Program-made: the position numbers and the translations under genes
From: Bacillota bacterium
GTDB lineage: Bacteria; Bacillota; Desulfitobacteriia; Desulfitobacteriales; JAJXUE01
Assembly: GCA_021811155.1 (NCBI GenBank)
Contig: JAJZPO010000002.1
Location: 6,042-70,041 of the forward strand
DNA: 64,000 nucleotides
Direction: 5' to 3'
The notes under the pieces: model-generated
What the model was told of the DNA's origin: nothing
Seen by the model: only the letters and a program-made list of their open reading frames with translations
Databases searched by the model: none
In this document: piece after piece, positions 1 to 64,000 of the stretch
Numbering within the stretch: the stretch's first letter is position 1
Layout: the number at the start of each line of letters is the position of its first letter

Positions 1-216
1 CGACCTCGCGAGGACTCGGCTTCCATGGCGCCTTTGCGCGGACTGGCCCTGCCGGACCCGGTGGATGAGGTGTCAGTGCGGGAAGCCTGCCGTGTGGCCC
101 GGACACGTGTTGTGCTCAAGGAAGGACGCTACAGCCCGGAGTTTGAGCGTCTGGGCTTCCGTGTCGTCAGCGGCGGAAAGTACAGCGAAGTAGCATACGG
201 AGCCATAGAAGTATGA
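1..216 (+). CDS. 3' end of a gene entering from upstream of the window; the C-terminus (...LGFRVVSGG...) faintly resembles the end of FGE-sulfatase/SUMF1-type domains
   Basis: Frame 1 is open from base 1 to TGA 214-216; the ORF track lists only the M-started part 25..216. The product guess rests on one short motif. Confidence 0.3.
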   Translation, partial: RPREDSASMAPLRGLALPDPVDEVSVREACRVARTRVVLKEGRYSPEFERLGFRVVSGGKYSEVAYGAIEV

Positions 217-271
217 GCTGGCCCACGCCTGCAAGGCATGGGTCGATAGTGCATTACACGGGGGTAGTGAA

Positions 272-1213
272 GTGAAGGATTCCCTGACCGTAATCGTTGG
301 ACCCACCGCCGCGGGCAAATCCGACATCGGTATACAGGTTGCTAAGGTTGTGGGTGGTGAGATCATCTCCGGCGACTCAGTACAGGTGTACCGCAAACTT
401 GACATTGGCTCCGCCAAGGTTGTTGCGGAACAGCAGCAAGGGGTACCGCACCACATGATAGATATCCTCGACCCGGCGGAAGAGTTCAGTGTTGCCATGT
501 TCCAGGAGCGGGTTCGCGAACTTGTCCGGCAAATCAACAACCGGGGCAAAATTCCTATCCTCGTGGGGGGTACGGGTTTGTACATCCGGTCGGTGCTGGA
601 TCCCTACGAATTTCCCAGTGTGGAAGAGGACAGGCGGATACGGGCGGAACTGCACCGCCTGGTGGATGAAATGGGCCCGTCAGCCTTGCACAAGCTCCTG
701 GCTGAGGTGGATCCGGAGAGTGCGGCGCGCCTTCATCCTAACGACATTAAAAGGGTGGTCAGAGCCTTGGAGGTGTACCGCCTGACGGGGGAAAAGTTTT
801 CTGCCTTTCAGCATTCGGTATCCCGGGAGCCGCGGCTGGAAGACAGTCCGTTTCGACTGAGTTATTTTGCACTTACGGCGCCGCGGGAAATAATCTACAG
901 GCGGATAAATACCAGGGTAGATGCAATGTTGGAGCATGGTTTGCTGGAGGAAATCAGCGGACTGCTGGCGGAGGGGTATGCTCCGTCCTTTGCCGCTCTG
1001 CAAACCATAGGTTATCGCCACGGTGTCCAATACCTGCGGGGCTTCTTGAGTCGGGATGAGATGACCAGGCTGATGAAACGGGACACCCGGCATTTTGCCA
1101 AACGACAGCTTACCTGGTTCAGGCGCGACCAAAGAATAACCTGGTTTGATGTAACCCGCATGCCGCCAGAACAAATTATTGCGCAAATGGTGGAAAGGAT
1201 TTGCAGTGCCTGA
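272..1213 (+). CDS. miaA: tRNA dimethylallyltransferase
   Basis: 313 aa. P-loop GPTAAGKS near the N-terminus, ISGDSVQVYRKLDIGSAK, typical MiaA length, and position immediately upstream of hfq. Confidence 0.95.
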   Translation: MKDSLTVIVGPTAAGKSDIGIQVAKVVGGEIISGDSVQVYRKLDIGSAKVVAEQQQGVPHHMIDILDPAEEFSVAMFQERVRELVRQINNRGKIPILVGGTGLYIRSVLDPYEFPSVEEDRRIRAELHRLVDEMGPSALHKLLAEVDPESAARLHPNDIKRVVRALEVYRLTGEKFSAFQHSVSREPRLEDSPFRLSYFALTAPREIIYRRINTRVDAMLEHGLLEEISGLLAEGYAPSFAALQTIGYRHGVQYLRGFLSRDEMTRLMKRDTRHFAKRQLTWFRRDQRITWFDVTRMPPEQIIAQMVERICSA

Positions 1214-1278
1214 AAAGATGGTGTAAAATAAGGTGTAATATAAAATAAAAGCCGTTATCTGGTTTTGGAGGGAAATTA

Positions 1279-1515
1279 ATGAATAAGAGCCAAATCAACC
1301 TGCAAGATTCTTTTCTTAATCAGGTGAGAAAAGACAATATACCTGTTACCGTTTATCTGGTCAACGGATTTCAACTCAAAGGCCTGGTCAGAGGCTTTGA
1401 CAACTTCACGGTTATCCTTGACTTTGAAGGCAAGCAGCAAATGGTGTACAAACATGCAATTTCCACAATTATCCCCTTCAAACCTGTTAACCTGGCGGCT
1501 GAGGCTAAAGCTTAA
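1279..1515 (+). CDS. hfq: RNA chaperone Hfq
   Basis: 78 aa. Sm motifs [40 protein letters not shown]...[19 protein letters not shown] upstream. Confidence 0.95.
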
Positions 1516-1543
1516 GGCCCGGAAAATTGATTTGTCCAGCGGG

Positions 1544-1574
1544 GGAGCCGTGAACACGGCTCCTGCTTTATTTT
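1544..1574 (+). terminator. Rho-independent terminator of miaA-hfq
   Basis: Stem ggagccg/cggctcc with loop tgaaca, followed by tgctttatttt. Confidence 0.75.
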
Positions 1575-1672
1575 ACCTCAGGAAAGTATATACTCGGCAA
1601 CTTTTGCCGAGTATATCGAACACGGGTACTGAAATGCGCGCGCTGAGGAAAAACGAAGCGCGCATTTCTTGT
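1575..1672 (+). repeat. Intergenic two-hairpin repeat, copy A
   Basis: acctcaggaaagta-[tactcggcaa..ttgccgagta hairpin]-cgaacacggg-[gaaatgcgcgc..gcgcgcatttc hairpin]-ttgt. Near-identical copies in reverse orientation at 43734..43929 and 58775..58872. Confidence 0.75.
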
Positions 1673-1762
1673 AGCAGGAGTCAGGAGCGAGAATTCAGAA
1701 CTCAGACGCCCATGCCGCTTCACGAGACCACTGATGAATGAAACAAGGGCTTGCTAGCAGCA

Positions 1763-1884
1763 GGGTCGTTTGATATATCTGGAGAGCGCGATTTTATTTG
1801 AAGCGTCCTCACCTTGCGCGAAAGCGTTTCAAATCAGAGGACGGTTCAAATTCATGAGCGCCGGAGGATATATCAAACGGACCC
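1763..1884. other. Long nested imperfect hairpin (possible structured RNA or MITE-like palindrome)
   Basis: cgtttgatatatc (1767-1779) pairs perfectly with gatatatcaaacg (1867-1879). Inner arms tttgaagcgtcctc (1797-1810) and gaggacggttcaaa (1837-1850) pair 13/14. The apex is cgc-GAAA-gcg. Confidence 0.5.
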
Positions 1885-2025
1885 CAGCAGACCCGAACTG
1901 ACCCAATGTTTCAGGGCGGAATTCAGAAGTCGGAATGGCTGGGGCACTGAATTTTGAGGAATTGGTCTTGGATATTCTGAATTCTGAATTCTGACTTCTG
2001 TGTTCCTAAAACCAAGATGTTAGAC

Positions 2026-2055
2026 TTGCTTAAAATTCCCGGGAAATGCTATACT
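2026..2055 (+). promoter_or_regulatory. Putative sigma-A promoter of typA
   Basis: TTGCTT (2026-2031), 18-nt spacer, then extended -10 TGcTATACT (tatact at 2050-2055). Confidence 0.45.
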
Positions 2056-2090
2056 ACAAAAGACTTTGGACAAACGGAGAGATTAGCAAA

Positions 2091-3920
2091 ATGAAAGCAG
2101 AAAATCTACGCAATGTGGCTATAATTGCCCACGTCGATCATGGCAAGACGAGCCTGGTGGACGTGATGTTGAAGCAGAGCGGCGTGTTCCGGGAAAATGA
2201 ACAGGTGATGGAGCGGGTGATGGATTCCAACGAACTGGAGCGGGAACGGGGCATCACCATTCTGGCAAAAAACACCGCTGTCTGGTGGAAGGATGTTAAA
2301 ATCAACATTGTCGACACCCCGGGCCATGCTGATTTTGGCGGCGAGGTAGAGCGGGTGCTTAAGATGGTGGACGGGGTGCTTTTAGTGGTGGACGCCTTTG
2401 AAGGCCCCATGCCCCAGACCAAGTTTGTCCTGCGCAAAGCCTTGGAATTGAATCTGAAACCGGTGGTGGTGATTAACAAAATCGACCGCAGCGACGCCAG
2501 ACCGTATGAAGTAGCAGACGAAGTGCTTGAACTATTCCTGCAGCTCGGCGCCAATGATGAACAGCTGGAATTCCCGGTGGTCTACACCTCTGCCCGCCGG
2601 GGGGTGGCCGGGTTGGAACCCGAAAATCTCAAGCCCAGCCTGGAACCGCTGTTTGAAATGATTCTTGCCACCATTCCGGCGCCTGAGGCTGAGCCTGAGA
2701 AACCGCTGCAGCTTTTGGTGACCACGCTAGATTATGATGATTACCTGGGGAAGGTTGCCATCGGCAGAGTGGTGCGCGGAAAAATCAGCGCTAATCTGCC
2801 AGTGGTGGTAATAAAGCGGGATGAAAGCCAGGAAAAGGCCAGGGTGGTCAAACTGTTTACCTTTAACGGGCTTAACCGGATGGAAACACAGGAGGTCTCA
2901 GCCGGGGAGATTGTGGCCATCAGCGGCATCCCGAATATCAATATCGGCGAAACAGTGACCTGCGCCGTGAACCCGGAAGGACTGCCCGTGATACAGGTCG
3001 ATGAACCCACTTTGACTATGACATTCATGGTCAACAACAGTCCTTTTTCCGGGCAGGAAGGGGAGTATGTGACTTCCCGCAAACTGAGAGAAAGGCTGTT
3101 CAAGGAGCTGGAGACCAACGTCAGCCTAAGAGTGGAAGAAACGGACAGCGCCGAGGCCTTCAAGGTATCTGGGCGCGGAGAGCTGCATTTGTCCATTCTG
3201 ATTGAAACCATGCGCAGGGAAGGATATGAACTGCAAGTCTCGAAACCGGAAGTGATTATTAAGGAAATAGAAGGTGTTAAGTGTGAGCCTGTGGAGTACC
3301 TGACCTGCGATGTGCCCGATTGGGCCGTGGGCGCGGTAATCGAGCGTTTGGGGTCACGTAAGGCGGAAATGGTGAATATGGTCACCTTGACTGGAGGTGT
3401 GACCCGCCTGGAATTTCTGGTACCTGCCCGGGGCCTGATTGGCTTCAGGGGGGAATTCCTGACCGAAACCAGGGGAGAAGGCATCATGTCGCATGTGTTT
3501 CATTCCTACCTCCCCTATAAAGGAGAAATCCAAGGCCGCAACCGGGGTGTGCTGATTGCCTGGGAGAACGGTGAGGCTACCACCTATGCCCTGCACGCGA
3601 TCCAGGACCGCGGGGTGCTGTTTATCGAACCGGGAACAAAGGTGTACGAAGGCATGATTGTAGGAGAAAATTCCCGCGAGCAGGATATCGAAGTAAACGT
3701 GGCCCGCAAGAAGCATGTTACCAATATGCGTTCAAGCACTGCTGAAGAAACCCTGCGCCTGGAGGCGCCGCGCATTCTCAGCCTGGAGCAGGCGCTGGAA
3801 TACATCAACGAGGATGAGTTGGTGGAAATAACGCCCCATAACATTCGTTTGCGCAAGAAATATCTGAGCCGGGATGCCCGGGTGAAATACGAAAAACAAA
3901 AGGTCATGGAGCAAGCGTGA
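2091..3920 (+). CDS. typA: Translational GTPase TypA/BipA
   Basis: [29 protein letters not shown] and NKIDR G-motifs, EF-G-like domains, about 609 aa. ATG 2091 follows a GGAGAG RBS. The longer ORF start at 2046 lies inside the predicted promoter. Confidence 0.93.
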
Positions 3921-4012
3921 AAAGAGCTACATCTTATTTTTCTATGGGCGGCGGAAGCTGCTTAATTTTTTTTGAGGCAGGGAGTATTTTGAAATATTTT
4001 TGCCCCAAGGTG

Positions 4013-4041
4013 TTGACAATAGAAAACGAAAAGCATATATT
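4013..4041 (+). promoter_or_regulatory. Putative sigma-A promoter of the 4.1-8.4 kb cluster
   Basis: TTGACA (4013-4018), 17-nt spacer, TATATT (4036-4041). Confidence 0.5.
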
Positions 4042-4052
4042 TGATAATAGAT

Positions 4053-4071
4053 TATACCCCCCTAGGGTATA
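4053..4071. promoter_or_regulatory. Palindromic operator TATACCC-N5-GGGTATA
   Basis: tataccc (4053-4059), cccta, gggtata (4065-4071), located 12-30 nt downstream of the -10. The same arms and spacing occur at 47192..47214. Confidence 0.6.
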
Positions 4072-4112
4072 TGGGTATCGAACCGAAAAATCAGTAGGAG
4101 AGGTGAACGTGC

Positions 4113-5420
4113 ATGAGTGCAAATATTATTCACTCCAACGCGGAAAACTTTAAAAAAGATGTTTTGGACTGGGACCAGCCGGTGATTCTAGATTTTTATT
4201 CCGAAGATTGCTCACCCTGTGCGGCCTTGGCCCCAATTTTCGACAAGCTGGCGGAGAAGTACGGGGACAAGATGCGCTTTGTCAAGATTCTAAGGCAGCA
4301 AAACAGGGAACTTGCTCTTAGTTTAGGCGTGAAAAGCAGCCCCACAGTGTTGTTCTTTAATCAGGGCAATGAGGTTGGCGCAAGGTTTAGCGGCTATATC
4401 AAGAAGCCTCAACTGCGTCTGGAAATCGAAAAGATTCTTGGCATTACGCCGGAGAATGTAAAATTGAGTAAGGTGAGCGCCGACGTTCTTGTCCTGGGAG
4501 CCGGTCCGGCCGGTCTGTCCGCTGCCATCTACGCTTCCCGGGCCAGGCTCAATACTGTGGTGATCGACGAGGGTGTACCCGGCGGGCAGGCTGCCACCAC
4601 TTTCCACATCGCGAATTATCCTGGAACCCCCGGCACACTTACAGGTAAACAGCTAATGGAGAACATGCTGGAACAGGCCAAGAGCTTCGGCACCCGGGTG
4701 GATGACTTAAAGGAAGTCATGGAGGTTAACCTGGGAGGAGACCTCAAAACAATTACCACTGAGGACACTGTGTACAGCGCCCCTGTGGTGATTATCGCCA
4801 CAGGTTCGGAATCACGCCGGCTCCCGGTTGAGGGCGAAGCTGATTTCCGCGGCAAGGGCATACACTACTGCGCTACCTGCGACGGGTCAAATTTCGAGGG
4901 CCAAAAGGTTATCGTGGTAGGCGGGGGGAATTCGGCCGTGGAAGAGGCTGTCTTTTTGACCAAGTATGCTTCCCACGTCACCATAGTCCACCAGTTCGAT
5001 AATTTCCAGGCATCCAAGATCGCTCAGGAGGAAGCTCTGGCCAATCCGAAGATCGACGTGGTTTGGAATTCAGAACCGCGTGGTGTGGTGGGTGAAAACC
5101 ATTTGAGCGCGTTGGTGGTGGAAAACGTTAAAACTGGCCAGATGAGTGAGATACCGGTGAACGGAGTGTTCGTCTATATTGGTATGCAGCCCAGGACGGC
5201 TCTGGTAGAGGGACAACTCAACACTAACCAGTGGGGATATATTGAAGTTGACGAAGACTTGAAGACCAACATTCCTGGCGTGTTTGCAGCAGGTGATGTG
5301 CGCTCCAAGATGATCAGACAGGTGGTAACCGCTGCAAGCGACGGAGCTATAGCCGGCATCAACGCTGAGCGCTATCTGGCCAGCCTGCACACCCGTGAGT
5401 ATGCCCAAGCCTCGAAATAG
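4113..5420 (+). CDS. Thioredoxin-domain / thioredoxin-disulfide reductase fusion protein
   Basis: 435 aa. N-terminal Trx fold with a CSPC active site (FYSEDCSPCAAL). After about residue 120, an FAD motif VLVLGAGPAGLSAAIYASR, redox-active CATCDG and NAD(P) motif VVGGGNSAVEEA. AGGAGAGGTG RBS. Confidence 0.9.
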   Translation: MSANIIHSNAENFKKDVLDWDQPVILDFYSEDCSPCAALAPIFDKLAEKYGDKMRFVKILRQQNRELALSLGVKSSPTVLFFNQGNEVGARFSGYIKKPQLRLEIEKILGITPENVKLSKVSADVLVLGAGPAGLSAAIYASRARLNTVVIDEGVPGGQAATTFHIANYPGTPGTLTGKQLMENMLEQAKSFGTRVDDLKEVMEVNLGGDLKTITTEDTVYSAPVVIIATGSESRRLPVEGEADFRGKGIHYCATCDGSNFEGQKVIVVGGGNSAVEEAVFLTKYASHVTIVHQFDNFQASKIAQEEALANPKIDVVWNSEPRGVVGENHLSALVVENVKTGQMSEIPVNGVFVYIGMQPRTALVEGQLNTNQWGYIEVDEDLKTNIPGVFAAGDVRSKMIRQVVTAASDGAIAGINAERYLASLHTREYAQASK

Positions 5421-5531
5421 AAGTTCGATGTTCGATCTCCGGCGGGGCTGGCAGTTCTGCTCCCTTACGTGCAGTACTTTGTGGTATCCGAATGCTTTTT
5501 GGGGCCGGATTTAAGGTGGTGATGGTCGGAA

Positions 5532-6152
5532 ATGAGTGTTGAGTTAAGCATAATTGAGAGATATACTTCCGAGACGGAGACCGTTAATCTGAGTTGCGGC
5601 GGCAATCTAGACTTTGCGCAGGTGCAGCCAGGGGATGTAATTATCGACCTGGGCTGTGGACGGGGCACTGAAACAATTCTGGCAGCCCGAAAGGCAATGG
5701 AGGGCAAAGCGATTGGTCTGGATATAACTCCTAAGATGGTTCAGGCAGCCAGGGAACAGGCCGCCCTGAAGGGTGTGACCAATGCGGAGTTTGTCGAGGG
5801 CGCCTTGGACAGCTTACCCTTCCCGGACAGCTATGCCGACGTCATGATCAGTAACTGCTCTATAAACCATGTCTCCGATAAGGAAAAGGTATTCAGGGAG
5901 ATCTTCCGGGTTTTGCGGCCCGGCGGCCGGTTTGTTGTCTCGGACATCATGGCCCAGGAACTTCTGCCGGTTGAAATAACCACCGACCCGGAGGAGATTG
6001 CCGCTTGTTTTGGCGGGGCAATTCCGAGCGATGAATATTTTAGGGCAATAAGGAATGCCGGTTTTCTCGAGCTTGAGATTTTAAAGGAACGCAGTTATCT
6101 GAAAAAAGGTTACGGATTGATAAGCCGTACACTCAGGGCATACAAGAAGTGA
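5532..6152 (+). CDS. Class I SAM-dependent methyltransferase, ArsM (arsenite methyltransferase)-like
   Basis: 206 aa. SAM motif VIIDLGCGRGTE, DVMISNCSINHV, LRPGGRFVVSDI and AACFGGA. Cys at positions 22, 109 and 159 are placed like the ArsM thiols. Confidence 0.8.
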   Translation: MSVELSIIERYTSETETVNLSCGGNLDFAQVQPGDVIIDLGCGRGTETILAARKAMEGKAIGLDITPKMVQAAREQAALKGVTNAEFVEGALDSLPFPDSYADVMISNCSINHVSDKEKVFREIFRVLRPGGRFVVSDIMAQELLPVEITTDPEEIAACFGGAIPSDEYFRAIRNAGFLELEILKERSYLKKGYGLISRTLRAYKK

Positions 6153-6166
6153 GAGGAGGTGAGTAT

Positions 6167-6286
6167 ATGCGTCCAGTGACCAGAGAAAGACTGGGAGATG
6201 ACAAGGCTTGCTGCAGCACCGCAGCCTTACAGGTGGCCCAATGCTGCTCCAAGTCCTCAAAAATTATTTCCGGCTGCCACGACTAA
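6167..6286 (+). CDS. Small Cys-rich peptide (39 aa), candidate rSAM substrate/precursor
   Basis: Not in the ORF track (under 60 aa). ATG 6167 lies 7 nt after AGGAGG (6154-6159). Sequence MRPVTRERLGDDKACCSTAALQVAQCCSKSSKIISGCHD, stop TAA 6284-6286. It sits 51 nt upstream of the rSAM/SPASM gene. Confidence 0.6.
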   Translation: MRPVTRERLGDDKACCSTAALQVAQCCSKSSKIISGCHD

Positions 6287-6337
6287 GGTTATATGGCGGT
6301 AGGCTGCCTACCGCCTTGACCTAAATCCAGAAACAGG

Positions 6338-7708
6338 GTGGGGAAGATGTATTACAGCAAGTATAACCTGATTTTGCCTTTGGGCGATTCGCAGTATCCA
6401 TACGCAGTCATGAATTCTCTCAGTGGCGCCTTCGACCTGGCTACCTCTGCCGAGAGAGAAACTTTGCAAAATTTGGCCGAGGGCAAGGCGGCAGAAGGTC
6501 CCGATCTCATAAATTACCTCAAGTCAAGAGGGTATTTATTTGAGAACCGGGCGGAAGAAGATGACCTGGTGCAAACGAAGTTCGTTGAGTTTCAGGACGC
6601 TTTGACAGACACTGCTCCCCAGGTTCTTTTCATCCCCACTTATAACTGCAATTTGGACTGTGTTTATTGTTTTCAAAAAGGGATTAAGCATAAGACTCAA
6701 CTGATAAGCCGGGAGGTGGTTGATGCTTTCTTCACCTACCTGCCTGACTTGTACCCTTTCAAAAAGCCCTTTATCACTCTGTTTGGCGGAGAGCCGCTGG
6801 TGAACTCCCCCAAGCAGAGGGAGATTATTGACTATATTGTCAAGAAAGCGGCTGAGGGTGACTATGAGATTGCCGCTGTGACCAATGGGTATGATTTGAC
6901 TGACTATTTGCCTGTATTGACCCAAACCAGGGTTAAAGAAATCCAGATTACTGTCGACGGTCCCAGGGAACTGCACGATTCCCGCCGCCACACCGCCAAC
7001 GGGAAACCCACCTTTCAACGGATAATGGATGGAATCGGTCACGCCATAGGTCTCGGTATTCCCATAAACTTGAGGGCAGTGGTTGATAAAACAAATTTCG
7101 ACGGGTTGGTGGAATTGGCTGCTGAGTTGGAACGACTTGGTTGGCTTGATCTGCCGGCGGAAAAATTCAAGACCCAGATCGGGCGGAACTATGAATTATT
7201 TGAGTGCTACGCATCCCCGTCTCACTTGTTGGGACAGGTGGAACACTGGGCCAAAGTTGTGGAATTGAGTCAGCAGCATCCTGTGCTAAAGAAATTTCAC
7301 CAGCCGGAATTCAAAGGAATAAAACACCTGGTGCAAAACGGAGAGCTGTATCTGCCGAGCTTTGATACTTGTCCGGCTTGCAAGACGGAGTGGGTGTTCG
7401 ACTTGTATGGCAGCATCTACGGCTGTACCGCGAACACGGGCAGGGATGAATACAAATTGGGTTCTTTTTATCCCGAGTTTGAGTTTAATCAGGTTGAAGT
7501 CGGAGAATGGCAGAAACGCAACGTGTTAAACATCCCCGAATGCCGGGACTGCGATGTAAGCTTGATCTGCGGCGGCGGTTGCGGTGTGGTGGCGAAAGAA
7601 AAGAACGGTGCCGTGCTTTCGCCGGACTGCCGTCCCATTAAGGGAATCCTGGCCCAGGGCTTGAAATATTTCAGAGAGGAGATCCTGGCGCTTAACCAAC
7701 CCGAATAG
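6338..7708 (+). CDS. Radical SAM / SPASM-domain enzyme (peptide-maturase-like architecture)
   Basis: 456 aa. CNLDCVYC (CX3CX2C) after a roughly 95-aa N-terminal extension. SPASM signature CKTEWVFDLYGSIYGC (C-X9-G-X4-C), CRDCDVSLICGGGC (CX2CX5CX3C) and SPDC. The start may be GTG 6338 or ATG 6347. Confidence 0.9.
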   Translation: MGKMYYSKYNLILPLGDSQYPYAVMNSLSGAFDLATSAERETLQNLAEGKAAEGPDLINYLKSRGYLFENRAEEDDLVQTKFVEFQDALTDTAPQVLFIPTYNCNLDCVYCFQKGIKHKTQLISREVVDAFFTYLPDLYPFKKPFITLFGGEPLVNSPKQREIIDYIVKKAAEGDYEIAAVTNGYDLTDYLPVLTQTRVKEIQITVDGPRELHDSRRHTANGKPTFQRIMDGIGHAIGLGIPINLRAVVDKTNFDGLVELAAELERLGWLDLPAEKFKTQIGRNYELFECYASPSHLLGQVEHWAKVVELSQQHPVLKKFHQPEFKGIKHLVQNGELYLPSFDTCPACKTEWVFDLYGSIYGCTANTGRDEYKLGSFYPEFEFNQVEVGEWQKRNVLNIPECRDCDVSLICGGGCGVVAKEKNGAVLSPDCRPIKGILAQGLKYFREEILALNQPE

Positions 7709-7722
7709 AAGGGGGGCCTTTG

Positions 7723-7896
7723 ATGCCGAATTATGACCTGAAATGCTCTGACTGCGGGGAGAAATTTTCAGCGCAGGTGTCAATTAAAGAGAGAGAAGAA
7801 TTGACATGTCCAAAATGCGGCAGCAAAAGTTTAACCCAGGAATCGAAAAATGGTCGCGCCAGGAAAAGACGGTCCAAGAAGCGCTGCTTTACCTGA
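7723..7896 (+). CDS. FmdB-family zinc-ribbon protein (CxxC...CxxC)
   Basis: Not in the ORF track (57 aa). MPNYDLKCSDCGEKF...LTCPKCGSKS matches the MPxYxxxCxxCG...CPxCG pattern. Starts 14 nt after the rSAM stop. Confidence 0.7.
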   Translation: MPNYDLKCSDCGEKFSAQVSIKEREELTCPKCGSKSLTQESKNGRARKRRSKKRCFT

Positions 7897-7953
7897 AGCT
7901 ACTGATTTTTAAAGCCGGCGGCTTTGGGAGTTAGACTGTGAGGAGTGTCGTAT

Positions 7954-8181
7954 ATGTCAGCATTTGTGATAAACAAATTGTGCCGGGGCTGCCAGCGCTG
8001 CGTGCGGGCATGTCCCCAGGGGGCTATTTCCATGGAACTCAGCCTGGCACACGTTGATCCGGATAAATGTACCGAATGCGAGACTTGTATGGAAGTGTGC
8101 ATGCACGGCGCCATTACCATGGCTGAACCCGGAGCGGGTTCAGCCGGGTTAGAAAAAACTCAAATGACTAAGGAGGCCTGA
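7954..8181 (+). CDS. 2x[4Fe-4S] ferredoxin
   Basis: CRGCQRCVRACP and CTECETCMEVC cluster motifs. ATG 7954 lies 8 nt after GAGGAG; the ORF track starts at GTG 7945. Confidence 0.85.
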   Translation: MSAFVINKLCRGCQRCVRACPQGAISMELSLAHVDPDKCTECETCMEVCMHGAITMAEPGAGSAGLEKTQMTKEA

Positions 8182-8183
8182 AC

Positions 8184-8384
8184 ATGAGCGGGGTTGAAGA
8201 GGAGATCAAAAAACTTAAGGAAGAACTGGAAGAACTGATCGAAGAACGCCAATTTACTTTAGGTCAAACCGGTGTTCATATTTCCGCTAAAAAGGTCATC
8301 GCTTTGCGGGAACGCTATGACAGTGAGATTGCTGAGCTGGAACAGAAAATCCGCGAGTTGGGCGGCGTTGTTGAATCCAAGTGA
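8184..8384 (+). CDS. Small coiled-coil protein, function unknown
   Basis: 66 aa, E/K/L heptad-rich. AGGAGG RBS, and the start is 2 nt after the ferredoxin stop (translational coupling). Confidence 0.65.
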   Translation: MSGVEEEIKKLKEELEELIEERQFTLGQTGVHISAKKVIALRERYDSEIAELEQKIRELGGVVESK

Positions 8385-8427
8385 GTCAAAACAAATAGGC
8401 GCTACGGTCGAAAGACCTTTGTTTATA

Positions 8428-8460
8428 AGCCGGGAGGATAATACCCCCCGGTCTTTTTTC
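8428..8460 (+). terminator. Rho-independent terminator closing the 4.1-8.4 kb cluster
   Basis: aagccgggagg / ccccccggtc stem with one mismatch, followed by TTTTTT. Confidence 0.6.
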
Positions 8461-8541
8461 GTGTTTAAGCGAGCCGTTTTTGTGGCAAAATAGTGTCTGC
8501 TTGGCCCGAAACTTATGGGCTTGGCAATCTGAGCGGGGAGG

Positions 8542-9972
8542 GTGAACAGTTTGCTTAAGCAAAGGATGCGTTTCGGAGTCAAAAAAGTGGACGGGTTTGC
8601 CACGGATACTGCCGTCAAACCAGACCAGACCCAGAAAAGTCTGAGCACGGCGGGTCTGGTATGGATTGGGCTGGGGGGTATCATCGGAGCGGGTTTTTTT
8701 CTGGCCTCGGGTTTACCAATCAGTGAAGCTGGACCGGGAGTAATTTTCGCTTACCTGTTGGGTGGGTTACTCATGGCCCAAGTGGGAGGGGCTCTGACCT
8801 CTTTGTCCGTCAGCCATCCGGTAAGAGGATCTTTCCGGGTCTATGCGCAAGAACTCTTGGGACCGTACATGGGGTTTTACCTTGGCTGGGCATTTTGGGT
8901 CTCTTCCATTTTGGCTATCGGTTCCGAGACCACAGCCATGGCGATATTTATCAGGTTGTGGCTGCCAAATGTTCCAGTCTGGCTGCTGACCATCATATTT
9001 TCTGCCATTGTAATTGCGTTAAACGCCTTTGGTGTAAAAAACTTTGGCAAAATTGAGTCCTTGATGTCTGTGGTCAAGGTCTGCGCATTGGCGCTTTTCG
9101 TAGTCCTCGGTATTATGACTTTCGCTGGGTTTGTGCCTGCCACCCGCCCGGTAGGACTGGGAACCCTGCTGGGGAGCGGTGGATTTTTTCCCAAAGGAAT
9201 TGCCGGTTGGTCCGAGTCAATGCTGATTGTAATCTTCGCCTATGGCGGAATCTCGGTTGTTGCGCTGGCCACATCCGAAGTTGAAGATCCAAAGCGCAGT
9301 ATTCCCAGGGCTATGGTGTGGGTGGTTTTGTCCTTGGTCTTTCTCTACATCGCATCACTGGTGGTGGTTATGAGCCTGCTTCCCTGGACTGCCATTACAG
9401 TACAAGAGTCACCCTTTGTTGCTGCCTTGCAAGCGGTTAACCTGCCGGTTTTGCCCTCAATCATGAATGCCATCATTCTTGTGGCAGCATTCTCGGTGAT
9501 GGTGGGAGCCTTTTTCGCAGCGATGACCATGCTGGTCTCACTTGGCGAGGCTCGCGAGGCCCCTGGTTTTGTAACCCGGAAGGGCAGGAACGGAGTGTTT
9601 TACGGCAGTTTGATTGTCACCGGCCTGGGTGTTCTGGCAACCGTTACAGTGTCCTATTTCTTGCCGGCGAAGGTTTATGCCTACTTAACTTCAGCTTCGG
9701 CATATTTTTCCTTCCTGAACTGGGGGACGATTCTGGTGTCATTTTTGGTCTGGCGTAAAAAAAGCGCCGGCGAGGAACGCTATGAATCTCCGCTGGCTTT
9801 CGGGGCCCCTTGGGGGACATGGATCTCCTTAGGGGTGATTGGGGTGCTTTTTATCTATTCCCTGGGGGTACCAGACCAGCGGATGGGATTCTATGCAGCC
9901 TTGGCTTTGACATTGCTGATCAGCGCTGCCTACTCCTTCGTGGCTAAGAACCGCACTTTCAGACCCGATTGA
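8542..9972 (+). CDS. Amino acid permease (APC superfamily)
   Basis: 476 aa, about 12 TM segments. N-terminal GLGGIIGAGFFLASG signature. The start could be GTG 8542 or in-frame TTG 8551. Confidence 0.88.
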   Translation: MNSLLKQRMRFGVKKVDGFATDTAVKPDQTQKSLSTAGLVWIGLGGIIGAGFFLASGLPISEAGPGVIFAYLLGGLLMAQVGGALTSLSVSHPVRGSFRVYAQELLGPYMGFYLGWAFWVSSILAIGSETTAMAIFIRLWLPNVPVWLLTIIFSAIVIALNAFGVKNFGKIESLMSVVKVCALALFVVLGIMTFAGFVPATRPVGLGTLLGSGGFFPKGIAGWSESMLIVIFAYGGISVVALATSEVEDPKRSIPRAMVWVVLSLVFLYIASLVVVMSLLPWTAITVQESPFVAALQAVNLPVLPSIMNAIILVAAFSVMVGAFFAAMTMLVSLGEAREAPGFVTRKGRNGVFYGSLIVTGLGVLATVTVSYFLPAKVYAYLTSASAYFSFLNWGTILVSFLVWRKKSAGEERYESPLAFGAPWGTWISLGVIGVLFIYSLGVPDQRMGFYAALALTLLISAAYSFVAKNRTFRPD

Positions 9973-10299
9973 AGTCTATTTATGTCAGGGTAAGTAGCAA
10001 CAGGAAACAGGCGAAAAAAAGTCACCAAAGGGCAAAATGGTAAAATATTTTCAAATCCGTTAGCTGCATTATGTAAACTGTCAGCCGTTGGGGGGGCAAA
10101 TTTTGCCATTGGCAAAAATTATGTTAGAAGATTCACAATAGTCTGTAAAAATTAAGAAGAAAGGTGGTGATTGCTTTTTAATAATTTGCAGGGTCTGACC
10201 GGGCAATCTTTTAAGGCGGGCGCCTCCGAGGCGCCGGGACGGAACTGTTAGGAGACCGGTACTGCCTAAGGACCGGAACTGAAAAAGGGAGGGATTCTT

Positions 10300-10626
10300 T
10301 TGACAGAAGGAAAGAAAACAATCGCCTACAAAGATTTACCGCCACTCGACCCCGATACGGCTGTGACAATGAATGAAGAGGTCAACATCAGTATTGTTTT
10401 GACTATTATCTATTATGTTTTTCTGCTGGCGGTCACCATTCTCAATTGGACCGCCCCGGGTTTGATGAAAACCTTGTTGTGGGGCGGGATGTCCCTTACA
10501 TGGTTTGCAACCTCGCTTTTTGCCTTGTTTATGGCCTTTGCCATAGCCGCGCTCCATGTCTATTTTTACCACAAACGGTTTAACAGGCAGGTTTTGATGC
10601 AAAATTCGAAAGGACAGGGGGTGTAG
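10300..10626 (+). CDS. DUF485 (YjcH-like) small membrane protein partnered with an acetate-type symporter
   Basis: 108 aa, two TM helices, ends in a YFYHKRFN-type motif. Sits 4 nt upstream of an ActP-like symporter. TTG start after GGGAGGG. Confidence 0.7.
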   Translation: MTEGKKTIAYKDLPPLDPDTAVTMNEEVNISIVLTIIYYVFLLAVTILNWTAPGLMKTLLWGGMSLTWFATSLFALFMAFAIAALHVYFYHKRFNRQVLMQNSKGQGV

Positions 10627-10629
10627 AGC

Positions 10630-12195
10630 ATGGAACCTAAGTATTTATTTACCATTGTGCTGCTTGGCACCATTATTTTGATCACCTATGCCACCAAAAA
10701 GTACGCAACAAGCACCGTTCAGTTCTGGGTTGGGGGCCGCAGCTTCGGTTGGCTCTTAAACGGGTCGGCCATAGCAGGCGACTATCTGAGCGCCGCTACT
10801 TTTCTGGGTCTCGCCGGCCTGACCTTTTCTTTAGGCTATGATGGTCTCTTTTATACCTTCTGTTTCTCCGTCGGTTTAACCATATTGGCCCTGTTTATTG
10901 CAGGACCATTACGGAAATTCGGCCGTTTTACGGTACCCGACTTCTTGGCTGAGAGGTTCCACAGCCCGTCGGCCCGGCTGTTCGCAGTTGTCGTGGTGCT
11001 GGCTATCTCCGGGTTTTACGCAGCCCCGCAGTTACTGGGCGCCGCTCAAATTCTCCAATTGTTCTTTGGATCCTCGTATGAGTTTGGGGTAATCTTTGTC
11101 GTAGCTGTCATGATTATTTACGTTGGTATCGGCGGGATGAAGGGAACCACGATTAACCAGGCTCTGGAGGTCTGGATCCGTTTTACCGCCTTCCTTGTCC
11201 TGTTGGGTGCGGCTCTCTATCTGGGCTATCATTACGGCAAGATATTGGACTTGATTACCAAGTGGACAGGCGCCATTCCTGGCACGGCTGAATTAAACAA
11301 GGGCAAGGATCTGATTGCCAATGGAGCAAAATGGTCATATGTAGGCGGTGGGTTGTTCAAGAACCTGGCTGAGAGCCTCTCCATGGTGATAGGTCTCTCC
11401 CTTGGCACAATAGGTCTGCCTCATATCTTACTCCGGTTTTATACTAACCCTTCAGCCAAAGATGCCCGCTACTCAGCGCTGTTTGCAATTGGTATCGCCA
11501 GTGCGTTTTTTGCCATAGCGCTTTACCTGGGAACCGTAGGGCGTTACCTGTTTTTAACCGGGGCCAAAGCCGGAACTCTTACCCCTGATCTAATGAAGGC
11601 TTTTGTTACCGGCGGCCAGAATATGGTGGTGCCGACCGTAGCTCAGATTATTGGAGGCAAGTGGCTGCTGGGGTTTGTGATTGCCGGGGCCTTTGCCGCA
11701 GTTTTCTCTAACCTGTCCGGCCTCTTCATTGCCAGTTCCGGCGCTCTTGGGCATGATGTATATTCTCACTTTATCAATAAAGATGCCAGCGAGAGGCAAA
11801 GAGTCATGGCCGGTAAAATCTCCGTAGTTATCGTCGGCGTGTTCTATGGGATATTAGGCTTGCTGGTTAAGACAGCAGCCATTGGCCAATTGGTAGGGTT
11901 GGCTTTCAACGTGGCAGCCAGTACGTTTGCCCCTGTCTTCCTGTTGGGAATTTGGTGGAGAGGAATGACTGAGAAAGGCGCAATTTGGGGAATGGTTGTC
12001 GGTTTGGCATCCTCAATGTATATGATTTTCTTTGTCAAGACTCTCCCGGTCTGGATGCAGTGGCGTATTCCAGGGCTAATCACTGTTCCGTTGGCCTTCC
12101 TGACTGTGTATGTGGTCTCTAAGCTGGATGGGCAGGTTCCGGCAGATGTCAACGACTTTATGCATCAAATCCACCAACCTGATTTAAGATTATAG
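10630..12195 (+). CDS. Sodium:solute symporter family, cation/acetate symporter (ActP)-like
   Basis: 521 aa. GDYLSAATFLGLAGLTFSLGYDGLFY...RKFGRFTVPDFLAERF resembles ActP. 13-14 TM segments. Confidence 0.85.
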   Translation: MEPKYLFTIVLLGTIILITYATKKYATSTVQFWVGGRSFGWLLNGSAIAGDYLSAATFLGLAGLTFSLGYDGLFYTFCFSVGLTILALFIAGPLRKFGRFTVPDFLAERFHSPSARLFAVVVVLAISGFYAAPQLLGAAQILQLFFGSSYEFGVIFVVAVMIIYVGIGGMKGTTINQALEVWIRFTAFLVLLGAALYLGYHYGKILDLITKWTGAIPGTAELNKGKDLIANGAKWSYVGGGLFKNLAESLSMVIGLSLGTIGLPHILLRFYTNPSAKDARYSALFAIGIASAFFAIALYLGTVGRYLFLTGAKAGTLTPDLMKAFVTGGQNMVVPTVAQIIGGKWLLGFVIAGAFAAVFSNLSGLFIASSGALGHDVYSHFINKDASERQRVMAGKISVVIVGVFYGILGLLVKTAAIGQLVGLAFNVAASTFAPVFLLGIWWRGMTEKGAIWGMVVGLASSMYMIFFVKTLPVWMQWRIPGLITVPLAFLTVYVVSKLDGQVPADVNDFMHQIHQPDLRL

Positions 12196-12211
12196 CTGCA
12201 AGGCCGAAAAG

Positions 12212-12242
12212 CCTCCGCTCTGAAACAGGGCGGGGGTTTTTT
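12212..12242 (+). terminator. Rho-independent terminator
   Basis: cctccgctc / gggcggggg stem (9 bp including G-U pairs), followed by TTTTTT. Confidence 0.7.
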
Positions 12243-12356
12243 CGCGCCTAATAGCATTGCCATTAAAGTGATTTCGTTCGGGCTGCCTCGTGTGGTCACT
12301 TTTCCTGCCGGACTGCGTATAATTGTTATATAACTTGGGGGAGGTGTCCACTTGAT

Positions 12357-13325
12357 TTGGAAATAAAGGTTAGATTTAACCGAACCAAGCTTGAAGACGC
12401 CCTTCCCGTTGTCAGCATGGTTGCACCGAAAGAGCCTGTCCCAAGCCGGGGTTTCTCAGTGTTCAGACCCAGCGGTGAAAAGGCAGATCTGCCTTTTGAT
12501 ATGGAGCAAAAAGAAAAGGTTCTGGAAATTCTGCAGGAACTGGATTCCTTGATTGGATTGGGCACAGTGAAGAAATTAATTCGGGAAATCCGGGCTTTTG
12601 TGGAAATACAAAAACGGCGCAGCAAGGAAAAGCTGGTGGCGGAACCTTTGGTTTTACATATGATTTTTCGCGGCAACCCCGGGACGGGAAAGACCACGGT
12701 AGCCCGAATCGTCGGCAGGCTTTTTAAAGAAATCGGTGTACTGCAGAAGGGCCATGTAATTGAAGTTGAAAGGGCAGACCTGGTGGGGGAGTATATCGGG
12801 CACACAGCACAAAAGACCAGGGAACAGACTAAAAAAGCTTTGGGAGGGGTCCTGTTTATTGATGAGGCATATTCCCTGGCCCGGGGAGGGGAAAAAGATT
12901 TTGGCAAAGAAGCTATTGACGTACTGGTAAAGGCCATGGAAGATCAGAAAGACAATCTGATTTTAATCCTAGCCGGGTACAGGGATGAAATGGACTGGTT
13001 TTTGCAGACGAATCCGGGATTGAGGTCCCGCTTTCCTATTCATATCGACTTTCCGGACTACTCGGTGGAAGAACTACTGGAAATTGCCGATTGTATGCTC
13101 GCCAAGCGCCAGTACAAGCTGACTGTGGACGCCAGGCTAGAACTGCGCCGCACCTTGGCAGACCAGTTAATCAACGGTCACAAGCACAGCGGCAATGCCC
13201 GTCTGGTGCGCAACCTGATTGAGAAGGCCATCCGCCGCCAGGCAGTGCGCCTGTTTAAGAAGCTTGAAGTGTCAAGGGAGGATTTACTTACTATTGTTCC
13301 TGCTGATTTGCGTGAGACTGATTAA
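12357..13325 (+). CDS. spoVK: AAA+ ATPase, stage V sporulation protein K-like (CbxX/SpoVK family)
   Basis: Walker A GNPGTGKTTVAR, Walker B VLFIDEAYSL. Synteny spoVK-hflX-ynbB as in Bacillus subtilis. TTG start after GGGGAGGTG. Confidence 0.85.
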   Translation: MEIKVRFNRTKLEDALPVVSMVAPKEPVPSRGFSVFRPSGEKADLPFDMEQKEKVLEILQELDSLIGLGTVKKLIREIRAFVEIQKRRSKEKLVAEPLVLHMIFRGNPGTGKTTVARIVGRLFKEIGVLQKGHVIEVERADLVGEYIGHTAQKTREQTKKALGGVLFIDEAYSLARGGEKDFGKEAIDVLVKAMEDQKDNLILILAGYRDEMDWFLQTNPGLRSRFPIHIDFPDYSVEELLEIADCMLAKRQYKLTVDARLELRRTLADQLINGHKHSGNARLVRNLIEKAIRRQAVRLFKKLEVSREDLLTIVPADLRETD

Positions 13326-13456
13326 GGGTATACTATGTTGGTTGCCGGGGGTAAGCTATAAATAATACTTCCTGGCGTGACCTGTTGGGTTTACCGTGCT
13401 GTCAGTAGAAGCGTTCTTTAACCCAGTATCCGCCGGGTTTCGACAAGGTGTGAACA

Positions 13457-13786
13457 ATGTATTATACCGTCCGGCACGCGGGTCCCAGGACCCGGAAACA
13501 GCAAATCAGGCACTACCTGTCAATTGCCGCATTTATCGGCAAAGGACTGGCGTATCTGGGCTTTGGCTTTTTTGTGACTGTGGCGGCGCTGACAGCCAAT
13601 TACGGGGCTCTAACATTATTGGGGCTGTTGGCCGTCCTTGCCGGGGTTTGCTTTAACCTGTTCAATCTGCAAAGTTGGCTGCCTGGGTGGCGTAACGGTT
13701 CCTGGCTGGCCCGTGTCGTGGCGCTCACTATGTATATTTTTGCTGCTCTCATGCTGCTGTTGATTATTAATCCGAAACCCTTCTAG
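13457..13786 (+). CDS. Hypothetical membrane protein
   Basis: 109 aa, 3 hydrophobic helices, AAGGTG RBS. No recognisable family. Confidence 0.55.
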   Translation: MYYTVRHAGPRTRKQQIRHYLSIAAFIGKGLAYLGFGFFVTVAALTANYGALTLLGLLAVLAGVCFNLFNLQSWLPGWRNGSWLARVVALTMYIFAALMLLLIINPKPF

Positions 13787-13872
13787 CCAAGGTGTAGCAT
13801 TATTGATATAATAAAAATGTCCACTCCAGCCGCCAGGTTGGAGTATTTTGCTGGAATTAGGGAGGACCTGAC

Positions 13873-15699
13873 TTGAAACCCTCGGTTCAGGGCAATTTGG
13901 TCGGCATCAAGCATACCATTCTGGCAGCGTTGGAAGGGCTTTACCTGCTTGAGGCAGGTAAAGAAATCCTGGCCTCGCCTCAGTTGGTTGCCCAGATGGC
14001 GATTTTGTCGCACCAGATGAAGCGGGAGATAGCTGTCTACCTCAACCGTCGCGGTCGTGTCGCAGCGGTGGCTGTGGGGGATTACGGGACGGTAAGCCTG
14101 CCGGAAATAAGGGGAAGGAAGGATTCCAGCCGCCTTAGCGGCATACGCTGCATTCACACCCATCCGGCAGGGGGACCAGAGCTTAGTCCGCTTGATTTAA
14201 CTTCACTGGCCAACCTGAAACTGGATTGTATGGCGGCTGTGGAAATAACCGGCGGCGAGGCCAGCAGGGTCCAGGCCGCTTACCTTCAACCCCAAGGGGG
14301 AAAGCTGGGACAGGAGGCCATGGTTGTGGAGCTTTTGGCTTCGGAACTTGAGGAGCATCCCTTTGCCGGTATTGTGGCTCTGATTGAGAAAGAGATTTCG
14401 CCGGAGCTGAACACCACCGGCTTGGCTGTGGACAAAGTCATTCTGGCAGCAATCGAACGGCCTGGGGATGTTTGGACGGCGGAGGATTCCTTGGAGGAAC
14501 TGGCGGAATTGGCACGAAGTGCGGGCGCTGAGGTGCTGGGGCAAATTAGCCAAAAGCGGCTGCGGCCGGAACCGTCCACATTCATCGGGCAGGGCAAAGC
14601 CAGGGAGTTGGGGATGGTGGTACAGGAGACGGGCGCTAATTGTCTGATATTTGACGAAGAACTGTCCGCCGCCCAAATTCGCAACCTGGAAGCCGCGGCT
14701 GGTTGTAAAATCCTTGACCGTACCAGCTTGATTTTGGACATTTTTGCTTCCCGCGCACAGAGCAGGGAGGGTAAGCTGCAAGTTGAGTTGGCTCAGCTCA
14801 AGCACCTGCTGCCGCGGCTAACCGGTCTGGGCGCTGTGCTGTCCCGCCTTGGCGGCGGTATTGGCACCAGAGGACCGGGTGAGACGAAACTGGAAACCGA
14901 CCGCCGCCACATCCGCCGGCGGATTTCTGAACTGGAACGGGAATTGGACGGAGTCAAAAAACAAAGGACACTGCAGCGAACCAGACGCCAGGCTGCCAGT
15001 GTTCCTGTAGTGTCTTTGGTGGGATATACTAATGCGGGCAAGAGCAGCTTGCTCAATGCTTTAACCAATTCGCAGGTATTAGCGGAAGATAAACTGTTCG
15101 CTACTTTGGACCCGGTGACCCGCCGTCTCAGCCTGCCAGGCAACCAGGAGATTCTTTTGACGGATACCGTAGGCTTTGTGCGCAAATTGCCGCACACTTT
15201 GGTGGCTGCTTTCCGGGCAACTTTGGAAGAGGTGCTGCAGGCGGAGCTGTTGGTTCACGTTGTGGATGCTGCGCATCCTGGTTTGACTGAACAAATCAAG
15301 GCTGTTGCAGAGGTTCTCAGCGAATTAGGGGCTGGAAATAAGCCGGTGGTCATGGCTTTTAACAAGTTGGACAAACTTGACAAGCCTGCGGCAGCGGAAA
15401 TAGAGAGGATTCTACGGGGCTATCCATTCGCGGCGGCGGTCTCGGCTCAGACAGGGGAAGGGCTGGACCGGCTGATGGATGTAATTGCTCAACTGCTGCC
15501 GGCGCAAAGAGAAGTCTCAGCCTTGATTCCTTTTGAACGTGGTGATCTTTTGGCGGCGGTGCACAGGGACGGACAGGTCAAGGAATTGGAATATGATACG
15601 GGAGGGACCAGGGTGAGAGCGCTGGTGGGGCCCCGTTTGGCAGGATTATTAAAACCCTTTTCTGTTAATCTGAGGGAGGACACCGGTTATGAGATATGA
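13873..15699 (+). CDS. hflX: GTPase HflX with an N-terminal RadC/JAB-like extension
   Basis: 608 aa. HflX N-domain (FIGQGKARELG..., LDIFASRAQSREGKLQVELAQL) and G-domain (GYTNAGKSSLLNAL, DTVGF, NKLD). The first roughly 185 aa are extra and carry HTHPAGGPELSPLD. Confidence 0.92.
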   Translation: MKPSVQGNLVGIKHTILAALEGLYLLEAGKEILASPQLVAQMAILSHQMKREIAVYLNRRGRVAAVAVGDYGTVSLPEIRGRKDSSRLSGIRCIHTHPAGGPELSPLDLTSLANLKLDCMAAVEITGGEASRVQAAYLQPQGGKLGQEAMVVELLASELEEHPFAGIVALIEKEISPELNTTGLAVDKVILAAIERPGDVWTAEDSLEELAELARSAGAEVLGQISQKRLRPEPSTFIGQGKARELGMVVQETGANCLIFDEELSAAQIRNLEAAAGCKILDRTSLILDIFASRAQSREGKLQVELAQLKHLLPRLTGLGAVLSRLGGGIGTRGPGETKLETDRRHIRRRISELERELDGVKKQRTLQRTRRQAASVPVVSLVGYTNAGKSSLLNALTNSQVLAEDKLFATLDPVTRRLSLPGNQEILLTDTVGFVRKLPHTLVAAFRATLEEVLQAELLVHVVDAAHPGLTEQIKAVAEVLSELGAGNKPVVMAFNKLDKLDKPAAAEIERILRGYPFAAAVSAQTGEGLDRLMDVIAQLLPAQREVSALIPFERGDLLAAVHRDGQVKELEYDTGGTRVRALVGPRLAGLLKPFSVNLREDTGYEI

Positions 15700-16951
15700 C
15701 ATTAGTCCGGTGATTCTTGCCGCTGCCCGGAGGGCTGACGAAAAAATAGAGCCTGTTCTGAAGGAATTGGCGGCAACATCGACGGCTAACCACCTTAAGG
15801 TTCTGCGTGCTTTTCAGGCTGAACAGGTGAGCGAGCATCACTTTTGCGGTACTACAGGCTATGGTCTTGGAGATTATGGAAGAGACTGTCTGGACCGGGT
15901 GTTTGCCAGGGTTTTTAATTGTGAGGCCGCTCTGGTAAGGAGCCAGATAGTCTCCGGCACCCATGCCATTGCCCTATGCCTCTATGGCGTGCTGCGCCCG
16001 GGTGATGAACTTGTATCGGCCATTGGCGCGCCTTATGATACCTTGGAAGAACTAATCGGGATCAGAGGCGAGGCTCCTGGCTCCCTGCGTCAAATGGGAA
16101 TTGGGTACCGCCAGGTTGACCTGACCCCGGACGGAGAACCGGACTATAGGGCGATTGAAGCTGCAATCGGCCCTAAAACCAGGATGGTTTCCATTCAACG
16201 CTCAAGAGGCTATGCCTGGCGCCCTTCTTTGGACATCTCCACCCTAGGCAAGATAATCAGTACGGTAAAAAGAATTAAGCCTGAGGCAATCTGTTTTGTT
16301 GACAATTGTTACGGGGAACTTGTGGAGAGAGAGGAACCAACAGATGTAGGCGCTGACCTGGTTGCGGGTTCGCTGATTAAGAACCTTGGCGGCGGCATAG
16401 CTCCCATGGGAGGCTATGTCGCGGGCAAAGCTGAATTGGTGAGACTGGCGGCAGGACGCCTCACTGCGCCGGGAATTGGCGGGGAGGTCGGGGCGACCCT
16501 TGGATTAAACCGGTTATTGTTCCAAGGCCTGTATCTAAGTCCGGTGATAGTTCGGGAGGCTTTGCAGGGAGCAGTTTTTGCTGCCGCTCTGTTTGAGGAA
16601 CTGGGATTCGAGGTGAGTCCGGATTACGCGGCTAAGCGAACAGATTTAATTCAGGCTATTAAGCTCAATTCTGCTGCAGGGATGATCGCATTTTGCCAGG
16701 GCCTGCAGCAAGGTTCGGCTATCGATTCCCATGTGGCGCCCGAACCTTCGGGTATGCCCGGGTATGGCGACGAGGTAATCATGGCGGGGGGAACATTCAT
16801 CCAGGGCGCCACCAGTGAACTTTCGGCTGATGGCCCCTTGCGGGAGCCTTTTGCCGTCTACCTGCAGGGGGGATTATCTTTCCACTACGTGCGGATAGGA
16901 GTTCTTTTGGCGGCGCAGAAGATGTTTGAACAGGGATTCATAGCGTTATAA
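15689..16951 (+). CDS. YnbB-like PLP enzyme (aluminium-resistance / Met gamma-lyase family)
   Basis: 420 aa. HFCGTTGYGLGDYGRD..., GTHAI. Overlaps the hflX end by 11 nt, as in the Bacillus hflX-ynbB arrangement. Confidence 0.85.
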   Translation: MRYDISPVILAAARRADEKIEPVLKELAATSTANHLKVLRAFQAEQVSEHHFCGTTGYGLGDYGRDCLDRVFARVFNCEAALVRSQIVSGTHAIALCLYGVLRPGDELVSAIGAPYDTLEELIGIRGEAPGSLRQMGIGYRQVDLTPDGEPDYRAIEAAIGPKTRMVSIQRSRGYAWRPSLDISTLGKIISTVKRIKPEAICFVDNCYGELVEREEPTDVGADLVAGSLIKNLGGGIAPMGGYVAGKAELVRLAAGRLTAPGIGGEVGATLGLNRLLFQGLYLSPVIVREALQGAVFAAALFEELGFEVSPDYAAKRTDLIQAIKLNSAAGMIAFCQGLQQGSAIDSHVAPEPSGMPGYGDEVIMAGGTFIQGATSELSADGPLREPFAVYLQGGLSFHYVRIGVLLAAQKMFEQGFIAL

Positions 16952-17102
16952 GCCCGGTCTGGCCCTGTTTGTGCCGATATCTGCAGCTTTTGGGTTTAAG
17001 TGTTGTTAACCACTTTACCTTGACCCCAATCTGGTTTATGCTAAGTATGGGTTCGCTCATGGCAGGGTATATCCGGCTATTCATAAGGAGGAAACAAGTA
17101 CC

Positions 17103-17633
17103 TTGGAGAAAAACAGTATCAGCCGATCCGTGCTTGAAGTAGTTGAAATTGTAGTAATTGCCCTCATTCTGTCTTGGGTCTTGCGCACATTTGTGGTCGA
17201 AGCGAGGGTTATCCCAACCGGATCAATGCTTCCTACCATTCAGCTTCAGGACCGGGTGGTAGTGGATAAGCTCTTCTTTAAGTTTACCGGCTTGCATCGA
17301 GGTGATATCGTGGTTTTCCATCCTCCGGCGAGCGCACATTCCAAGGAAGATTTCATTAAGCGGGTTATCGGTCTGCCGGGTGAAAAAATCGAGGTCAAAA
17401 ACGGCCGGGTTTATATCAATGACCAGCCCTTGGTGGAAGATTACATAGCGGAACCTCCCAACTACCAGTACGGGCCGCAAATAATTCCGCAAAATGCCTA
17501 TTTCGTGATGGGAGACAACCGCAATAACAGCGCGGATAGCCACGAGTGGGGAATGCTCCCGGCTGAAAATATCACAGGGAGGGCCTTGTTCCGTTACTGG
17601 CCGTTGAACAGGTTCGGCTTGTTGAAAAAATAA
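17103..17633 (+). CDS. lepB: Signal peptidase I
   Basis: GSMLPTI (catalytic Ser), GDIVVF, IKRVIGLPGE (Lys box), VMGDNRNNSADS. Confidence 0.92.
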   Translation: MEKNSISRSVLEVVEIVVIALILSWVLRTFVVEARVIPTGSMLPTIQLQDRVVVDKLFFKFTGLHRGDIVVFHPPASAHSKEDFIKRVIGLPGEKIEVKNGRVYINDQPLVEDYIAEPPNYQYGPQIIPQNAYFVMGDNRNNSADSHEWGMLPAENITGRALFRYWPLNRFGLLKK

Positions 17634-17675
17634 AGGGTACCAGTGAACAGAGGCGGGGTTAGCCGCCTCTTTGGT

Positions 17676-17957
17676 TTAAAGTTGCCCTTTGACCTGGTTG
17701 TACTTGGTCTTGGCGTTTTGCACTTCCTGGTCGGCTGCTCTTGGCACTGAGTACCAGCCCCGCTGGCTCATGGCGTTGAACAGGTCTTCGTGGATACGCT
17801 GCTCATCCTGCTGGATGCTCATCAAGGTCTGACGTAAGTTGGCACAGTCGGTTTCGGAGACGAAAGTGTTATAAGCTGCAGTTGTATGCTTTTCACTTGA
17901 CAGCAGATCAGTTATTGACTCCTGTTCCGACATCCGGGTTTGATGTTGATGTGGCAT
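17676..17957 (-). CDS. Spore coat protein F (Coat_F domain)-like
   Basis: 93 aa. DLLSSEKHTTAAYNTFVSETDCANLRQTL pattern typical of the Coat F domain. Confidence 0.78.
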   Translation of the reverse strand: MPHQHQTRMSEQESITDLLSSEKHTTAAYNTFVSETDCANLRQTLMSIQQDEQRIHEDLFNAMSQRGWYSVPRAADQEVQNAKTKYNQVKGQL

Positions 17958-17979
17958 ATGCCCTTCCTCCTTTACCTTT

Positions 17980-18195
17980 TTATTGGTGGGAATTCAAGTA
18001 ATTCAACAAAGTGTTAAAATGATTATGGTGCTTCTCAGCAATGCTGCTGCAAAGCTGCCGCAGCTGAGGATCGGTACACTGGCTTGATGCCTGTTCATAT
18101 TTGTGTACCAGGAGAGCCTCGTGATTCAGCTCATCTTCGAGAATATGCAGGTTTTTGCTGCTGAGCTTCTTAGCGCCGCCCATGTTCATGCTCAT
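17980..18195 (-). CDS. Small spore-coat-associated protein (partner of the CotF-like gene)
   Basis: 71 aa, four-helix-like, LEDELNHEALLVHKY. Directly upstream and co-oriented with the Coat_F gene. Confidence 0.55.
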   Translation of the reverse strand: MSMNMGGAKKLSSKNLHILEDELNHEALLVHKYEQASSQCTDPQLRQLCSSIAEKHHNHFNTLLNYLNSHQ

Positions 18196-18332
18196 AGATT
18201 TCCGTACCTCCCGATTTTTGATGTTTAGCTCGTTAGTTAGTATTTTTCTCCCGGGCCAGATTTATGGCTAGAAAAATTTTCTGCTGCAGCGAGTACTTAG
18301 ACTGAGGCTTCCCAGAAGAGTACGGAGGATTT

Positions 18333-18833
18333 ATGCAGGACCTGAAGTACATTAGTTATGTGGAAGAACAAAACGGAATTGCCGAGGCGGTTTACTTACT
18401 GGAAGAGAGACTGAAGTCCGGAGGAGCTGACAAAGTAACGGTACTCAGGCTGCTGTTTCTATATTGGTTTATGGAGCATGAGCCGGCCTTTTTTACCAAT
18501 GACAATGGTTCGAGGGACTGGACTCAGAGTTTCAGGGGCCTGCTGGAGCAGACTTGGAACAGATTCAAAGAGGACAGTGAATACAACTGGGTCGCAGGGT
18601 ATTTGTTAAGCCAATTTCCTGCCCAGGACATGCGTCGGCGGGGTGAAGAGATGCAGCGTGAAGCCGTGTGCCTGGAGCCGGACAGTATCCTGCCTGATCT
18701 TTTCCTCCACTTGGCCCGAAAGGAGAAATTTTCGCTCCAAGGGGTTCATGACCTGGAGAACAGGCTTGCAGACTGGGGGATGTTGGGTGATTATTTGCGT
18801 CATACCCTGGCGGGTCTGGGCCCGGACAAATGA
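18333..18833 (+). CDS. Hypothetical protein
   Basis: 166 aa ORF with reasonable codon usage. No family recognised. Confidence 0.5.
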   Translation: MQDLKYISYVEEQNGIAEAVYLLEERLKSGGADKVTVLRLLFLYWFMEHEPAFFTNDNGSRDWTQSFRGLLEQTWNRFKEDSEYNWVAGYLLSQFPAQDMRRRGEEMQREAVCLEPDSILPDLFLHLARKEKFSLQGVHDLENRLADWGMLGDYLRHTLAGLGPDK

Positions 18834-18863
18834 AAGGACCTTCCCGAACGGGAAGGTCTCCAT

Positions 18864-19310
18864 TTAAGCCTCAGCAAGTTTTAAGCCCTTTTCTGTGATG
18901 AAATCCATGAGCAGCTTGGCTGTGCCGCCGGTGAGTTTGAGACAGCGGCGCAGATGATCAGGGGAATCAAATTCAAAGGTATTGAGCACCCGGCAGCAAG
19001 TGGCGCCATACTCCTGCTCGAAGCGGTCGTGAAAGGCCTTTGCCAGGTCGTAGACCGGATCTCTGTCCTGCTCTGGGCTTGTGCGGCCCTTGTACATCCC
19101 CAGAACCATTGCCGACCCGGTGAGAGCGCCGCACATACAGCCGGCGTGGCCTAATCCGCCGCCAAAGCCGGATGCCATCTTGACGATTTCCGGACTGAAA
19201 GGCTCTCCCAGCAGTTCATTATAGGCCTTAACAATTGATTCGGCACAATTAAGTCCTGCCTTAAAATTGTTTCCGGCCCTGTTTCTTGCCTCCAGAGCTA
19301 AATCTTCCAA
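18864..19310 (-). CDS. C_GCAxxG_C_C family redox protein
   Basis: GLNCAES..., GFGGGLGHAGCMCGALTG (C-GCAxxG signature), CCRVL. Confidence 0.85.
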   Translation of the reverse strand: MEDLALEARNRAGNNFKAGLNCAESIVKAYNELLGEPFSPEIVKMASGFGGGLGHAGCMCGALTGSAMVLGMYKGRTSPEQDRDPVYDLAKAFHDRFEQEYGATCCRVLNTFEFDSPDHLRRCLKLTGGTAKLLMDFITEKGLKLAEA

Positions 19311-19510
19311 TGCAAACTCCTCCCAATACTCGTTTTCTTTCTTTCTTTCTATTATATCATCACTTTCAGGGCATGTTTGACATACATCAAATCTTTCACT
19401 GCCTTTTAGAAAAAAAGCAACCTTACCGAAGACATTCAGGCTTAAAATGGAGTATAGTATGGATATATATAATTGAACCCTGTAACGTTTTTAACTGGAG
19501 GGGAATGGCA

Positions 19511-20608
19511 ATGAAAAAACTGCGTGTGGGTGTTATTTTTGGAGGCCGGTCGGGAGAACACGAGGTGTCCCTGAATTCGGCCAATTCAATCTTAACAGCC
19601 CTTGACCGAGAGAAATACGATGTAATTCCCATCGGGATCAACAAGGCCGGGCGCTGGCTCATTGGCGCTGAACCCAGCCAGGTGCTGGCTGAAGGGGGGT
19701 TTGGTCCCCAACTGATTCCGGCAGCATTAATTCCGGATCCGTCGGAGGCTCGCCTGGTACCTTTGGCCGGAGGGGAAGCAAACTCGCTTGACGTGGTTTT
19801 CCCGGTTTTGCACGGTACATATGGGGAAGACGGTACTGTGCAGGGCTTGCTTGAGCTCGCCAACATTCCCTACGTCGGTTCTGGTGTACTGGGGTCTGCG
19901 GTGGGGATGGATAAAATTGTAATGAAGCGGATCTTTGCCCAGGTAGGTTTACCCCAGGGAAGGTTTTCAGCCTTCACCAGAAAGCAATGGGAGAGTTCAC
20001 CTGAGTCCGTTCTGGCTGAAGTTGAAAACGGTTTGGGATACCCCTGTTTTGTCAAGCCGGCCAACATGGGCTCCAGCGTCGGCATAAACAAGGCCAGAGA
20101 CCGTGACGGTTTGGTGCGGGCTCTTCAAGTTGCTGCTAAATATGACCGCAGGCTTGTGGTTGAAGAATTTATCGACGGCCGGGAGATAGAGGTAAGTGTT
20201 CTGGGCAACGATGAACCGGTAGCTTCACTCCCTGGGGAAATAATTCCCTGCAATGACTTTTATGATTACAAGGCCAAGTATGTCGATGGAGACTCTGCCT
20301 TGATTATTCCGGCTGAGCTGCCGGATTCGACTGTGGCAAGCATCCGGCGCTATGCTGTTCGGGCGTTTGCGGCGCTGGACTGTGCTGGGCTGGCCCGGGT
20401 AGACTTCTTCGTTTCCCGCAAGGACGGGAGTGTCTTGATTAACGAAGTGAACACTATGCCCGGCTTTACAAGCATCAGCATGTACCCGAAACTGTGGGAT
20501 GCATCAGGGATCGCGTACAGTGAATTGCTCGATAAGCTTATCCAACTAGCGATCGATCGGCACCTGGAAAAGAATCGCTCGAAAACCACCTATGAATTGG
20601 ACGATTAG
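19511..20608 (+). CDS. ddl: D-alanine--D-alanine ligase
   Basis: MKKLRVGVIFGGRSGEHEVSL..., LHGTYGEDGTVQGLLE, ATP-grasp motifs, EVNTMPGFT. ATG 19511 lies 7 nt after GGAGGGG. The ORF-track start at 19286 overlaps the upstream gene. Confidence 0.93.
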   Translation: MKKLRVGVIFGGRSGEHEVSLNSANSILTALDREKYDVIPIGINKAGRWLIGAEPSQVLAEGGFGPQLIPAALIPDPSEARLVPLAGGEANSLDVVFPVLHGTYGEDGTVQGLLELANIPYVGSGVLGSAVGMDKIVMKRIFAQVGLPQGRFSAFTRKQWESSPESVLAEVENGLGYPCFVKPANMGSSVGINKARDRDGLVRALQVAAKYDRRLVVEEFIDGREIEVSVLGNDEPVASLPGEIIPCNDFYDYKAKYVDGDSALIIPAELPDSTVASIRRYAVRAFAALDCAGLARVDFFVSRKDGSVLINEVNTMPGFTSISMYPKLWDASGIAYSELLDKLIQLAIDRHLEKNRSKTTYELDD

Positions 20609-20646
20609 GCTTGGTTGGAGTGTTTCAAGCTAAATCCTCAAACATA

Positions 20647-20693
20647 AGAAAGCCTTGTTTCCCTGCACCCAGGGAGACAAGGCTTTCTTTTAA
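20647..20693. terminator. Bidirectional terminator between convergent ddl and lexA
   Basis: agaaagccttgt / acaaggctttct stem with an inner tccctg/caggga stem, T-rich on both sides. Confidence 0.7.
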
Positions 20694-21322
20694 TGAATGC
20701 GTCTGAACACGCCCGTTACTTTTCCAAGTATTGAAACTTCCTTGACCAGGATTGGTTCCATCAACTGGTTTTCCGGCTGGAGGCGGAAGTGGTCTTTCTC
20801 TTTGAAGAATCGTTTTACTGTTGCCTCCTCCCCAATCAAGGCAACCACAATCTCGCCGTTGCGGGCTATGTTTTGCTGTCTTACCAAAACAAAATCCTCA
20901 TCCAGGATTCCGGCCTCAACCATGCTTTCTCCCTGGACCCGAAGCATAAACACATTATCGTTGCGCACGAAATCTTTTGGGAGCGGGAACGTGTCTTCGA
21001 TGTTCTCCACAGCCAATATCGGCTGACCGGCCGTAACCCTGCCTACAATGGGAACCTCTACCAATTCTTTTCTGTGTAAGTTGGAATCGCTGCCGATCAA
21101 TACTTCGATGGCCCGAGGTTTGGTCGGGTCACGCCGGATGTAACCCTTTTCTTCCAAGGCGTTTAGATGACTGTGTACCGTAGAACTGGAACTAAGGCCG
21201 ACTGCTTCGCCAATTTCTCTTACTGCAGGCGGATAACCTTTTTGTTTAATTGCCCGGCGAATAAATTCCAGAATCTGAACCTGTCTATTGTTTAGATCTT
21301 CATACACCGGCATACCCTCCAC
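20690..21322 (-). CDS. lexA: SOS repressor LexA
   Basis: N-terminal wHTH ([34 protein letters not shown]), cleavage region, and S24 peptidase motifs (GESM..., KRF). The start may be GTG 21322 or ATG 21313. Confidence 0.93.
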
Positions 21323-21369
21323 AACATTCTCTTATCCATGGATAATTATACCATAGACCAAACGAATTT

Positions 21370-21383
21370 CAAACGTTTGTTCG
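21370..21383. promoter_or_regulatory. LexA (Cheo/SOS) box 1 in the lexA / yneA-like intergenic region
   Basis: The reverse complement reads CGAACAAACGTTTG, against the Gram-positive consensus CGAAC-N4-GTTCG. Confidence 0.7.
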
Positions 21384-21440
21384 AAATTTTTATTAAAAAT
21401 ATTGACAGGGAAACAGATGTTCTGATATCCTAATGATAAT

Positions 21441-21454
21441 AGAACAAACGTTTT
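21441..21454. promoter_or_regulatory. LexA box 2, overlapping the start region of the yneA-like gene
   Basis: AGAACAAACGTTTT. A weaker third site AAACAGATGTTC lies at 21411-21422, just downstream of a TTGACA -35 (21402-21407). Confidence 0.65.
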
Positions 21455-21467
21455 GGAGGTGGCCCAA

Positions 21468-21761
21468 TTGAGAGTGAAGAGACGTTGGAATCCCAGAAAC
21501 TTGATTGTTTTTCTTGTGACAATTTTGCTTACGGCAGGGGCTATAAATATTTTCGCGGGTACCAGTCCTACAGAGGCTTCCGGCAACAAAACATATGTGC
21601 CAATCATTGTCCATGCGGGCGATAATCTATGGAATATTGCCGCAGCCAGAGTTCCTGACCAGGACCCGCGGAAGATTGTACAAGAAATTATGGAGATCAA
21701 TAATCTGGCTGATGTTAACATTGTTCCGGGTGAGGTATTAGTGGTTCCAGCCAAGAAATAG
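21468..21761 (+). CDS. LysM-domain SOS cell-division inhibitor, YneA-like
   Basis: Divergent from lexA as in B. subtilis. N-terminal TM segment plus LysM (HAGDNLWNIAA...INNLADVNIVPGEVLVVP). TTG 21468 lies 7 nt after GGAGG; the ORF track starts at TTG 21453. Confidence 0.75.
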   Translation: MRVKRRWNPRNLIVFLVTILLTAGAINIFAGTSPTEASGNKTYVPIIVHAGDNLWNIAAARVPDQDPRKIVQEIMEINNLADVNIVPGEVLVVPAKK

Positions 21762-21769
21762 AGTTTCAT

Positions 21770-21796
21770 AAGCCGGCATTGGCCGGCTTTTTTTTG
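21770..21796 (+). terminator. Rho-independent terminator
   Basis: aagccggc-attg-gccggctt followed by eight T. Confidence 0.85.
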
Positions 21797-21859
21797 TTTG
21801 TGCCGAAACAGCATGATGGGAACCTGTAAAGAATAAAAGTGAAGGGAGGTGGGGAAAAG

Positions 21860-22702
21860 ATGGCGCTGGTTACGCGCAGAAAGCCTGGCCCTGGAAAGAT
21901 TGTTATTGGAATTATTGCGGTTATTGTGATAATAATGCTCTACTATGTCTTGCCCAAGCATCAGGCTGAGACCGAGGCGTTTGAAAAGTTATCGCAACTG
22001 CCTGCACCGGTGGTACAGTCCAGCCAGAAGGCAGCCGACCGGTTCCAACTGCCCTGGGAGCTTCTCGCGGCATCTTTTCAGGTCAGGCTGGAGCATGGCT
22101 TGATTGACAGCTATCCGGAGGATGCTGACATCATCAAGACCGCAGCGCGCCTGGCCGGTTCCAAAGGAATTGACAGGTCAGAAATTGTGAGAAAACTCGG
22201 ATTTTCGCGCCAGCTAGCCGGTGAAATTGCGGCCAGGGCCAAAATTCTCCAGAGCAGGTCCTTCATCTTGTCACCAGTCTATGGTTTTCCATACAAAATC
22301 CTGCTACACTATACCGATACCTGGGGAGCGGACAGAGAGGGTGGAAAACGCAAGCACGAGGGGACTGACATTTTTGCGGTTGAGGGCACGCCCATCTACT
22401 CTGTGTCTGAAGGTAAAGTGGAAAAGCTTGGCTGGAACCGGCTGGGGGGAGAGAGAGTAGGGGTTAGGGGCAAGGACGGTATTTACTATTATTACGCTCA
22501 CATGTCCCGGATCAATCCGGCGCTTAAGGTGGGTCTTACCGTCACAGCAGGTTCTCTGCTTGGCTACACCGGTCATTCGGGTGACGCCATTTCAACACCA
22601 GATCACCTGCACTTCGGGATGCAATTGCCTAATGGCGCCTGGATCAATCCGTACAATTTTTTGCGGTATTGGGAAGGGAGCATGGACAGATCGCGTGCAT
22701 AG
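21860..22702 (+). CDS. M23 family metallopeptidase
   Basis: HEGTDIF..., HMSRI..., GHSGDAISTPDHLHFGM (HxxxD / HxH M23 motifs). N-terminal TM segment. ATG 21860 follows GGGAGGTGGGG. Confidence 0.88.
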   Translation: MALVTRRKPGPGKIVIGIIAVIVIIMLYYVLPKHQAETEAFEKLSQLPAPVVQSSQKAADRFQLPWELLAASFQVRLEHGLIDSYPEDADIIKTAARLAGSKGIDRSEIVRKLGFSRQLAGEIAARAKILQSRSFILSPVYGFPYKILLHYTDTWGADREGGKRKHEGTDIFAVEGTPIYSVSEGKVEKLGWNRLGGERVGVRGKDGIYYYYAHMSRINPALKVGLTVTAGSLLGYTGHSGDAISTPDHLHFGMQLPNGAWINPYNFLRYWEGSMDRSRA

Positions 22703-22762
22703 AATGCCATGCGTCAGCAGAGAATTTAAGCAAAGGGAAATATGAGTAAAAAATTTCCACAA

Positions 22763-22774
22763 AACACTTGTTCG
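22763..22774. promoter_or_regulatory. LexA box A upstream of small ORF 22829
   Basis: The reverse complement reads CGAACAAGTGTT. It overlaps a TTGTTC -35-like hexamer 17 nt upstream of TGcTAAAAT (22788-22796). Confidence 0.55.
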
Positions 22775-22801
22775 AGATAAGCCAACGTGCTAAAATAAAA
22801 A

Positions 22802-22814
22802 CAAACACGTGTTC
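22802..22814. promoter_or_regulatory. LexA box B upstream of small ORF 22829
   Basis: The reverse complement reads GAACACGTGTTTG. It lies between the putative -10 and the GGAGGGGA RBS. Confidence 0.55.
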
Positions 22815-22828
22815 TGGAGGGGAGTAAG

Positions 22829-23029
22829 ATGACTCTCAGTCTTGAGCAAAAAGATGAACTGATGAAACTGATAAAGAAAAAGGAGATACAGCTGCGAAGG
22901 AGAAATATTAAGGTGCGGAGCGGTGACCTATGGTGTAAGGCAATCATAATCCTGCTGAGCGGGGGGAGCTATCAAACCGTTTTATGGACACTGGAGTCTT
23001 ACCCTCAGGAGAGCTGGTTTGTTGCCTGA
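22829..23029 (+). CDS. Small protein (66 aa) with an HTH-like pattern, possibly SOS-regulated
   Basis: GGAGGGGA RBS 5 nt upstream. LSLEQKDELMKLIKKKE...AIIILLSGGSYQTV recalls the N-terminal HTH of IS630-type transposases (RA.IILL..G.S). No transposase body follows. Confidence 0.45.
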   Translation: MTLSLEQKDELMKLIKKKEIQLRRRNIKVRSGDLWCKAIIILLSGGSYQTVLWTLESYPQESWFVA

Positions 23030-23053
23030 TTGTCTTGGCGAGGAGAGTGTGCT

Positions 23054-23935
23054 TTGTCCAGGCGTTTCATTGCAGCAGCTTGTTTAATCAGTGTTTTCAC
23101 GTTTTGGCTGAGCGCTCCTCTTAATGGAGCGGTTGATGCGCCGAAGGATCCTGTCTCAGGTGAGTCAGCGGCGGTAGTGATTGATGCTCACACCGGGTCT
23201 GCACTCAGCTCAAACAGTCCGGATAGGGTATTGGCCTCAGCCAGCCTGACGAAGTTGATGACGGCACTTTTGGTGGTGGAAAAGGATAAACTTTCCGATA
23301 CGGTCATGGTGGGCCGGGAGGTTTTCGGTGTTGAGGGGTCCGTCCTGGGACTTCAGCCCGGGGACCGAATTACGGTGGAGAATCTCCTCTATGGTTTGTT
23401 GGTCCATTCGGGCAACGATGCCGCCAACGCATTGGCGGTTTATACGGCCGGCAGCCAGGAGGGTTTTGTCGGCATGATGAATGCCAGGGCACAATCAATA
23501 GGGCTTGCTACCACCCATTTTGTCAACCCCAGTGGTCTGCCGGCACCAGGTCATGTTTCCTCAGCCAGGGACATAGCGCTCCTGGCCAGAACGGTTTTGC
23601 AGAATTCGGTGATACGGGCCATTACCTCAACCAAGGAAGCAGAGCTGACCTGGCAGGACAAAAAAGGCCGGACGAGACGGGCCGAATTGGCAAATACCAA
23701 CCGGTTGTTGGGACTCTATCCCGGGGTGACGGGAGTAAAGACCGGCACAACCACAGAGGCTGGGCAGTGTCTGGTAACCTTTGCTCAATGGGATGCGGGA
23801 CAGGTTATCCTGGTGCTGCTCAAAAGCGCAAACCGTTACGCTGAGTCGATCGCGTATCTGGACCATGCTTATGCGGAATTACAATTGGGAAGGGCCGGCA
23901 GCTTGCTGCTGCAAAATAGCTTATTCAGTTTTTAG
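23054..23935 (+). CDS. D-alanyl-D-alanine carboxypeptidase (S11, PBP5/DacF-like)
   Basis: SASLTKLMT (SxxK), HSGND (SxN), KTGTT (KTG). Signal peptide. TTG 23054 lies 6 nt after GGAGAG; the ORF track starts at TTG 23030. Confidence 0.9.
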   Translation: MSRRFIAAACLISVFTFWLSAPLNGAVDAPKDPVSGESAAVVIDAHTGSALSSNSPDRVLASASLTKLMTALLVVEKDKLSDTVMVGREVFGVEGSVLGLQPGDRITVENLLYGLLVHSGNDAANALAVYTAGSQEGFVGMMNARAQSIGLATTHFVNPSGLPAPGHVSSARDIALLARTVLQNSVIRAITSTKEAELTWQDKKGRTRRAELANTNRLLGLYPGVTGVKTGTTTEAGQCLVTFAQWDAGQVILVLLKSANRYAESIAYLDHAYAELQLGRAGSLLLQNSLFSF

Positions 23936-23951
23936 CTCGGAGGGTTTTTGG

Positions 23952-24143
23952 GTGAAGAAATGCATAATGCAAGATCGAGCCTGCTCCAATTGCGGGGAGT
24001 GCCTTAAGTGTGACCTGGATCCCGGCAAAATCTGCGATAATTGCTGCAAGTGCTTGGGGGATGCGGATTATTCAGGCATAGAAATCGATGATATCTTAGT
24101 AAACACTGAAACCCTAGCCAAAAAAGCAAGGTCAGAGGACTAG
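23952..24143 (+). CDS. Small Cys-rich protein (63 aa)
   Basis: GTG 23952 lies 7 nt after GGAGGG (alternative ATG 23967). CSNCGECLKCDLDPGKICDNCCKC gives 8 Cys in 24 residues. The terminator overlaps the stop. Confidence 0.6.
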   Translation: MKKCIMQDRACSNCGECLKCDLDPGKICDNCCKCLGDADYSGIEIDDILVNTETLAKKARSED

Positions 24144-24166
24144 ACCTTCTTGACCTTGCTTTTTTC
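24125..24166 (+). terminator. Rho-independent terminator
   Basis: agcaaggtca / tgaccttgct stem followed by TTTTTT. Confidence 0.8.
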
Positions 24167-24810
24167 TTTGTGTAACCAAAAAAGGGGGAGAGAAGACCAG
24201 GATTGGCAGACCAAAACTGAACTGCGAGATTTTAACCAATTAGGCAGAAACACTGATTATCGGGAAAAGAATAGTTAACGATAATTATATTATGTAAACC
24301 AAGTCGGATGACCGTGTTCAGGTAGAGGACCGGTCTTTTTATGTTGTTTTGACTCAATATAGATGCAAAAAATAAGGATCTAAAAATTACTAGAGCACAT
24401 TACAAACATTTTTGCAGTTAAAAGCGTTTGTCATGCTGGAGAAGTTATCGAAAGACTCAAACATCCGGTCCGGTTAAGCATTAGCCCAAAGGCCGCCTGG
24501 TTAAGATTACATGGCTTAGATAATTTATTGGCCGGCAGTAGTCCAATGTCCGGGCCTATGAATTATGTCCATAGAGACCCTTATCTAACGTCCTATAATA
24601 GATATTATGTAAACTAGGCTGTAGATTGGGTTCGTGGAGAGGAGCCTCTTCTAGCCTCGATAACTTTCGGTTCCTGTGGAGTCATGAAAACCCTTGAATG
24701 TCCAGCCAGCATCGGCTTCAGCACAGGCTGTTGCAAAACCAGTGATATTGATATCATCTACCAGGAGGCCAAACCCGCCTGTATTTGAATCTGTCCAGTA
24801 AAAGATGGTA

Positions 24811-24850
24811 TAAAAAGAAAGGCCAGAGTCTTCTTGACTTTCTGGCCTTT
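24811..24850 (-). terminator. Rho-independent terminator of the ABC-F gene
   Basis: The minus strand reads aaaggccaga...tctggccttt followed by cttttta. Confidence 0.7.
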
Positions 24851-24947
24851 GTTTGTGTTTGTAGACAAAAAGTCCCGGCTTTTCTAGCTGCAACCCCTGA
24901 AATAATAAATGATGCCGGCTACTTGCACTTTTAAAGGCAGCCTTGCC

Positions 24948-26915
24948 TTACCCCTTTTTCCTAGCCCTGTCAATTTCTTCGGCTATTTCGCTCAGATAGG
25001 CCCATCTCTCGATTAGAATTTGTAAACGTTCCTGCAGTTCTTGCTGTTTTTTGGTCATCTCTATCAGCAAGCCATAATCGCTGCCGGCAAGGTTTATTCT
25101 GGCGTTGACTTCCTCTAATTCTTTTTCGGTCTCTGCGATAATATTATCAATTTGCTCGTACTCTTTTTGCTCTTTAAAAGTGAATTTCGCCGGTTTGGCA
25201 GTAAGTCCAGCGATGTTTGGGTTTTTTAAGCCAGAATTGTTCATTGTCTGAAACTGTTTGCTAAAGTTAGTCTTGTTGTTGTTTGTTTCTGACTGCTCGG
25301 TCTGACTGTCGAGATATTCAGAGTAATTGCCTGTATAATGGCTAATTTCCCCGCCTGGTTTAAAAGCAAGAATTTTTTCTGCGACACGGTCAAGAAAATA
25401 CCTGTCGTGGGAAACCGCAATGACTGCCCCTGGAAAGTTGTCAAGGTAGTCCTCTAGGATAGTAAGTGTCTGAATGTCCAGATCATTTGTTGGTTCATCC
25501 AAGAGTAAGACGTTGGGGGCGCTCATTAGTATGCGCAAAAGGTAGAGTCTTCTCTTTTCTCCCCCGGAAAGCTTCGAGATGAGTGTCCACTGTACACGGG
25601 GCGGAAAGAGAAACCTATCCAACATTTGTGAGGCTGTGATTATCGCTCCAGCGCCGGTATTGATAATTTCGGCCTCTTCTTTAATATAGTCGATTACCTT
25701 GAGGTTCTCATTAATCGCCACATTTTCTTGGGAAAAGTATCCAATTTTTACCGTCTCCCCTACTTCTATCCTTCCCCCATCAGGGGTTAAGCTCCCGGCC
25801 ATAATGTTAAGCAGGGTAGATTTGCCGCATCCATTAGGACCGATTATGCCGATCCGGTCCCCTTTGGCAACAATATAGCTAAAGTTTTTAATTATTTGGC
25901 GGCCGGAAAATTGTTTACTGATGTTTTCAATTTCAATAACCTTTTTTCCGAGTCTGGAGCTGCCCGAAGAGATTTCTATTTTATCCGGGCTGACAGCGGG
26001 CTTCTGGCTTTCTAAGGCATAAAACCGGTCAAGCCTAGCCTTTTGTTTCGTGGTTCGGGCCTTGGCGCCGCGTCTTACCCAGGACAATTCATTCCGCAAG
26101 AGATTCTGCCTTTTACTTTCTCTGGCTTGCTCTTGTTCTTGGCGAATTATCTTTGATTCCAGGAAAACACTGTAGTTGCCAGAGTAGGAATATAGTTTAC
26201 CTCTATCCAGTTCAAAGATTGTGTTAGTAACCCTGTCCAAAAAGAATCTATCGTGGGTAATGAGTATTAAGGTCCCTTTGCGTTGATTTAAGTACTGTTC
26301 CAGCCAATCTGCGGTTTGGCTATCGATATGGTTGGTCGGTTCATCAAGAATTAGCAGGTCTGACGGGGTGATCAGGGCGCTGGCAAGAGCAACTCTTTTT
26401 CGCATTCCGCCGGACAGCAGCTCAATCCTGGCGTCAAAATCGGAAATCTTTAGGCGCGTCAGGATTGCCTTAGCTTCGGATTCTAACTGCCAGGCTCCCT
26501 GTTCATCCATCTTTTGCCCTAAAGCCAGTAGTTTGGTTTGCCAAGCAGGCTCTTCCGGTTGTTGTTGAACCTTCTCCAAAACATACTCATACTCCCTAAG
26601 AAGCTGCATTACGGGAGAATTTCCTTTAAAGACTTGTTCAAGTACTGTAGCCCCAGTCTGGAATTCTGGGTTTTGCAGGAGGAAACCGATCTTTAAGCCG
26701 CCTGCCAAGGTTATTTTGCCAGTATCGGGGATTTCTGCCCCAGCGATAATCTTAAGCAGAGTTGATTTTCCAGTCCCGTTGATTCCAATTAACCCGATTT
26801 TTTGTGAGTCATCCAGGCCGAAATTAATATTCTCAAAAAGAACCTTTGTTCCATAAGATTTCCCTAGGTTGTCTGCAGTAAAGATGTTCACTTCAGTTTT
26901 CTCCTCATGTATCAA
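24948..26915 (-). CDS. ABC-F family ATPase (Uup-like, with C-terminal coiled coil)
   Basis: 655 aa. Two ABC cassettes (GINGTGKST / LSGGMRKR / LILDEPTNHID, and GPNGCGKST / LSGGEKRR / [11 protein letters not shown]). No TM domain. Confidence 0.92.
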   Translation of the reverse strand: MIHEEKTEVNIFTADNLGKSYGTKVLFENINFGLDDSQKIGLIGINGTGKSTLLKIIAGAEIPDTGKITLAGGLKIGFLLQNPEFQTGATVLEQVFKGNSPVMQLLREYEYVLEKVQQQPEEPAWQTKLLALGQKMDEQGAWQLESEAKAILTRLKISDFDARIELLSGGMRKRVALASALITPSDLLILDEPTNHIDSQTADWLEQYLNQRKGTLILITHDRFFLDRVTNTIFELDRGKLYSYSGNYSVFLESKIIRQEQEQARESKRQNLLRNELSWVRRGAKARTTKQKARLDRFYALESQKPAVSPDKIEISSGSSRLGKKVIEIENISKQFSGRQIIKNFSYIVAKGDRIGIIGPNGCGKSTLLNIMAGSLTPDGGRIEVGETVKIGYFSQENVAINENLKVIDYIKEEAEIINTGAGAIITASQMLDRFLFPPRVQWTLISKLSGGEKRRLYLLRILMSAPNVLLLDEPTNDLDIQTLTILEDYLDNFPGAVIAVSHDRYFLDRVAEKILAFKPGGEISHYTGNYSEYLDSQTEQSETNNNKTNFSKQFQTMNNSGLKNPNIAGLTAKPAKFTFKEQKEYEQIDNIIAETEKELEEVNARINLAGSDYGLLIEMTKKQQELQERLQILIERWAYLSEIAEEIDRARKKG

Positions 26916-26998
26916 CTAGCCGTAAAGGGGCTGAAACCTTGATTTACCGGAGTTTCAGCCCCTCAACGATTATACACTTATTATTGAAACTGCGCCAA

Positions 26999-27679
26999 TT
27001 AGGCTTTTCTATTTTGCCTTTTTTTCTCCGCAAGCCAATCGAGGCTGAGGCAAGTCGCAGCGAGTATTAGATACAGAATTTGTGCTTGGGAAAACCCCGC
27101 CCAAAAATTCTGTTTGAACCGGTCTAATACCAAAATGCCTACCTGACCTATGCTAAACCAAAATATGATCTGATTTATCTTAGCAGGCTTTCCGACTGGG
27201 CCTCTCAGAGAACTTAGCAAAAGGATCAGCAGAGCCAGCAGGACTTCACTCCCACTGATCCATATCGCTTGCTTACTGACGAACAGGTCAATTAAATAGT
27301 ACACTGCCCAGGCAGTCAAGAAACCCGCTGCCAATAAATCTCCGTAAACCCAAATCGAAACTCGATCCTTTCTCGAACGGTAATAGAAGAATGAGACAAC
27401 GACTACCGCTGCCAGCCATACCCCAGGCACCCCACCGGAAAAATACAGCAAGACTAAAGGATTGGTCAAAACGGTTACCGGCTCGAAAACCAGCAAGCTA
27501 AATTTCCATACTACAATAGCTATAATAAGGTTGTTCTCAATAGCCTCAATAACTCGCTCGCCTATTCCACCGGCCTTTAAGCGGTATCTGATCACAAAAT
27601 AGGCAGAAAGAACTGAAACAATTATAACTAACCATTGAGTGTTAAGCACAACATGACCGATATGCAGTGCACCTGGCAT
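26999..27679 (-). CDS. Integral membrane protein, unknown function
   Basis: 226 aa, 6-7 hydrophobic helices. Confidence 0.65.
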   Translation of the reverse strand: MPGALHIGHVVLNTQWLVIIVSVLSAYFVIRYRLKAGGIGERVIEAIENNLIIAIVVWKFSLLVFEPVTVLTNPLVLLYFSGGVPGVWLAAVVVVSFFYYRSRKDRVSIWVYGDLLAAGFLTAWAVYYLIDLFVSKQAIWISGSEVLLALLILLLSSLRGPVGKPAKINQIIFWFSIGQVGILVLDRFKQNFWAGFSQAQILYLILAATCLSLDWLAEKKRQNRKA

Positions 27680-27769
27680 CTATTCCATCCCTTTCTTAAT
27701 GTCTGTACCTCTCGGATATAAGATGCTATAATATAGCGTTAGAAAATTTAAAGACAAGGAAAGATTTAA

Positions 27770-29386
<1,617 letters not shown>

Positions 29387-29499
29387 CTGTAGTTCAAGCC
29401 CATGATTGTGGTGCCTTTGATATTATACCATGTGCAGCGGCTTGCCGTTAATGCCCTGCTGCCTCCATAATTTTCTCAGACAAGTCTGGTGGGCATGAA

Positions 29500-29856
29500 T
29501 TATAGTTTGTCTTCGATTGATTTAAAATAAGATTTGGCTACCTCACATAAGAACTTTATGGGCCCAAGCCCTTTGCCCGACACGATTGCAATGAGTTTTT
29601 TCAGCTCCTCATCCGCCGTGTCGTTTGCAGAAGTTAACAAATCAATAAGACTGACGTCAAGGTTATCGGCTATGTTCACCAACAGTTCTAGTGAGGGAGT
29701 TTTCTTCCCCCGCTCCAAATAACCCAGATACGACCCGGTAATATTAACTTTTTCTGCCAGTTTTCCCTGAGTGAGGCCTTTGGCAACGCGAAACAGCTTT
29801 ATGTTTTTAGCAACTACTTCCAGTATCTCTGACACACCAATCGCCCCTATCTTCAT
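29500..29856 (-). CDS. XRE-family HTH transcriptional regulator
   Basis: LFRVAKGLTQGKLAEKVNITGSYLGYLERGKKTPSLELLVNIADNLDVSL. Confidence 0.85.
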   Translation of the reverse strand: MKIGAIGVSEILEVVAKNIKLFRVAKGLTQGKLAEKVNITGSYLGYLERGKKTPSLELLVNIADNLDVSLIDLLTSANDTADEELKKLIAIVSGKGLGPIKFLCEVAKSYFKSIEDKL

Positions 29857-30011
29857 CGTAAAGAGGGACCGTTCAGCATTATCTAAACTATTTGTTTATA
29901 AAATGGTTGAATATTTGGACTTTAAGTATTAGAATTAAGCTAACATTTATTTACTTATATAATAACCTTTGCTAAACGACGCTTAATCATCCCTTAAAAA
30001 TAAAAAATAAT

Positions 30012-30105
30012 CTGTCAAAGGCAAAACGTCTGAAAGGACGTGACGCAAAGCTATGGGTCTAAAGCAATTGGATTGCTAGGATTGCCAGGCTACCGGAGAA
30101 TAGCG
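30012..30105 (+). promoter_or_regulatory. c-di-GMP-I (GEMM-I) riboswitch aptamer
   Basis: GGCAAAACGUCU-GAAA-GGACGU-GACGCAAAGCUAUGGGUCUAAAGCAAUUG...GGCUACCGGAG aligns with the conserved GGCAAAC..GAAA..GACGCAAAGC..GG.CUAAA core of the Vc2-type aptamer as I recall it. Confidence 0.8.
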
Positions 30106-30107
30106 TT

Positions 30108-30155
30108 GAACCCTAGACCGACGACGTTCCTTCGGTATAGGGTTCTGTTTTTATG
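30108..30155 (+). terminator. Expression-platform terminator of the c-di-GMP riboswitch
   Basis: gaacccta / tagggttc stem with an inner ccga/tcgg stem, then tgttttta. Lies 22 nt before the HD-GYP start. Confidence 0.75.
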
Positions 30156-30176
30156 ACTTTTTTTCAGAGGTGACTT

Positions 30177-30866
30177 ATGGATTCCGACGTGAGGAATATT
30201 TTGTTCTTGGAAATGGAAAACGCTCGGCTTTGTGGTGAAATTCTAAGCCGAACTTCCAACCTTCTCGCAATTTTGAGTAAAACCATAGCTGCCAAAGATA
30301 GGGCAACAAAATTACATTCAGTCCGTGTAACCAAGTATTCAATGATGATTGGGAGGCAGTTAGGCTTACCGGAAGAAGAAATGGAGTTGGTATACCAGGG
30401 CGCTTTGTTGCATGACCTCGGTAAGATTGGTATCAGCGACAATGTTTTATTAAAACCTGATAAGCTTACGCTTACGGAATTTGAAACAATTCAGGATCAC
30501 CCGAAAATCGGAGCAAGAATTCTACAAGCAGCCCCACAGTTTAAGGCTATTGTACCCACTGTCCTTTATCATCATGAACGATTTGATGGTAGAGGGTATC
30601 CCAATGGACTAAGGGAAGTTGAGATTCCACTACATGCTCGTATTATTTGTGTATCGGATTCTTTCGAGGCTATGACAGCAAGTCGACCATATCGTAAGGC
30701 TGTGTCGGTTGAATACGCAATTGATGAACTGCGCTTACATTCCGGCACCCAATTTGATCCGGAGATTGTACAAGCCTTTATTGATGCTATGAAAAACAAT
30801 AAGTTTAAGCGCAGTCTAACACGAGGATGCCTTGAGAATCGACTAAGAAAGCGGTATAATCTGTAA
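30177..30866 (+). CDS. HD-GYP domain c-di-GMP phosphodiesterase
   Basis: HSVRV..., LLHDLGKIGI, HHERFDGRGYPNGL (HD...HHExxDGxGYP). Confidence 0.9.
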   Translation: MDSDVRNILFLEMENARLCGEILSRTSNLLAILSKTIAAKDRATKLHSVRVTKYSMMIGRQLGLPEEEMELVYQGALLHDLGKIGISDNVLLKPDKLTLTEFETIQDHPKIGARILQAAPQFKAIVPTVLYHHERFDGRGYPNGLREVEIPLHARIICVSDSFEAMTASRPYRKAVSVEYAIDELRLHSGTQFDPEIVQAFIDAMKNNKFKRSLTRGCLENRLRKRYNL

Positions 30867-30877
30867 GGAGTGTGTAA

Positions 30878-31138
30878 GTGAAGGAAATTTGGAGTTTAGA
30901 TAAGCTTGAGCGAAGCGAAGCGATTAGTTATCAAGAGTTGAGAAGGAGCACAGCAATGCCTTACTTCGCTTGCCCGAAGTGTGGCACTAAAATGTACAGT
31001 GCATATGACCATAGGGAATGTGAAATCGTGGTCTGCGCAAGCTGTAATTCACAATTCGCCAATCCACACTTCAGGCCAACACCCGAACATAAGGCTACTG
31101 CTACTAAACAGGCTGAAGAAGATGCAGAGTCTGAATAG
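30878..31138 (+). CDS. Small zinc-ribbon protein
   Basis: 86 aa. CPKCG...CASC. GTG start 7 nt after AAGGAG. Co-oriented 11 nt after the HD-GYP gene. Confidence 0.6.
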   Translation: MKEIWSLDKLERSEAISYQELRRSTAMPYFACPKCGTKMYSAYDHRECEIVVCASCNSQFANPHFRPTPEHKATATKQAEEDAESE

Positions 31139-31177
31139 ACGTTTCTAGCCCAAATGGATTAGAGAAGCGAGTAGCTG

Positions 31178-31215
31178 CAAATCCCTGACCGAAAGGTTGG
31201 GGATTTGTTATTATT
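31178..31215 (+). terminator. Rho-independent terminator
   Basis: caaatccctgacc-gaaa-ggttggggatttg followed by ttattatt. Confidence 0.75.
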
Positions 31216-31293
31216 GGAGCAGAATGGCGCTACCTGGGTCAGCCAGGAATAGACTTTACAGGCAGCCGATTTCCGTCAAACTGTGAACAGGCA

Positions 31294-31351
31294 CAAAAAA
31301 AGGGCCTGAACCTGCTCATGCGAAAGGGTTTCAGGCCCTTTTTCTTTTTTT
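31294..31351. terminator. Bidirectional terminator
   Basis: A-run, agggcctgaa...ttcaggccct, then T-run. It serves the minus-strand DMT gene. Confidence 0.8.
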
Positions 31352-31376
31352 GCGATGTCTTCAGATCCGGTTTTGG

Positions 31377-32366
31377 TTAATTTGCAAACGCAGTTGTGCC
31401 CCAAACGCCGGCAATAATCAATCCTATCCCAGCCGATTCGACCCAGCCGAAGGAGTCTCCTTGGAACAGTACTCCGCCAACCACAGACACCACAGTTATA
31501 AGGTTGATGAGAGGCGCCGACTGGCTGACCTTCAAACCGGAAAGGGCATAATTGTAAAGAAAGAAGCCTCCTACCGAGGAGAGAAAACCGAGATAAATAA
31601 CCGCAACCAACACCGGGGGGTTGCTTAAGGGGCTTAAGTAAGTCCACACTGTTCCTTGACTCGCACTTTGAGAAATTCCGATTAGATTAAACAGAATGGC
31701 TCCCATCCACATCATGACAAAAGTAATTTCGACTGATGTAAACCTTTGGGAAGATATCTTGGTCAGAATGCTGTACACAGATGTTGAGATTACAGCCAGA
31801 AGTAAAGCTAGGATGCCAAAGGCATGCTGGCCTATTGACAACTGCCCTTTAGTTCCGACAATGACAAATACCCCGATCACTGAAGCGATAACAGACAAGA
31901 CTTGTAAAACCCGCATGCGTTCGTGCAGAAAAATGGCAGCCATGAGAGCCGTAGTCACCGGAACAATTCCAATAACCATTCCTGCTTCAGAGGCTGAGGT
32001 CCATTTAACCCCCCAAGTCTCGCCAATAAAATAGAGAAACGGCTGGAATAAGGACAGGAGGATTAGTGAACCTATGCCCTTACCCTTGAAATCTAGTTTG
32101 ATTAACCGCAATGCGGCTAAAACTGACATAAGCGAGGCACCAGCCGCAAAGCGCAGGCCCAGTACCTGCATGGGAAAAGTGTAGCTCAGGGCATCTTTTG
32201 TAAACAGGAAAGAGATTCCCCAAAGAAACGCTGTGGCAATACCTGCCAACATCGGCATTGGGGATGAAGTCTTCTGAGATTCCGGTACCTTTGAACCAAC
32301 GACAGCCAGCACATGGCTGTTCGCGTGGGTTTTTGTTTGCGCCGTCTTGATTGTGATCCTTCCCAT
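31377..32366 (-). CDS. DMT-superfamily (EamA) transporter
   Basis: 329 aa, 10 TM segments, two EamA repeats (FLWGISFLFTK...). The true start may be the internal MPMLAGIA. Confidence 0.88.
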   Translation of the reverse strand: MGRITIKTAQTKTHANSHVLAVVGSKVPESQKTSSPMPMLAGIATAFLWGISFLFTKDALSYTFPMQVLGLRFAAGASLMSVLAALRLIKLDFKGKGIGSLILLSLFQPFLYFIGETWGVKWTSASEAGMVIGIVPVTTALMAAIFLHERMRVLQVLSVIASVIGVFVIVGTKGQLSIGQHAFGILALLLAVISTSVYSILTKISSQRFTSVEITFVMMWMGAILFNLIGISQSASQGTVWTYLSPLSNPPVLVAVIYLGFLSSVGGFFLYNYALSGLKVSQSAPLINLITVVSVVGGVLFQGDSFGWVESAGIGLIIAGVWGTTAFAN

Positions 32367-32817
32367 CTTTGCTGCATTTTTTGTTAGGTAAGTCTAGACG
32401 TACCAACTACAGATTATCAAATGCTTAACTGTATTCATACGTTATGGCGGAAACTGTCATAACCATTACCCTCAAGACCTTATATCTTGACAATATTTCG
32501 CGCTTTATTCTACAAATCCTGCAATTTCTTTAACAGGGTATCAAAGCCAGGAGTTAGGCGTTAAGGCTTCCTGCAGCACATTACCCGGGGCATTAGTAAG
32601 CCCCTCCCGCATATATTAGGCAAATTGGCATAGTAGACGCTTATGTCCTATACCCAGAAATAACTTGCCTGAATTATCTTGCCAGAGGGGCTTTATTCCT
32701 TATTGATGCGGCCACTTGGGTCAGCATCGAGATCAAGCCCATCAATGCAAAACTTCTTTACGGTTGCAGGATTTTTCTGGTATTGATGTGGAATAGGTTG
32801 TGAAAAGGAGACTGAAT

Positions 32818-33663
32818 ATGAAGTGTTTAGAGTATTACCGTACAACCCCTGACGGGCAAAAGTTGTTTGGTCGCGAGTGGCTCCCCGACCAGGCTCCCTT
32901 GGGTGTTGTTTGCCTGGTGCACGGCCTGGGAGAACATACCGGCCGCTATACACACCTTGCCAATGCGTTAACGGCTGAGGGCTACGCCTTAGCGGGCTAT
33001 GATTTGCGCGGCCACGGAAGATCAGAAGGCAAACGGGGACATGCCTCTTCCTATGAGGCATTGCTGGATGACATAGAGCTTCTTTTAAAGGCAGTTAACG
33101 AACAGTTTTCAGGCTCTCCCACGTTTCTTTACGGGCATAGTTTAGGAGGAAATCTGGTATTGAATTATGTCTTGCGTCGGAAGCCCGGATTAACGGGGGT
33201 AATAGTAACCAGTCCCTGGCTGCGTCTCTCTTTCGCCCCTTCGGCCCTGCAAGTAAAGCTTGCCTGGCTGCTCAGTCATGTTTGGCCCGGATTTACCCGA
33301 GCGAACAGCCTGGACACAAAGGCGCTCTGCCATGATCAAAGCGTGATATTTGCTTATGAAAATGACCCTGATGTCCATAATCGCATCTCGCTGAGCTTAT
33401 TTGCCAGTACTTACGATGCAGGGCTTTGGGCGCTTTCTAACAGCTTGCGCTTTCATCTTCCCCTGCTGCTTATGCATGGCAGCGAGGACCGGATCACAAG
33501 TCCTGAGGCCAGCAGGGAATTTTCCAGCCGCGTCAGCGGTGAATGCACCTTCAAAATTTGGGATGGACTGCTGCATGAGACCCATAACGAACCCCAAAGG
33601 GATGAGGTATTTGCGTTTGTGTCAGAATGGTTAAAGGCGCACACCCCGGTCCAGTCTCATTAG
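32818..33663 (+). CDS. Alpha/beta hydrolase (lysophospholipase / monoacylglycerol lipase-like)
   Basis: VHGLGEHTGRY, nucleophile elbow GHSLGG, C-terminal His. ATG 32818 lies 7 nt after AAGGAG. Confidence 0.88.
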   Translation: MKCLEYYRTTPDGQKLFGREWLPDQAPLGVVCLVHGLGEHTGRYTHLANALTAEGYALAGYDLRGHGRSEGKRGHASSYEALLDDIELLLKAVNEQFSGSPTFLYGHSLGGNLVLNYVLRRKPGLTGVIVTSPWLRLSFAPSALQVKLAWLLSHVWPGFTRANSLDTKALCHDQSVIFAYENDPDVHNRISLSLFASTYDAGLWALSNSLRFHLPLLLMHGSEDRITSPEASREFSSRVSGECTFKIWDGLLHETHNEPQRDEVFAFVSEWLKAHTPVQSH

Positions 33664-33934
33664 GATTATCAATGTCGGAGTGCAGCATGCTCTGGTCCAG
33701 TCCGGAGTTTTTGCAATCGTCAGGGTTGCGGTGCGGAAGGACCAGGCAATTTGGTAACAATAATCACGCTTGGTATCTGTTGGTGAGCCAAACGTCTGCC
33801 TGACGCAGCATTTTTTAGAGAATGTGCTTGCCTATTCAGTTTCTACGTAATATATTATTTAACGGTATCAACCAATGGCTTTCCACTTACTGTGGCACTT
33901 GCCACCCGGAACCCGGGAAAGGAGTCTGTGAAAA

Positions 33935-35227
33935 TTGATGAATCCGCTTGCCAGTAATCTGAATAAGCAGATCCAGGAAGAAAGCAGCTATATCTACGAA
34001 ATGTTATCCGAACTGGGTAAACAACTTTATTATCCCAAAGGCATCCTTACCCAAACGGCAGAGGCGAAACAGAAAGCATCCCGTTTTAACGCCACCATCG
34101 GGATTGCCACGGAAGAAGGTCATCCCATGTATCTGCCCGTACTGCAAGAAACCCTATCGTTCTACGACCCCAAGGAACTTTACGACTACGCCCCTCCCGC
34201 TGGCAAGCCCGAGCTCAGGTCAATCTGGCGGCAGAAACTTTTACTGGAAAATCCCTCTCTCAAAGACAAAAGCATTGGCAATCCGATTGTTACCAATGCG
34301 TTAACCCATGGTTTAAGTGTCATTGCCGATATGTTTGTGGATCGGGACGACCCGCTTATTTTGCCTGATAAGTATTGGGGCAACTACTCGATGATTTTTG
34401 GCGTGCGCCAGGGAGCCAGGATAGTCACCTATCCTTTCTTCACCGATGAGGGGAAGATGAACATCTCAGACTTGAAACAAACCTTGCTGGCTCAAAGAGA
34501 GCAGCACAAGGCCATACTCTTGCTTAATTTCCCGAACAACCCGACCGGCTATACCCCGGATGAGGCAGACGCAGATGAAATCGTTCAGACAGTACTGGAA
34601 GCTGCCGAACAGGGAATGAACCTGATTGTAGTATCTGACGACGCCTATTTTGGACTTTTCTATGAAAATTCGCTGTCAGAATCCTTATTTGCCCGGTTGG
34701 CGAACATCCATCCCAGGGTATTAGCGATCAAGGTGGACGGAGCAACCAAAGAGGAATACGTCTGGGGCTTTCGCGTAGGGTTTTTGACCTTTGCTGCCGA
34801 AAGTCCGGCCGTTCTTGCCGCGTTGGAGCAAAAAGCCTTAGGAATCATACGCGGAACAATTTCCAACGCGTCTCACCCCTCTCAGACCTTCGTCCTGCAC
34901 GCACTGGAGTCTCCCGACTTTCAAACTCAGAAACTGGAAAAATACAACATTCTGGCAGCCCGGGCCAGAAAAGTCAAGCAGGTGCTTGACAGCGGCAAGT
35001 ATGATGATGCCTGGAGTTATTATCCTTTTAACTCAGGCTACTTTATGTGCTTAAAATTAAAATCAGTGAACGCCGAGCAATTGCGCAAGCATCTCTTGGA
35101 GACTTATGGCGTAGGGGTAATCTCTCTGGGAGAAACCGACATGCGGGTAGCCTTTTCATGTGTTGAGGAAAAAGACATTAAAGAACTGTTTGACCTGATT
35201 TATCAGGGAGCAAAGGATCTAACCTAA
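33935..35227 (+). CDS. Class I/II PLP-dependent aminotransferase
   Basis: 430 aa. NFPNNPTGYTP, SDDAYFGLFY, and a Lys region KVDGATKEEYVWGFRVG. Confidence 0.88.
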   Translation: MMNPLASNLNKQIQEESSYIYEMLSELGKQLYYPKGILTQTAEAKQKASRFNATIGIATEEGHPMYLPVLQETLSFYDPKELYDYAPPAGKPELRSIWRQKLLLENPSLKDKSIGNPIVTNALTHGLSVIADMFVDRDDPLILPDKYWGNYSMIFGVRQGARIVTYPFFTDEGKMNISDLKQTLLAQREQHKAILLLNFPNNPTGYTPDEADADEIVQTVLEAAEQGMNLIVVSDDAYFGLFYENSLSESLFARLANIHPRVLAIKVDGATKEEYVWGFRVGFLTFAAESPAVLAALEQKALGIIRGTISNASHPSQTFVLHALESPDFQTQKLEKYNILAARARKVKQVLDSGKYDDAWSYYPFNSGYFMCLKLKSVNAEQLRKHLLETYGVGVISLGETDMRVAFSCVEEKDIKELFDLIYQGAKDLT

Positions 35228-35380
35228 CCTGCAAGAACTTCATTTTTAGTTTAAGAAACAATTTCCAAGTTTAACACCGTCCAGAATGGGCGGTTTTAAA
35301 CTATTAACCAACAAAATGCTCTTTATGTTTTCCTCAACTGCTGATAAACTGAAGATTAAGTTGCTTGAGGAGAATTATTT

Positions 35381-36922
35381 ATGTCAACAAAATCAGTTGC
35401 CAAGGCTGCCGGGCTGATTGCCGCAGCAAGCCTTCTTTCCAGGGTGTTAGGGTTCTTAAGGGAGGCTCTAATCTCCGGGTTCTTTGGCAAAAGCTATGTC
35501 ACAGACGCGTATCTTGCAGGGTTTGCTGTCCCTGACCTTTTTTACAATCTATTGGTTGTTGGAGCATTGAGTTCAGCCTTTATTCCCGTGCTGTCGGGTT
35601 ACATCGCTGAGAAAAAGCGCCAGGAAGCATGGTATGTGGCCAGCTCAGTCATGAATCTGGTGGTGGCACTGCTGTGCATCCTAACCATTCTGGCCTTGAT
35701 TTTTGCGCCCCAAATCATCGCCTTGTACATTCCTGACGCGCCGGCTAAAACCAAGGTGTTGGCCACCTCAATCACGCGCATTTTGCTGTTTCAGCCCATA
35801 TTGCTGAGTTTGAGCGGTTTCAGCATGGGAATTCTCAATTCCCTCAAAATCTTTGGCCCCCCCGCTATCGGCTCAGTAATTTATGTCTTGTCGGTGATAG
35901 TTTTCGGCACTTTGTTGAAGCCCTTTATCGGTATCAAGGGATTTGCCATCGGGGTAGTACTGGGCGCCCTGGGCAATTTTCTGATCCAGGTTCCAGCCTT
36001 GCGCAGGGTCGGGTTTCGCTACAGGTTCAGCTTGAACTTCCGCCATCCCGGAGTGCGCAGGGTGGCTGCCCTGGCTTTGCCGATAATTTTTTCCTTTGGC
36101 CTTGGGCAGATCCCGGTGGTTGTCTATCAGAACCTGGCTTCATCCCTGCCGGCAGGGAGCTTGTCCTCTCTAATGTACGCTTATCGACTGCAGCAGCTGC
36201 CGATCGGCATCTTTGCTTACAGTGTTGGTCTGGCTGTTTTTCCAACCTTGACCGAAGCCATTGCCTTGAATCGCTGGCAGCAGTTCCGTGATTCATTTTC
36301 CCTCGCCTTGCGCAGCATCATGTTTATCACCATTCCAATTTCGGTTGGCATGATGATTCTGGCGGAACCCCTTATCCATGTTGTGTTTCAGCATGGGTTG
36401 TTTACGCACAAGGACACATTGGCCACCGTGCCGGCGCTGGTATTCTTTGCCTTCGGCATAGTGGAGCAGTCCGCTTCGGTGGTTTTGCCCCGTACTTTTT
36501 ATGCCTTGCAGGATACCTGGACTCCGGTTGTTTTGAGTGCAATTACCCTGGCAGTAAATATTGTCTTGATGAACGTGCTGGTTCGTCCCCTGGCACAGGG
36601 AGGACTGGCTTTGGCTATATCAATTAGCGGCATTGTCAATATGCTTCTTTTGCTCTTTGCCTTGAAGAAGAAAATCGGCTTTATCGACGGCCGGCGGATT
36701 GTGACATCCCTGCTGAAGATTCTGGTCGGTTCAACTCTGATGGGTTTGGTGGTGTATCTGACCTACCACCTCACATTAAAGCTGGTCGGGGCCGGTTTTG
36801 TGGGAGCGCTGATCAACCTGATTGTTGGCGCGGTGGTTGGGGCGCTGGTTTTTCTCTTCCTTGCCGTAGTTTTGCGCATGCAGGAATTGAAATTTGTCTT
36901 GAAGGTCGCCGCCCGGCGCTAG
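35381..36922 (+). CDS. murJ: Lipid II flippase MurJ
   Basis: 513 aa. LLSRVLGFLREALISGFFG...DAYLAGFAVPDLFYNLL, 14 TM segments. Confidence 0.92.
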   Translation: MSTKSVAKAAGLIAAASLLSRVLGFLREALISGFFGKSYVTDAYLAGFAVPDLFYNLLVVGALSSAFIPVLSGYIAEKKRQEAWYVASSVMNLVVALLCILTILALIFAPQIIALYIPDAPAKTKVLATSITRILLFQPILLSLSGFSMGILNSLKIFGPPAIGSVIYVLSVIVFGTLLKPFIGIKGFAIGVVLGALGNFLIQVPALRRVGFRYRFSLNFRHPGVRRVAALALPIIFSFGLGQIPVVVYQNLASSLPAGSLSSLMYAYRLQQLPIGIFAYSVGLAVFPTLTEAIALNRWQQFRDSFSLALRSIMFITIPISVGMMILAEPLIHVVFQHGLFTHKDTLATVPALVFFAFGIVEQSASVVLPRTFYALQDTWTPVVLSAITLAVNIVLMNVLVRPLAQGGLALAISISGIVNMLLLLFALKKKIGFIDGRRIVTSLLKILVGSTLMGLVVYLTYHLTLKLVGAGFVGALINLIVGAVVGALVFLFLAVVLRMQELKFVLKVAARR

Positions 36923-36957
36923 GAAGTAAACTGCATAGATGTCAGGGTGACAAAGCG

Positions 36958-36998
36958 ACAGGGAACAGCGTTAAATCACTGTTCCCTGTTTCCGTTTA
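36958..36998 (+). terminator. Rho-independent terminator of murJ
   Basis: acagggaacag / ctgttccctgt stem followed by ttccgtttat. Confidence 0.75.
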
Positions 36999-37127
36999 TC
37001 AATTCAGACTCCCATACCGCGTAGCGGCTAGGATAAAGGGGTCGGTTCTATCCGACCTAGCGAATCTTGCCGAATCTCGGTGGGCCCATTTCTAGTAATG
37101 TTTCAGGGCAGGACCGTTGGACGCACC

Positions 37128-37802
37128 CTACTCAAAACGTCGGCGGTTGAGCAAATAACCGGCGCTCCAAAAAGCAATGATGGCAGCGCCGCCTACGATT
37201 AGCCAATGCCACACTTCCTTGGCTATACCCAGGAAGACCAGGGAAGTTCCTACATAGTAAGGAATTATGGATATGGCAGCGGTCCACAGGTAGGGCCAAA
37301 ATCGAATCGAAGGAATCGTGCCGGCAACGTAATTAACGGCGAAAGCTGGCACAGGCAGGAGGCGTGCAACAAATAACCCCCCTGTACCCTTCCTCTTCAC
37401 CCAGTTGTCAATCAGTTTGAAACGGGCAGGAGTAACAAGTTTTTGCATAAGCCTTTGCCCATAATAGCGGGCAATGACAAAAATCACAACAGTGCTTAAA
37501 TTTGACCCCAACCAGGCGAAGACCGTACCCCAATAAACTCCATATACTTTTAGGAAGAGGACCATTAGCCCTTCCGACGGCATAGGGGTCATGCAGACGA
37601 CCGACATCAACAGAATGGCAACAACTACGCCGAATGCCCCAAGGCTAAGAATGATGCTGGAAATCTGATTTCGCCGGTCCAAATAAAGAAAGACCGCGAT
37701 AAATACTGTAAAGGCCATGATGATCAAACCCAGCCAGCCGTGTTTCCTAAGCTTAAGTTTATCGACCGATTCTTTTAGATTCATGTTGCTTGTATCCTGC
37801 AT
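37128..37802 (-). CDS. TVP38/TMEM64 (DedA-related) family membrane protein
   Basis: ARYYGQRL..., GLFVARLLPVPAFAVNYVAGT... pattern. Confidence 0.85.
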   Translation of the reverse strand: MQDTSNMNLKESVDKLKLRKHGWLGLIIMAFTVFIAVFLYLDRRNQISSIILSLGAFGVVVAILLMSVVCMTPMPSEGLMVLFLKVYGVYWGTVFAWLGSNLSTVVIFVIARYYGQRLMQKLVTPARFKLIDNWVKRKGTGGLFVARLLPVPAFAVNYVAGTIPSIRFWPYLWTAAISIIPYYVGTSLVFLGIAKEVWHWLIVGGAAIIAFWSAGYLLNRRRFE

Positions 37803-38199
37803 TTCTTAATTATCTTTGCTGTGTCCTATGACGAAATCAGCGCTAATTATTATAGTAATCTTTTATACAGTAATTTATGTTTCCCACTCCTTCCTGTGCA
37901 AAAACCATGCTGGCCTTTTCAGCCCGGCCCTGAAGGGAATTCTGTTTGGCAGCCCAAATTGAGATGAGACTGTAGATACCTTTTTCCACCCTGGGGTTTG
38001 ATTTTCCTTCAAATTCTCATTAAGTGGTTTTGAGGACACAAAAAATACCAGTCTTTGGTACAGGTATTTTACGGAACAGTAGGAATTTTTATACTTGCGG
38101 CGAATATGTAGGACGTGCGAGAAGGGTTTTTGCAGCACACCTGCCAGTTTCTGCTCAAGGGTATTTCTTGCGGCAGTGAAGAAACAGTAATGAGAGGCT

Positions 38200-39558
38200 A
38201 TGAGCATGGTTACCTTGGAACAAGTTCATCAAAGGCCGGCGCTTCGCTTAACCCCCTCCCAGGCCCTGGTGTTGGGTTTCGCAATGGTTATTTTGGCGGG
38301 CGGCATTTTGTTGAGTCTGCCGGTCTCTGTACAGCAGGGCAAGCATGTTTCCTTTTTGAATGCCCTTTTTACCGCAACCAGCGCCGTTTGCGTGACGGGA
38401 CTGGTAGTTGTCGATACCTATACTACCTACTCGACCTTTGGCCAAATAGTTATTTTGTTGTTGATTCAGACGGGGGGGCTTGGTTTTATGTCCATGGCCA
38501 CCCTGATTGCGGTTCTCATGGGGAGAAAAATCTTGCTGCGCGAGAGACTGCTGCTCCAGGAAGCCATGAATAAGGTCAGTGTTGACGGCGTTGTCCGGCT
38601 GGCCCTGTATGTTTTGAAAGTAACGGCGGTTTTTGAGCTAACCGGAGCCTTAATCCTCATGTTGACCTGGCACGGGCAATTAGGTTGGGGCAAGGCCGCT
38701 TATTACGGTTTGTTTCATGCTGTTTCAGCCTTCAACAACGCCGGGTTTGATTTGTTCGGCAACTATTCCAGTTTAACCAGCCAAGTCTCCAGCATCCCTG
38801 TAAACCTGGTGGTTGGGAGCCTGATAGTTTTTGGTGGGCTAGGGTTCGCCGTGCTCTTGGAACTGCAGCAAATACACACCTGGAAAAGATTGAGCCTCCA
38901 CACTAAGATGGTCGTAATTGCCACAGCAAGCCTCTTGCTGTTAGGATTCCTGGGCTTTGCCTTGCTGGAATGGGAAAATCCCGGAACCATCGGGGGATTG
39001 TCCACAGGCGGCAAATTGCTTGCTTCCATGTTTCAGTCTATTACCCCACGGACGGCCGGGTTTAATACCGTGGATTTTAGTAAACTGGGCGAGGCTACTG
39101 CGTTTCTGCTCACCATCCTGATGTTTATCGGCGCCTCACCCGGATCGACCGGCGGCGGGATCAAGACTACTACAGTGGCCTCGAACCTGGTGGGCATGTA
39201 CTCCCTGATTAACGGGAGAAGCGATTTTAACGTAGGCGGCAGGAGGTTAGCCAAGGACCAGGTTTTCCGGGGGGCGGCAATCGCGCTCTTTGCCATGGCC
39301 TTGGTTACAGTGGTAGCCATCGCGTTGGCTGTGACTGAACACTTACCTATCCTCACCACATTGTTTGAAGCCACTTCAGCCTTTGGCACGGTGGGCTTGA
39401 GTCTGGGCATTACTCCCGCCTTATCACCCCTGGGCAAGTCCCTCATCATGCTTACCATGTTTGCGGGTCGCCTGGGCCCTTTGACTTTAGCAATCGCCCT
39501 TAGCAGAGCAAAAACCAGTAATGTGCGTTACCCGGAGGAAAAAATCCTGATTGGTTGA
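38200..39558 (+). CDS. ktrB: K+ uptake system membrane subunit, TrkH/KtrB family
   Basis: 452 aa. Repeated pore-loop motifs (TAVCVTGL, AFNNAGF, PRTAGFN, FGTVGLS). ATG 38206 is an alternative start with better RBS spacing. Confidence 0.92.
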   Translation: MSMVTLEQVHQRPALRLTPSQALVLGFAMVILAGGILLSLPVSVQQGKHVSFLNALFTATSAVCVTGLVVVDTYTTYSTFGQIVILLLIQTGGLGFMSMATLIAVLMGRKILLRERLLLQEAMNKVSVDGVVRLALYVLKVTAVFELTGALILMLTWHGQLGWGKAAYYGLFHAVSAFNNAGFDLFGNYSSLTSQVSSIPVNLVVGSLIVFGGLGFAVLLELQQIHTWKRLSLHTKMVVIATASLLLLGFLGFALLEWENPGTIGGLSTGGKLLASMFQSITPRTAGFNTVDFSKLGEATAFLLTILMFIGASPGSTGGGIKTTTVASNLVGMYSLINGRSDFNVGGRRLAKDQVFRGAAIALFAMALVTVVAIALAVTEHLPILTTLFEATSAFGTVGLSLGITPALSPLGKSLIMLTMFAGRLGPLTLAIALSRAKTSNVRYPEEKILIG

Positions 39559-39573
39559 GCTGGAGGAGCTTGC

Positions 39574-40224
39574 ATGAAACAATTTGCTGTCATCGGTTTG
39601 GGACGTTTTGGCATCAGTGTGGCCGAAAATCTGCAGAGGATGGGTTTCGATGTTTTGGCCATTGACGAGTCTGAAGAGCGGGTCAATGCTGTAGCATCGC
39701 TGGTGACGCACACCGCCATTGCGGACAGCCTGAACGAAAAGGCGCTGCGCTCGCTTGGAATTCGCAATTTTGACGTGGTTGTGGTCGCCATCGGCCAGGA
39801 CATTCAGGCCAGCATTTTGACCACGCTTCACCTGAAAGAACTTGGCTGCAAACACGTAGTGGTCAAGGCCCAAAACGAGATTCATGGTAAGGTGTTGGAG
39901 AAGATTGGGGCCGACCACGTGGTATTTCCGGAGCGGGATATGGGCGCCCGGGTTGCCCACTACCTGGTTGCAAACAACATTCTTGATTACCTGGAATTGT
40001 CTCCCGAGTATAGTCTTTTGGAATGCCGGTCTCCGGAAAAGCTTGTGGGCAAAAGTCTCAGCCAACTGAATCTGAGAGTTAACATGGGTATTAATGTGGT
40101 GGCTATCAAACGGTCAGCCAGTATTGACCCCTCTCCAGGGGGAGAGACCGTTATCCAAAGGGATGACATTTTGGTAGTAATCGGCCGCAACACAGATTTG
40201 CACAGCTTGGAACAATGTGACTAG
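39574..40224 (+). CDS. ktrA: K+ uptake system NAD-binding subunit, TrkA/KtrA family
   Basis: MKQFAVIGLGRFG (Rossmann GxGxxG), and an RCK_C domain at the C-terminus. Confidence 0.92.
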   Translation: MKQFAVIGLGRFGISVAENLQRMGFDVLAIDESEERVNAVASLVTHTAIADSLNEKALRSLGIRNFDVVVVAIGQDIQASILTTLHLKELGCKHVVVKAQNEIHGKVLEKIGADHVVFPERDMGARVAHYLVANNILDYLELSPEYSLLECRSPEKLVGKSLSQLNLRVNMGINVVAIKRSASIDPSPGGETVIQRDDILVVIGRNTDLHSLEQCD

Positions 40225-41219
40225 CGCCTTAACGCGAAACTTGCAGCAAAGATCAGGTAAAACAGTACCGCATAAGACAGTCGGCCGGCGGACAACCTTT
40301 TACTGCGCAGCGTGTGCCACAAAAACACAATGGATAACACCGTGGCCAGGGCCGCAAAGGTTAAGTAACGGTCAAAGACCCAAGACGTGAAAAAGATTCC
40401 CAGCGCGCTTGGTACGGTTGCCTGTATCATCATGGCGCCGCTGATGTTGCCAAAAGCCAGTTCTTCTTTCCCCTGCCTTACCCAAATCAGGACGTTGATG
40501 ATTTCAGGCAGTTCAGTCGCTATGGGACTCAAGAGCAAGGAGACGATGTGCGCCGGCATCCCCAGGGCAAGGCTCAATGTCTCCAGCCTGTCCACGAAAA
40601 TGCGTGAGCCCAAAAAGATTAGAACCAGAGAAAGTGTGCATTGCCACATAATCCAAATTGTCTGGGGTTCCCTGCGTTTGGGTTGAAATTTAAGCGGTTC
40701 AAGCACATCCTCCGCAGCTGATTCTCCCTCCTTCGCCCTCATCTCAGAGAAAAAGTAAGCTCCATACACGGCGAGAAAGAGCAGGCCTGTCCACTTCTTT
40801 CCGGTAAACACGACCTGGCCGAGCGCCAAGTTGCAGAGAAAGATCAGTAAAAACCACAGTTGGTCACGCCCCAGCTTGCGATGGTTAAGAGTGAGGACGG
40901 TGCCTTGGGACCGCCTCCTGCGAAAAGAAAGCACGCTCCAACCGACAAAGCCGTAAGCGATTGTGCTTAACACCAGGGGACCGCCCAAGGCAGCCCCAAC
41001 CCCTACATCCTTTTGGCTTGCACTGGAGCCAAATACCACTGCTATCAAAGTAACCGCACTTTCGGGCAGCGCAGTGCCAAGGGCGGCCAAAATCGAACCT
41101 ACCGCGCTTTTGGCTATGCCGAATCTTTTCCCGACCCATTCGATGCTGTTTACAAACAATTCACAACTAAAATAAATTAGGATGGCAGACCCTAGCAGAA
41201 CCATCACTGTGACAAACAT
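40221..41219 (-). CDS. Sodium/calcium exchanger (CaCA) family antiporter
   Basis: Two alpha-repeat regions (GSILAALGTALPE, GNISGAMMIQATV). ATG 41219 follows GGGAGGGG; the ORF track starts at 41237. Confidence 0.88.
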   Translation of the reverse strand: MFVTVMVLLGSAILIYFSCELFVNSIEWVGKRFGIAKSAVGSILAALGTALPESAVTLIAVVFGSSASQKDVGVGAALGGPLVLSTIAYGFVGWSVLSFRRRRSQGTVLTLNHRKLGRDQLWFLLIFLCNLALGQVVFTGKKWTGLLFLAVYGAYFFSEMRAKEGESAAEDVLEPLKFQPKRREPQTIWIMWQCTLSLVLIFLGSRIFVDRLETLSLALGMPAHIVSLLLSPIATELPEIINVLIWVRQGKEELAFGNISGAMMIQATVPSALGIFFTSWVFDRYLTFAALATVLSIVFLWHTLRSKRLSAGRLSYAVLFYLIFAASFALRR

Positions 41220-41514
41220 TAAATCCCCTCCCGACATGGCAAAAATAAAAGACCCTTAGTGTATTAACAAGAATACACAAAAGGTCTCGTTACGCATCAA
41301 TATTTCGTAAAACTCTGACCTGCACAAGACCTTACCTATATTGTCAACATTTTTTTACAGTTTATTAGCCAGATGGTGTAAGCTCCGCTTGGTTGATGCC
41401 GGTAACGTTTTTCGTTCAGCAGGCGAAAATCCCCTGTTCTTGCCACTGGTGGAAGGGATTATACCTCCGGTTGCAGAATAAAACTCTGAAGTAGATTCCG
41501 GGGAGGGATTTTAG

Positions 41515-42450
41515 GTGACATTGGAACTTGTATCGGTCCATAAGTCTTTCGGATCCAAGCGGGTTGTGGACGATCTTAACCTCACCATACCTAAGGGTGA
41601 GGTTTTCGGTTTTCTTGGACCAAACGGCGCCGGCAAGACTACAACCATGCGCATGATACTGGATATTATCAGACCGGACAGCGGGCAGATCACCTGGCAA
41701 GGAAAAAGCGTAAGCCTGGAAACCGCCAGGGTCTTCGGCTATCTGCCGGAAGAACGGGGTTTGTACCCCAAAATGGCTGTGGCGGATCAACTGCGCTTTT
41801 TCGCCCGCCTGCGCGGACTGTCGGCGAGCGCAGCGGAAAAGCAAATAAACTATTGGTGCGAAAGGTTCCAGTTGGGTGAGCTTGTCACAAAGAAGGCCAA
41901 CGAACTGTCGAAGGGCAACCAGCAAAAAGTCCAGTTTATCCTGGCAATTCTGCACAACCCTGAACTCCTGATTTTGGATGAACCCTTTTCCGGTCTTGAC
42001 CCAGTCAATGTGGAACTGCTGAAAGCAGCTTTTCACGATATTGCCTCTTCAGGCAAAACCATTCTGTTCTCCAGCCACCGCATGGAACACGTGGAAGAAC
42101 TCTGCAACTCGCTCTGCATAATTGACAAAGGAATTGTTGTGGCCAAGGGCCCTGTCGGAACTGTCAAAGCTCATACCGGGCGGCAAATAATCCACTTGAG
42201 CACAACTGGCTCCCTGGCTTTTCTGACTGAGTTTCCGGTGGATATGTCCCAGGCGCGTTCAGCCAGGAACGGGCAACGGACAGGTGAGCCTGAGGAAGTG
42301 CAGGAAATCGAATTTGACCTCCCCCCAGGAATTGACCCGCAGGCTATCCTGCGCAGCGCCATGGCCCAGGGCGAGGTTAAGCGGTTTGAAATCGGCGCTC
42401 CTTCTCTCAATGAAGTATTCATTACCTTGGTGGGAGGTCAGCAAAAATGA
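41515..42450 (+). CDS. ABC transporter ATP-binding protein (ABC-2/NatA-like)
   Basis: GPNGAGKTT, LSKGNQQKVQ, LILDEPFSGLD. GTG start after GGGAGGG. Confidence 0.92.
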   Translation: MTLELVSVHKSFGSKRVVDDLNLTIPKGEVFGFLGPNGAGKTTTMRMILDIIRPDSGQITWQGKSVSLETARVFGYLPEERGLYPKMAVADQLRFFARLRGLSASAAEKQINYWCERFQLGELVTKKANELSKGNQQKVQFILAILHNPELLILDEPFSGLDPVNVELLKAAFHDIASSGKTILFSSHRMEHVEELCNSLCIIDKGIVVAKGPVGTVKAHTGRQIIHLSTTGSLAFLTEFPVDMSQARSARNGQRTGEPEEVQEIEFDLPPGIDPQAILRSAMAQGEVKRFEIGAPSLNEVFITLVGGQQK

Positions 42451-43712
42451 AGCTTTTTGTGTTAATCAGGCGGGAATACCTGGAAAGGGTACGCAGCAAG
42501 ACCTTTATATTGTCGACCCTGGTAGGCCTGCTGGTGATTGTCGCGCTGTCCTTTGCCCCGGCCATCATGGACAAAATAAGTTCCGCCGACAAGTCGCAGA
42601 TTGCGGTGCTTGAACAGAGCGGTGAAGTTACAAGATATTTGGCTGAGCATCTCCAGGACAAACTGCCTAACGGTGACCGGGAGTTCTCCTTTCAAGCGGT
42701 TACAGCCGGCAAGTCTGATTGGGCGGACAAGAGACAGGCACTGATTGACGAGCTGATTGCCGGCAAGATCTCTGCCTTCATCGAGGTGTCACCACCAGAG
42801 TCACCCGCAGGGGTAATCTGGCATGCCAAGAAAATTGACATGGGCGGCGCTTCGACAAAGGTAAAAACCGTGCTGCAGCAGATGACCACGCAGCAGCGCA
42901 TTCAGGCCAGCGGACTCTCCCAGGCCCAACTGGGCGCAATTTTTGCCCCTGTGGATTTTAAGATTCAAACCGAGGGTTTAAAAGCGAAAACAACCGAACA
43001 ACAGGCCGAAAACATGACCTTAGTCTATTTCCTTTTGTTCATGCTTTATTTTTCCCTGATTGTCTATGGTATGTATGTTGCCAACGGGGTCATTGAGGAG
43101 AAGAGCAACCGCGTCATGGAAATGATGGTTTCAACGGTGGATCCGACCACGATGATGGCCGGCAAGATCATTGGGGTGGGCGCGGTAGGCCTGACGCAAT
43201 ATTTTGTCTGGATCGGGACAGGTCTTGGGCTTTTGGCTCTCAAAGGCAGAGGTATTCCACTCCTGCCAGGCATGACCCTGAAGCTCAGCACCATAGACCC
43301 CCTCTATTTACTCTACTTCGGGGTCTTTTTTATCCTCGGATTTTTGCTGTACGCCGCTTTATACGCCGGTATCGGGGCGATGGTCAGCCGGGCTGAAGAC
43401 ACAAACCAGGCAGTGAGCCCCCTGACCTTTTTGATTGTGATTGGGTTTATGCTGGCTATGTTTTCCCTGGCCAGTCCGGACAATCCGTGGATAGTCGGGC
43501 TGTCATATGTGCCGTTTTTTACACCCATGGTATTTTTCTCCCGCATTGCCCTGACCCACGTGCCTCCGCTCAGTGTGGTGTTGGGAATCATGGACATGCT
43601 GCTGGCAATTTTGCTCTTGATCTGGCTGGCCGGAAAGCTCTACCGCGCAGGTGTCCTGATGTACGGTAAAGTCTCCTGGCGGGACATGCTTCGAGTGCTT
43701 AGGGCCCGGTAA
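42447..43712 (+). CDS. ABC-2 family transporter permease (NatB-like)
   Basis: 421 aa. N-terminal TM segment, a large extracytoplasmic loop, then 5 C-terminal TM segments. 4-nt overlap with the ATPase gene. Confidence 0.88.
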   Translation: MKLFVLIRREYLERVRSKTFILSTLVGLLVIVALSFAPAIMDKISSADKSQIAVLEQSGEVTRYLAEHLQDKLPNGDREFSFQAVTAGKSDWADKRQALIDELIAGKISAFIEVSPPESPAGVIWHAKKIDMGGASTKVKTVLQQMTTQQRIQASGLSQAQLGAIFAPVDFKIQTEGLKAKTTEQQAENMTLVYFLLFMLYFSLIVYGMYVANGVIEEKSNRVMEMMVSTVDPTTMMAGKIIGVGAVGLTQYFVWIGTGLGLLALKGRGIPLLPGMTLKLSTIDPLYLLYFGVFFILGFLLYAALYAGIGAMVSRAEDTNQAVSPLTFLIVIGFMLAMFSLASPDNPWIVGLSYVPFFTPMVFFSRIALTHVPPLSVVLGIMDMLLAILLLIWLAGKLYRAGVLMYGKVSWRDMLRVLRAR

Positions 43713-43733
43713 GCCGGTCTTGTTAGCTGCAAA

Positions 43734-43929
43734 ACAAGAAATGCGCGCTTCGTTTTTCTTCAGCGCGCGCATTTCCCTGCCGAGGCTGAGACCTGCATGT
43801 TCAGTCTCAGCCTCTATAGGACTAGGACCGCGCTAGCCCCGGCCCTTCTTTTGGGTTTGCGCGATCCGTCATAGCATCCCGTGATAGAGATACTCGGCTA
43901 AAGTTGCCGAGTATGTACTTTCCTGAGGT
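43734..43929 (-). repeat. Intergenic two-hairpin repeat, copy B (with a roughly 115-nt internal insertion)
   Basis: acaagaaatgcgcgc..gcgcgcatttc (43734-43775) and gatactcggctaaagttgccgagtatgtactttcctgaggt (43889-43929) match copies A and C. 43776-43888 is extra and contains the hairpin gaggctgagac/gtctcagcctc. Confidence 0.75.
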
Positions 43930-43936
43930 GAAATAA

Positions 43937-43984
43937 AGAGCGGGAAACCACAAAAAATGGGCTTCCCGCTCTTTCGTTATTTTC
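43937..43984. terminator. Hairpin with T-run (terminator-like, usable on both strands)
   Basis: agagcgggaa...ttcccgctct, flanked by aaataa on one side and ttcgttatttt on the other. Confidence 0.6.
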
Positions 43985-44002
43985 CCCTGTCCTGGTCAGG
44001 GC

Positions 44003-44038
44003 CAAACTTAACAGACAAAAACACCTGTCGTCCACTAC
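44003..44038 (-). terminator. Rho-independent terminator of panE
   Basis: The minus strand reads aaaacacctgt...acaggtgttttt followed by gtctg. Confidence 0.7.
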
Positions 44039-44160
44039 AGGTGTTTTCCCAAGATTCTCGAAACGCAATTATTTGCGTATCTCGATGTCAGCTCGTTAAT
44101 CATAATAAAACAAAACCTGATTTTTGTCAAAGGTTGTTTTTGCCGCAAGTATAGCAGTGA

Positions 44161-45087
44161 TTAGTTTAGGCTGGTGCCGTTTTCATAAGGCTTGATCAGT
44201 CCGTACAGGGTGCGGACTGTCGGAACTTCAATTTTAAACTTATCGCCAAGCCTCACCGCAGCCCCCTGCAGGCTCTCCACCTCGAGCGGCAGGCCTTTGC
44301 GGAAGTCTTGGTGCATGGAAGAAGTTGAACCCGAAGAGTAGCTCTCCACACCGGCCAGATTTTGTTGCACAAAGTTGTCCGGCAGGCTTACGCCATTGGC
44401 CTTGGCCAGGTTCGACATCTCCTGCAGCGCCCGGACGTAAACCTGTTTGGTCGCTTTATGCTTGATTATCTGGTCGATAGAAAGGCGGCTTGCAGTTGTC
44501 ACTCCGGAATATGCGGTGATAAAGGTGTATTTGAGCCAGATATTGAGCTTGATATCGCTGCTCAGCGCAACTTTCAGAGTGGTCCTCTTCAACTCTTGCT
44601 CAAGCTGCAGGCAAAATTCCGCCTGCGAGGGGTGAAGCGCGCCAAAGGTTATGTTCTGGAGCTGGCTCGTATGGAGAATTAGACCGGCAGCATCGAGGGT
44701 TGAAATTATCTGGCACATGCCGCCTAAGATATTTTCCGGACCGAATTCTTTGGCCAGCAGGTCAAAATGTTCGACTCCATTCAACAACGGCAGAACTTTG
44801 GCCCCGAGTTTGACCCATGGCCCAAGCTGCGCCATGGCCCCCTCCAGCTGATAATTCTTCACTGCAAGAATCACCAGGTCACAAGCACTAATTTTCTGGC
44901 TGTCCGCCTCTAACTTGGGATCAGGCAGGGTAAAATCACCTAAAGGGCTCTTGATAACCAGGCCAGACCCTGCCAACTGCCTGGCCCTGTTTTCCCGCAC
45001 CAAAAAAGTTACGTCCAGTCCGGCTTCGGCCATCCTGCCGCCGAAATAACCGCCGACCGCACCGGCTCCCACTATACAGATTTTCAT
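44161..45087 (-). CDS. panE: 2-dehydropantoate 2-reductase (ketopantoate reductase)
   Basis: MKICIVGAGAVGGYFGG (Rossmann), ApbA N- and C-domains, 308 aa. Confidence 0.88.
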   Translation of the reverse strand: MKICIVGAGAVGGYFGGRMAEAGLDVTFLVRENRARQLAGSGLVIKSPLGDFTLPDPKLEADSQKISACDLVILAVKNYQLEGAMAQLGPWVKLGAKVLPLLNGVEHFDLLAKEFGPENILGGMCQIISTLDAAGLILHTSQLQNITFGALHPSQAEFCLQLEQELKRTTLKVALSSDIKLNIWLKYTFITAYSGVTTASRLSIDQIIKHKATKQVYVRALQEMSNLAKANGVSLPDNFVQQNLAGVESYSSGSTSSMHQDFRKGLPLEVESLQGAAVRLGDKFKIEVPTVRTLYGLIKPYENGTSLN

Positions 45088-45205
45088 TTTTTAACAGTCA
45101 TCCCCTTCACTTAGAAACGTGAGACCACATCGCCTGGCGACAAACTTATTATACCAAGCCCGCTCCAGGCTGTAACGGACTAAAAGCAATCTTTTACGGC
45201 AATTC

Positions 45206-45631
45206 TTAGCTATGTGCGCCTAACAATAAGGTTTGCATCATTTCTGTACGATTACTTTGAGCAATCTTTGAAGAGGTTCTTATTCGGTTTTTACTTCCAA
45301 AAATACATAAAAAGATTAACGGTAAACTTGAAGCATATGCAACGATAACAGCAGGATTAATAACGAAACCTAATGTTATTACGTTAAAAATAATGTTAAG
45401 TAACAATGATAACCAGTCAGACGCAAATTTAAAAAATTCGTCGATAACCAACCAAGCCTCGCTGTTTAAGTAAGGTTGACGATTTGTCTTAAACTCACTG
45501 GTGCGTAATCTACTTTGCCCTTTAAATGTGTGAATAAACTTTTCAATATATTTTTTAAAAGACTCAAATATCGCTGCGTTTAAAAAATATTGAGACGCTG
45601 AACTAGGGATATACACGATAGCTAATGACAT
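45206..45631 (-). pseudogene. Fragment resembling the N-terminal transmembrane domain of an ABC exporter, in a low-GC patch
   Basis: 141 aa. Hydrophobic helices plus a ...KNRIRTSSKIAQSNRTEMMQTL... pattern as in ABC_membrane domains. No ATPase domain follows. The local AT-richness contrasts with the flanks. Confidence 0.35.
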
Positions 45632-45916
45632 TACAAATAATAGCAGCCAAATTGAAAAATTCTCATTTAAAGCTATTGACTTGCTGAGTCAAACACCTGG
45701 TTCTTTTTCTTTTCTGTTTGGCCCCACCTGGTGACTACTTCTCTAGTACTACCCCATCTACTTTGGTAATGGTAAATCCTCAAGCCAATATTATCCATGC
45801 GTTTGCGGGTGGTGACAGCTACGCTGGGACTACCCCTTAATGTCGAAAAGACGGCTAAGCCACAGGTACAACCCCTTGCAAGGGGCTTTTCCCTGTGGCT
45901 TGGTATCTCAACATGC

Positions 45917-46549
45917 CTAATGCTGGAGCAATTTATCAAACTTCCAGCCGTCCTTGTACTTGCGCAGCTGTACCTTGTAAGGCCGGTCTCTGGGTGTGTC
46001 CCAGGGAATACTGTCATCACCCGTAACATCCACGCATTCTATATGGATATTATGGTTATCAAACACCGATTTTTCCGGGTTCAGGTATTTCGCCAATTCC
46101 GAGCCGGTTGGTTCCAGCTTTAGAACGAAATCTACGACAGCGGTTGCTTCATCCGGACTGAAGGAGAAGCCCGTTACTTGAACCAGCTTTGGCCTGGCGA
46201 CTGTTGCTGCATAGCGGGGCCCCCAGACGGTGTCCACCGGCTTAAACATTTTCTTGCCTTTCGGCGTCACACTGCTCGTTACGTACCAGGTGCCGTTCTG
46301 GCCCTTATTGACGGCATAATCAAGCACACCCAGGTCACTGAGAAACTTTTCCGGGTCCTCAGCTGCTGCTCCGATACGTTGGCCCACAGAAATGTAGGCT
46401 CGATATTCAACATGGGATATTTTTGCAGCAATGATTTCCTGAACCTTTTCTGAAGCAAGATTCTGTTGGGAACATCCAGTCAATAACAGACCTAAGCACA
46501 CCAACGCCAGCGAAAACCACACCAAACCATTAGTTTTTCTGCAAATCAC
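45917..46549 (-). CDS. Lipoprotein, unknown function
   Basis: Signal peptide with lipobox LLLTGC. GTG start after GGGGAGG. Confidence 0.8.
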   Translation of the reverse strand: MICRKTNGLVWFSLALVCLGLLLTGCSQQNLASEKVQEIIAAKISHVEYRAYISVGQRIGAAAEDPEKFLSDLGVLDYAVNKGQNGTWYVTSSVTPKGKKMFKPVDTVWGPRYAATVARPKLVQVTGFSFSPDEATAVVDFVLKLEPTGSELAKYLNPEKSVFDNHNIHIECVDVTGDDSIPWDTPRDRPYKVQLRKYKDGWKFDKLLQH

Positions 46550-46681
46550 CTAAAACCTCCCCAGTGCTTATAGTTCCGAACAACGCCACCCCTAACGACG
46601 CTGAGCCAACAGGGCAGTATATACATATTCGGAAGCTGGAGAGAAAAGAAATTTAATGCAGCTTGGGATGACTCCCTGAGC

Positions 46682-47167
46682 CTACACCGTATACCCCAAA
46701 CTGCCGGTAGGACATTTCTTGACGCATTCCAGACATTTCGAGCAGCTGTAATGCACCGAAGGATTAGCCTTGTTCTTTTTGTACAGGCTGTAGTCAGGGT
46801 TCAAGGCTGCGATGTAGCAGGCTTTGTCGCATACCCCGCAGTTGACGCAGAGGCTTGCCTTTCTTTTAACTTTAAACAGGCTGAACCTGTTCAGGAACCC
46901 GCTGATCCACGCGATGGGACAGCCAAGTTTATAATAACTGTACAACTGCCTCTGCCGGTTCTCGGGATTAAGGCTCATCAAAACTTCCATGACCAGCCCA
47001 ATTGGGCACATCCAGCGGCAAAAGACTTTGCCCAGCACTATACCCAGGGCAGAGCCAAAAAGAATCACATAGAGCAGGTTGATGTTAAGGTAAACTATGG
47101 CTAAGTAAAGCAGTACCGCTAATACCGCCTGAATGATTCGCCTGACCGAGGCTACTTTCTTGAACAT
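46682..47167 (-). CDS. Membrane-bound 4Fe-4S binding protein (NapH/MauN-like)
   Basis: FCRWMCPIG, CVNCGVCDKAC, CSKCLECVKKCP. ATG 47167 lies 9 nt after GGAG; the ORF track starts at 47182. Confidence 0.85.
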   Translation of the reverse strand: MFKKVASVRRIIQAVLAVLLYLAIVYLNINLLYVILFGSALGIVLGKVFCRWMCPIGLVMEVLMSLNPENRQRQLYSYYKLGCPIAWISGFLNRFSLFKVKRKASLCVNCGVCDKACYIAALNPDYSLYKKNKANPSVHYSCSKCLECVKKCPTGSLGYTV

Positions 47168-47191
47168 TAAGTTACACTCCATTTCACGCTT

Positions 47192-47214
47192 TATATACCC
47201 GTATAGGGTATATA
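47192..47214. promoter_or_regulatory. Perfect palindromic operator TATATACCC-N5-GGGTATATA in a divergent promoter region
   Basis: tatataccc gtata gggtatata. It lies between the minus-strand 4Fe-4S gene and the plus-strand TauE gene. Same core and spacing as 4053..4071. Confidence 0.65.
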
Positions 47215-47332
47215 AATTTTAGCATATGGCGGTAAAATGTTAAAGAGCAAAAACGCTAAACAGCTTATTGGACAGATATTGTTGGTCTGGGTTATACTGG
47301 AGACTGGAGTTTAACTGGAGAAAGGTGCAAAC

Positions 47333-48085
47333 ATGTGGTATAGTCTGGTTTTGACCTGTGTGTTGGGATTTTTAGCAGCCGCTGTGGACGCAATTGCGGG
47401 GGGCGGCGGTCTTATCAGCCTTCCTGCCCTGCTTTTTGCCGGGGTGCCTCCCCACCTGGCCCTGGGAACAAATAAGTTTGCCTCAACATCCGCATCCTTT
47501 AGCAGTTCACTCGCCTTTGCCCGCTCGGGCAAGGTATACTTTCCCCTGGTAAAATACCAGATTCCCTTTACCTTCATCGGCGCCCTGTTCGGAGTATGGG
47601 CAGTTTTGCACGTCAGTTCGGATTTTCTGAATAAGGCTGTCCTGCTCCTGATTTTGTTTGTAGCTCTCTATACTCTGCTGCGCCGTGACCTGGGGATTGA
47701 GGAGCACTTTAACGGCCTGACTGCCAAGAGTACGGCTGCGGGCTGTTTTTTTGCCCTGCTGTTAGGTTTTTATGACGGGTTCTTCGGTCCGGGCACGGGG
47801 TCTTTTTTGATCTTCGCCTTTATCACCATCTATGGGTTCAACTTTATAACCGCCTCGGCTAATGCCAAGGTGCTCAATTTCACCAGCAACCTGGCTTCTC
47901 TGCTTCTTTTTGCCTTGAATGGCAAAATCCTCCTGCTTTACGGGATTCCTATGGCCCTGTTCATGATAGCGGGTTCAAGGGTCGGTACAAAATTGGCGAT
48001 TCAGCGGGGAGTTCACCTGGTCAAACCGATTTTTGTCACCATGTCCTGTCTGGTGGCGGTAAAATTGATCTTTCAGCTGCACTAA
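47333..48085 (+). CDS. TauE/SafE (TSUP, DUF81) family sulfite/anion exporter
   Basis: 250 aa. AIAGGGGLISLPALLFAGVPPHLALGTNKF, with a second repeat in the C-terminal half. Confidence 0.9.
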   Translation: MWYSLVLTCVLGFLAAAVDAIAGGGGLISLPALLFAGVPPHLALGTNKFASTSASFSSSLAFARSGKVYFPLVKYQIPFTFIGALFGVWAVLHVSSDFLNKAVLLLILFVALYTLLRRDLGIEEHFNGLTAKSTAAGCFFALLLGFYDGFFGPGTGSFLIFAFITIYGFNFITASANAKVLNFTSNLASLLLFALNGKILLLYGIPMALFMIAGSRVGTKLAIQRGVHLVKPIFVTMSCLVAVKLIFQLH

Positions 48086-48158
48086 GATACTGCCCTTTTC
48101 CTCCCTTTCTGTCATAGACTCCTGAATTGTCAGACAATAATAATTTTTCTTTTGTCTC

Positions 48159-48187
48159 TTGACAATTTTCAGCAGGAGGTTAATACT
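48159..48187 (+). promoter_or_regulatory. Putative sigma-A promoter
   Basis: TTGACA (48159-48164), 16-17 nt spacer, TAATACT. Confidence 0.45.
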
Positions 48188-48196
48188 ATTTATAGG

Positions 48197-48220
48197 ATAC
48201 CCCCGGGGTGTACGGGGGTA
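48197..48220. promoter_or_regulatory. Variant C/G-tract operator ATACCCCC-GGGGTGTAC-GGGGGTA
   Basis: taccccc (48198-48204) and gggggta (48214-48220) are inverted. There is also an overlapping imperfect palindrome atacccc-c-ggggtgt. It lies immediately downstream of the putative -10. Confidence 0.5.
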
Positions 48221-48278
48221 AGGAAAAGGGACTTGGGTTCGAACTCTTTAATGAAATAAGCAATAGGAGATTTAAAAA

Positions 48279-48440
48279 ATGGATCGTGGCTCAAAGTACT
48301 TGGTAGTAATGAAAGATGCAAAAGGCCGTGGCAGCCTTGTCATGGTCAAGGCTGCCACGGCTGATGAAGCCAAGGTGGTGGCAGCACAGAACCTTCCCAA
48401 GCATACAGTTCTTTCTGTCAGGAACAGAGTCTTCCTGTAA
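48279..48440 (+). CDS. Small protein (53 aa), unknown function
   Basis: Not in the ORF track. AGGAGA RBS 8 nt upstream. Sequence MDRGSKYLVVMKDAKGRGSLVMVKAATADEAKVVAAQNLPKHTVLSVRNRVFL. Confidence 0.5.
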   Translation: MDRGSKYLVVMKDAKGRGSLVMVKAATADEAKVVAAQNLPKHTVLSVRNRVFL

Positions 48441-48525
48441 AGCTGCGATGCAGCGTGCTTTCCCCTCACCTATTCTCTTAGACCCTTATCAATGCGATAT
48501 ACCCCATACCCGTAGAAAACGTTAC

Positions 48526-48584
48526 CTTATTATTGACGAGAGCGCCAAGCCTGGGAAAGGCTTAGCGCTCTCGTTAATAATAAG
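48526..48584 (+). other. Very stable 25-bp hairpin between the small ORF and the NhaC-like gene
   Basis: cttattattgacgagagcgccaagcc-tgggaaa-ggcttagcgctctcgttaataataag, with one G-U pair and one mismatch. No T-run follows. Confidence 0.6.
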
Positions 48585-48677
48585 ACCTGCTGCATGGATT
48601 TTGTCCCCTGGTGAAAACCTAAGCGAGGGCCATGCTTTGGCAAACGTTACGCTTTGGTTCGAAGGGGGAAATTTTAC

Positions 48678-50213
48678 ATGTACGGGACCTTCTGGTCGCT
48701 GGTACCATTTCTGGTGGTGATACCTATAGCGGTGCTTACCAGGCAGGTTCTGCCAGGTCTCTTGGTAGGGCTTCTAATAGGCTCCTACATGCTTCACCCG
48801 GGCATGCTGGCAGTGGTTGACACTGCACTTGCCTACATTCTCAAGGAGCTGGCTGTACCGGATAACTTGCGGCTAATTGTCTTCATGTACGGCTTTGGCG
48901 CCTTTGTCGGCCTACTGCGTGTGAGCGGAGGGGTTGCCGGGTTTGCCGATTGGGCGGGCAAAAGAATCAAAACAGTGCGAGGCGCCTTTGGGGTGACCTG
49001 GCTCTCTTCCCTGGCCACCTTTATGGCTCCGGACTTCCGGATAATCACCGTGTCACCGGTGATGAAGCAGGTTTTTTCCCGGTTAAATGTCCCTGCCGAC
49101 AAGGTGGCGTTCGTCATTGATGCAACTTCGACTCCATTGGTGGCGCTGGTACCCCTGGGCACCGCATTTATCGGTTATATGGTTGGTCTTCTTGGTACGG
49201 CCCTCCGGCACCAGGGCGCCGCAGCATCCCCTTACCAGTTGTTCTTGTCCAGTGTGCCCTTTAACTTCTTTGGCATTGCCATGTTGGTCTTTGCCCTATT
49301 CTACACCTTTATGGGACGCCACAAAACCAGTGAACACACGGCGCACAATGTTGAAACCAAAAGCCCGGTCCGCAGCACTGGATACAGGGCTGAGCTGCAA
49401 GCCGCCTATATGGAAACTGCTCATGAACTTTCTGTTCCTCTGCCCTACGGCAAGGAATGGCAGCAGCGCTTAAAACAAAAAACTACAGAAGATGATTTAC
49501 CCGATTGTATTGACCCGGTAGCGGAAAAAGCGAAGCCAAGCTCGCTGAACTTGATCTTGCCGCTGGGATTGCTCCTTGCTCTCACCCTGTTTCTGACCTG
49601 GTGGGACGGCCACTTCCGCTCTGCCAGCTTTTTTGGCGCCCTGGCCCAGGCAAATGCCGCAAAGGCAATGCTGGAGGCGCTCCTCTGGACTTTGCTCGCT
49701 GCCTTCATCTGGTACACAGTCCAGCGCCAGCCGCTGCAGCGTACTTTGTTCGGCTTTTTGCAGGGCGGCAATGAGATGATGGGTGTAAACATTCTGCTCG
49801 TATTAGTATGGGCTGTATCCGCTGTCTCGACTGATTTGGGGTTCGTTACCTACACCACGCAGATTATCAGCCGGCTCGTCCCAGGGGCGTTGATTGCCCC
49901 CGCCATATTTGTGTTCGGCTGCCTTTTGTCCTATGCTATCGGCTCATCCTTCGGCACGTGGGGCATTCTTTTACCCATCGGGTTTTCCCTGGCTGCCAAC
50001 ACGCACACCGCCCTGCCTCTGATAGCGGGAGCCGTGTTTGCCAGCGGCACCTTTGGCGGCTTTGCCTCTCCCCTGAGCGACAATACGGTGGCCATGGCCA
50101 CCGTGATGAAATTGCCTGTAATGGAATATGCCCATAAAAAGCTTATCTATGGCGGCCTGGTAGCCGGGGCATGTGCGCTGCTTTACGCGGTGGCGGGATG
50201 GCTCCACTTTTAA
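48678..50213 (+). CDS. Na+/H+ antiporter NhaC-family transporter
   Basis: SLVPFLVVIPIAVLTRQVLPGLLVG start typical of the NhaC family, about 12 TM segments. ATG 48678 lies 9 nt after AAGGGGG; the ORF track starts at 48654. Confidence 0.85.
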   Translation: MYGTFWSLVPFLVVIPIAVLTRQVLPGLLVGLLIGSYMLHPGMLAVVDTALAYILKELAVPDNLRLIVFMYGFGAFVGLLRVSGGVAGFADWAGKRIKTVRGAFGVTWLSSLATFMAPDFRIITVSPVMKQVFSRLNVPADKVAFVIDATSTPLVALVPLGTAFIGYMVGLLGTALRHQGAAASPYQLFLSSVPFNFFGIAMLVFALFYTFMGRHKTSEHTAHNVETKSPVRSTGYRAELQAAYMETAHELSVPLPYGKEWQQRLKQKTTEDDLPDCIDPVAEKAKPSSLNLILPLGLLLALTLFLTWWDGHFRSASFFGALAQANAAKAMLEALLWTLLAAFIWYTVQRQPLQRTLFGFLQGGNEMMGVNILLVLVWAVSAVSTDLGFVTYTTQIISRLVPGALIAPAIFVFGCLLSYAIGSSFGTWGILLPIGFSLAANTHTALPLIAGAVFASGTFGGFASPLSDNTVAMATVMKLPVMEYAHKKLIYGGLVAGACALLYAVAGWLHF

Positions 50214-50240
50214 CGTCTCAGCGCCTTTTCCAAGGGCTTT

Positions 50241-50278
50241 AAAGCATGAAACCAGGCTGAGCCTGATTTCATGCTTTT
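50241..50278. terminator. Bidirectional terminator between the convergent NhaC-like and HAD genes
   Basis: aaagcatgaaa...tttcatgcttt with an inner caggc/gcctg stem. Confidence 0.7.
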
Positions 50279-50747
50279 ACCGTCTCAAAGTGGCTATGAG
50301 CCGCTGGGAATATAGCAACAGTCCGAGAGCATCCTCAATGCGGGTTACCGCCACATCGGCTGCGTTCAAGGTCTGGACCGAACACCCTTCCGGTCCGAGA
50401 ACCGCAATGCCCAGAGCCGCTTGTTCCAGCATCCTGCTGTCGTTTGCTCCGTTGCCGACAGCTGCCACATAGTGCGCCCCCAGTTGGGTTATGTAGTCTG
50501 CCTTCTCTGCCGTATGATCCGCGCTCTGCAAAACCTTCACCTCGACCGGCATGCCTTGGCACTCTTTTGCCACCGTACCAAAGGTGTCTGAAGTCAGGAC
50601 GTACACCTCCAAGTCTTCAGACAGCCTGACCAAATAGTCCTTTACAGTTTTAAACATGATACCATCCAATGCCAGGGTGCCATTGTAATCCAAGACCAGC
50701 TTTTCCAGGTGCAGCGAACCATAACCGGGAATATCCAACTGCAGCAT
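50277..50747 (-). CDS. HAD-superfamily hydrolase (soluble P-type-ATPase-like, COG4087 type)
   Basis: LVLDYNGTLA (DxxGT-like motif I), LTSDT, GNGANDSRML. ATG 50747 follows GGAGGAGGG. Confidence 0.82.
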   Translation of the reverse strand: MLQLDIPGYGSLHLEKLVLDYNGTLALDGIMFKTVKDYLVRLSEDLEVYVLTSDTFGTVAKECQGMPVEVKVLQSADHTAEKADYITQLGAHYVAAVGNGANDSRMLEQAALGIAVLGPEGCSVQTLNAADVAVTRIEDALGLLLYSQRLIATLRR

Positions 50748-50831
50748 GCTGTCCCTCCTCCCTGCCTGCATTTTACCACAATCGAAGCAAAGTCATTTAG
50801 CTGACTATTTTTGGTGCTTCCTTTCTTAGTT

Positions 50832-52040
50832 TCACTTTCGCACCATCAATTTTTTCACCGCATTGTCAAGGCCGTCCAAGGTCAGTTCAAACATCGGGAA
50901 AATACGCCGGATTGCCTGCAATGTTTGCTGGCCGTACATGGTATCCCAGTGGGAAGCGGGGATGGGGTTCAGCCAGGCGCTATGTGGAAACCTGCGGGCC
51001 AGGCGTTCCAACCAGACAATGCCTGGTTCCTCGTTGTCTAGTTCCCAAAAAATGTTGCCGTGGGCCATGAAAAGCTCACTGGGCGCCATGGCGGCATCAC
51101 CCACAAAAATCACTTTATAATCGCCGTCAAGGGTTCGCAGCAAGCTCTCCGTATTCACCGCCTGGCGCGGATTGCAGGAAGCGTCAAGGTAGAGGAAGTC
51201 ATAGATGCAGTTGTGGAAGTAGTAGAATTTCAGGTCCTTGAAATGGGATGCCTTATGCACGGCTGAAAACAATTGGTTGCAGATCCTGGCATACGGGGTC
51301 ATGGACCCGCCTGCGTCCATGAGGACTAGGACTTTGACCGCATTGCGGCGGGGCCTGGTCCATACGAGTTTCAGCCGTCCGGCATTATTACAGGTAGCAT
51401 CAATGGTGCCTTCCAGGTCCAGCTCGTCTTTAGCCCCGTCAACCCGGGTGCTGAATTGGCGCAGGCGGCGCAGGGCCACCTCAAACTGGCGTACCGCCAA
51501 GGTTTTGTCGCTGCGGTATTCCCTGTAGTTGCGCTCTGCTGCTACCTTGACGGCAGAACGGCTGTGAGAATCACCGCCGATCCTGATCCCGCCCGGGTGA
51601 AAACCGGAGTGGCCGAAGGGCGAGGTTCCTCCGGTGCCCACCCACTTGGACCCACCGTGATGCGCGCCCTGCTGTGTCCTGAGGCGCTCCTCCAAAGCCG
51701 CTTTCAGTGCTTCCCAGTCGGGCATCCCGAGTTTTTTCAACAGTTCGTCCCGCTCAGCCTCGCTGAACTGCCGGGGCGGCAGGGGATTTTCCAGCCACTT
51801 TGATACCAGGTCAAGCATCTTTTCGTTGCTCTCGATACCTTTGAAATACTTGTAAAACGCCTGGTCATACTTGTCGTATTGGGTCTCGCTCTTCACCAGA
51901 ATTGCCCGGCTGAGAAAGTAGAACCCGGTAAGGCTGGACCCGGCCAGACCGGCCTCAAGGGCTTCCATCAAGGTCATCCATTCAATGATGGAAACGGGGA
52001 TACCCTCACTGCGCAGAAGATAGAAAAAATTGATAAACAT
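50832..52040 (-). CDS. VWA-domain protein, CoxE-like
   Basis: 402 aa. N-terminal FINFFYLLRSEGIPVS..., C-terminal VWA (VLVLMDAGGSM MIDAS-like DxGGS). Partner of the upstream MoxR-type ATPase. Confidence 0.85.
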   Translation of the reverse strand: MFINFFYLLRSEGIPVSIIEWMTLMEALEAGLAGSSLTGFYFLSRAILVKSETQYDKYDQAFYKYFKGIESNEKMLDLVSKWLENPLPPRQFSEAERDELLKKLGMPDWEALKAALEERLRTQQGAHHGGSKWVGTGGTSPFGHSGFHPGGIRIGGDSHSRSAVKVAAERNYREYRSDKTLAVRQFEVALRRLRQFSTRVDGAKDELDLEGTIDATCNNAGRLKLVWTRPRRNAVKVLVLMDAGGSMTPYARICNQLFSAVHKASHFKDLKFYYFHNCIYDFLYLDASCNPRQAVNTESLLRTLDGDYKVIFVGDAAMAPSELFMAHGNIFWELDNEEPGIVWLERLARRFPHSAWLNPIPASHWDTMYGQQTLQAIRRIFPMFELTLDGLDNAVKKLMVRK

Positions 52041-52049
52041 CTGCTTTAC

Positions 52050-52913
52050 CTACCAACCGCGGGAGGTGGCCCTGGCCGGGTTCTCCGTGCCCCGGGAATG
52101 CAATTGTCTCAAACTCAGATCGAAATCCTGATTCTTTTTGAGCAATGCTCCCAGGAAGGGCAGTTCACGGACAATCTTGTCCGGGTGGATACCGGCGATG
52201 GATAAAGCCTGCACCCAGTCTAATAACTCACTGGTACTGGGTTTCTTCTGCAGGCCAGGGACACTCCGCAGCCAGTAAAAAGCTTTAAGAGCCTCCTGCA
52301 GCAAACGCTCTGCGAGGTCTGGCTGGTGCACTCGAATAATGGTCTCCATCATCTCCTTGTCCGGGAAGGCAATGTAATGAAACACACAGCGCCGCAGGAA
52401 CGCGTCAGGCAATTCCTTTTCTGCGTTGCTGGTAATAATCACAACCGGACGGTGATTCGCTGCGATGGTTTCACCCGTTTCAGGAATATAGAAGTTCATT
52501 ACATCCAGTTCCCAGAGCAGGTCGTTGGGAAATTCCAGGTCAGCCTTGTCGATTTCGTCAATCAAGAGCACCACCTGCTGGGATGAGGCAAATGCTTCAC
52601 CGAGTTTACCCAGCTTAATATACTGCTTGATATCTGAGACATCCCGGTCCCCAAACTGACTGTCGTAAAGGCGCTGTACCGTATCATAGACATAAAGACC
52701 TTCCTGGGCTTTGGTTGTAGACTTGATATTCCAGATAATTAAGGGCAGACCCAGGGATGTGGCCACACTTTCTGCCAAAACGGTTTTGCCTGTCCCGGGT
52801 TCTCCCTTGATCAGCAGGGGCCGCTTTAAGGCAACTGTGATATTCACGCTGTTGCGCAAATCGTCCGAAACTATATAATTTTCTGTACCTTGATATTGCA
52901 GCTGGTCCTTCAT
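52050..52913 (-). CDS. MoxR/CoxD-like AAA+ ATPase (AAA_5)
   Basis: Walker A GEPGTGKT, Walker B LLIDEIDKA, sensor region ITSN. Confidence 0.9.
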   Translation of the reverse strand: MKDQLQYQGTENYIVSDDLRNSVNITVALKRPLLIKGEPGTGKTVLAESVATSLGLPLIIWNIKSTTKAQEGLYVYDTVQRLYDSQFGDRDVSDIKQYIKLGKLGEAFASSQQVVLLIDEIDKADLEFPNDLLWELDVMNFYIPETGETIAANHRPVVIITSNAEKELPDAFLRRCVFHYIAFPDKEMMETIIRVHQPDLAERLLQEALKAFYWLRSVPGLQKKPSTSELLDWVQALSIAGIHPDKIVRELPFLGALLKKNQDFDLSLRQLHSRGTENPARATSRGW

Positions 52914-53102
52914 GAACTGTCCTCCTCATTTCTCTACAGAGTGTGAACCACCAAAACAGGATGGTGGTCTTCTCGCCGTTCGTGATAAATTCAGGGTAAC
53001 AGACAGGCAAAATCTTGTCAATTTGCTAATAAAATTAGTATGTACTAATTGATGAATGTGTCATATTATATTACAATCTTACTAGAAAAGACCTAATGCG
53101 AT

Positions 53103-54683
53103 ATGGTAAAGGAGGATTTAACAGGATCAATGGAAGCAAACGCTTACGCCATGGAACCCAAGGAGATTCTGCGGCCGGGCCAGTATCACCGCAATCTGCC
53201 GGTTACCCAGTTGGTCGAAGCCGCATTGTCCCGAAATGAGGCAGTACTCGCGTCGACAGGCGCCTTAAGAGCCACTACCGGCAAATATACGGGCCGTTCA
53301 CCAAAAGACCGCTACATAGTTGATGAACCCAGTATACACAGCCATGTTGCCTGGGGCCCGGTTAACCGGCCTATTTCAGTTGAACAGTTCAAGGCGCTGT
53401 ACGCACGAGCCCTGGAGTATATTGCAAATCGCGAGTTGTTCGTCTTCGACGGATTTGCCGGAGCGGACAAAACCTACCGCCTGCCGATCCGGGTAATTAA
53501 TGAATATGCCTGGCAGAACCTGTTTGTCCACCAACTCTTCATCCGCCCAACAGAGGAAGAATTAGGGACACACCAACCTGAATTTACCGTGATTACCACC
53601 CCTGGACTTAAGGCGGACCCCGCACTTGACGGCACTAATTCTGAAGCCTTCGTCATCATTTCCTTTGAAAAAAGAGTAATCTTGATCGGCGGAACGCAAT
53701 ACGCCGGCGAAATGAAAAAGTCCATTTTCAGTGTCTTAAACTATTTACTGCCGCAGAAGAGAGTTTTCCCCATGCACTGCTCAGCCAACCTGGGTGACAA
53801 GGGTGACACGGCGCTGTTTTTCGGTCTGTCTGGCACGGGGAAGACCACGCTTTCCGCCGACCCTGACCGTCACCTGATAGGCGATGACGAGCATGGCTGG
53901 TCCGACCAGGGCATCTTCAACTTCGAAGGGGGCTGTTACGCCAAGTGCATTGCGTTGACTGAGGAGAAGGAACCTCAGATCTGGCATGCGATTAAGCCGG
54001 GTTCCGTGCTGGAAAACGTCATCCTGGACCCGGTGACGGGCGAAGCTGATTATGATGACGGCAGCCTGACGGAGAACACCCGGGCCGCCTATCCCATCGA
54101 CTATATTCCGGGCGCCGTTATCCCCGGTGCAGCAGGACATCCCAAGGTAGTCGTATTCTTGACTGCAGACGCTTTCGGGGTGCTGCCTCCCATTGCCAAA
54201 CTGACCAAGCAACAGGCTATGTACCATTTCCTGTCCGGGTACACTTCCAAATTGGCAGGAACCGAACGCGGTGTTACAGAACCGGAAGCAACCTTTTCGA
54301 CTTGTTTCGGCGAGCCTTTCCTTCCCTTGCCGCCCAGTATGTATGCCCAAATGTTGGGTGATAAAATTGATACCCATCAAGCCCAGGTTTATCTCGTCAA
54401 TACCGGTTGGTCGGGCGGACCATATGGCATAGGCAAACGCATCAACCTCATGTATACGCGGGCCATGGTTACTGCGGCGATCAATGGTACACTTGATGCG
54501 GCCAAGTTTACGCCTGATCCGGTGTTTGGTGTCCTGGTCCCTGAGAGTGTGCCCGGGGTACCGGCTGAAGTCTTGAATCCGCGCAACACCTGGAGCGACA
54601 AGACTGCTTACGATGCCAAGGCTGCGGAACTGGCATCCCTGTTCGGGAAGAATTTTGCCAAATTCGAGGATGTGCCGGATTAA
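53103..54683 (+). CDS. pckA: Phosphoenolpyruvate carboxykinase (ATP)
   Basis: [14 protein letters not shown], kinase-1a [18 protein letters not shown]. The start is uncertain (ATG 53103, 53130 or 53151). Confidence 0.93.
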
Positions 54684-54740
54684 GTTCGTCAAGCCGGCCC
54701 AACCCGCTAATTGAGTCACTTAGGGACGATGGTTTGTTAG

Positions 54741-54785
54741 AAATAGGGGGTACTCGATTCACGATCGAGTACCCCCTATTTGTTG
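54741..54785. terminator. Bidirectional terminator between pckA and the convergent gamma-CA-like gene
   Basis: gggggtactcgat-tcacg-atcgagtaccccc (13-bp stem), flanked by aaata and tatttg. Confidence 0.85.
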
Positions 54786-54786
54786 C

Positions 54787-55338
54787 TTACTGGTCAATTA
54801 CTTCTTCCAGGCTTACTTCTTTCAGAGCGGGCAGACAGCGCGGCGGCAAAGCCATGTAGTAACCTGTCGCCTCATCCAGGCTTTGGCGCATCTTGTCGGA
54901 AATGTCGTTTACCACCTTGGCAGGCATCCCGACAGCCAATTTGCAGGGCGGGATATGGGTCTTCTCCGTTACCAGGGCTCCGGCGGCGACACAAGAGCCG
55001 TCCCCGATACTTACCCAGTCCATGACGATCGCCCCCATACCTATAAGCACATGTTCCCCCAGGTTAGGGGTGTGCAGGATAGCGCCGTGCCCCACATGAC
55101 TCCTATCCCCCATCACCGCAGCTGCCCCAGGATGTACGTGGATGACGCAGTTCTCTTGAATATTGGAGTAGGATCCGATTTTAATCGAACCCCAGTCCCC
55201 TCTGATCCTGGCGCCAGCCCCCACGTAACATCCTTCACCCATTTGCACATCGCCGATGATGGTAGCTTCAGGATGAATATAACTCCCCTTGCCGATGGAT
55301 GGACGCTTCCCTTCGAACTCATAAATTGCCACTTTCAA
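54787..55338 (-). CDS. Gamma-carbonic-anhydrase / PaaY-like hexapeptide-repeat protein
   Basis: Left-handed beta-helix hexapeptide repeats, with His residues in the IHVH...GHGAILH context. Confidence 0.88.
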   Translation of the reverse strand: MKVAIYEFEGKRPSIGKGSYIHPEATIIGDVQMGEGCYVGAGARIRGDWGSIKIGSYSNIQENCVIHVHPGAAAVMGDRSHVGHGAILHTPNLGEHVLIGMGAIVMDWVSIGDGSCVAAGALVTEKTHIPPCKLAVGMPAKVVNDISDKMRQSLDEATGYYMALPPRCLPALKEVSLEEVIDQ

Positions 55339-55418
55339 AACCTCCCCCCATGCATCTGGCGCTTGAACGATTCCAGATTAATTGAATATAACTCAAATCC
55401 CTGCATAGGAACAAAACC

Positions 55419-56816
55419 CTATTGCTGCTTGAGGGAAGGCAGTTTCTCCAAGATTTCTTTGATGCTCATGCCGGTAAGACCCTCTACCAAAGCCGGCGCC
55501 TGGGCAATAATCTTGCTCATGTCCCCGGTGATTTTGTTCAGGCCCACATCGTCTCCGGTACCGGTTGAAACCACGGTTATCTTTTCCACCTTGTTCAGGG
55601 GCTCTGCAATGGCTCTGGCAAGTTCCGGGATGCCGCCCAGCAATTTGTCCAGAATAGCAGCCTGGGAGTACTCCTGGTAAGCCTGGGCTTTGGCGTTGAT
55701 GGCGTTGGCCTCTGCTTCTCCTTTAGCCTTCAATATCTCGGCCTCGGCCAACCCTTGGGCTTTGGTAGCTTCCGCCCGTCCCATGGCCTCCAGGGACAGA
55801 CGTTGGCGTTCAGCCTCGGCAATAGTTTCGATGCGTCGTTTTTCAATCTCGGCCGCTTTAAGAACTGTGGCAATCAGCTCTTTTTCGCGCCGCAAGATTT
55901 CCGCTTCCTGGACTTTGATCTGTTCTTCCTTCTGTACGCGCTCAATCCGGACTTTTTCAGCCATGGACTGTTGTTCCATGATATTGTTTTGAATGTCATA
56001 AGCCTTGTCCGTTTGGGCCTGCTGCTTCTTCACCGTGCCTTCATATTCGGCCTTCTTCAGGTCCAAATCCCGCATAGCTTCAGCCTGTTTGGCGGCTGAG
56101 GCGGTTTCTGCGATTACCCGCTCCTGGTCAGCCTGGGCTTTGGCGATGGCTGCCTCGCGCATGGTGTCGGCCCTGCGGATGGCCGTATCCCGTTCGGCCT
56201 CGGCGGCGGCGATGTCGGCTTCCTTTTTCACCCGGGCGATTTCCGGCTTACCCATGTTGGCGATATATTCATTCTTGTCTTTGACATCCTTGATGGTAAA
56301 GGAGACTACTTCCAGACCCATTTTGTTGAGGTCTTCGGAACAGGTGCTGCGCATTTTGTCCGCTACCATTTCAGGCTCTTTCACAATCTGTTCCACGGTG
56401 AGCAAGCCCACAATCCCTCTGAGGTGACCTTCCATCACCAGCCTGATTAAGCCTTCCCTCTCCTGGGACTCTTTGGTGAGAAACTGCTCTGCTGCGGTCT
56501 GAATGCTTTCCATATCTGACTTTACTTTGATCTGAGCCACCGCTTCAACCAGCACCGACACTCCCTGTTTGGTGTAGAGTTCCTGGTTTGGTGCAACATC
56601 GAAGGACATCAGCTCCAGGCTCAATTCCTGGTAAGTTTGAATCAGCGGCCAAACTACCCGGCCGCCCCCTTTAATGACCTGAGTCCCGCCCCAACCATAG
56701 ACGATGAGGGCTTCGTTGGGACCGACTTTGCGGAACATGCGCGCCAGGACCCCTAGAATTAACAGGATGGCGACTACACAAGCAGCAGCAATTGACAAAA
56801 CCCAAATGAGATTCAC
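55419..56816 (-). CDS. Flotillin-like SPFH-domain protein (FloT/YuaG-like)
   Basis: 465 aa. N-terminal TM segment, SPFH domain, long Ala/Glu-rich coiled coil. Follows an NfeD gene as in B. subtilis yuaF-yuaG. Confidence 0.9.
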   Translation of the reverse strand: MNLIWVLSIAAACVVAILLILGVLARMFRKVGPNEALIVYGWGGTQVIKGGGRVVWPLIQTYQELSLELMSFDVAPNQELYTKQGVSVLVEAVAQIKVKSDMESIQTAAEQFLTKESQEREGLIRLVMEGHLRGIVGLLTVEQIVKEPEMVADKMRSTCSEDLNKMGLEVVSFTIKDVKDKNEYIANMGKPEIARVKKEADIAAAEAERDTAIRRADTMREAAIAKAQADQERVIAETASAAKQAEAMRDLDLKKAEYEGTVKKQQAQTDKAYDIQNNIMEQQSMAEKVRIERVQKEEQIKVQEAEILRREKELIATVLKAAEIEKRRIETIAEAERQRLSLEAMGRAEATKAQGLAEAEILKAKGEAEANAINAKAQAYQEYSQAAILDKLLGGIPELARAIAEPLNKVEKITVVSTGTGDDVGLNKITGDMSKIIAQAPALVEGLTGMSIKEILEKLPSLKQQ

Positions 56817-56859
56817 ACAGATACCCCCTAAATTTCAGTATTTTAAAGCCTTACCCGGC

Positions 56860-57477
56860 CTAAACCTGCAACGGGTCCATGCCCTGAGTCCAGGGTTTCA
56901 CATAGGCAATGCCTTTTTCAAACCTGAAAATCATCACCTCACTGCCTTGAGGGATAAGGGAATTATCTACTGCTTTGGCGCCGCAGGTATGCCTGGTACC
57001 GTGCAGGGAATAGACAATTTCGCCTGCTCCCCCCGCGTTTATTTGGGAGGATACCCGGGCGATGGTGCCCGGCAGGTAAAAGTCGCTGCTGCGCAGCGGG
57101 TTGGTTTGGCCCTTAAGAAGTATTTTGGTCAGGAAAAGATATACTATGTAGGCTCCAAGAATCCCACCGAGGACAGAAAGGAGAATGACAGGAAAGAGTC
57201 CCAACCCACCGTACATGCGCAGGCCAAAGCCTACCCCGCCAAACCAAGTGAGAAACATGGTTATGGAACTGAAGTTCAACAAAGAGACTCCATCGGAAGC
57301 ATCCCCCATGTGGTCCGCCCCATTCGGGCCGTGCAGATCCCCATGCCAGTCTGTCCCGCCGCCAGGCACATCGGCCCCACCGGTGTGGACGGCGTGGAAC
57401 AGGAAGGATACCCCGCTAAGCAAAAAGCCTATCAGGAAGCTCAAAAGGTATAAAGAAGTTATGAAGTCGAATGACAC
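56860..57477 (-). CDS. NfeD-family membrane protein (YuaF-like)
   Basis: TM helices plus a C-terminal OB-fold (GTIARVSS...GEIVY...GSEVMIFRFEKGIAYV). GTG 57477 lies 7 nt after GGGAGG; the ORF track starts at 57519. Confidence 0.8.
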   Translation of the reverse strand: MSFDFITSLYLLSFLIGFLLSGVSFLFHAVHTGGADVPGGGTDWHGDLHGPNGADHMGDASDGVSLLNFSSITMFLTWFGGVGFGLRMYGGLGLFPVILLSVLGGILGAYIVYLFLTKILLKGQTNPLRSSDFYLPGTIARVSSQINAGGAGEIVYSLHGTRHTCGAKAVDNSLIPQGSEVMIFRFEKGIAYVKPWTQGMDPLQV

Positions 57478-57869
57478 ATTTTCACCTCCCTTTACCCATG
57501 TTTCTCTAAATATTGGCAATAATCCTGCTGAAATGTCAAATTTGGCCTCTAATTTGTGTTCGCCCTATTATACTTACGAGCAGCATAACCTTCAGCAGAA
57601 CCAGAAGACGAAGCAAAAATCATGTTCGGACCCGCCGCAAAGCAGACCGGTGTCTCCAATCTCACTTGGGTACCCGTCTGGCAGTTCGGCGCGCTTTTAT
57701 ACAGGTAAAGGGGAACCTTTGTCCTTTTGGACAGCCGTTCCCCTTTAGCAGCACTATTCTCCCTGTCTAGAGGCTCTTTCCCAGAAAGTGCATTGAGATT
57801 GAGCCGTAAGCCAGGGCCACTTTTTTCTCCCTGGCCGTCCGTGATCACAATGCACCTCATTTGCCACCA

Positions 57870-58694
57870 TCAAAACTTGTAAAGGTCGAGGATTTGCACT
57901 GCATCGTTAACCAAGTCTATAAGATGCACACAGCCTTGCCCTTTGCCCAAAAGACCGGCAATCACTTTCTTATCCAGGCCTTTAACCCCTAGGCCCACCA
58001 TGTCCTGCAAGAAGCCTGAGGCTTCCCGGCAGACCTTGTCAGGTGTACGGTGCAGGGTGCCGGCTGCTCTTACAACCCGAAAGTCATCAGCATTCAGTTC
58101 CAGGTTGACGGAGACCTGGTGGAAAGAGTCGCTCAGGTTGCCGGTTAAGAGATATGTTCCTTCATTCAGGCTGTATAAGGTCTGGGTCTTGAAGCGCACA
58201 AATAGGTTCCCCTCGCGCTGCTCTTCCCCAACGTGCTGGAACCAGCCCGTCTCAACCCGGTCCAGATTGCTGTAATATCGGCACGAACCGGCATAATATT
58301 CCGCCCAGTAGCGGCTGTACTCCTCGGCCGAATTGTAGCCGCGCCGGTCCCAGAGAAAAGTCTCGCCCTGGATAAGCCCTTTTACTGTTTCCGCAAACAG
58401 AGGAACTGCCAAGGGGTCAGCCAGATACTGCGCCACCTGACGCAGGGCTGCTCCGGCATTAAAATATGCTTCCTGGCCGTGCAGCACTGGCACAGTCCGC
58501 ACCGAGGTGCCGGATTTGCCGGCTGTGCGGTGCTCTTCCCAGATTGCTTCCCTGACCCTAAAGTCCTGCACATTTACCGTCAGACGGGCGGCAGTTTCCC
58601 GCTCGCTGTCCACATAACAGGTTTCAGCCTGCAGCAGGTCATCACCGCTGCGACGTACCGAGGTGTACCAATTGCGCTGGAATAACGAATTCAT
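57870..58694 (-). CDS. DUF2889-like protein
   Basis: 274 aa, two similar halves, C-terminal GKGQGCVHLIDL (GC.HL motif as I recall it for DUF2889). Confidence 0.6.
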   Translation of the reverse strand: MNSLFQRNWYTSVRRSGDDLLQAETCYVDSERETAARLTVNVQDFRVREAIWEEHRTAGKSGTSVRTVPVLHGQEAYFNAGAALRQVAQYLADPLAVPLFAETVKGLIQGETFLWDRRGYNSAEEYSRYWAEYYAGSCRYYSNLDRVETGWFQHVGEEQREGNLFVRFKTQTLYSLNEGTYLLTGNLSDSFHQVSVNLELNADDFRVVRAAGTLHRTPDKVCREASGFLQDMVGLGVKGLDKKVIAGLLGKGQGCVHLIDLVNDAVQILDLYKF

Positions 58695-58774
58695 CCCTTA
58701 TTCTCCCCCAACAGTTCTTTTTTTGTAATATTCTGTCGCATCCCCGCGAAGTCCTGCTCTTGTTCGGCTAAGGT

Positions 58775-58872
58775 ACAAGAAATGCGCGCTTCGTTTTTCC
58801 TCAGCGCGCGCATTTCAGCGCCCGTGTTCGACATACTCGGCTAAAGTTGCCGAGTATGTACTTTCCTGAGGT
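58775..58872 (-). repeat. Intergenic two-hairpin repeat, copy C
   Basis: Its reverse complement matches copy A (1575..1672) over about 98 nt, with a handful of substitutions. Confidence 0.75.
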
Positions 58873-58873
58873 G

Positions 58874-58902
58874 TTAAAAAGCCGCGCCAGACGGGGCGCG
58901 GC
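58874..58902 (-). terminator. Rho-independent terminator of the CoA-binding protein gene
   Basis: The minus strand reads gccgcgcc-ccgtct-ggcgcggc followed by tttttaa. Confidence 0.75.
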
Positions 58903-58925
58903 ATGGAATGTCTATACAGGTGGGT

Positions 58926-59327
58926 TTAAGCAAACAGACGGCGGTGCTCGCGCATGATACACAAGTCTGTGATCAGCTCAAGCCCCATTGCCCGGGCCTT
59001 GTCGGCATCATCAGGGGATATGGTGCTCAGTTGGTACCACACTGTTTTGTACCCGGTAGCGGCGCACTCCTGGGCTACTTTCAGCGCGTCCTCAGGCCGC
59101 CGGAACACATCGACGATATCCACCGGCTCCGAGATCTCCGCCAGGCTGGCTTTGCATTCCTGGCCCAGAATTGATTCGGCCGCTGGGTTCACGGGGATGA
59201 TGCGGTAACCGTGCTGCAGCAAGTACTCAGCCACCCTGTAGCTGTCTTTTGCCTGATTAGTGGACAAGCCCACCACGGCGATGGTCCTGGCGGAACGCAA
59301 CAGTTCTTTTTCTTCTGAGTCTGTCAT
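58926..59327 (-). CDS. CoA-binding protein (YccU/YneT-like)
   Basis: 133 aa. IAVVGLS...YRVAEYLLQHGYRIIPVNP...VDIVDVFRRPE. Confidence 0.88.
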   Translation of the reverse strand: MTDSEEKELLRSARTIAVVGLSTNQAKDSYRVAEYLLQHGYRIIPVNPAAESILGQECKASLAEISEPVDIVDVFRRPEDALKVAQECAATGYKTVWYQLSTISPDDADKARAMGLELITDLCIMREHRRLFA

Positions 59328-59411
59328 GATTGATTCCCCCTCTTGATAATTACTAACCCCTCATATCTCTGGTATTTGCTTTTTCCGCCTTCCGAACCCT
59401 GGTGCAAAGCT

Positions 59412-60383
59412 CTACACTAGAGAATACATGTCCACCCCGCCGGACTGGCTTAGCTTCATTTCTCCCCTGTAAACCAGGTACATCAGATGCGCCAGGGTTT
59501 CCGCCATGGCGAAGCGGAGTTCATGCATAGACAGTTCCTGGGGGAAAATTTGCAGACAAACTTGGTAGGCAGTAGCCCCTTGGCCCGTGCTTTCTTTAAC
59601 CAGAGCAAGCCTTTCCCGGTGGTGTTCCAGGAGTTGGCCTATTCTTTCCGCCATGGTGGTGAAAGGCCTGCCGTGCGCGGGCAGCACCAGTTCACAGGGT
59701 AACCCCTCGATGGAGCGCAAAGCCGTCAGAAAGTTGTCCAGCGGGTTGCGGTCTGCGCCGGGATCGGGCCAGAGGCTGATGTTGGAGGAAATCCCCGGCA
59801 GGAGATGGTCCCCGGACAGCAGTACCTGGAACTCTTCATTGTAATAGCATATATGTCCGTCGGTATGGCCCGGAGTGAGAATCACCTTGTAGGAATAGTC
59901 TCCTAACCGGACAGAATCGCCGGGCTGGAGGGTCTGTACTTCGGAGTGGGGCCTGGTAAAGGGCAGGAGCCTGGACATCGCCTCAATAACCGGCAGAGTG
60001 ACCTCCAACGGCATGCCGTTAGCTGTGAACATCTCTTGCATGGCCTGTAAAATCCAGTCTCCGTGCTTCCAATACCTTTCCACTCTCTCGGCGTCGATCC
60101 CGCCGATGTAAACAGGCGCTCCGCTCTGCTCCTGCAGCCAACCTGAAGCGCCGTAATGATCAGGATGAAAGTGGGTAAGGTAGATGCCTCGGATATCCTG
60201 GCTTTGAATCGAATGTTCAGCGAAAAACTTCTGCCAGGATCCCCTGCCTGCTTCATTGCTTAGGCCTGAATCCACCAGATACCAGCCGTCCTGGCCTTTT
60301 ACCGCATAGCAGTTTACATGGTTGAGCTTGAAAGGCAGGGGGTGCCGCGCCTGGTAAATTCCCAATTGCTCGTGAACCAACAT
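59412..60383 (-). CDS. MBL-fold metallo-hydrolase
   Basis: THFHPDHYG (HxHxDH), TPGHTDGH, and a C-terminal winged-helix-like extension. Confidence 0.88.
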   Translation of the reverse strand: MLVHEQLGIYQARHPLPFKLNHVNCYAVKGQDGWYLVDSGLSNEAGRGSWQKFFAEHSIQSQDIRGIYLTHFHPDHYGASGWLQEQSGAPVYIGGIDAERVERYWKHGDWILQAMQEMFTANGMPLEVTLPVIEAMSRLLPFTRPHSEVQTLQPGDSVRLGDYSYKVILTPGHTDGHICYYNEEFQVLLSGDHLLPGISSNISLWPDPGADRNPLDNFLTALRSIEGLPCELVLPAHGRPFTTMAERIGQLLEHHRERLALVKESTGQGATAYQVCLQIFPQELSMHELRFAMAETLAHLMYLVYRGEMKLSQSGGVDMYSLV

Positions 60384-60682
60384 AGCGTATCTCCTTGCAT
60401 AGATATTTTTAAATCTCCCTGCCTCAATCCTACCAGATCAAGGGCTGCTTTGAAAAAAGGAAGTTCCTCTAACCCGGTGATTACGGCCCGTTACTCACAG
60501 TGTCAGAAACAAATGCGGCGCTGTCCCAACCTTCAGAACCTTAAGAATATGTTCCACCGCACAAATACCCCCCTACCCTAGGGGTCATTTAAGTCTAGCA
60601 TAGGCCAAAGTCTGCAAATCGTCAAGAAATTCGCAACCTATTGGAGTCGAACCTGACTGGCGGTCCGGGTCGTGTGAACAGT

Positions 60683-61567
60683 TCATGCCTCACTATCTCC
60701 TGCCGGCAGAGCCGGGTGCCGGGCGCAGTTGGCGTAACAGTAAAGGCAGCCGGTATAACACGCTTTGGTATAGTAACCGCCGACATCTATGGCATGGGTA
60801 CAGCCGCACAATTCCCTGGTACGGGGCTGGAAGGAACTGCAGGGCAGCTTTAGAGGGTGCAGTTCAGCCAGAACCTGGGCGTCGATGCAGCTGCTTTCCG
60901 GCGCTCCTGGCACGGCACAAGCATCCAAGGCTATGCCCAATTTGGCGCTGTATGAGGAAAGTTCCCGCCAGATTTCCGTCTTTTCCTCCGGGCTGTGCGC
61001 TTGAACATCAAACCCTGCCCTGGTGAGGCGGTTTTGCACTTTCGGGTAATAACAGGTAAAACTCGTAACATAGCGCTTGATGCCGAGGGCCGCCCCCCGG
61101 GCCAGAATCTTCCTGAGCAGGCTGAGGTTGTCATACAGCCTCTCCCCTCTTCTTGCTCGAAAAATCGGGTCCACCCGCAGCTTGATATGATCCGGCCCCC
61201 CGGCGAAATCAATCAGGTCAGGCAATGTACGGAAAGTGTCCTCCCAAACCGGGGCCAGAGGCTCTACCTCGGTGCCGCCCAGGCCGGTTACTGTCAGGTG
61301 TATATAAAGATTATCGAATCCCTTCAAGGTCTGCCGCATCTCAGGCAGAAGGACAGCTGATGCGAACTTGGTCCAGAGGACAAGGGAATGCACCTTGGCC
61401 GGAGGATAGCGGTGACTTAGAATCTCCCGCAGCTCAGGCGCATACCACTTAACCATATCCGTCCGGCGAGAGGCGGAGATTACCACCTTATCCCCTTTTG
61501 CCGGCTTAGGCTTGTGATTATACGTACGCTCCGGCAACCAGGTGAGTTGGATCTCTTCAGTCGCCAT
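60683..61567 (-). CDS. DUF1848-like protein
   Basis: 294 aa. C-terminal Cys cluster [27 protein letters not shown], as I recall for DUF1848. Overlaps the ftsK stop by 11 nt. Confidence 0.7.
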
Positions 61568-63716
61568 ATTGGGCTTTGAACTCTTCCAAGGTCATCAGTA
61601 CCTGGCGGGGCTTGCTGCCTTCAAATCCCCCTACTACCCCTTTTTGCTCCAGCAAGTCCATCAAACGGGCCGCCCTGGTATAGCCCACCCTCAGCCTGCG
61701 CTGCAGCAAGGATACAGAAGCCATGTTGCTGGTAATAAACAGGCGGGCAGCTTCCGCAAAAAGCTCATCATCTGCCATCTCTTCCCCGGCTGCCGCCACC
61801 TGGTCGGCAAAGTCCGGCGTGAGGTATTCGGGTTGGGCCTGGCCCTTCCAGTGCTTGACCACCCGTTCCACTTCCTGGTCGGAGAGAAAACAACCCTGAA
61901 CCCGCAGCGGCTTGGCCATCCCCAGCGGGTAGTAGAGCATATCCCCTTTGCCCAGCAGTTTTTCCGCTCCGTTTCCGTCCAGGATGGTGCGGGAATCGAT
62001 CTGGGAGCTGACCGCAAAGGCAATGCGGGAAGGAATATTGGCTTTGATTATACCCGTTATGACGTCCACCGAGGGCCTTTGCGTTGCCACTACCAGGTGG
62101 ATTCCAGCCGCTCTCGCCATCTGGGCCAGACGGCAGATGGCTTCTTCCACGTCTCCAGGGGCCACTAGCATCAGGTCGGCCAATTCATCGATCAAGACCA
62201 CTATGTAGGGCAGGGCAGGCTGGGGTGCAATAACTTCGTTATAGCGGTTGATATCCCGCACACCGGCAGCGGCAAAGAGTTCATAGCGGTTTTCCATTTC
62301 ATTCACTATCCAGCGCAGGGCAGCGGCGGCCTTCTTCGGATCGGTAACCACCGGAGCGATCAGATGGGGAATACCGTTGTACTTCGCCAGTTCCACCATC
62401 TTGGGATCTATGAGCAAAAACTTCACCTCATGGGGCAGAGCGGTATAGAGAATGCTGCTGATGATGGTGTTCATGCATACGCTCTTGCCGGAACCGGTGG
62501 CGCCTGCGACGAGAAGATGGGGCATACGGGCCAGGTCCGCCACAACAGGCTTGCCCGCGATGTCCTTGCCCAAGGCTACTTTGAGCTTGGAGTCCAGCTT
62601 AAATTCATCCGCTTCCAAAACCTCGCGGAATTTGACCTGGTTTACTTTTTTGTTGGGAACTTCTATCCCCACGGCTGACTTGCCGGGTATGGGCGCTTCA
62701 ATCCGCACATCTGGCGCCGCCAATGCCAGGGCCATGTCATCAGCAAGGTTGACAATCCTGCTAATCTTGATTCCAGGCGCGGGCTGGACTTCATAGCGCG
62801 TAATAGCCGGTCCCTGGGAAATTTCTGTGACCTTGATCTTGACCCCAAAGTTGTTCAAAACCTCTTCCAGGAGTTGGCCGTTTTGCTGCGCTTCCCCGTC
62901 CAGGCGAGCCGCCTGAGGCACGGGCGGGTCCAGCAAAACGGCCGGCGGGACGGCTATTTCCCTGGGCTCCCTCCGCCAATGCGCCATCGGATTTGCCTCT
63001 GGTTCTGCTTCCTCCTCAGCCTTAGGAGGGGCGGACGGAAACGGGATTACCGGCTTTTCCCGGGGCTGGACGTCCTTCTCTGGGCCTGTTTCGGCTTTTC
63101 GTCCTGACGCCCGGTTGATGAAACCGCGCAACCCGCCAGCCCTGACTGGAACTTCTGCTTCGTCGGGAGGGAGTTCAACCACGGCGCTAACTGTTTTTTC
63201 TTCCACTGGGGCTGCCTGGTTTTCGTCAAAGTAATCAGCGAACTTATTGCCAAGCATAACCAGTTTGGCCTGACTGCTTTGGGCGGAACCAAAATAGCTG
63301 TTAAAGTCTTTGCCGATGTCCTCCAAGTCCGGAGCCGGCGCTGTTTGCTTGTGCTCGTTCAAGGGGTCGTCATCGGCGAAGTAAGTGTTGAAGCCGCGAC
63401 CCTTAGTGACAATGTCCTTTCCGGCGCTCTTTTGCGGCTTTTCCTTCGCCTGAGGCTCTTTAACTCTGGGTTTTTCTTGTGAACGGTAAATCACCAGGAA
63501 AAATCCGATCAGGGCGGTAATAAAGGGCCCAATCCAGGCCGACCTGCCCAAAAAACTCTGAAATAACCCAGCCATACCCCTGCCAACCGCTCCGCCTGCG
63601 CTGAAGAAACCAGCCAGGCCTACGGCAGAAAGGCAGATTATCAGCACGCCGGCGGTATTCATCCAAATACTTGGCTTTAGAGCAGCGCCGGAGGCGCCTT
63701 GTTTTGATTTAGGCAT
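61557..63716 (-). CDS. ftsK: DNA translocase FtsK/SpoIIIE
   Basis: N-terminal TM helices, a Pro/Glu-rich linker, motor domain ([32 protein letters not shown]) and a gamma-domain wHTH at the C-terminus. Confidence 0.93.
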
Positions 63717-63898
63717 GACATCCCCCTGTATTAATCAATTCTAGTAATAATTATGGATTAATCAGGGAATCTTGTCAAACCTCCTCGCTATTGGTAAAAG
63801 GATGTTGATCCATAGAACTAAGAGTTATTTTGGTACTTTTCCCAAGACCTTCCACATGAATCGGTGACATTTGTGTGGTAATGAGGGTTCGGCAAACA

Positions 63899-64000
63899 TC
63901 AATATGCAGTGGTTATATATGACGTTGACTCCATTCTTTTTGCAGATGTCAATAGCGCTTGAGGTTTCAGCCCCTTGCTGTATCCAGAAATAATAAAACT
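63899..64000 (-). CDS. 3' end of a minus-strand gene extending beyond the window (unknown product)
   Basis: The minus-strand frame is open from base 64000 to TGA at 63901-63899 (...ISGYSKGLKPQALLTSAKRMESTSYITTAY*). Confidence 0.3.
   Translation of the reverse strand, partial: SFIISGYSKGLKPQALLTSAKRMESTSYITTAY

Follow-up and report, generated by a model that had tools for sequence, protein, structure and literature searches.

A conserved cysteine-rich peptide gene linked to genes for a radical SAM/SPASM enzyme, an ArsM-like methyltransferase and a thioredoxin–thioredoxin reductase fusion in anaerobic bacteria

In the 64,000-nucleotide stretch of Bacillota DNA analysed here (the window), a 39-codon open reading frame (ORF) with five cysteine codons is placed between the genes of an ArsM-like methyltransferase and a radical SAM (rSAM) enzyme. 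Is it a gene, and if so, for what does its product serve? The ORF is a genuine, strongly conserved small gene, and it belongs to a widespread and unnamed four-to-five-gene system of anaerobes that consists of the peptide, an rSAM/SPASM enzyme, an ArsM-like methyltransferase and a thioredoxin–thioredoxin reductase (Trx-TrxR) fusion, often with a DUF5714 protein. The explanation preferred for its role, which as a whole is given a probability of about 0.55, is that of a tailored intracellular thiol peptide, substrate of the rSAM enzyme and partner of the methyltransferase and the reductase.

A short peptide gene under strict conservation

The peptide gene occupies positions 6167..6286 of the plus strand (ATG at 6167-6169, stop TAA at 6284-6286), and its 39-residue product reads MRPVTRERLGDDKACCSTAALQVAQCCSKSSKIISGCHD in the window. 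The methyltransferase gene stops upstream of the ATG with TGA (6150-6152), and a Shine-Dalgarno sequence, AGGAGG (6154..6159, plus strand), is located 7 nt 5′ of the ATG; GGAGG-type sites are found at equal distance from the peptide start in nearly all orthologues. A GTG-extended version of the same frame (6149..6286; 45 aa) also appears in the ORF list. Three elements can be distinguished in the product: a leader-like MRPVT, a lineage-specific cysteine pair (residues 15-16) and an invariant C-terminal core, AQCCSKSSKIISGCHD (DNA 6236-6283), of which no second copy was found in the window. The five cysteines (C15, C16, C26, C27 and C37) are spaced as CC-x9-CC-x9-C. The original prediction, made from this DNA alone, had named that spacing, the AGGAGG, the ATG at 6167, the 39-aa product and a 9-bp GC hairpin at 6295-6315, and each of them is present in the window sequence.

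That prediction also implied that cysteine-peptide ORFs would be met beside homologues of the rSAM gene, and of the 80 related loci 76 do have a peptide homologue that adjoins or accompanies the rSAM/SPASM gene; in the remaining four, the contig starts inside the rSAM gene or within ~130 nt of it. In ~72 loci the rSAM gene is immediately preceded by the peptide gene, and in the rest of the 76 the two lie within 3 kb of each other, with four Anaeromyxobacter-type loci having them apart. Six phyla are spanned by these loci, namely Bacillota, Spirochaetota, Bacteroidota, Myxococcota, Ignavibacteria and Acidobacteriota. Across 81 sequences (the 80 loci plus the window), the core motif was found 80 times in 77 sequences, each time on the strand of the rSAM gene, and 73 distinct DNA versions encode merely 32 distinct peptide cores. 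Within the core, the mean column entropy is 0.46 bits at the first codon position, 0.20 at the second and 1.42 at the third. As third codon positions are free while the core is fixed, the alignments indicate that the peptide is under purifying selection. An absent or frame-broken ORF at orthologous loci would have overturned the prediction; wherever upstream sequence exists, the ORF is intact, carries a Shine-Dalgarno sequence and bears the same signature of selection.

The conserved C-terminus of the family is xQCC[S/A]K-x6-GCH[D/N]-stop, in which Q, C, C, K, G, C and H do not vary, and all 156 retrieved peptides terminate exactly at this core. The N-terminus had been suspected to be leader-like, and it indeed carries a motif conserved in the family, M-K/R-x-h-T (that is, M-[KR]-x-[VIL]-[TS]). 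The regular x9/x9 spacing of the cysteines, by contrast, did not hold as a family trait: only the C-terminal CC-x9-C is conserved, whereas the gap between the upstream CC and the core CC is 7 (65 peptides), 8 (30), 9 (22) or 10 (10) residues, and the upstream cysteines are wholly missing in 25 of the 156 peptides. No selenocysteine variant of the core (in-frame TGA) was found in the 80 loci.

By profile search, the family comprises 1,445 clusters at 90% identity, and every one of the 120 clusters listed is a stand-alone peptide of 31-52 aa. Single-sequence searches recovered far fewer: a phmmer search of 1.84 billion representative proteins with the peptide returned seven small peptides plus one spurious repeat protein, with no fusion of the peptide to a larger protein, and a word-index search with the single 45-aa ORF returned one protein. 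Nothing significant was found in Pfam or NCBIfam (E <= 10) for the window peptide, four further homologues and 41 family members, nor did PDB sequences match the peptide or its profile. No description of the peptide or of the gene set was found in the literature searched.

The hairpin and the partner genes

Directly 3′ of the peptide stop, fold prediction places a GC-rich hairpin (6287..6321, plus strand), with an inner stem of 9 bp formed by GGCGGTAGG (6295-6303) and CCTACCGCC (6307-6315) around a CTG loop, and with five extra outer pairs (6287-6291 with 6317-6321). The minimum free energy of the segment 6284-6346 is −25.6 kcal/mol (z = −3.0), and only 2 of 200 shuffled sequences were equally stable. 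No T-run follows (the tail is TAAATCCAG), so that the stem alone is present and the definition of a Rho-independent terminator, stem plus U-run, is not met by 6287-6321. The stem-loop without T-run that had been predicted ahead of the rSAM gene is borne out, and most loci have a stable counterpart after the stop. The median z of the orthologous intergenic folds is −3.57 (81% of them below −2), and a hairpin of −10 kcal/mol or better is found in 65 of the 80 loci, at a median start of 7 nt past the stop. The structure is conserved in most loci while the hairpin sequences are unrelated. In the 9 nt after the orthologous hairpins, five or more T are counted in 17 of 80 loci and four or more in 33 of 80; the element thus ranges from terminator-like to T-less. 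It may keep the peptide mRNA more abundant than that of the maturase, whether by partial termination or by stabilising the 3′ end.

Downstream of the hairpin, a Radical SAM/SPASM enzyme of 453 aa with an N-terminal RRE-like domain is encoded at 6347..7708 (plus strand; Pfam Radical_SAM and Fer4_12), from an ATG at 6347 with an in-frame GTG at 6338. Its CX3CX2C motif (C101/C105/C108) and its seven-cysteine SPASM motif (C287, C342-x12-G355-x4-C360, C399-x2-C402-x5-C408-x3-C412 and C428) are both invariant. In the AF2 model (pLDDT 84; ~90 for the N-terminal beta3-alpha3 domain), the top fold match, over the full length, is CteB (5WGG), followed by anSME, SuiB and ChlB. Its RRE-rSAM-SPASM architecture is that of peptide maturases, and its nearest NCBIfam families are all RiPP or peptide maturases. 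Each of them is matched far below its cut-off: the best score is 149 bits against the 600-bit cut-off of CefB, followed by 127 bits for TIGR04463 and 116 bits for PapB. As the scores are far below every curated maturase cut-off, homology does not allow the chemistry of the enzyme to be inferred. This rSAM partner is present in at least 525 species-level genomes.

Upstream of the peptide gene, at 5532..6152 (plus strand), is the ArsM-like SAM methyltransferase of 206 aa, which matches NCBIfam PRK11873 with 202.7 bits, short of the curated ArsM cut-off of 263 bits, and covers positions 59-235 of the 272 in that profile. The protein is compact and lacks two parts that canonical ArsM has, the N-terminal cysteine segment and the C-terminal domain. 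ArsM holds As(III) by three cysteines, which in CmArsM are C72, C174 and C224. In the present enzyme C22, C109 and C159 align with these and are invariant in 75 of 75 orthologues; an equivalent of CmArsM C44 is absent from the window and from 34 of the 75, the rest having C or CC there. It was also considered whether the upstream CC of the peptide replaces in trans the N-terminal CC that the methyltransferase lacks. The two look complementary in the raw table, but the ten loci whose peptide lacks the CC and whose methyltransferase has it form one clade in the rSAM protein tree, and two loci (L074 and L076) have neither. Since only one or two independent events are represented, trans-complementation was rejected as evidence and remains a lead.

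The Trx-TrxR fusion (435 aa; 4113..5420, plus strand) joins a thioredoxin with CSPC to a thioredoxin reductase with CATC, and is supported by TIGR01292 (360 bits against a cut-off of 343) and by the Pfam domains Thioredoxin and Pyr_redox_2. Homologues are found within the cluster in ~70 of 80 loci, either upstream or downstream; CxPC is kept in 69 of 69 and CATC in 62 of 69. Ahead of the fusion gene, a consensus scan alone identified a promoter-like site (TTGACA-17-TATATT, 11 of 12 positions; 4013..4041, plus strand) that follows the terminator-like hairpin of typA (3945-3964), and the operon likely starts there. No riboswitch or other known RNA was found near the operon in Rfam. A frequent further partner in peptide loci is a cysteine-rich DUF5714 domain, akin (141 bits) to the 'metal-binding double selenoprotein MbdU'; it has no solved relative.

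The genes that follow the rSAM gene in the window are of narrower distribution. An FmdB-type zinc-ribbon protein (58 aa; 7720..7896, plus strand) is found downstream only in the window's clade, co-occurring in L001, L003, L007-L009 and L059. A 2x[4Fe-4S] ferredoxin (78 aa; 7945..8181, plus strand), downstream in the same clade (L001-L009), could supply the rSAM enzyme with electrons, and a charged, helical ORF of 66 aa (8184..8384, plus strand) is shared with the closest relatives only (L001 and L002). Desulfoferrodoxin adjoins the cluster in several carriers, a hint at oxidative stress.

Gene order is reshuffled among lineages with the linkage kept: for example, the methyltransferase gene comes after DUF5714 in L010 and L011, and the peptide gene is shifted beside Trx in L069, L073 and L078. 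This persistence of linkage despite shuffled order argues for functional coupling of the genes, and the linkage of the five components is itself directly observed. A census of the 148 nearest-neighbour ORFs gave no Pfam family more than four times, and all-against-all clustering of the flanking ORFs together with that census revealed no conserved protease, exporter or immunity gene, and no ArsR, Acr3 or ArsC.

Likeness to known systems

Several characterized systems resemble parts of this one. The SCIFF peptides (ScfA/CteA, with the maturases ScfB/CteB) are likewise cysteine-rich, of ~35-45 aa and unusually conserved in their C-terminal half, and in anaerobic Bacillota their genes lie beside an RRE-rSAM-SPASM gene, an exporter not being evident; CteB is, moreover, the closest solved structure to the rSAM enzyme in both sequence and fold. 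Membership is nevertheless not met: the SCIFF model (TIGR03973) gives no hit to the peptide, the enzyme scores 85.9 bits against the 425-bit cut-off of the SCIFF maturase TIGR03974, the present peptide has three invariant cysteines and a GCH[D/N] end, and SCIFF loci are without obligatory methyltransferase and Trx-TrxR partners. Ranthipeptide maturases (PapA/PapB and NxxcA/NxxcB systems) and CefB, the maturase of Cys-every-fifth peptides, are the best family-level matches of the rSAM enzyme, and ranthipeptides place cysteine donors near Asp/Asn acceptors, as might the terminal C-H-D/N here, but their cores are repetitive or variable whereas the present one is single and almost invariant.

As a functional analogy for a tailored peptide that would work with a neighbouring enzyme, QhpC/QhpD of quinohaemoprotein amine dehydrogenase is the best one. 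QhpD, a SPASM rSAM enzyme, installs Cys-to-Asp/Glu thioethers in the small cysteine-rich polypeptide QhpC, whose later role is not that of a natural product but, within the cell, that of an enzyme subunit or cofactor carrier. However, QhpC is larger, periplasmic and bears a quinone cofactor, the present enzyme scores only 61 bits against the 453-bit cut-off of the QhpD model, and its partner enzyme is instead an ArsM-like methyltransferase.

With ArsM/AS3MT the methyltransferase shares its alignment to CmArsM and the equivalents of C72, C174 and C224. Thioredoxin is the disulfide reductant that ArsM needs, and the co-conserved Trx-TrxR fusion fits this need. Differences are the length (206 aa against ~270-380 aa), the absence of any link between the present methyltransferase and ars resistance genes, and its tie to a peptide and an rSAM gene, which canonical arsM lacks. 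The vicinal cysteine pair plus third cysteine of the peptide is comparable to ArsD and VcpD as a possible S3 site for trivalent metalloids, but ArsD is a folded protein of 120 aa that partners the ArsA ATPase, and the VcpD profile criterion is not met.

Proposed role and rival explanations

In the preferred explanation, the ORF at 6167-6286 would encode the precursor or substrate of the adjacent RRE-rSAM-SPASM enzyme, with the short basic N-terminus (M-K/R-x-h-T) as recognition element and the invariant C-terminal 16 residues (xQCC[S/A]K-x6-GCH[D/N]) as the part modified. By analogy with CteB, PapB and QhpD, the likeliest modification would be one or more intramolecular cysteine thioether bridges, with the terminal Asp/Asn and the Gln as possible acceptors. 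The product would stay in the cell and not be exported as an antibiotic; it may act as a dedicated thiol-rich partner, that is, a carrier or redox cofactor, of the ArsM-like methyltransferase, while Trx-TrxR would re-reduce the cysteines of the peptide, the enzyme or both at each turnover, in the way that ArsM is served by thioredoxin. The action of the rSAM enzyme on the peptide, the thioether, the intracellular location and a joint action of peptide and methyltransferase upon a thiophilic substrate, be it a metalloid or sulfur/selenium, are all inferences. Translation, modification, binding and leader removal are without direct evidence, and a thioether from Cys sulfur to carbon, which would join C-alpha in a sactipeptide and C-beta or C-gamma in a ranthipeptide, is inferred only from the enzyme class. 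Ordinary RiPP cores are far less strictly conserved than this one, and the peptide may therefore even act unmodified.

One form of the preferred explanation specifies the cargo and would amount to ArsM-type chemistry carried out, in a manner not recognised before, on a carrier encoded by a gene: the tailored peptide would carry As, Sb, Se, Te or persulfide on its CC...C, the truncated ArsM-like enzyme would methylate it, and Trx-TrxR would reset the thiols. In so specific a form it is quite unlikely. At its most extreme, this form would have the rSAM enzyme itself make a bond between carbon and a metalloid or between Cys and His, and many strict anaerobes would then share a peptide cofactor of organo-metalloid or thiohistidine type. 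The original prediction had pointed to vicinal cysteines as As(III) or soft-metal ligands; such binding by the peptide remains an inference without binding data, although it is consistent with the invariant ArsM-type triad of the methyltransferase.

A similar cargo could be handled with no modification at all, if the peptide were a metal(loid)-binding protein or chaperone, ArsD- or metallothionein-like, that hands As(III), Sb(III) or another soft metal to the methyltransferase while the rSAM enzyme acts elsewhere, for example on a small molecule or on the methyltransferase. The metal site of ArsD is C12/C13/C18. The invariant CC-x9-C resembles it, the methyltransferase retains the cysteines of the ArsM As(III) site, DUF5714 is akin to MbdU, and conservation of the entire core is what a folded binding module would exhibit. 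Even so, this explanation is unlikely: 5 of 41 peptides match the NCBIfam model VcpD ('ArsD-related vicinal cysteine protein') only weakly and not significantly (best E 0.13), no ars operon genes are linked, the RRE-like domain and SPASM clusters are typical of peptide modifiers, and the peptide gene is directly upstream of that very enzyme in most loci. The cross-phylum conservation, at the level of cofactor precursors, and the invariant G-C-H-[D/N] end would also suit the precursor of a small peptide-derived product comparable to PQQ or mycofactocin, either a cofactor or a low-molecular-weight thiol. Residues of C-H-D/N would then be cross-linked by the rSAM enzyme, for example by a Cys-His C-S bond to give a thiohistidine, and the product would be methylated and kept reduced with the remaining peptide discarded. 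Strict co-occurrence with methyltransferase and reductase, no exporter, and desulfoferrodoxin beside the cluster in several carriers are in keeping with such a cytoplasmic metabolite. It is judged improbable, however, as no conserved peptidase is in or beside the cluster, all 16 core residues are conserved including the distant QCC and not the C-terminal tripeptide alone, the methyltransferase is specifically ArsM-like with metalloid-binding cysteines, and no precedent was found for such rSAM chemistry.

A small cysteine-rich ORF and, separated from it by a hairpin, the gene of a SPASM maturase are also the arrangement expected of an exported antimicrobial or signalling sactipeptide or ranthipeptide. 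Yet the core is nearly identical over six phyla, conserved genes for a transporter, a protease or immunity are missing, as is any recognisable motif for leader cleavage, and the linkage to the methyltransferase and Trx-TrxR fusion is constant, which together render this reading very improbable. As for a chance ORF or non-coding spacer, nothing but the small size speaks for it, and it is already refuted by the comparative data, in which frame, start context, stop position and amino acids are conserved while third positions are free.

The peptide represents a large unnamed small-protein family of at least 1,445 sequence clusters, and with its partners it forms a self-contained module over six phyla of anaerobes. 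For the radical-SAM and RiPP field, the short peptide (31-40 aa) with its invariant 16-residue core offers a new and very tractable substrate-enzyme pair, in which the peptide appears to be of a tailored housekeeping type and not an antibiotic. DUF5714/MbdU-like proteins gain a concrete genomic context. Furthermore, many of the 'arsM-like' genes counted in anaerobic metagenomes may be parts of a system that depends on a peptide and whose substrate may not be arsenite.

The peptide gene and its conservation

The 39-codon ORF predicted between the methyltransferase and radical SAM (rSAM) genes was read from the sequence on the forward strand, from ATG 6167 to the TAA stop at 6284-6286, and its product is MRPVTRERLGDDKACCSTAALQVAQCCSKSSKIISGCHD. 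The perfect AGGAGG described before it is present at 6154-6159, 3' of the TGA stop (6150-6152) of the 206-aa methyltransferase ORF. The same ORF appears in the mechanical ORF list as a GTG-extended 45-aa version (6149..6286), and the exact peptide has been annotated by gene callers on at least 12 public contigs.

Related loci were drawn from one-genome-per-species contigs via alignment of homologues of the downstream rSAM protein, for which a total of 525 relatives were confirmed by scan and 80 loci (L001-L080) were fetched. Absence of the ORF from orthologous loci would have refuted the original prediction; instead, tblastn with the 39-aa peptide detected homologues, all of them co-oriented with the rSAM gene, in 76 of the 80, and in the remaining four (L021, L043, L060 and L061) the contig begins inside the rSAM gene or at most 131 nt before it. 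A regular-expression scan of 81 sequences for the C-terminal 16-residue core plus stop (xQCC[S/A]K-x6-GCH[D/N]-stop) returned 80 occurrences in 77 of them, with 73 distinct DNA versions encoding only 32 distinct peptide cores. In the core, the first, second and third codon positions have mean column entropies of 0.46, 0.20 and 1.42 bits, respectively, a signature of purifying selection on the protein, and GGAGG-type ribosome-binding sites lie upstream of nearly all copies in the related loci. With a profile of 40 family members, 1,445 clusters were retrieved from a collection of 5.8 billion proteins; among the matches listed (120 of the 1,445 clusters), all are stand-alone proteins of 31-52 aa that are unnamed or called 'hypothetical protein', and the core is the exact C-terminal end in all 156 members fetched. 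A chance ORF is excluded by this conservation, the codon-position entropies, the ribosome-binding sites and the profile matches, and on sequence evidence the ORF is almost certainly a real gene.

Across the family, M1, Q25, C26, C27, K29, G36, C37 and H38 (window numbering) are invariant and A24 and S31 nearly so, while the final residue is D or N; the N terminus reads M-[K/R]-x-[V/I/L]-[T/S] and leads into a variable, basic stretch. The pattern CC-x9-CC-x9-C that was originally noticed survives in part. Its upstream pair (C15 and C16) is missing in 25 of the 156 peptides and, where present, is separated from the core pair by 7, 8, 9 or 10 residues (65, 30, 22 and 10 cases, respectively), so that the pattern reduces to the conserved C-terminal CC-x9-C. 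Scans of Pfam and NCBIfam assigned the peptide to no family, and PDB sequence searches found no relative.

The conserved gene module and its variants

Mapping of the window's proteins onto all loci defined a nearly constant five-component set: an ArsM-like methyltransferase (always a member), the peptide, the rSAM/SPASM enzyme, DUF5714 and a thioredoxin-thioredoxin reductase (Trx-TrxR) fusion. DUF5714 (PF18978), a Cys-rich domain of ~230 aa whose only family-level relative is the NCBIfam 'metal-binding double selenoprotein MbdU' (141 bits), is fused to or adjoins the rSAM protein in most Clostridia. In L010-L061 (for example, L016 7414-8058, or residues about 495-714 of the rSAM homologue P0090) it is Cys/His-rich and carries its own vicinal 'CCKR' motif. 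The domain is missing from the 64-kb window, and the window's clade (L001-L009), which is without it, has an FmdB zinc-ribbon protein and a 2x[4Fe-4S] ferredoxin, accompanied only in the closest relatives of the window by a 66-aa charged helical ORF. These three lie directly after the rSAM gene (7720-8384) and may be a functional replacement for DUF5714 or an electron donor.

Gene order varies: the Trx-TrxR gene is upstream in the window (4113-5420) and downstream in most other lineages, the methyltransferase gene follows DUF5714 in L010 and L011, and in Anaeromyxobacter-type loci there are two paralogues of the peptide, both separated from the rSAM gene. That linkage is kept despite such rearrangement argues for a functional unit. 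One Anaeromyxobacter-type paralogue lies directly 5' of the Trx-TrxR gene and the other about 2.5-3 kb past the rSAM gene (L069 3451-3525 and 9699-9773; L073 2988-3062 and 10389-10463; L078 2991-3065 and 10000-10098; L079 4819-4893); these clusters further include a DUF6125 protein and an additional Trx. In the window, a consensus scan placed a promoter-like site at 4013-4041, after a terminator-like hairpin behind typA, and the Trx-TrxR gene is probably the first of the operon.

When flanking ORFs were clustered all against all, no further conserved partner emerged. When 148 nearest-neighbour ORFs were tallied by Pfam family, no family exceeded four members (ArsP_1 4, Nitro_FeMo-Co 4, MFS 3, CCG 3 and desulfoferrodoxin 3), and no peptidase, RiPP-type exporter, ArsR, Acr3 or ArsC was among them. 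Full-length ArsP_1 is one of the commonest neighbours, yet accounts for only 4 of the 148; a split ArsP_1-type (PF03773) permease pair adjoins the module in L014, L025, L046, L047, L049, L052 and L053 (for example, L049 3947-4956). Desulfoferrodoxin (superoxide reductase) is encoded immediately 3' of the Trx-TrxR gene, at about 9.5 kb, in eight loci (L023, L027, L029-L031, L042, L045 and L051; for example, L045 9517-9906), pointing tentatively to a connection with oxidative stress. A full-length c-di-GMP-I riboswitch aptamer elsewhere in the window (30010-30097, forward strand; Rfam RF01051, 82 bits) is unrelated to the module.

The methyltransferase (5532..6152) scored 202.7 bits against arsenite methyltransferase PRK11873, below the 263-bit cut-off, covering profile positions 59-235 of 272. 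Its C22, C109 and C159, invariant in all 75 orthologues, align on C72, C174 and C224 of crystallised CmArsM, which in the ArsM literature are the As(III)-binding cysteines; the fourth, N-terminal cysteine of ArsM has no counterpart in the window's enzyme. Trans-complementation of that cysteine by the peptide's upstream pair was considered but is retained merely as a lead. The methyltransferase bears a 'CC' shortly ahead (about 10 residues) of its invariant LSCG cysteine in 10 of the 14 loci whose peptide lacks the upstream pair (L062-L065, L067, L068, L070, L071, L077 and L080), versus 6 of the 57 having it; the ten contrast in this with the window and L001-L009. In a neighbour-joining tree of rSAM proteins, however, all ten belong to one Spirochaetota/Bacteroidota/Ignavibacteria clade, so one or two events account for the pattern, and L074 and L076 are without either pair, so the extra pair is dispensable.

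In the fusion, a CxPC site is found in all 69 Trx domains (CPPC 46, CAPC 16 and CSPC 4) and CATC in 62 of 69 reductases; both halves are therefore predicted to be redox-competent. The Trx domain (window 4113-4457 and orthologues) carries CPPC, CAPC or CSPC instead of the canonical CGPC, and it precedes the reductase in the chain, an order opposite to that of NTRC-type fusions.

The rSAM/SPASM enzyme and the hairpin before its gene

The rSAM protein (6347-7708) has its CX3CX2C motif at C101, C105 and C108 and a complete SPASM set (C287, C342-x12-G355-x4-C360, C399-x2-C402-x5-C408-x3-C412 and C428); none of these cysteines varies among 17 diverse homologues. In NCBIfam, the protein has only peptide maturases as neighbours (CefB, 149 bits; TIGR04463, 127; PapB, 116; SCIFF maturase, 86; QhpD, 61), with every score far below cut-off, and thus the family is not curated in NCBIfam. 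The AlphaFold2 model (pLDDT 84, pTM 0.85) places an N-terminal three-strand/three-helix domain ahead of the TIM barrel; the top Foldseek match, spanning the full length, was CteB (5WGG), ahead of anSME, SuiB and ChlB, and CteB is also the sole significant PDB sequence match. As modelled, the architecture is that of leader-binding, core-cross-linking enzymes.

The stem-loop predicted ahead of this gene, GGCGGTAGG-CTG-CCTACCGCC (6295-6315), was recovered together with the absence of a T-run after it, and with five outer pairs it spans 6287-6321. For the 63-nt spacer the folding energy is -25.6 kcal/mol (z = -3.0 versus dinucleotide shuffles); the consensus terminator scan did not report the hairpin. 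Over 69 loci, the spacer from peptide stop to rSAM start has a median z of -3.57 versus mononucleotide shuffles, with 81% below -2. In 65 of the 80 copies there is one hairpin with an energy of at most -10 kcal/mol (median -17.1 kcal/mol, ~11 pairs), which begins at a median distance of 7 nt from the stop; at least five T in 9 nt come after 17 of the hairpins and at least four after 33. Because the stem sequences diverge between lineages, the conservation lies in the structure. Most simply, and as originally proposed, the element would act as a leaky terminator or stabilise the 3' end, keeping the ratio of peptide to enzyme transcripts high; this role is inferred.

Proposed function and alternatives

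From the observed small gene, five-component module, domain architectures, invariant cysteines and conserved hairpin, we propose, at a probability of roughly 0.55, an rSAM-tailored intracellular thiol peptide that partners the methyltransferase and the reductase; activity, binding and modification are inferred. That the peptide is the substrate of the rSAM enzyme is a well-supported inference. The enzyme would bind the M-K/R-x-h-T leader and modify the invariant core, most likely, by analogy with CteB, PapB or QhpD, by forming a Cys thioether bridge, for which the terminal Asp/Asn (both with a beta-CH2 beside a carbonyl) and Gln25 are plausible acceptors.

An unmodified ArsD-like chaperone would be consistent with the Cys triad and with VcpD matches that are weak and not significant, but leaves an enzyme of RRE (leader-binding) SPASM type without a substrate. 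If the peptide, for instance through its C-terminal C-H-D/N, instead gave rise to a small cofactor or thiol, its cofactor-like conservation would be accounted for, whereas no peptidase is at hand and conservation of the whole core stays unexplained. An exported antimicrobial RiPP is contradicted by the near-identical core across six phyla and by the missing export genes; from the lack of any conserved exporter, protease or immunity gene, the product is inferred to be kept in the cell.

The intracellular thiol peptide may then serve the ArsM-like enzyme either as a carrier of its thiophilic substrate or as a redox mediator taking up the turnover disulfide, and the private Trx-TrxR fusion would reset it. 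In the published mechanism of ArsM/AS3MT, thioredoxin acts as this reductant. Metalloid chemistry itself remains a tentative suggestion. For a peptide tailored in this way the best precedent is QhpC/QhpD, where a small polypeptide cross-linked by a SPASM protein becomes a working component of an enzyme and not a natural product. No description of the peptide or the gene set was found in full-text literature, which did not cover subscription titles, and a prior mention is not excluded. The partners (an ArsM-like methyltransferase, Trx-TrxR and DUF5714) and the cofactor-like conservation of this proposed rSAM/SPASM-tailored Cys-rich peptide match no described class.
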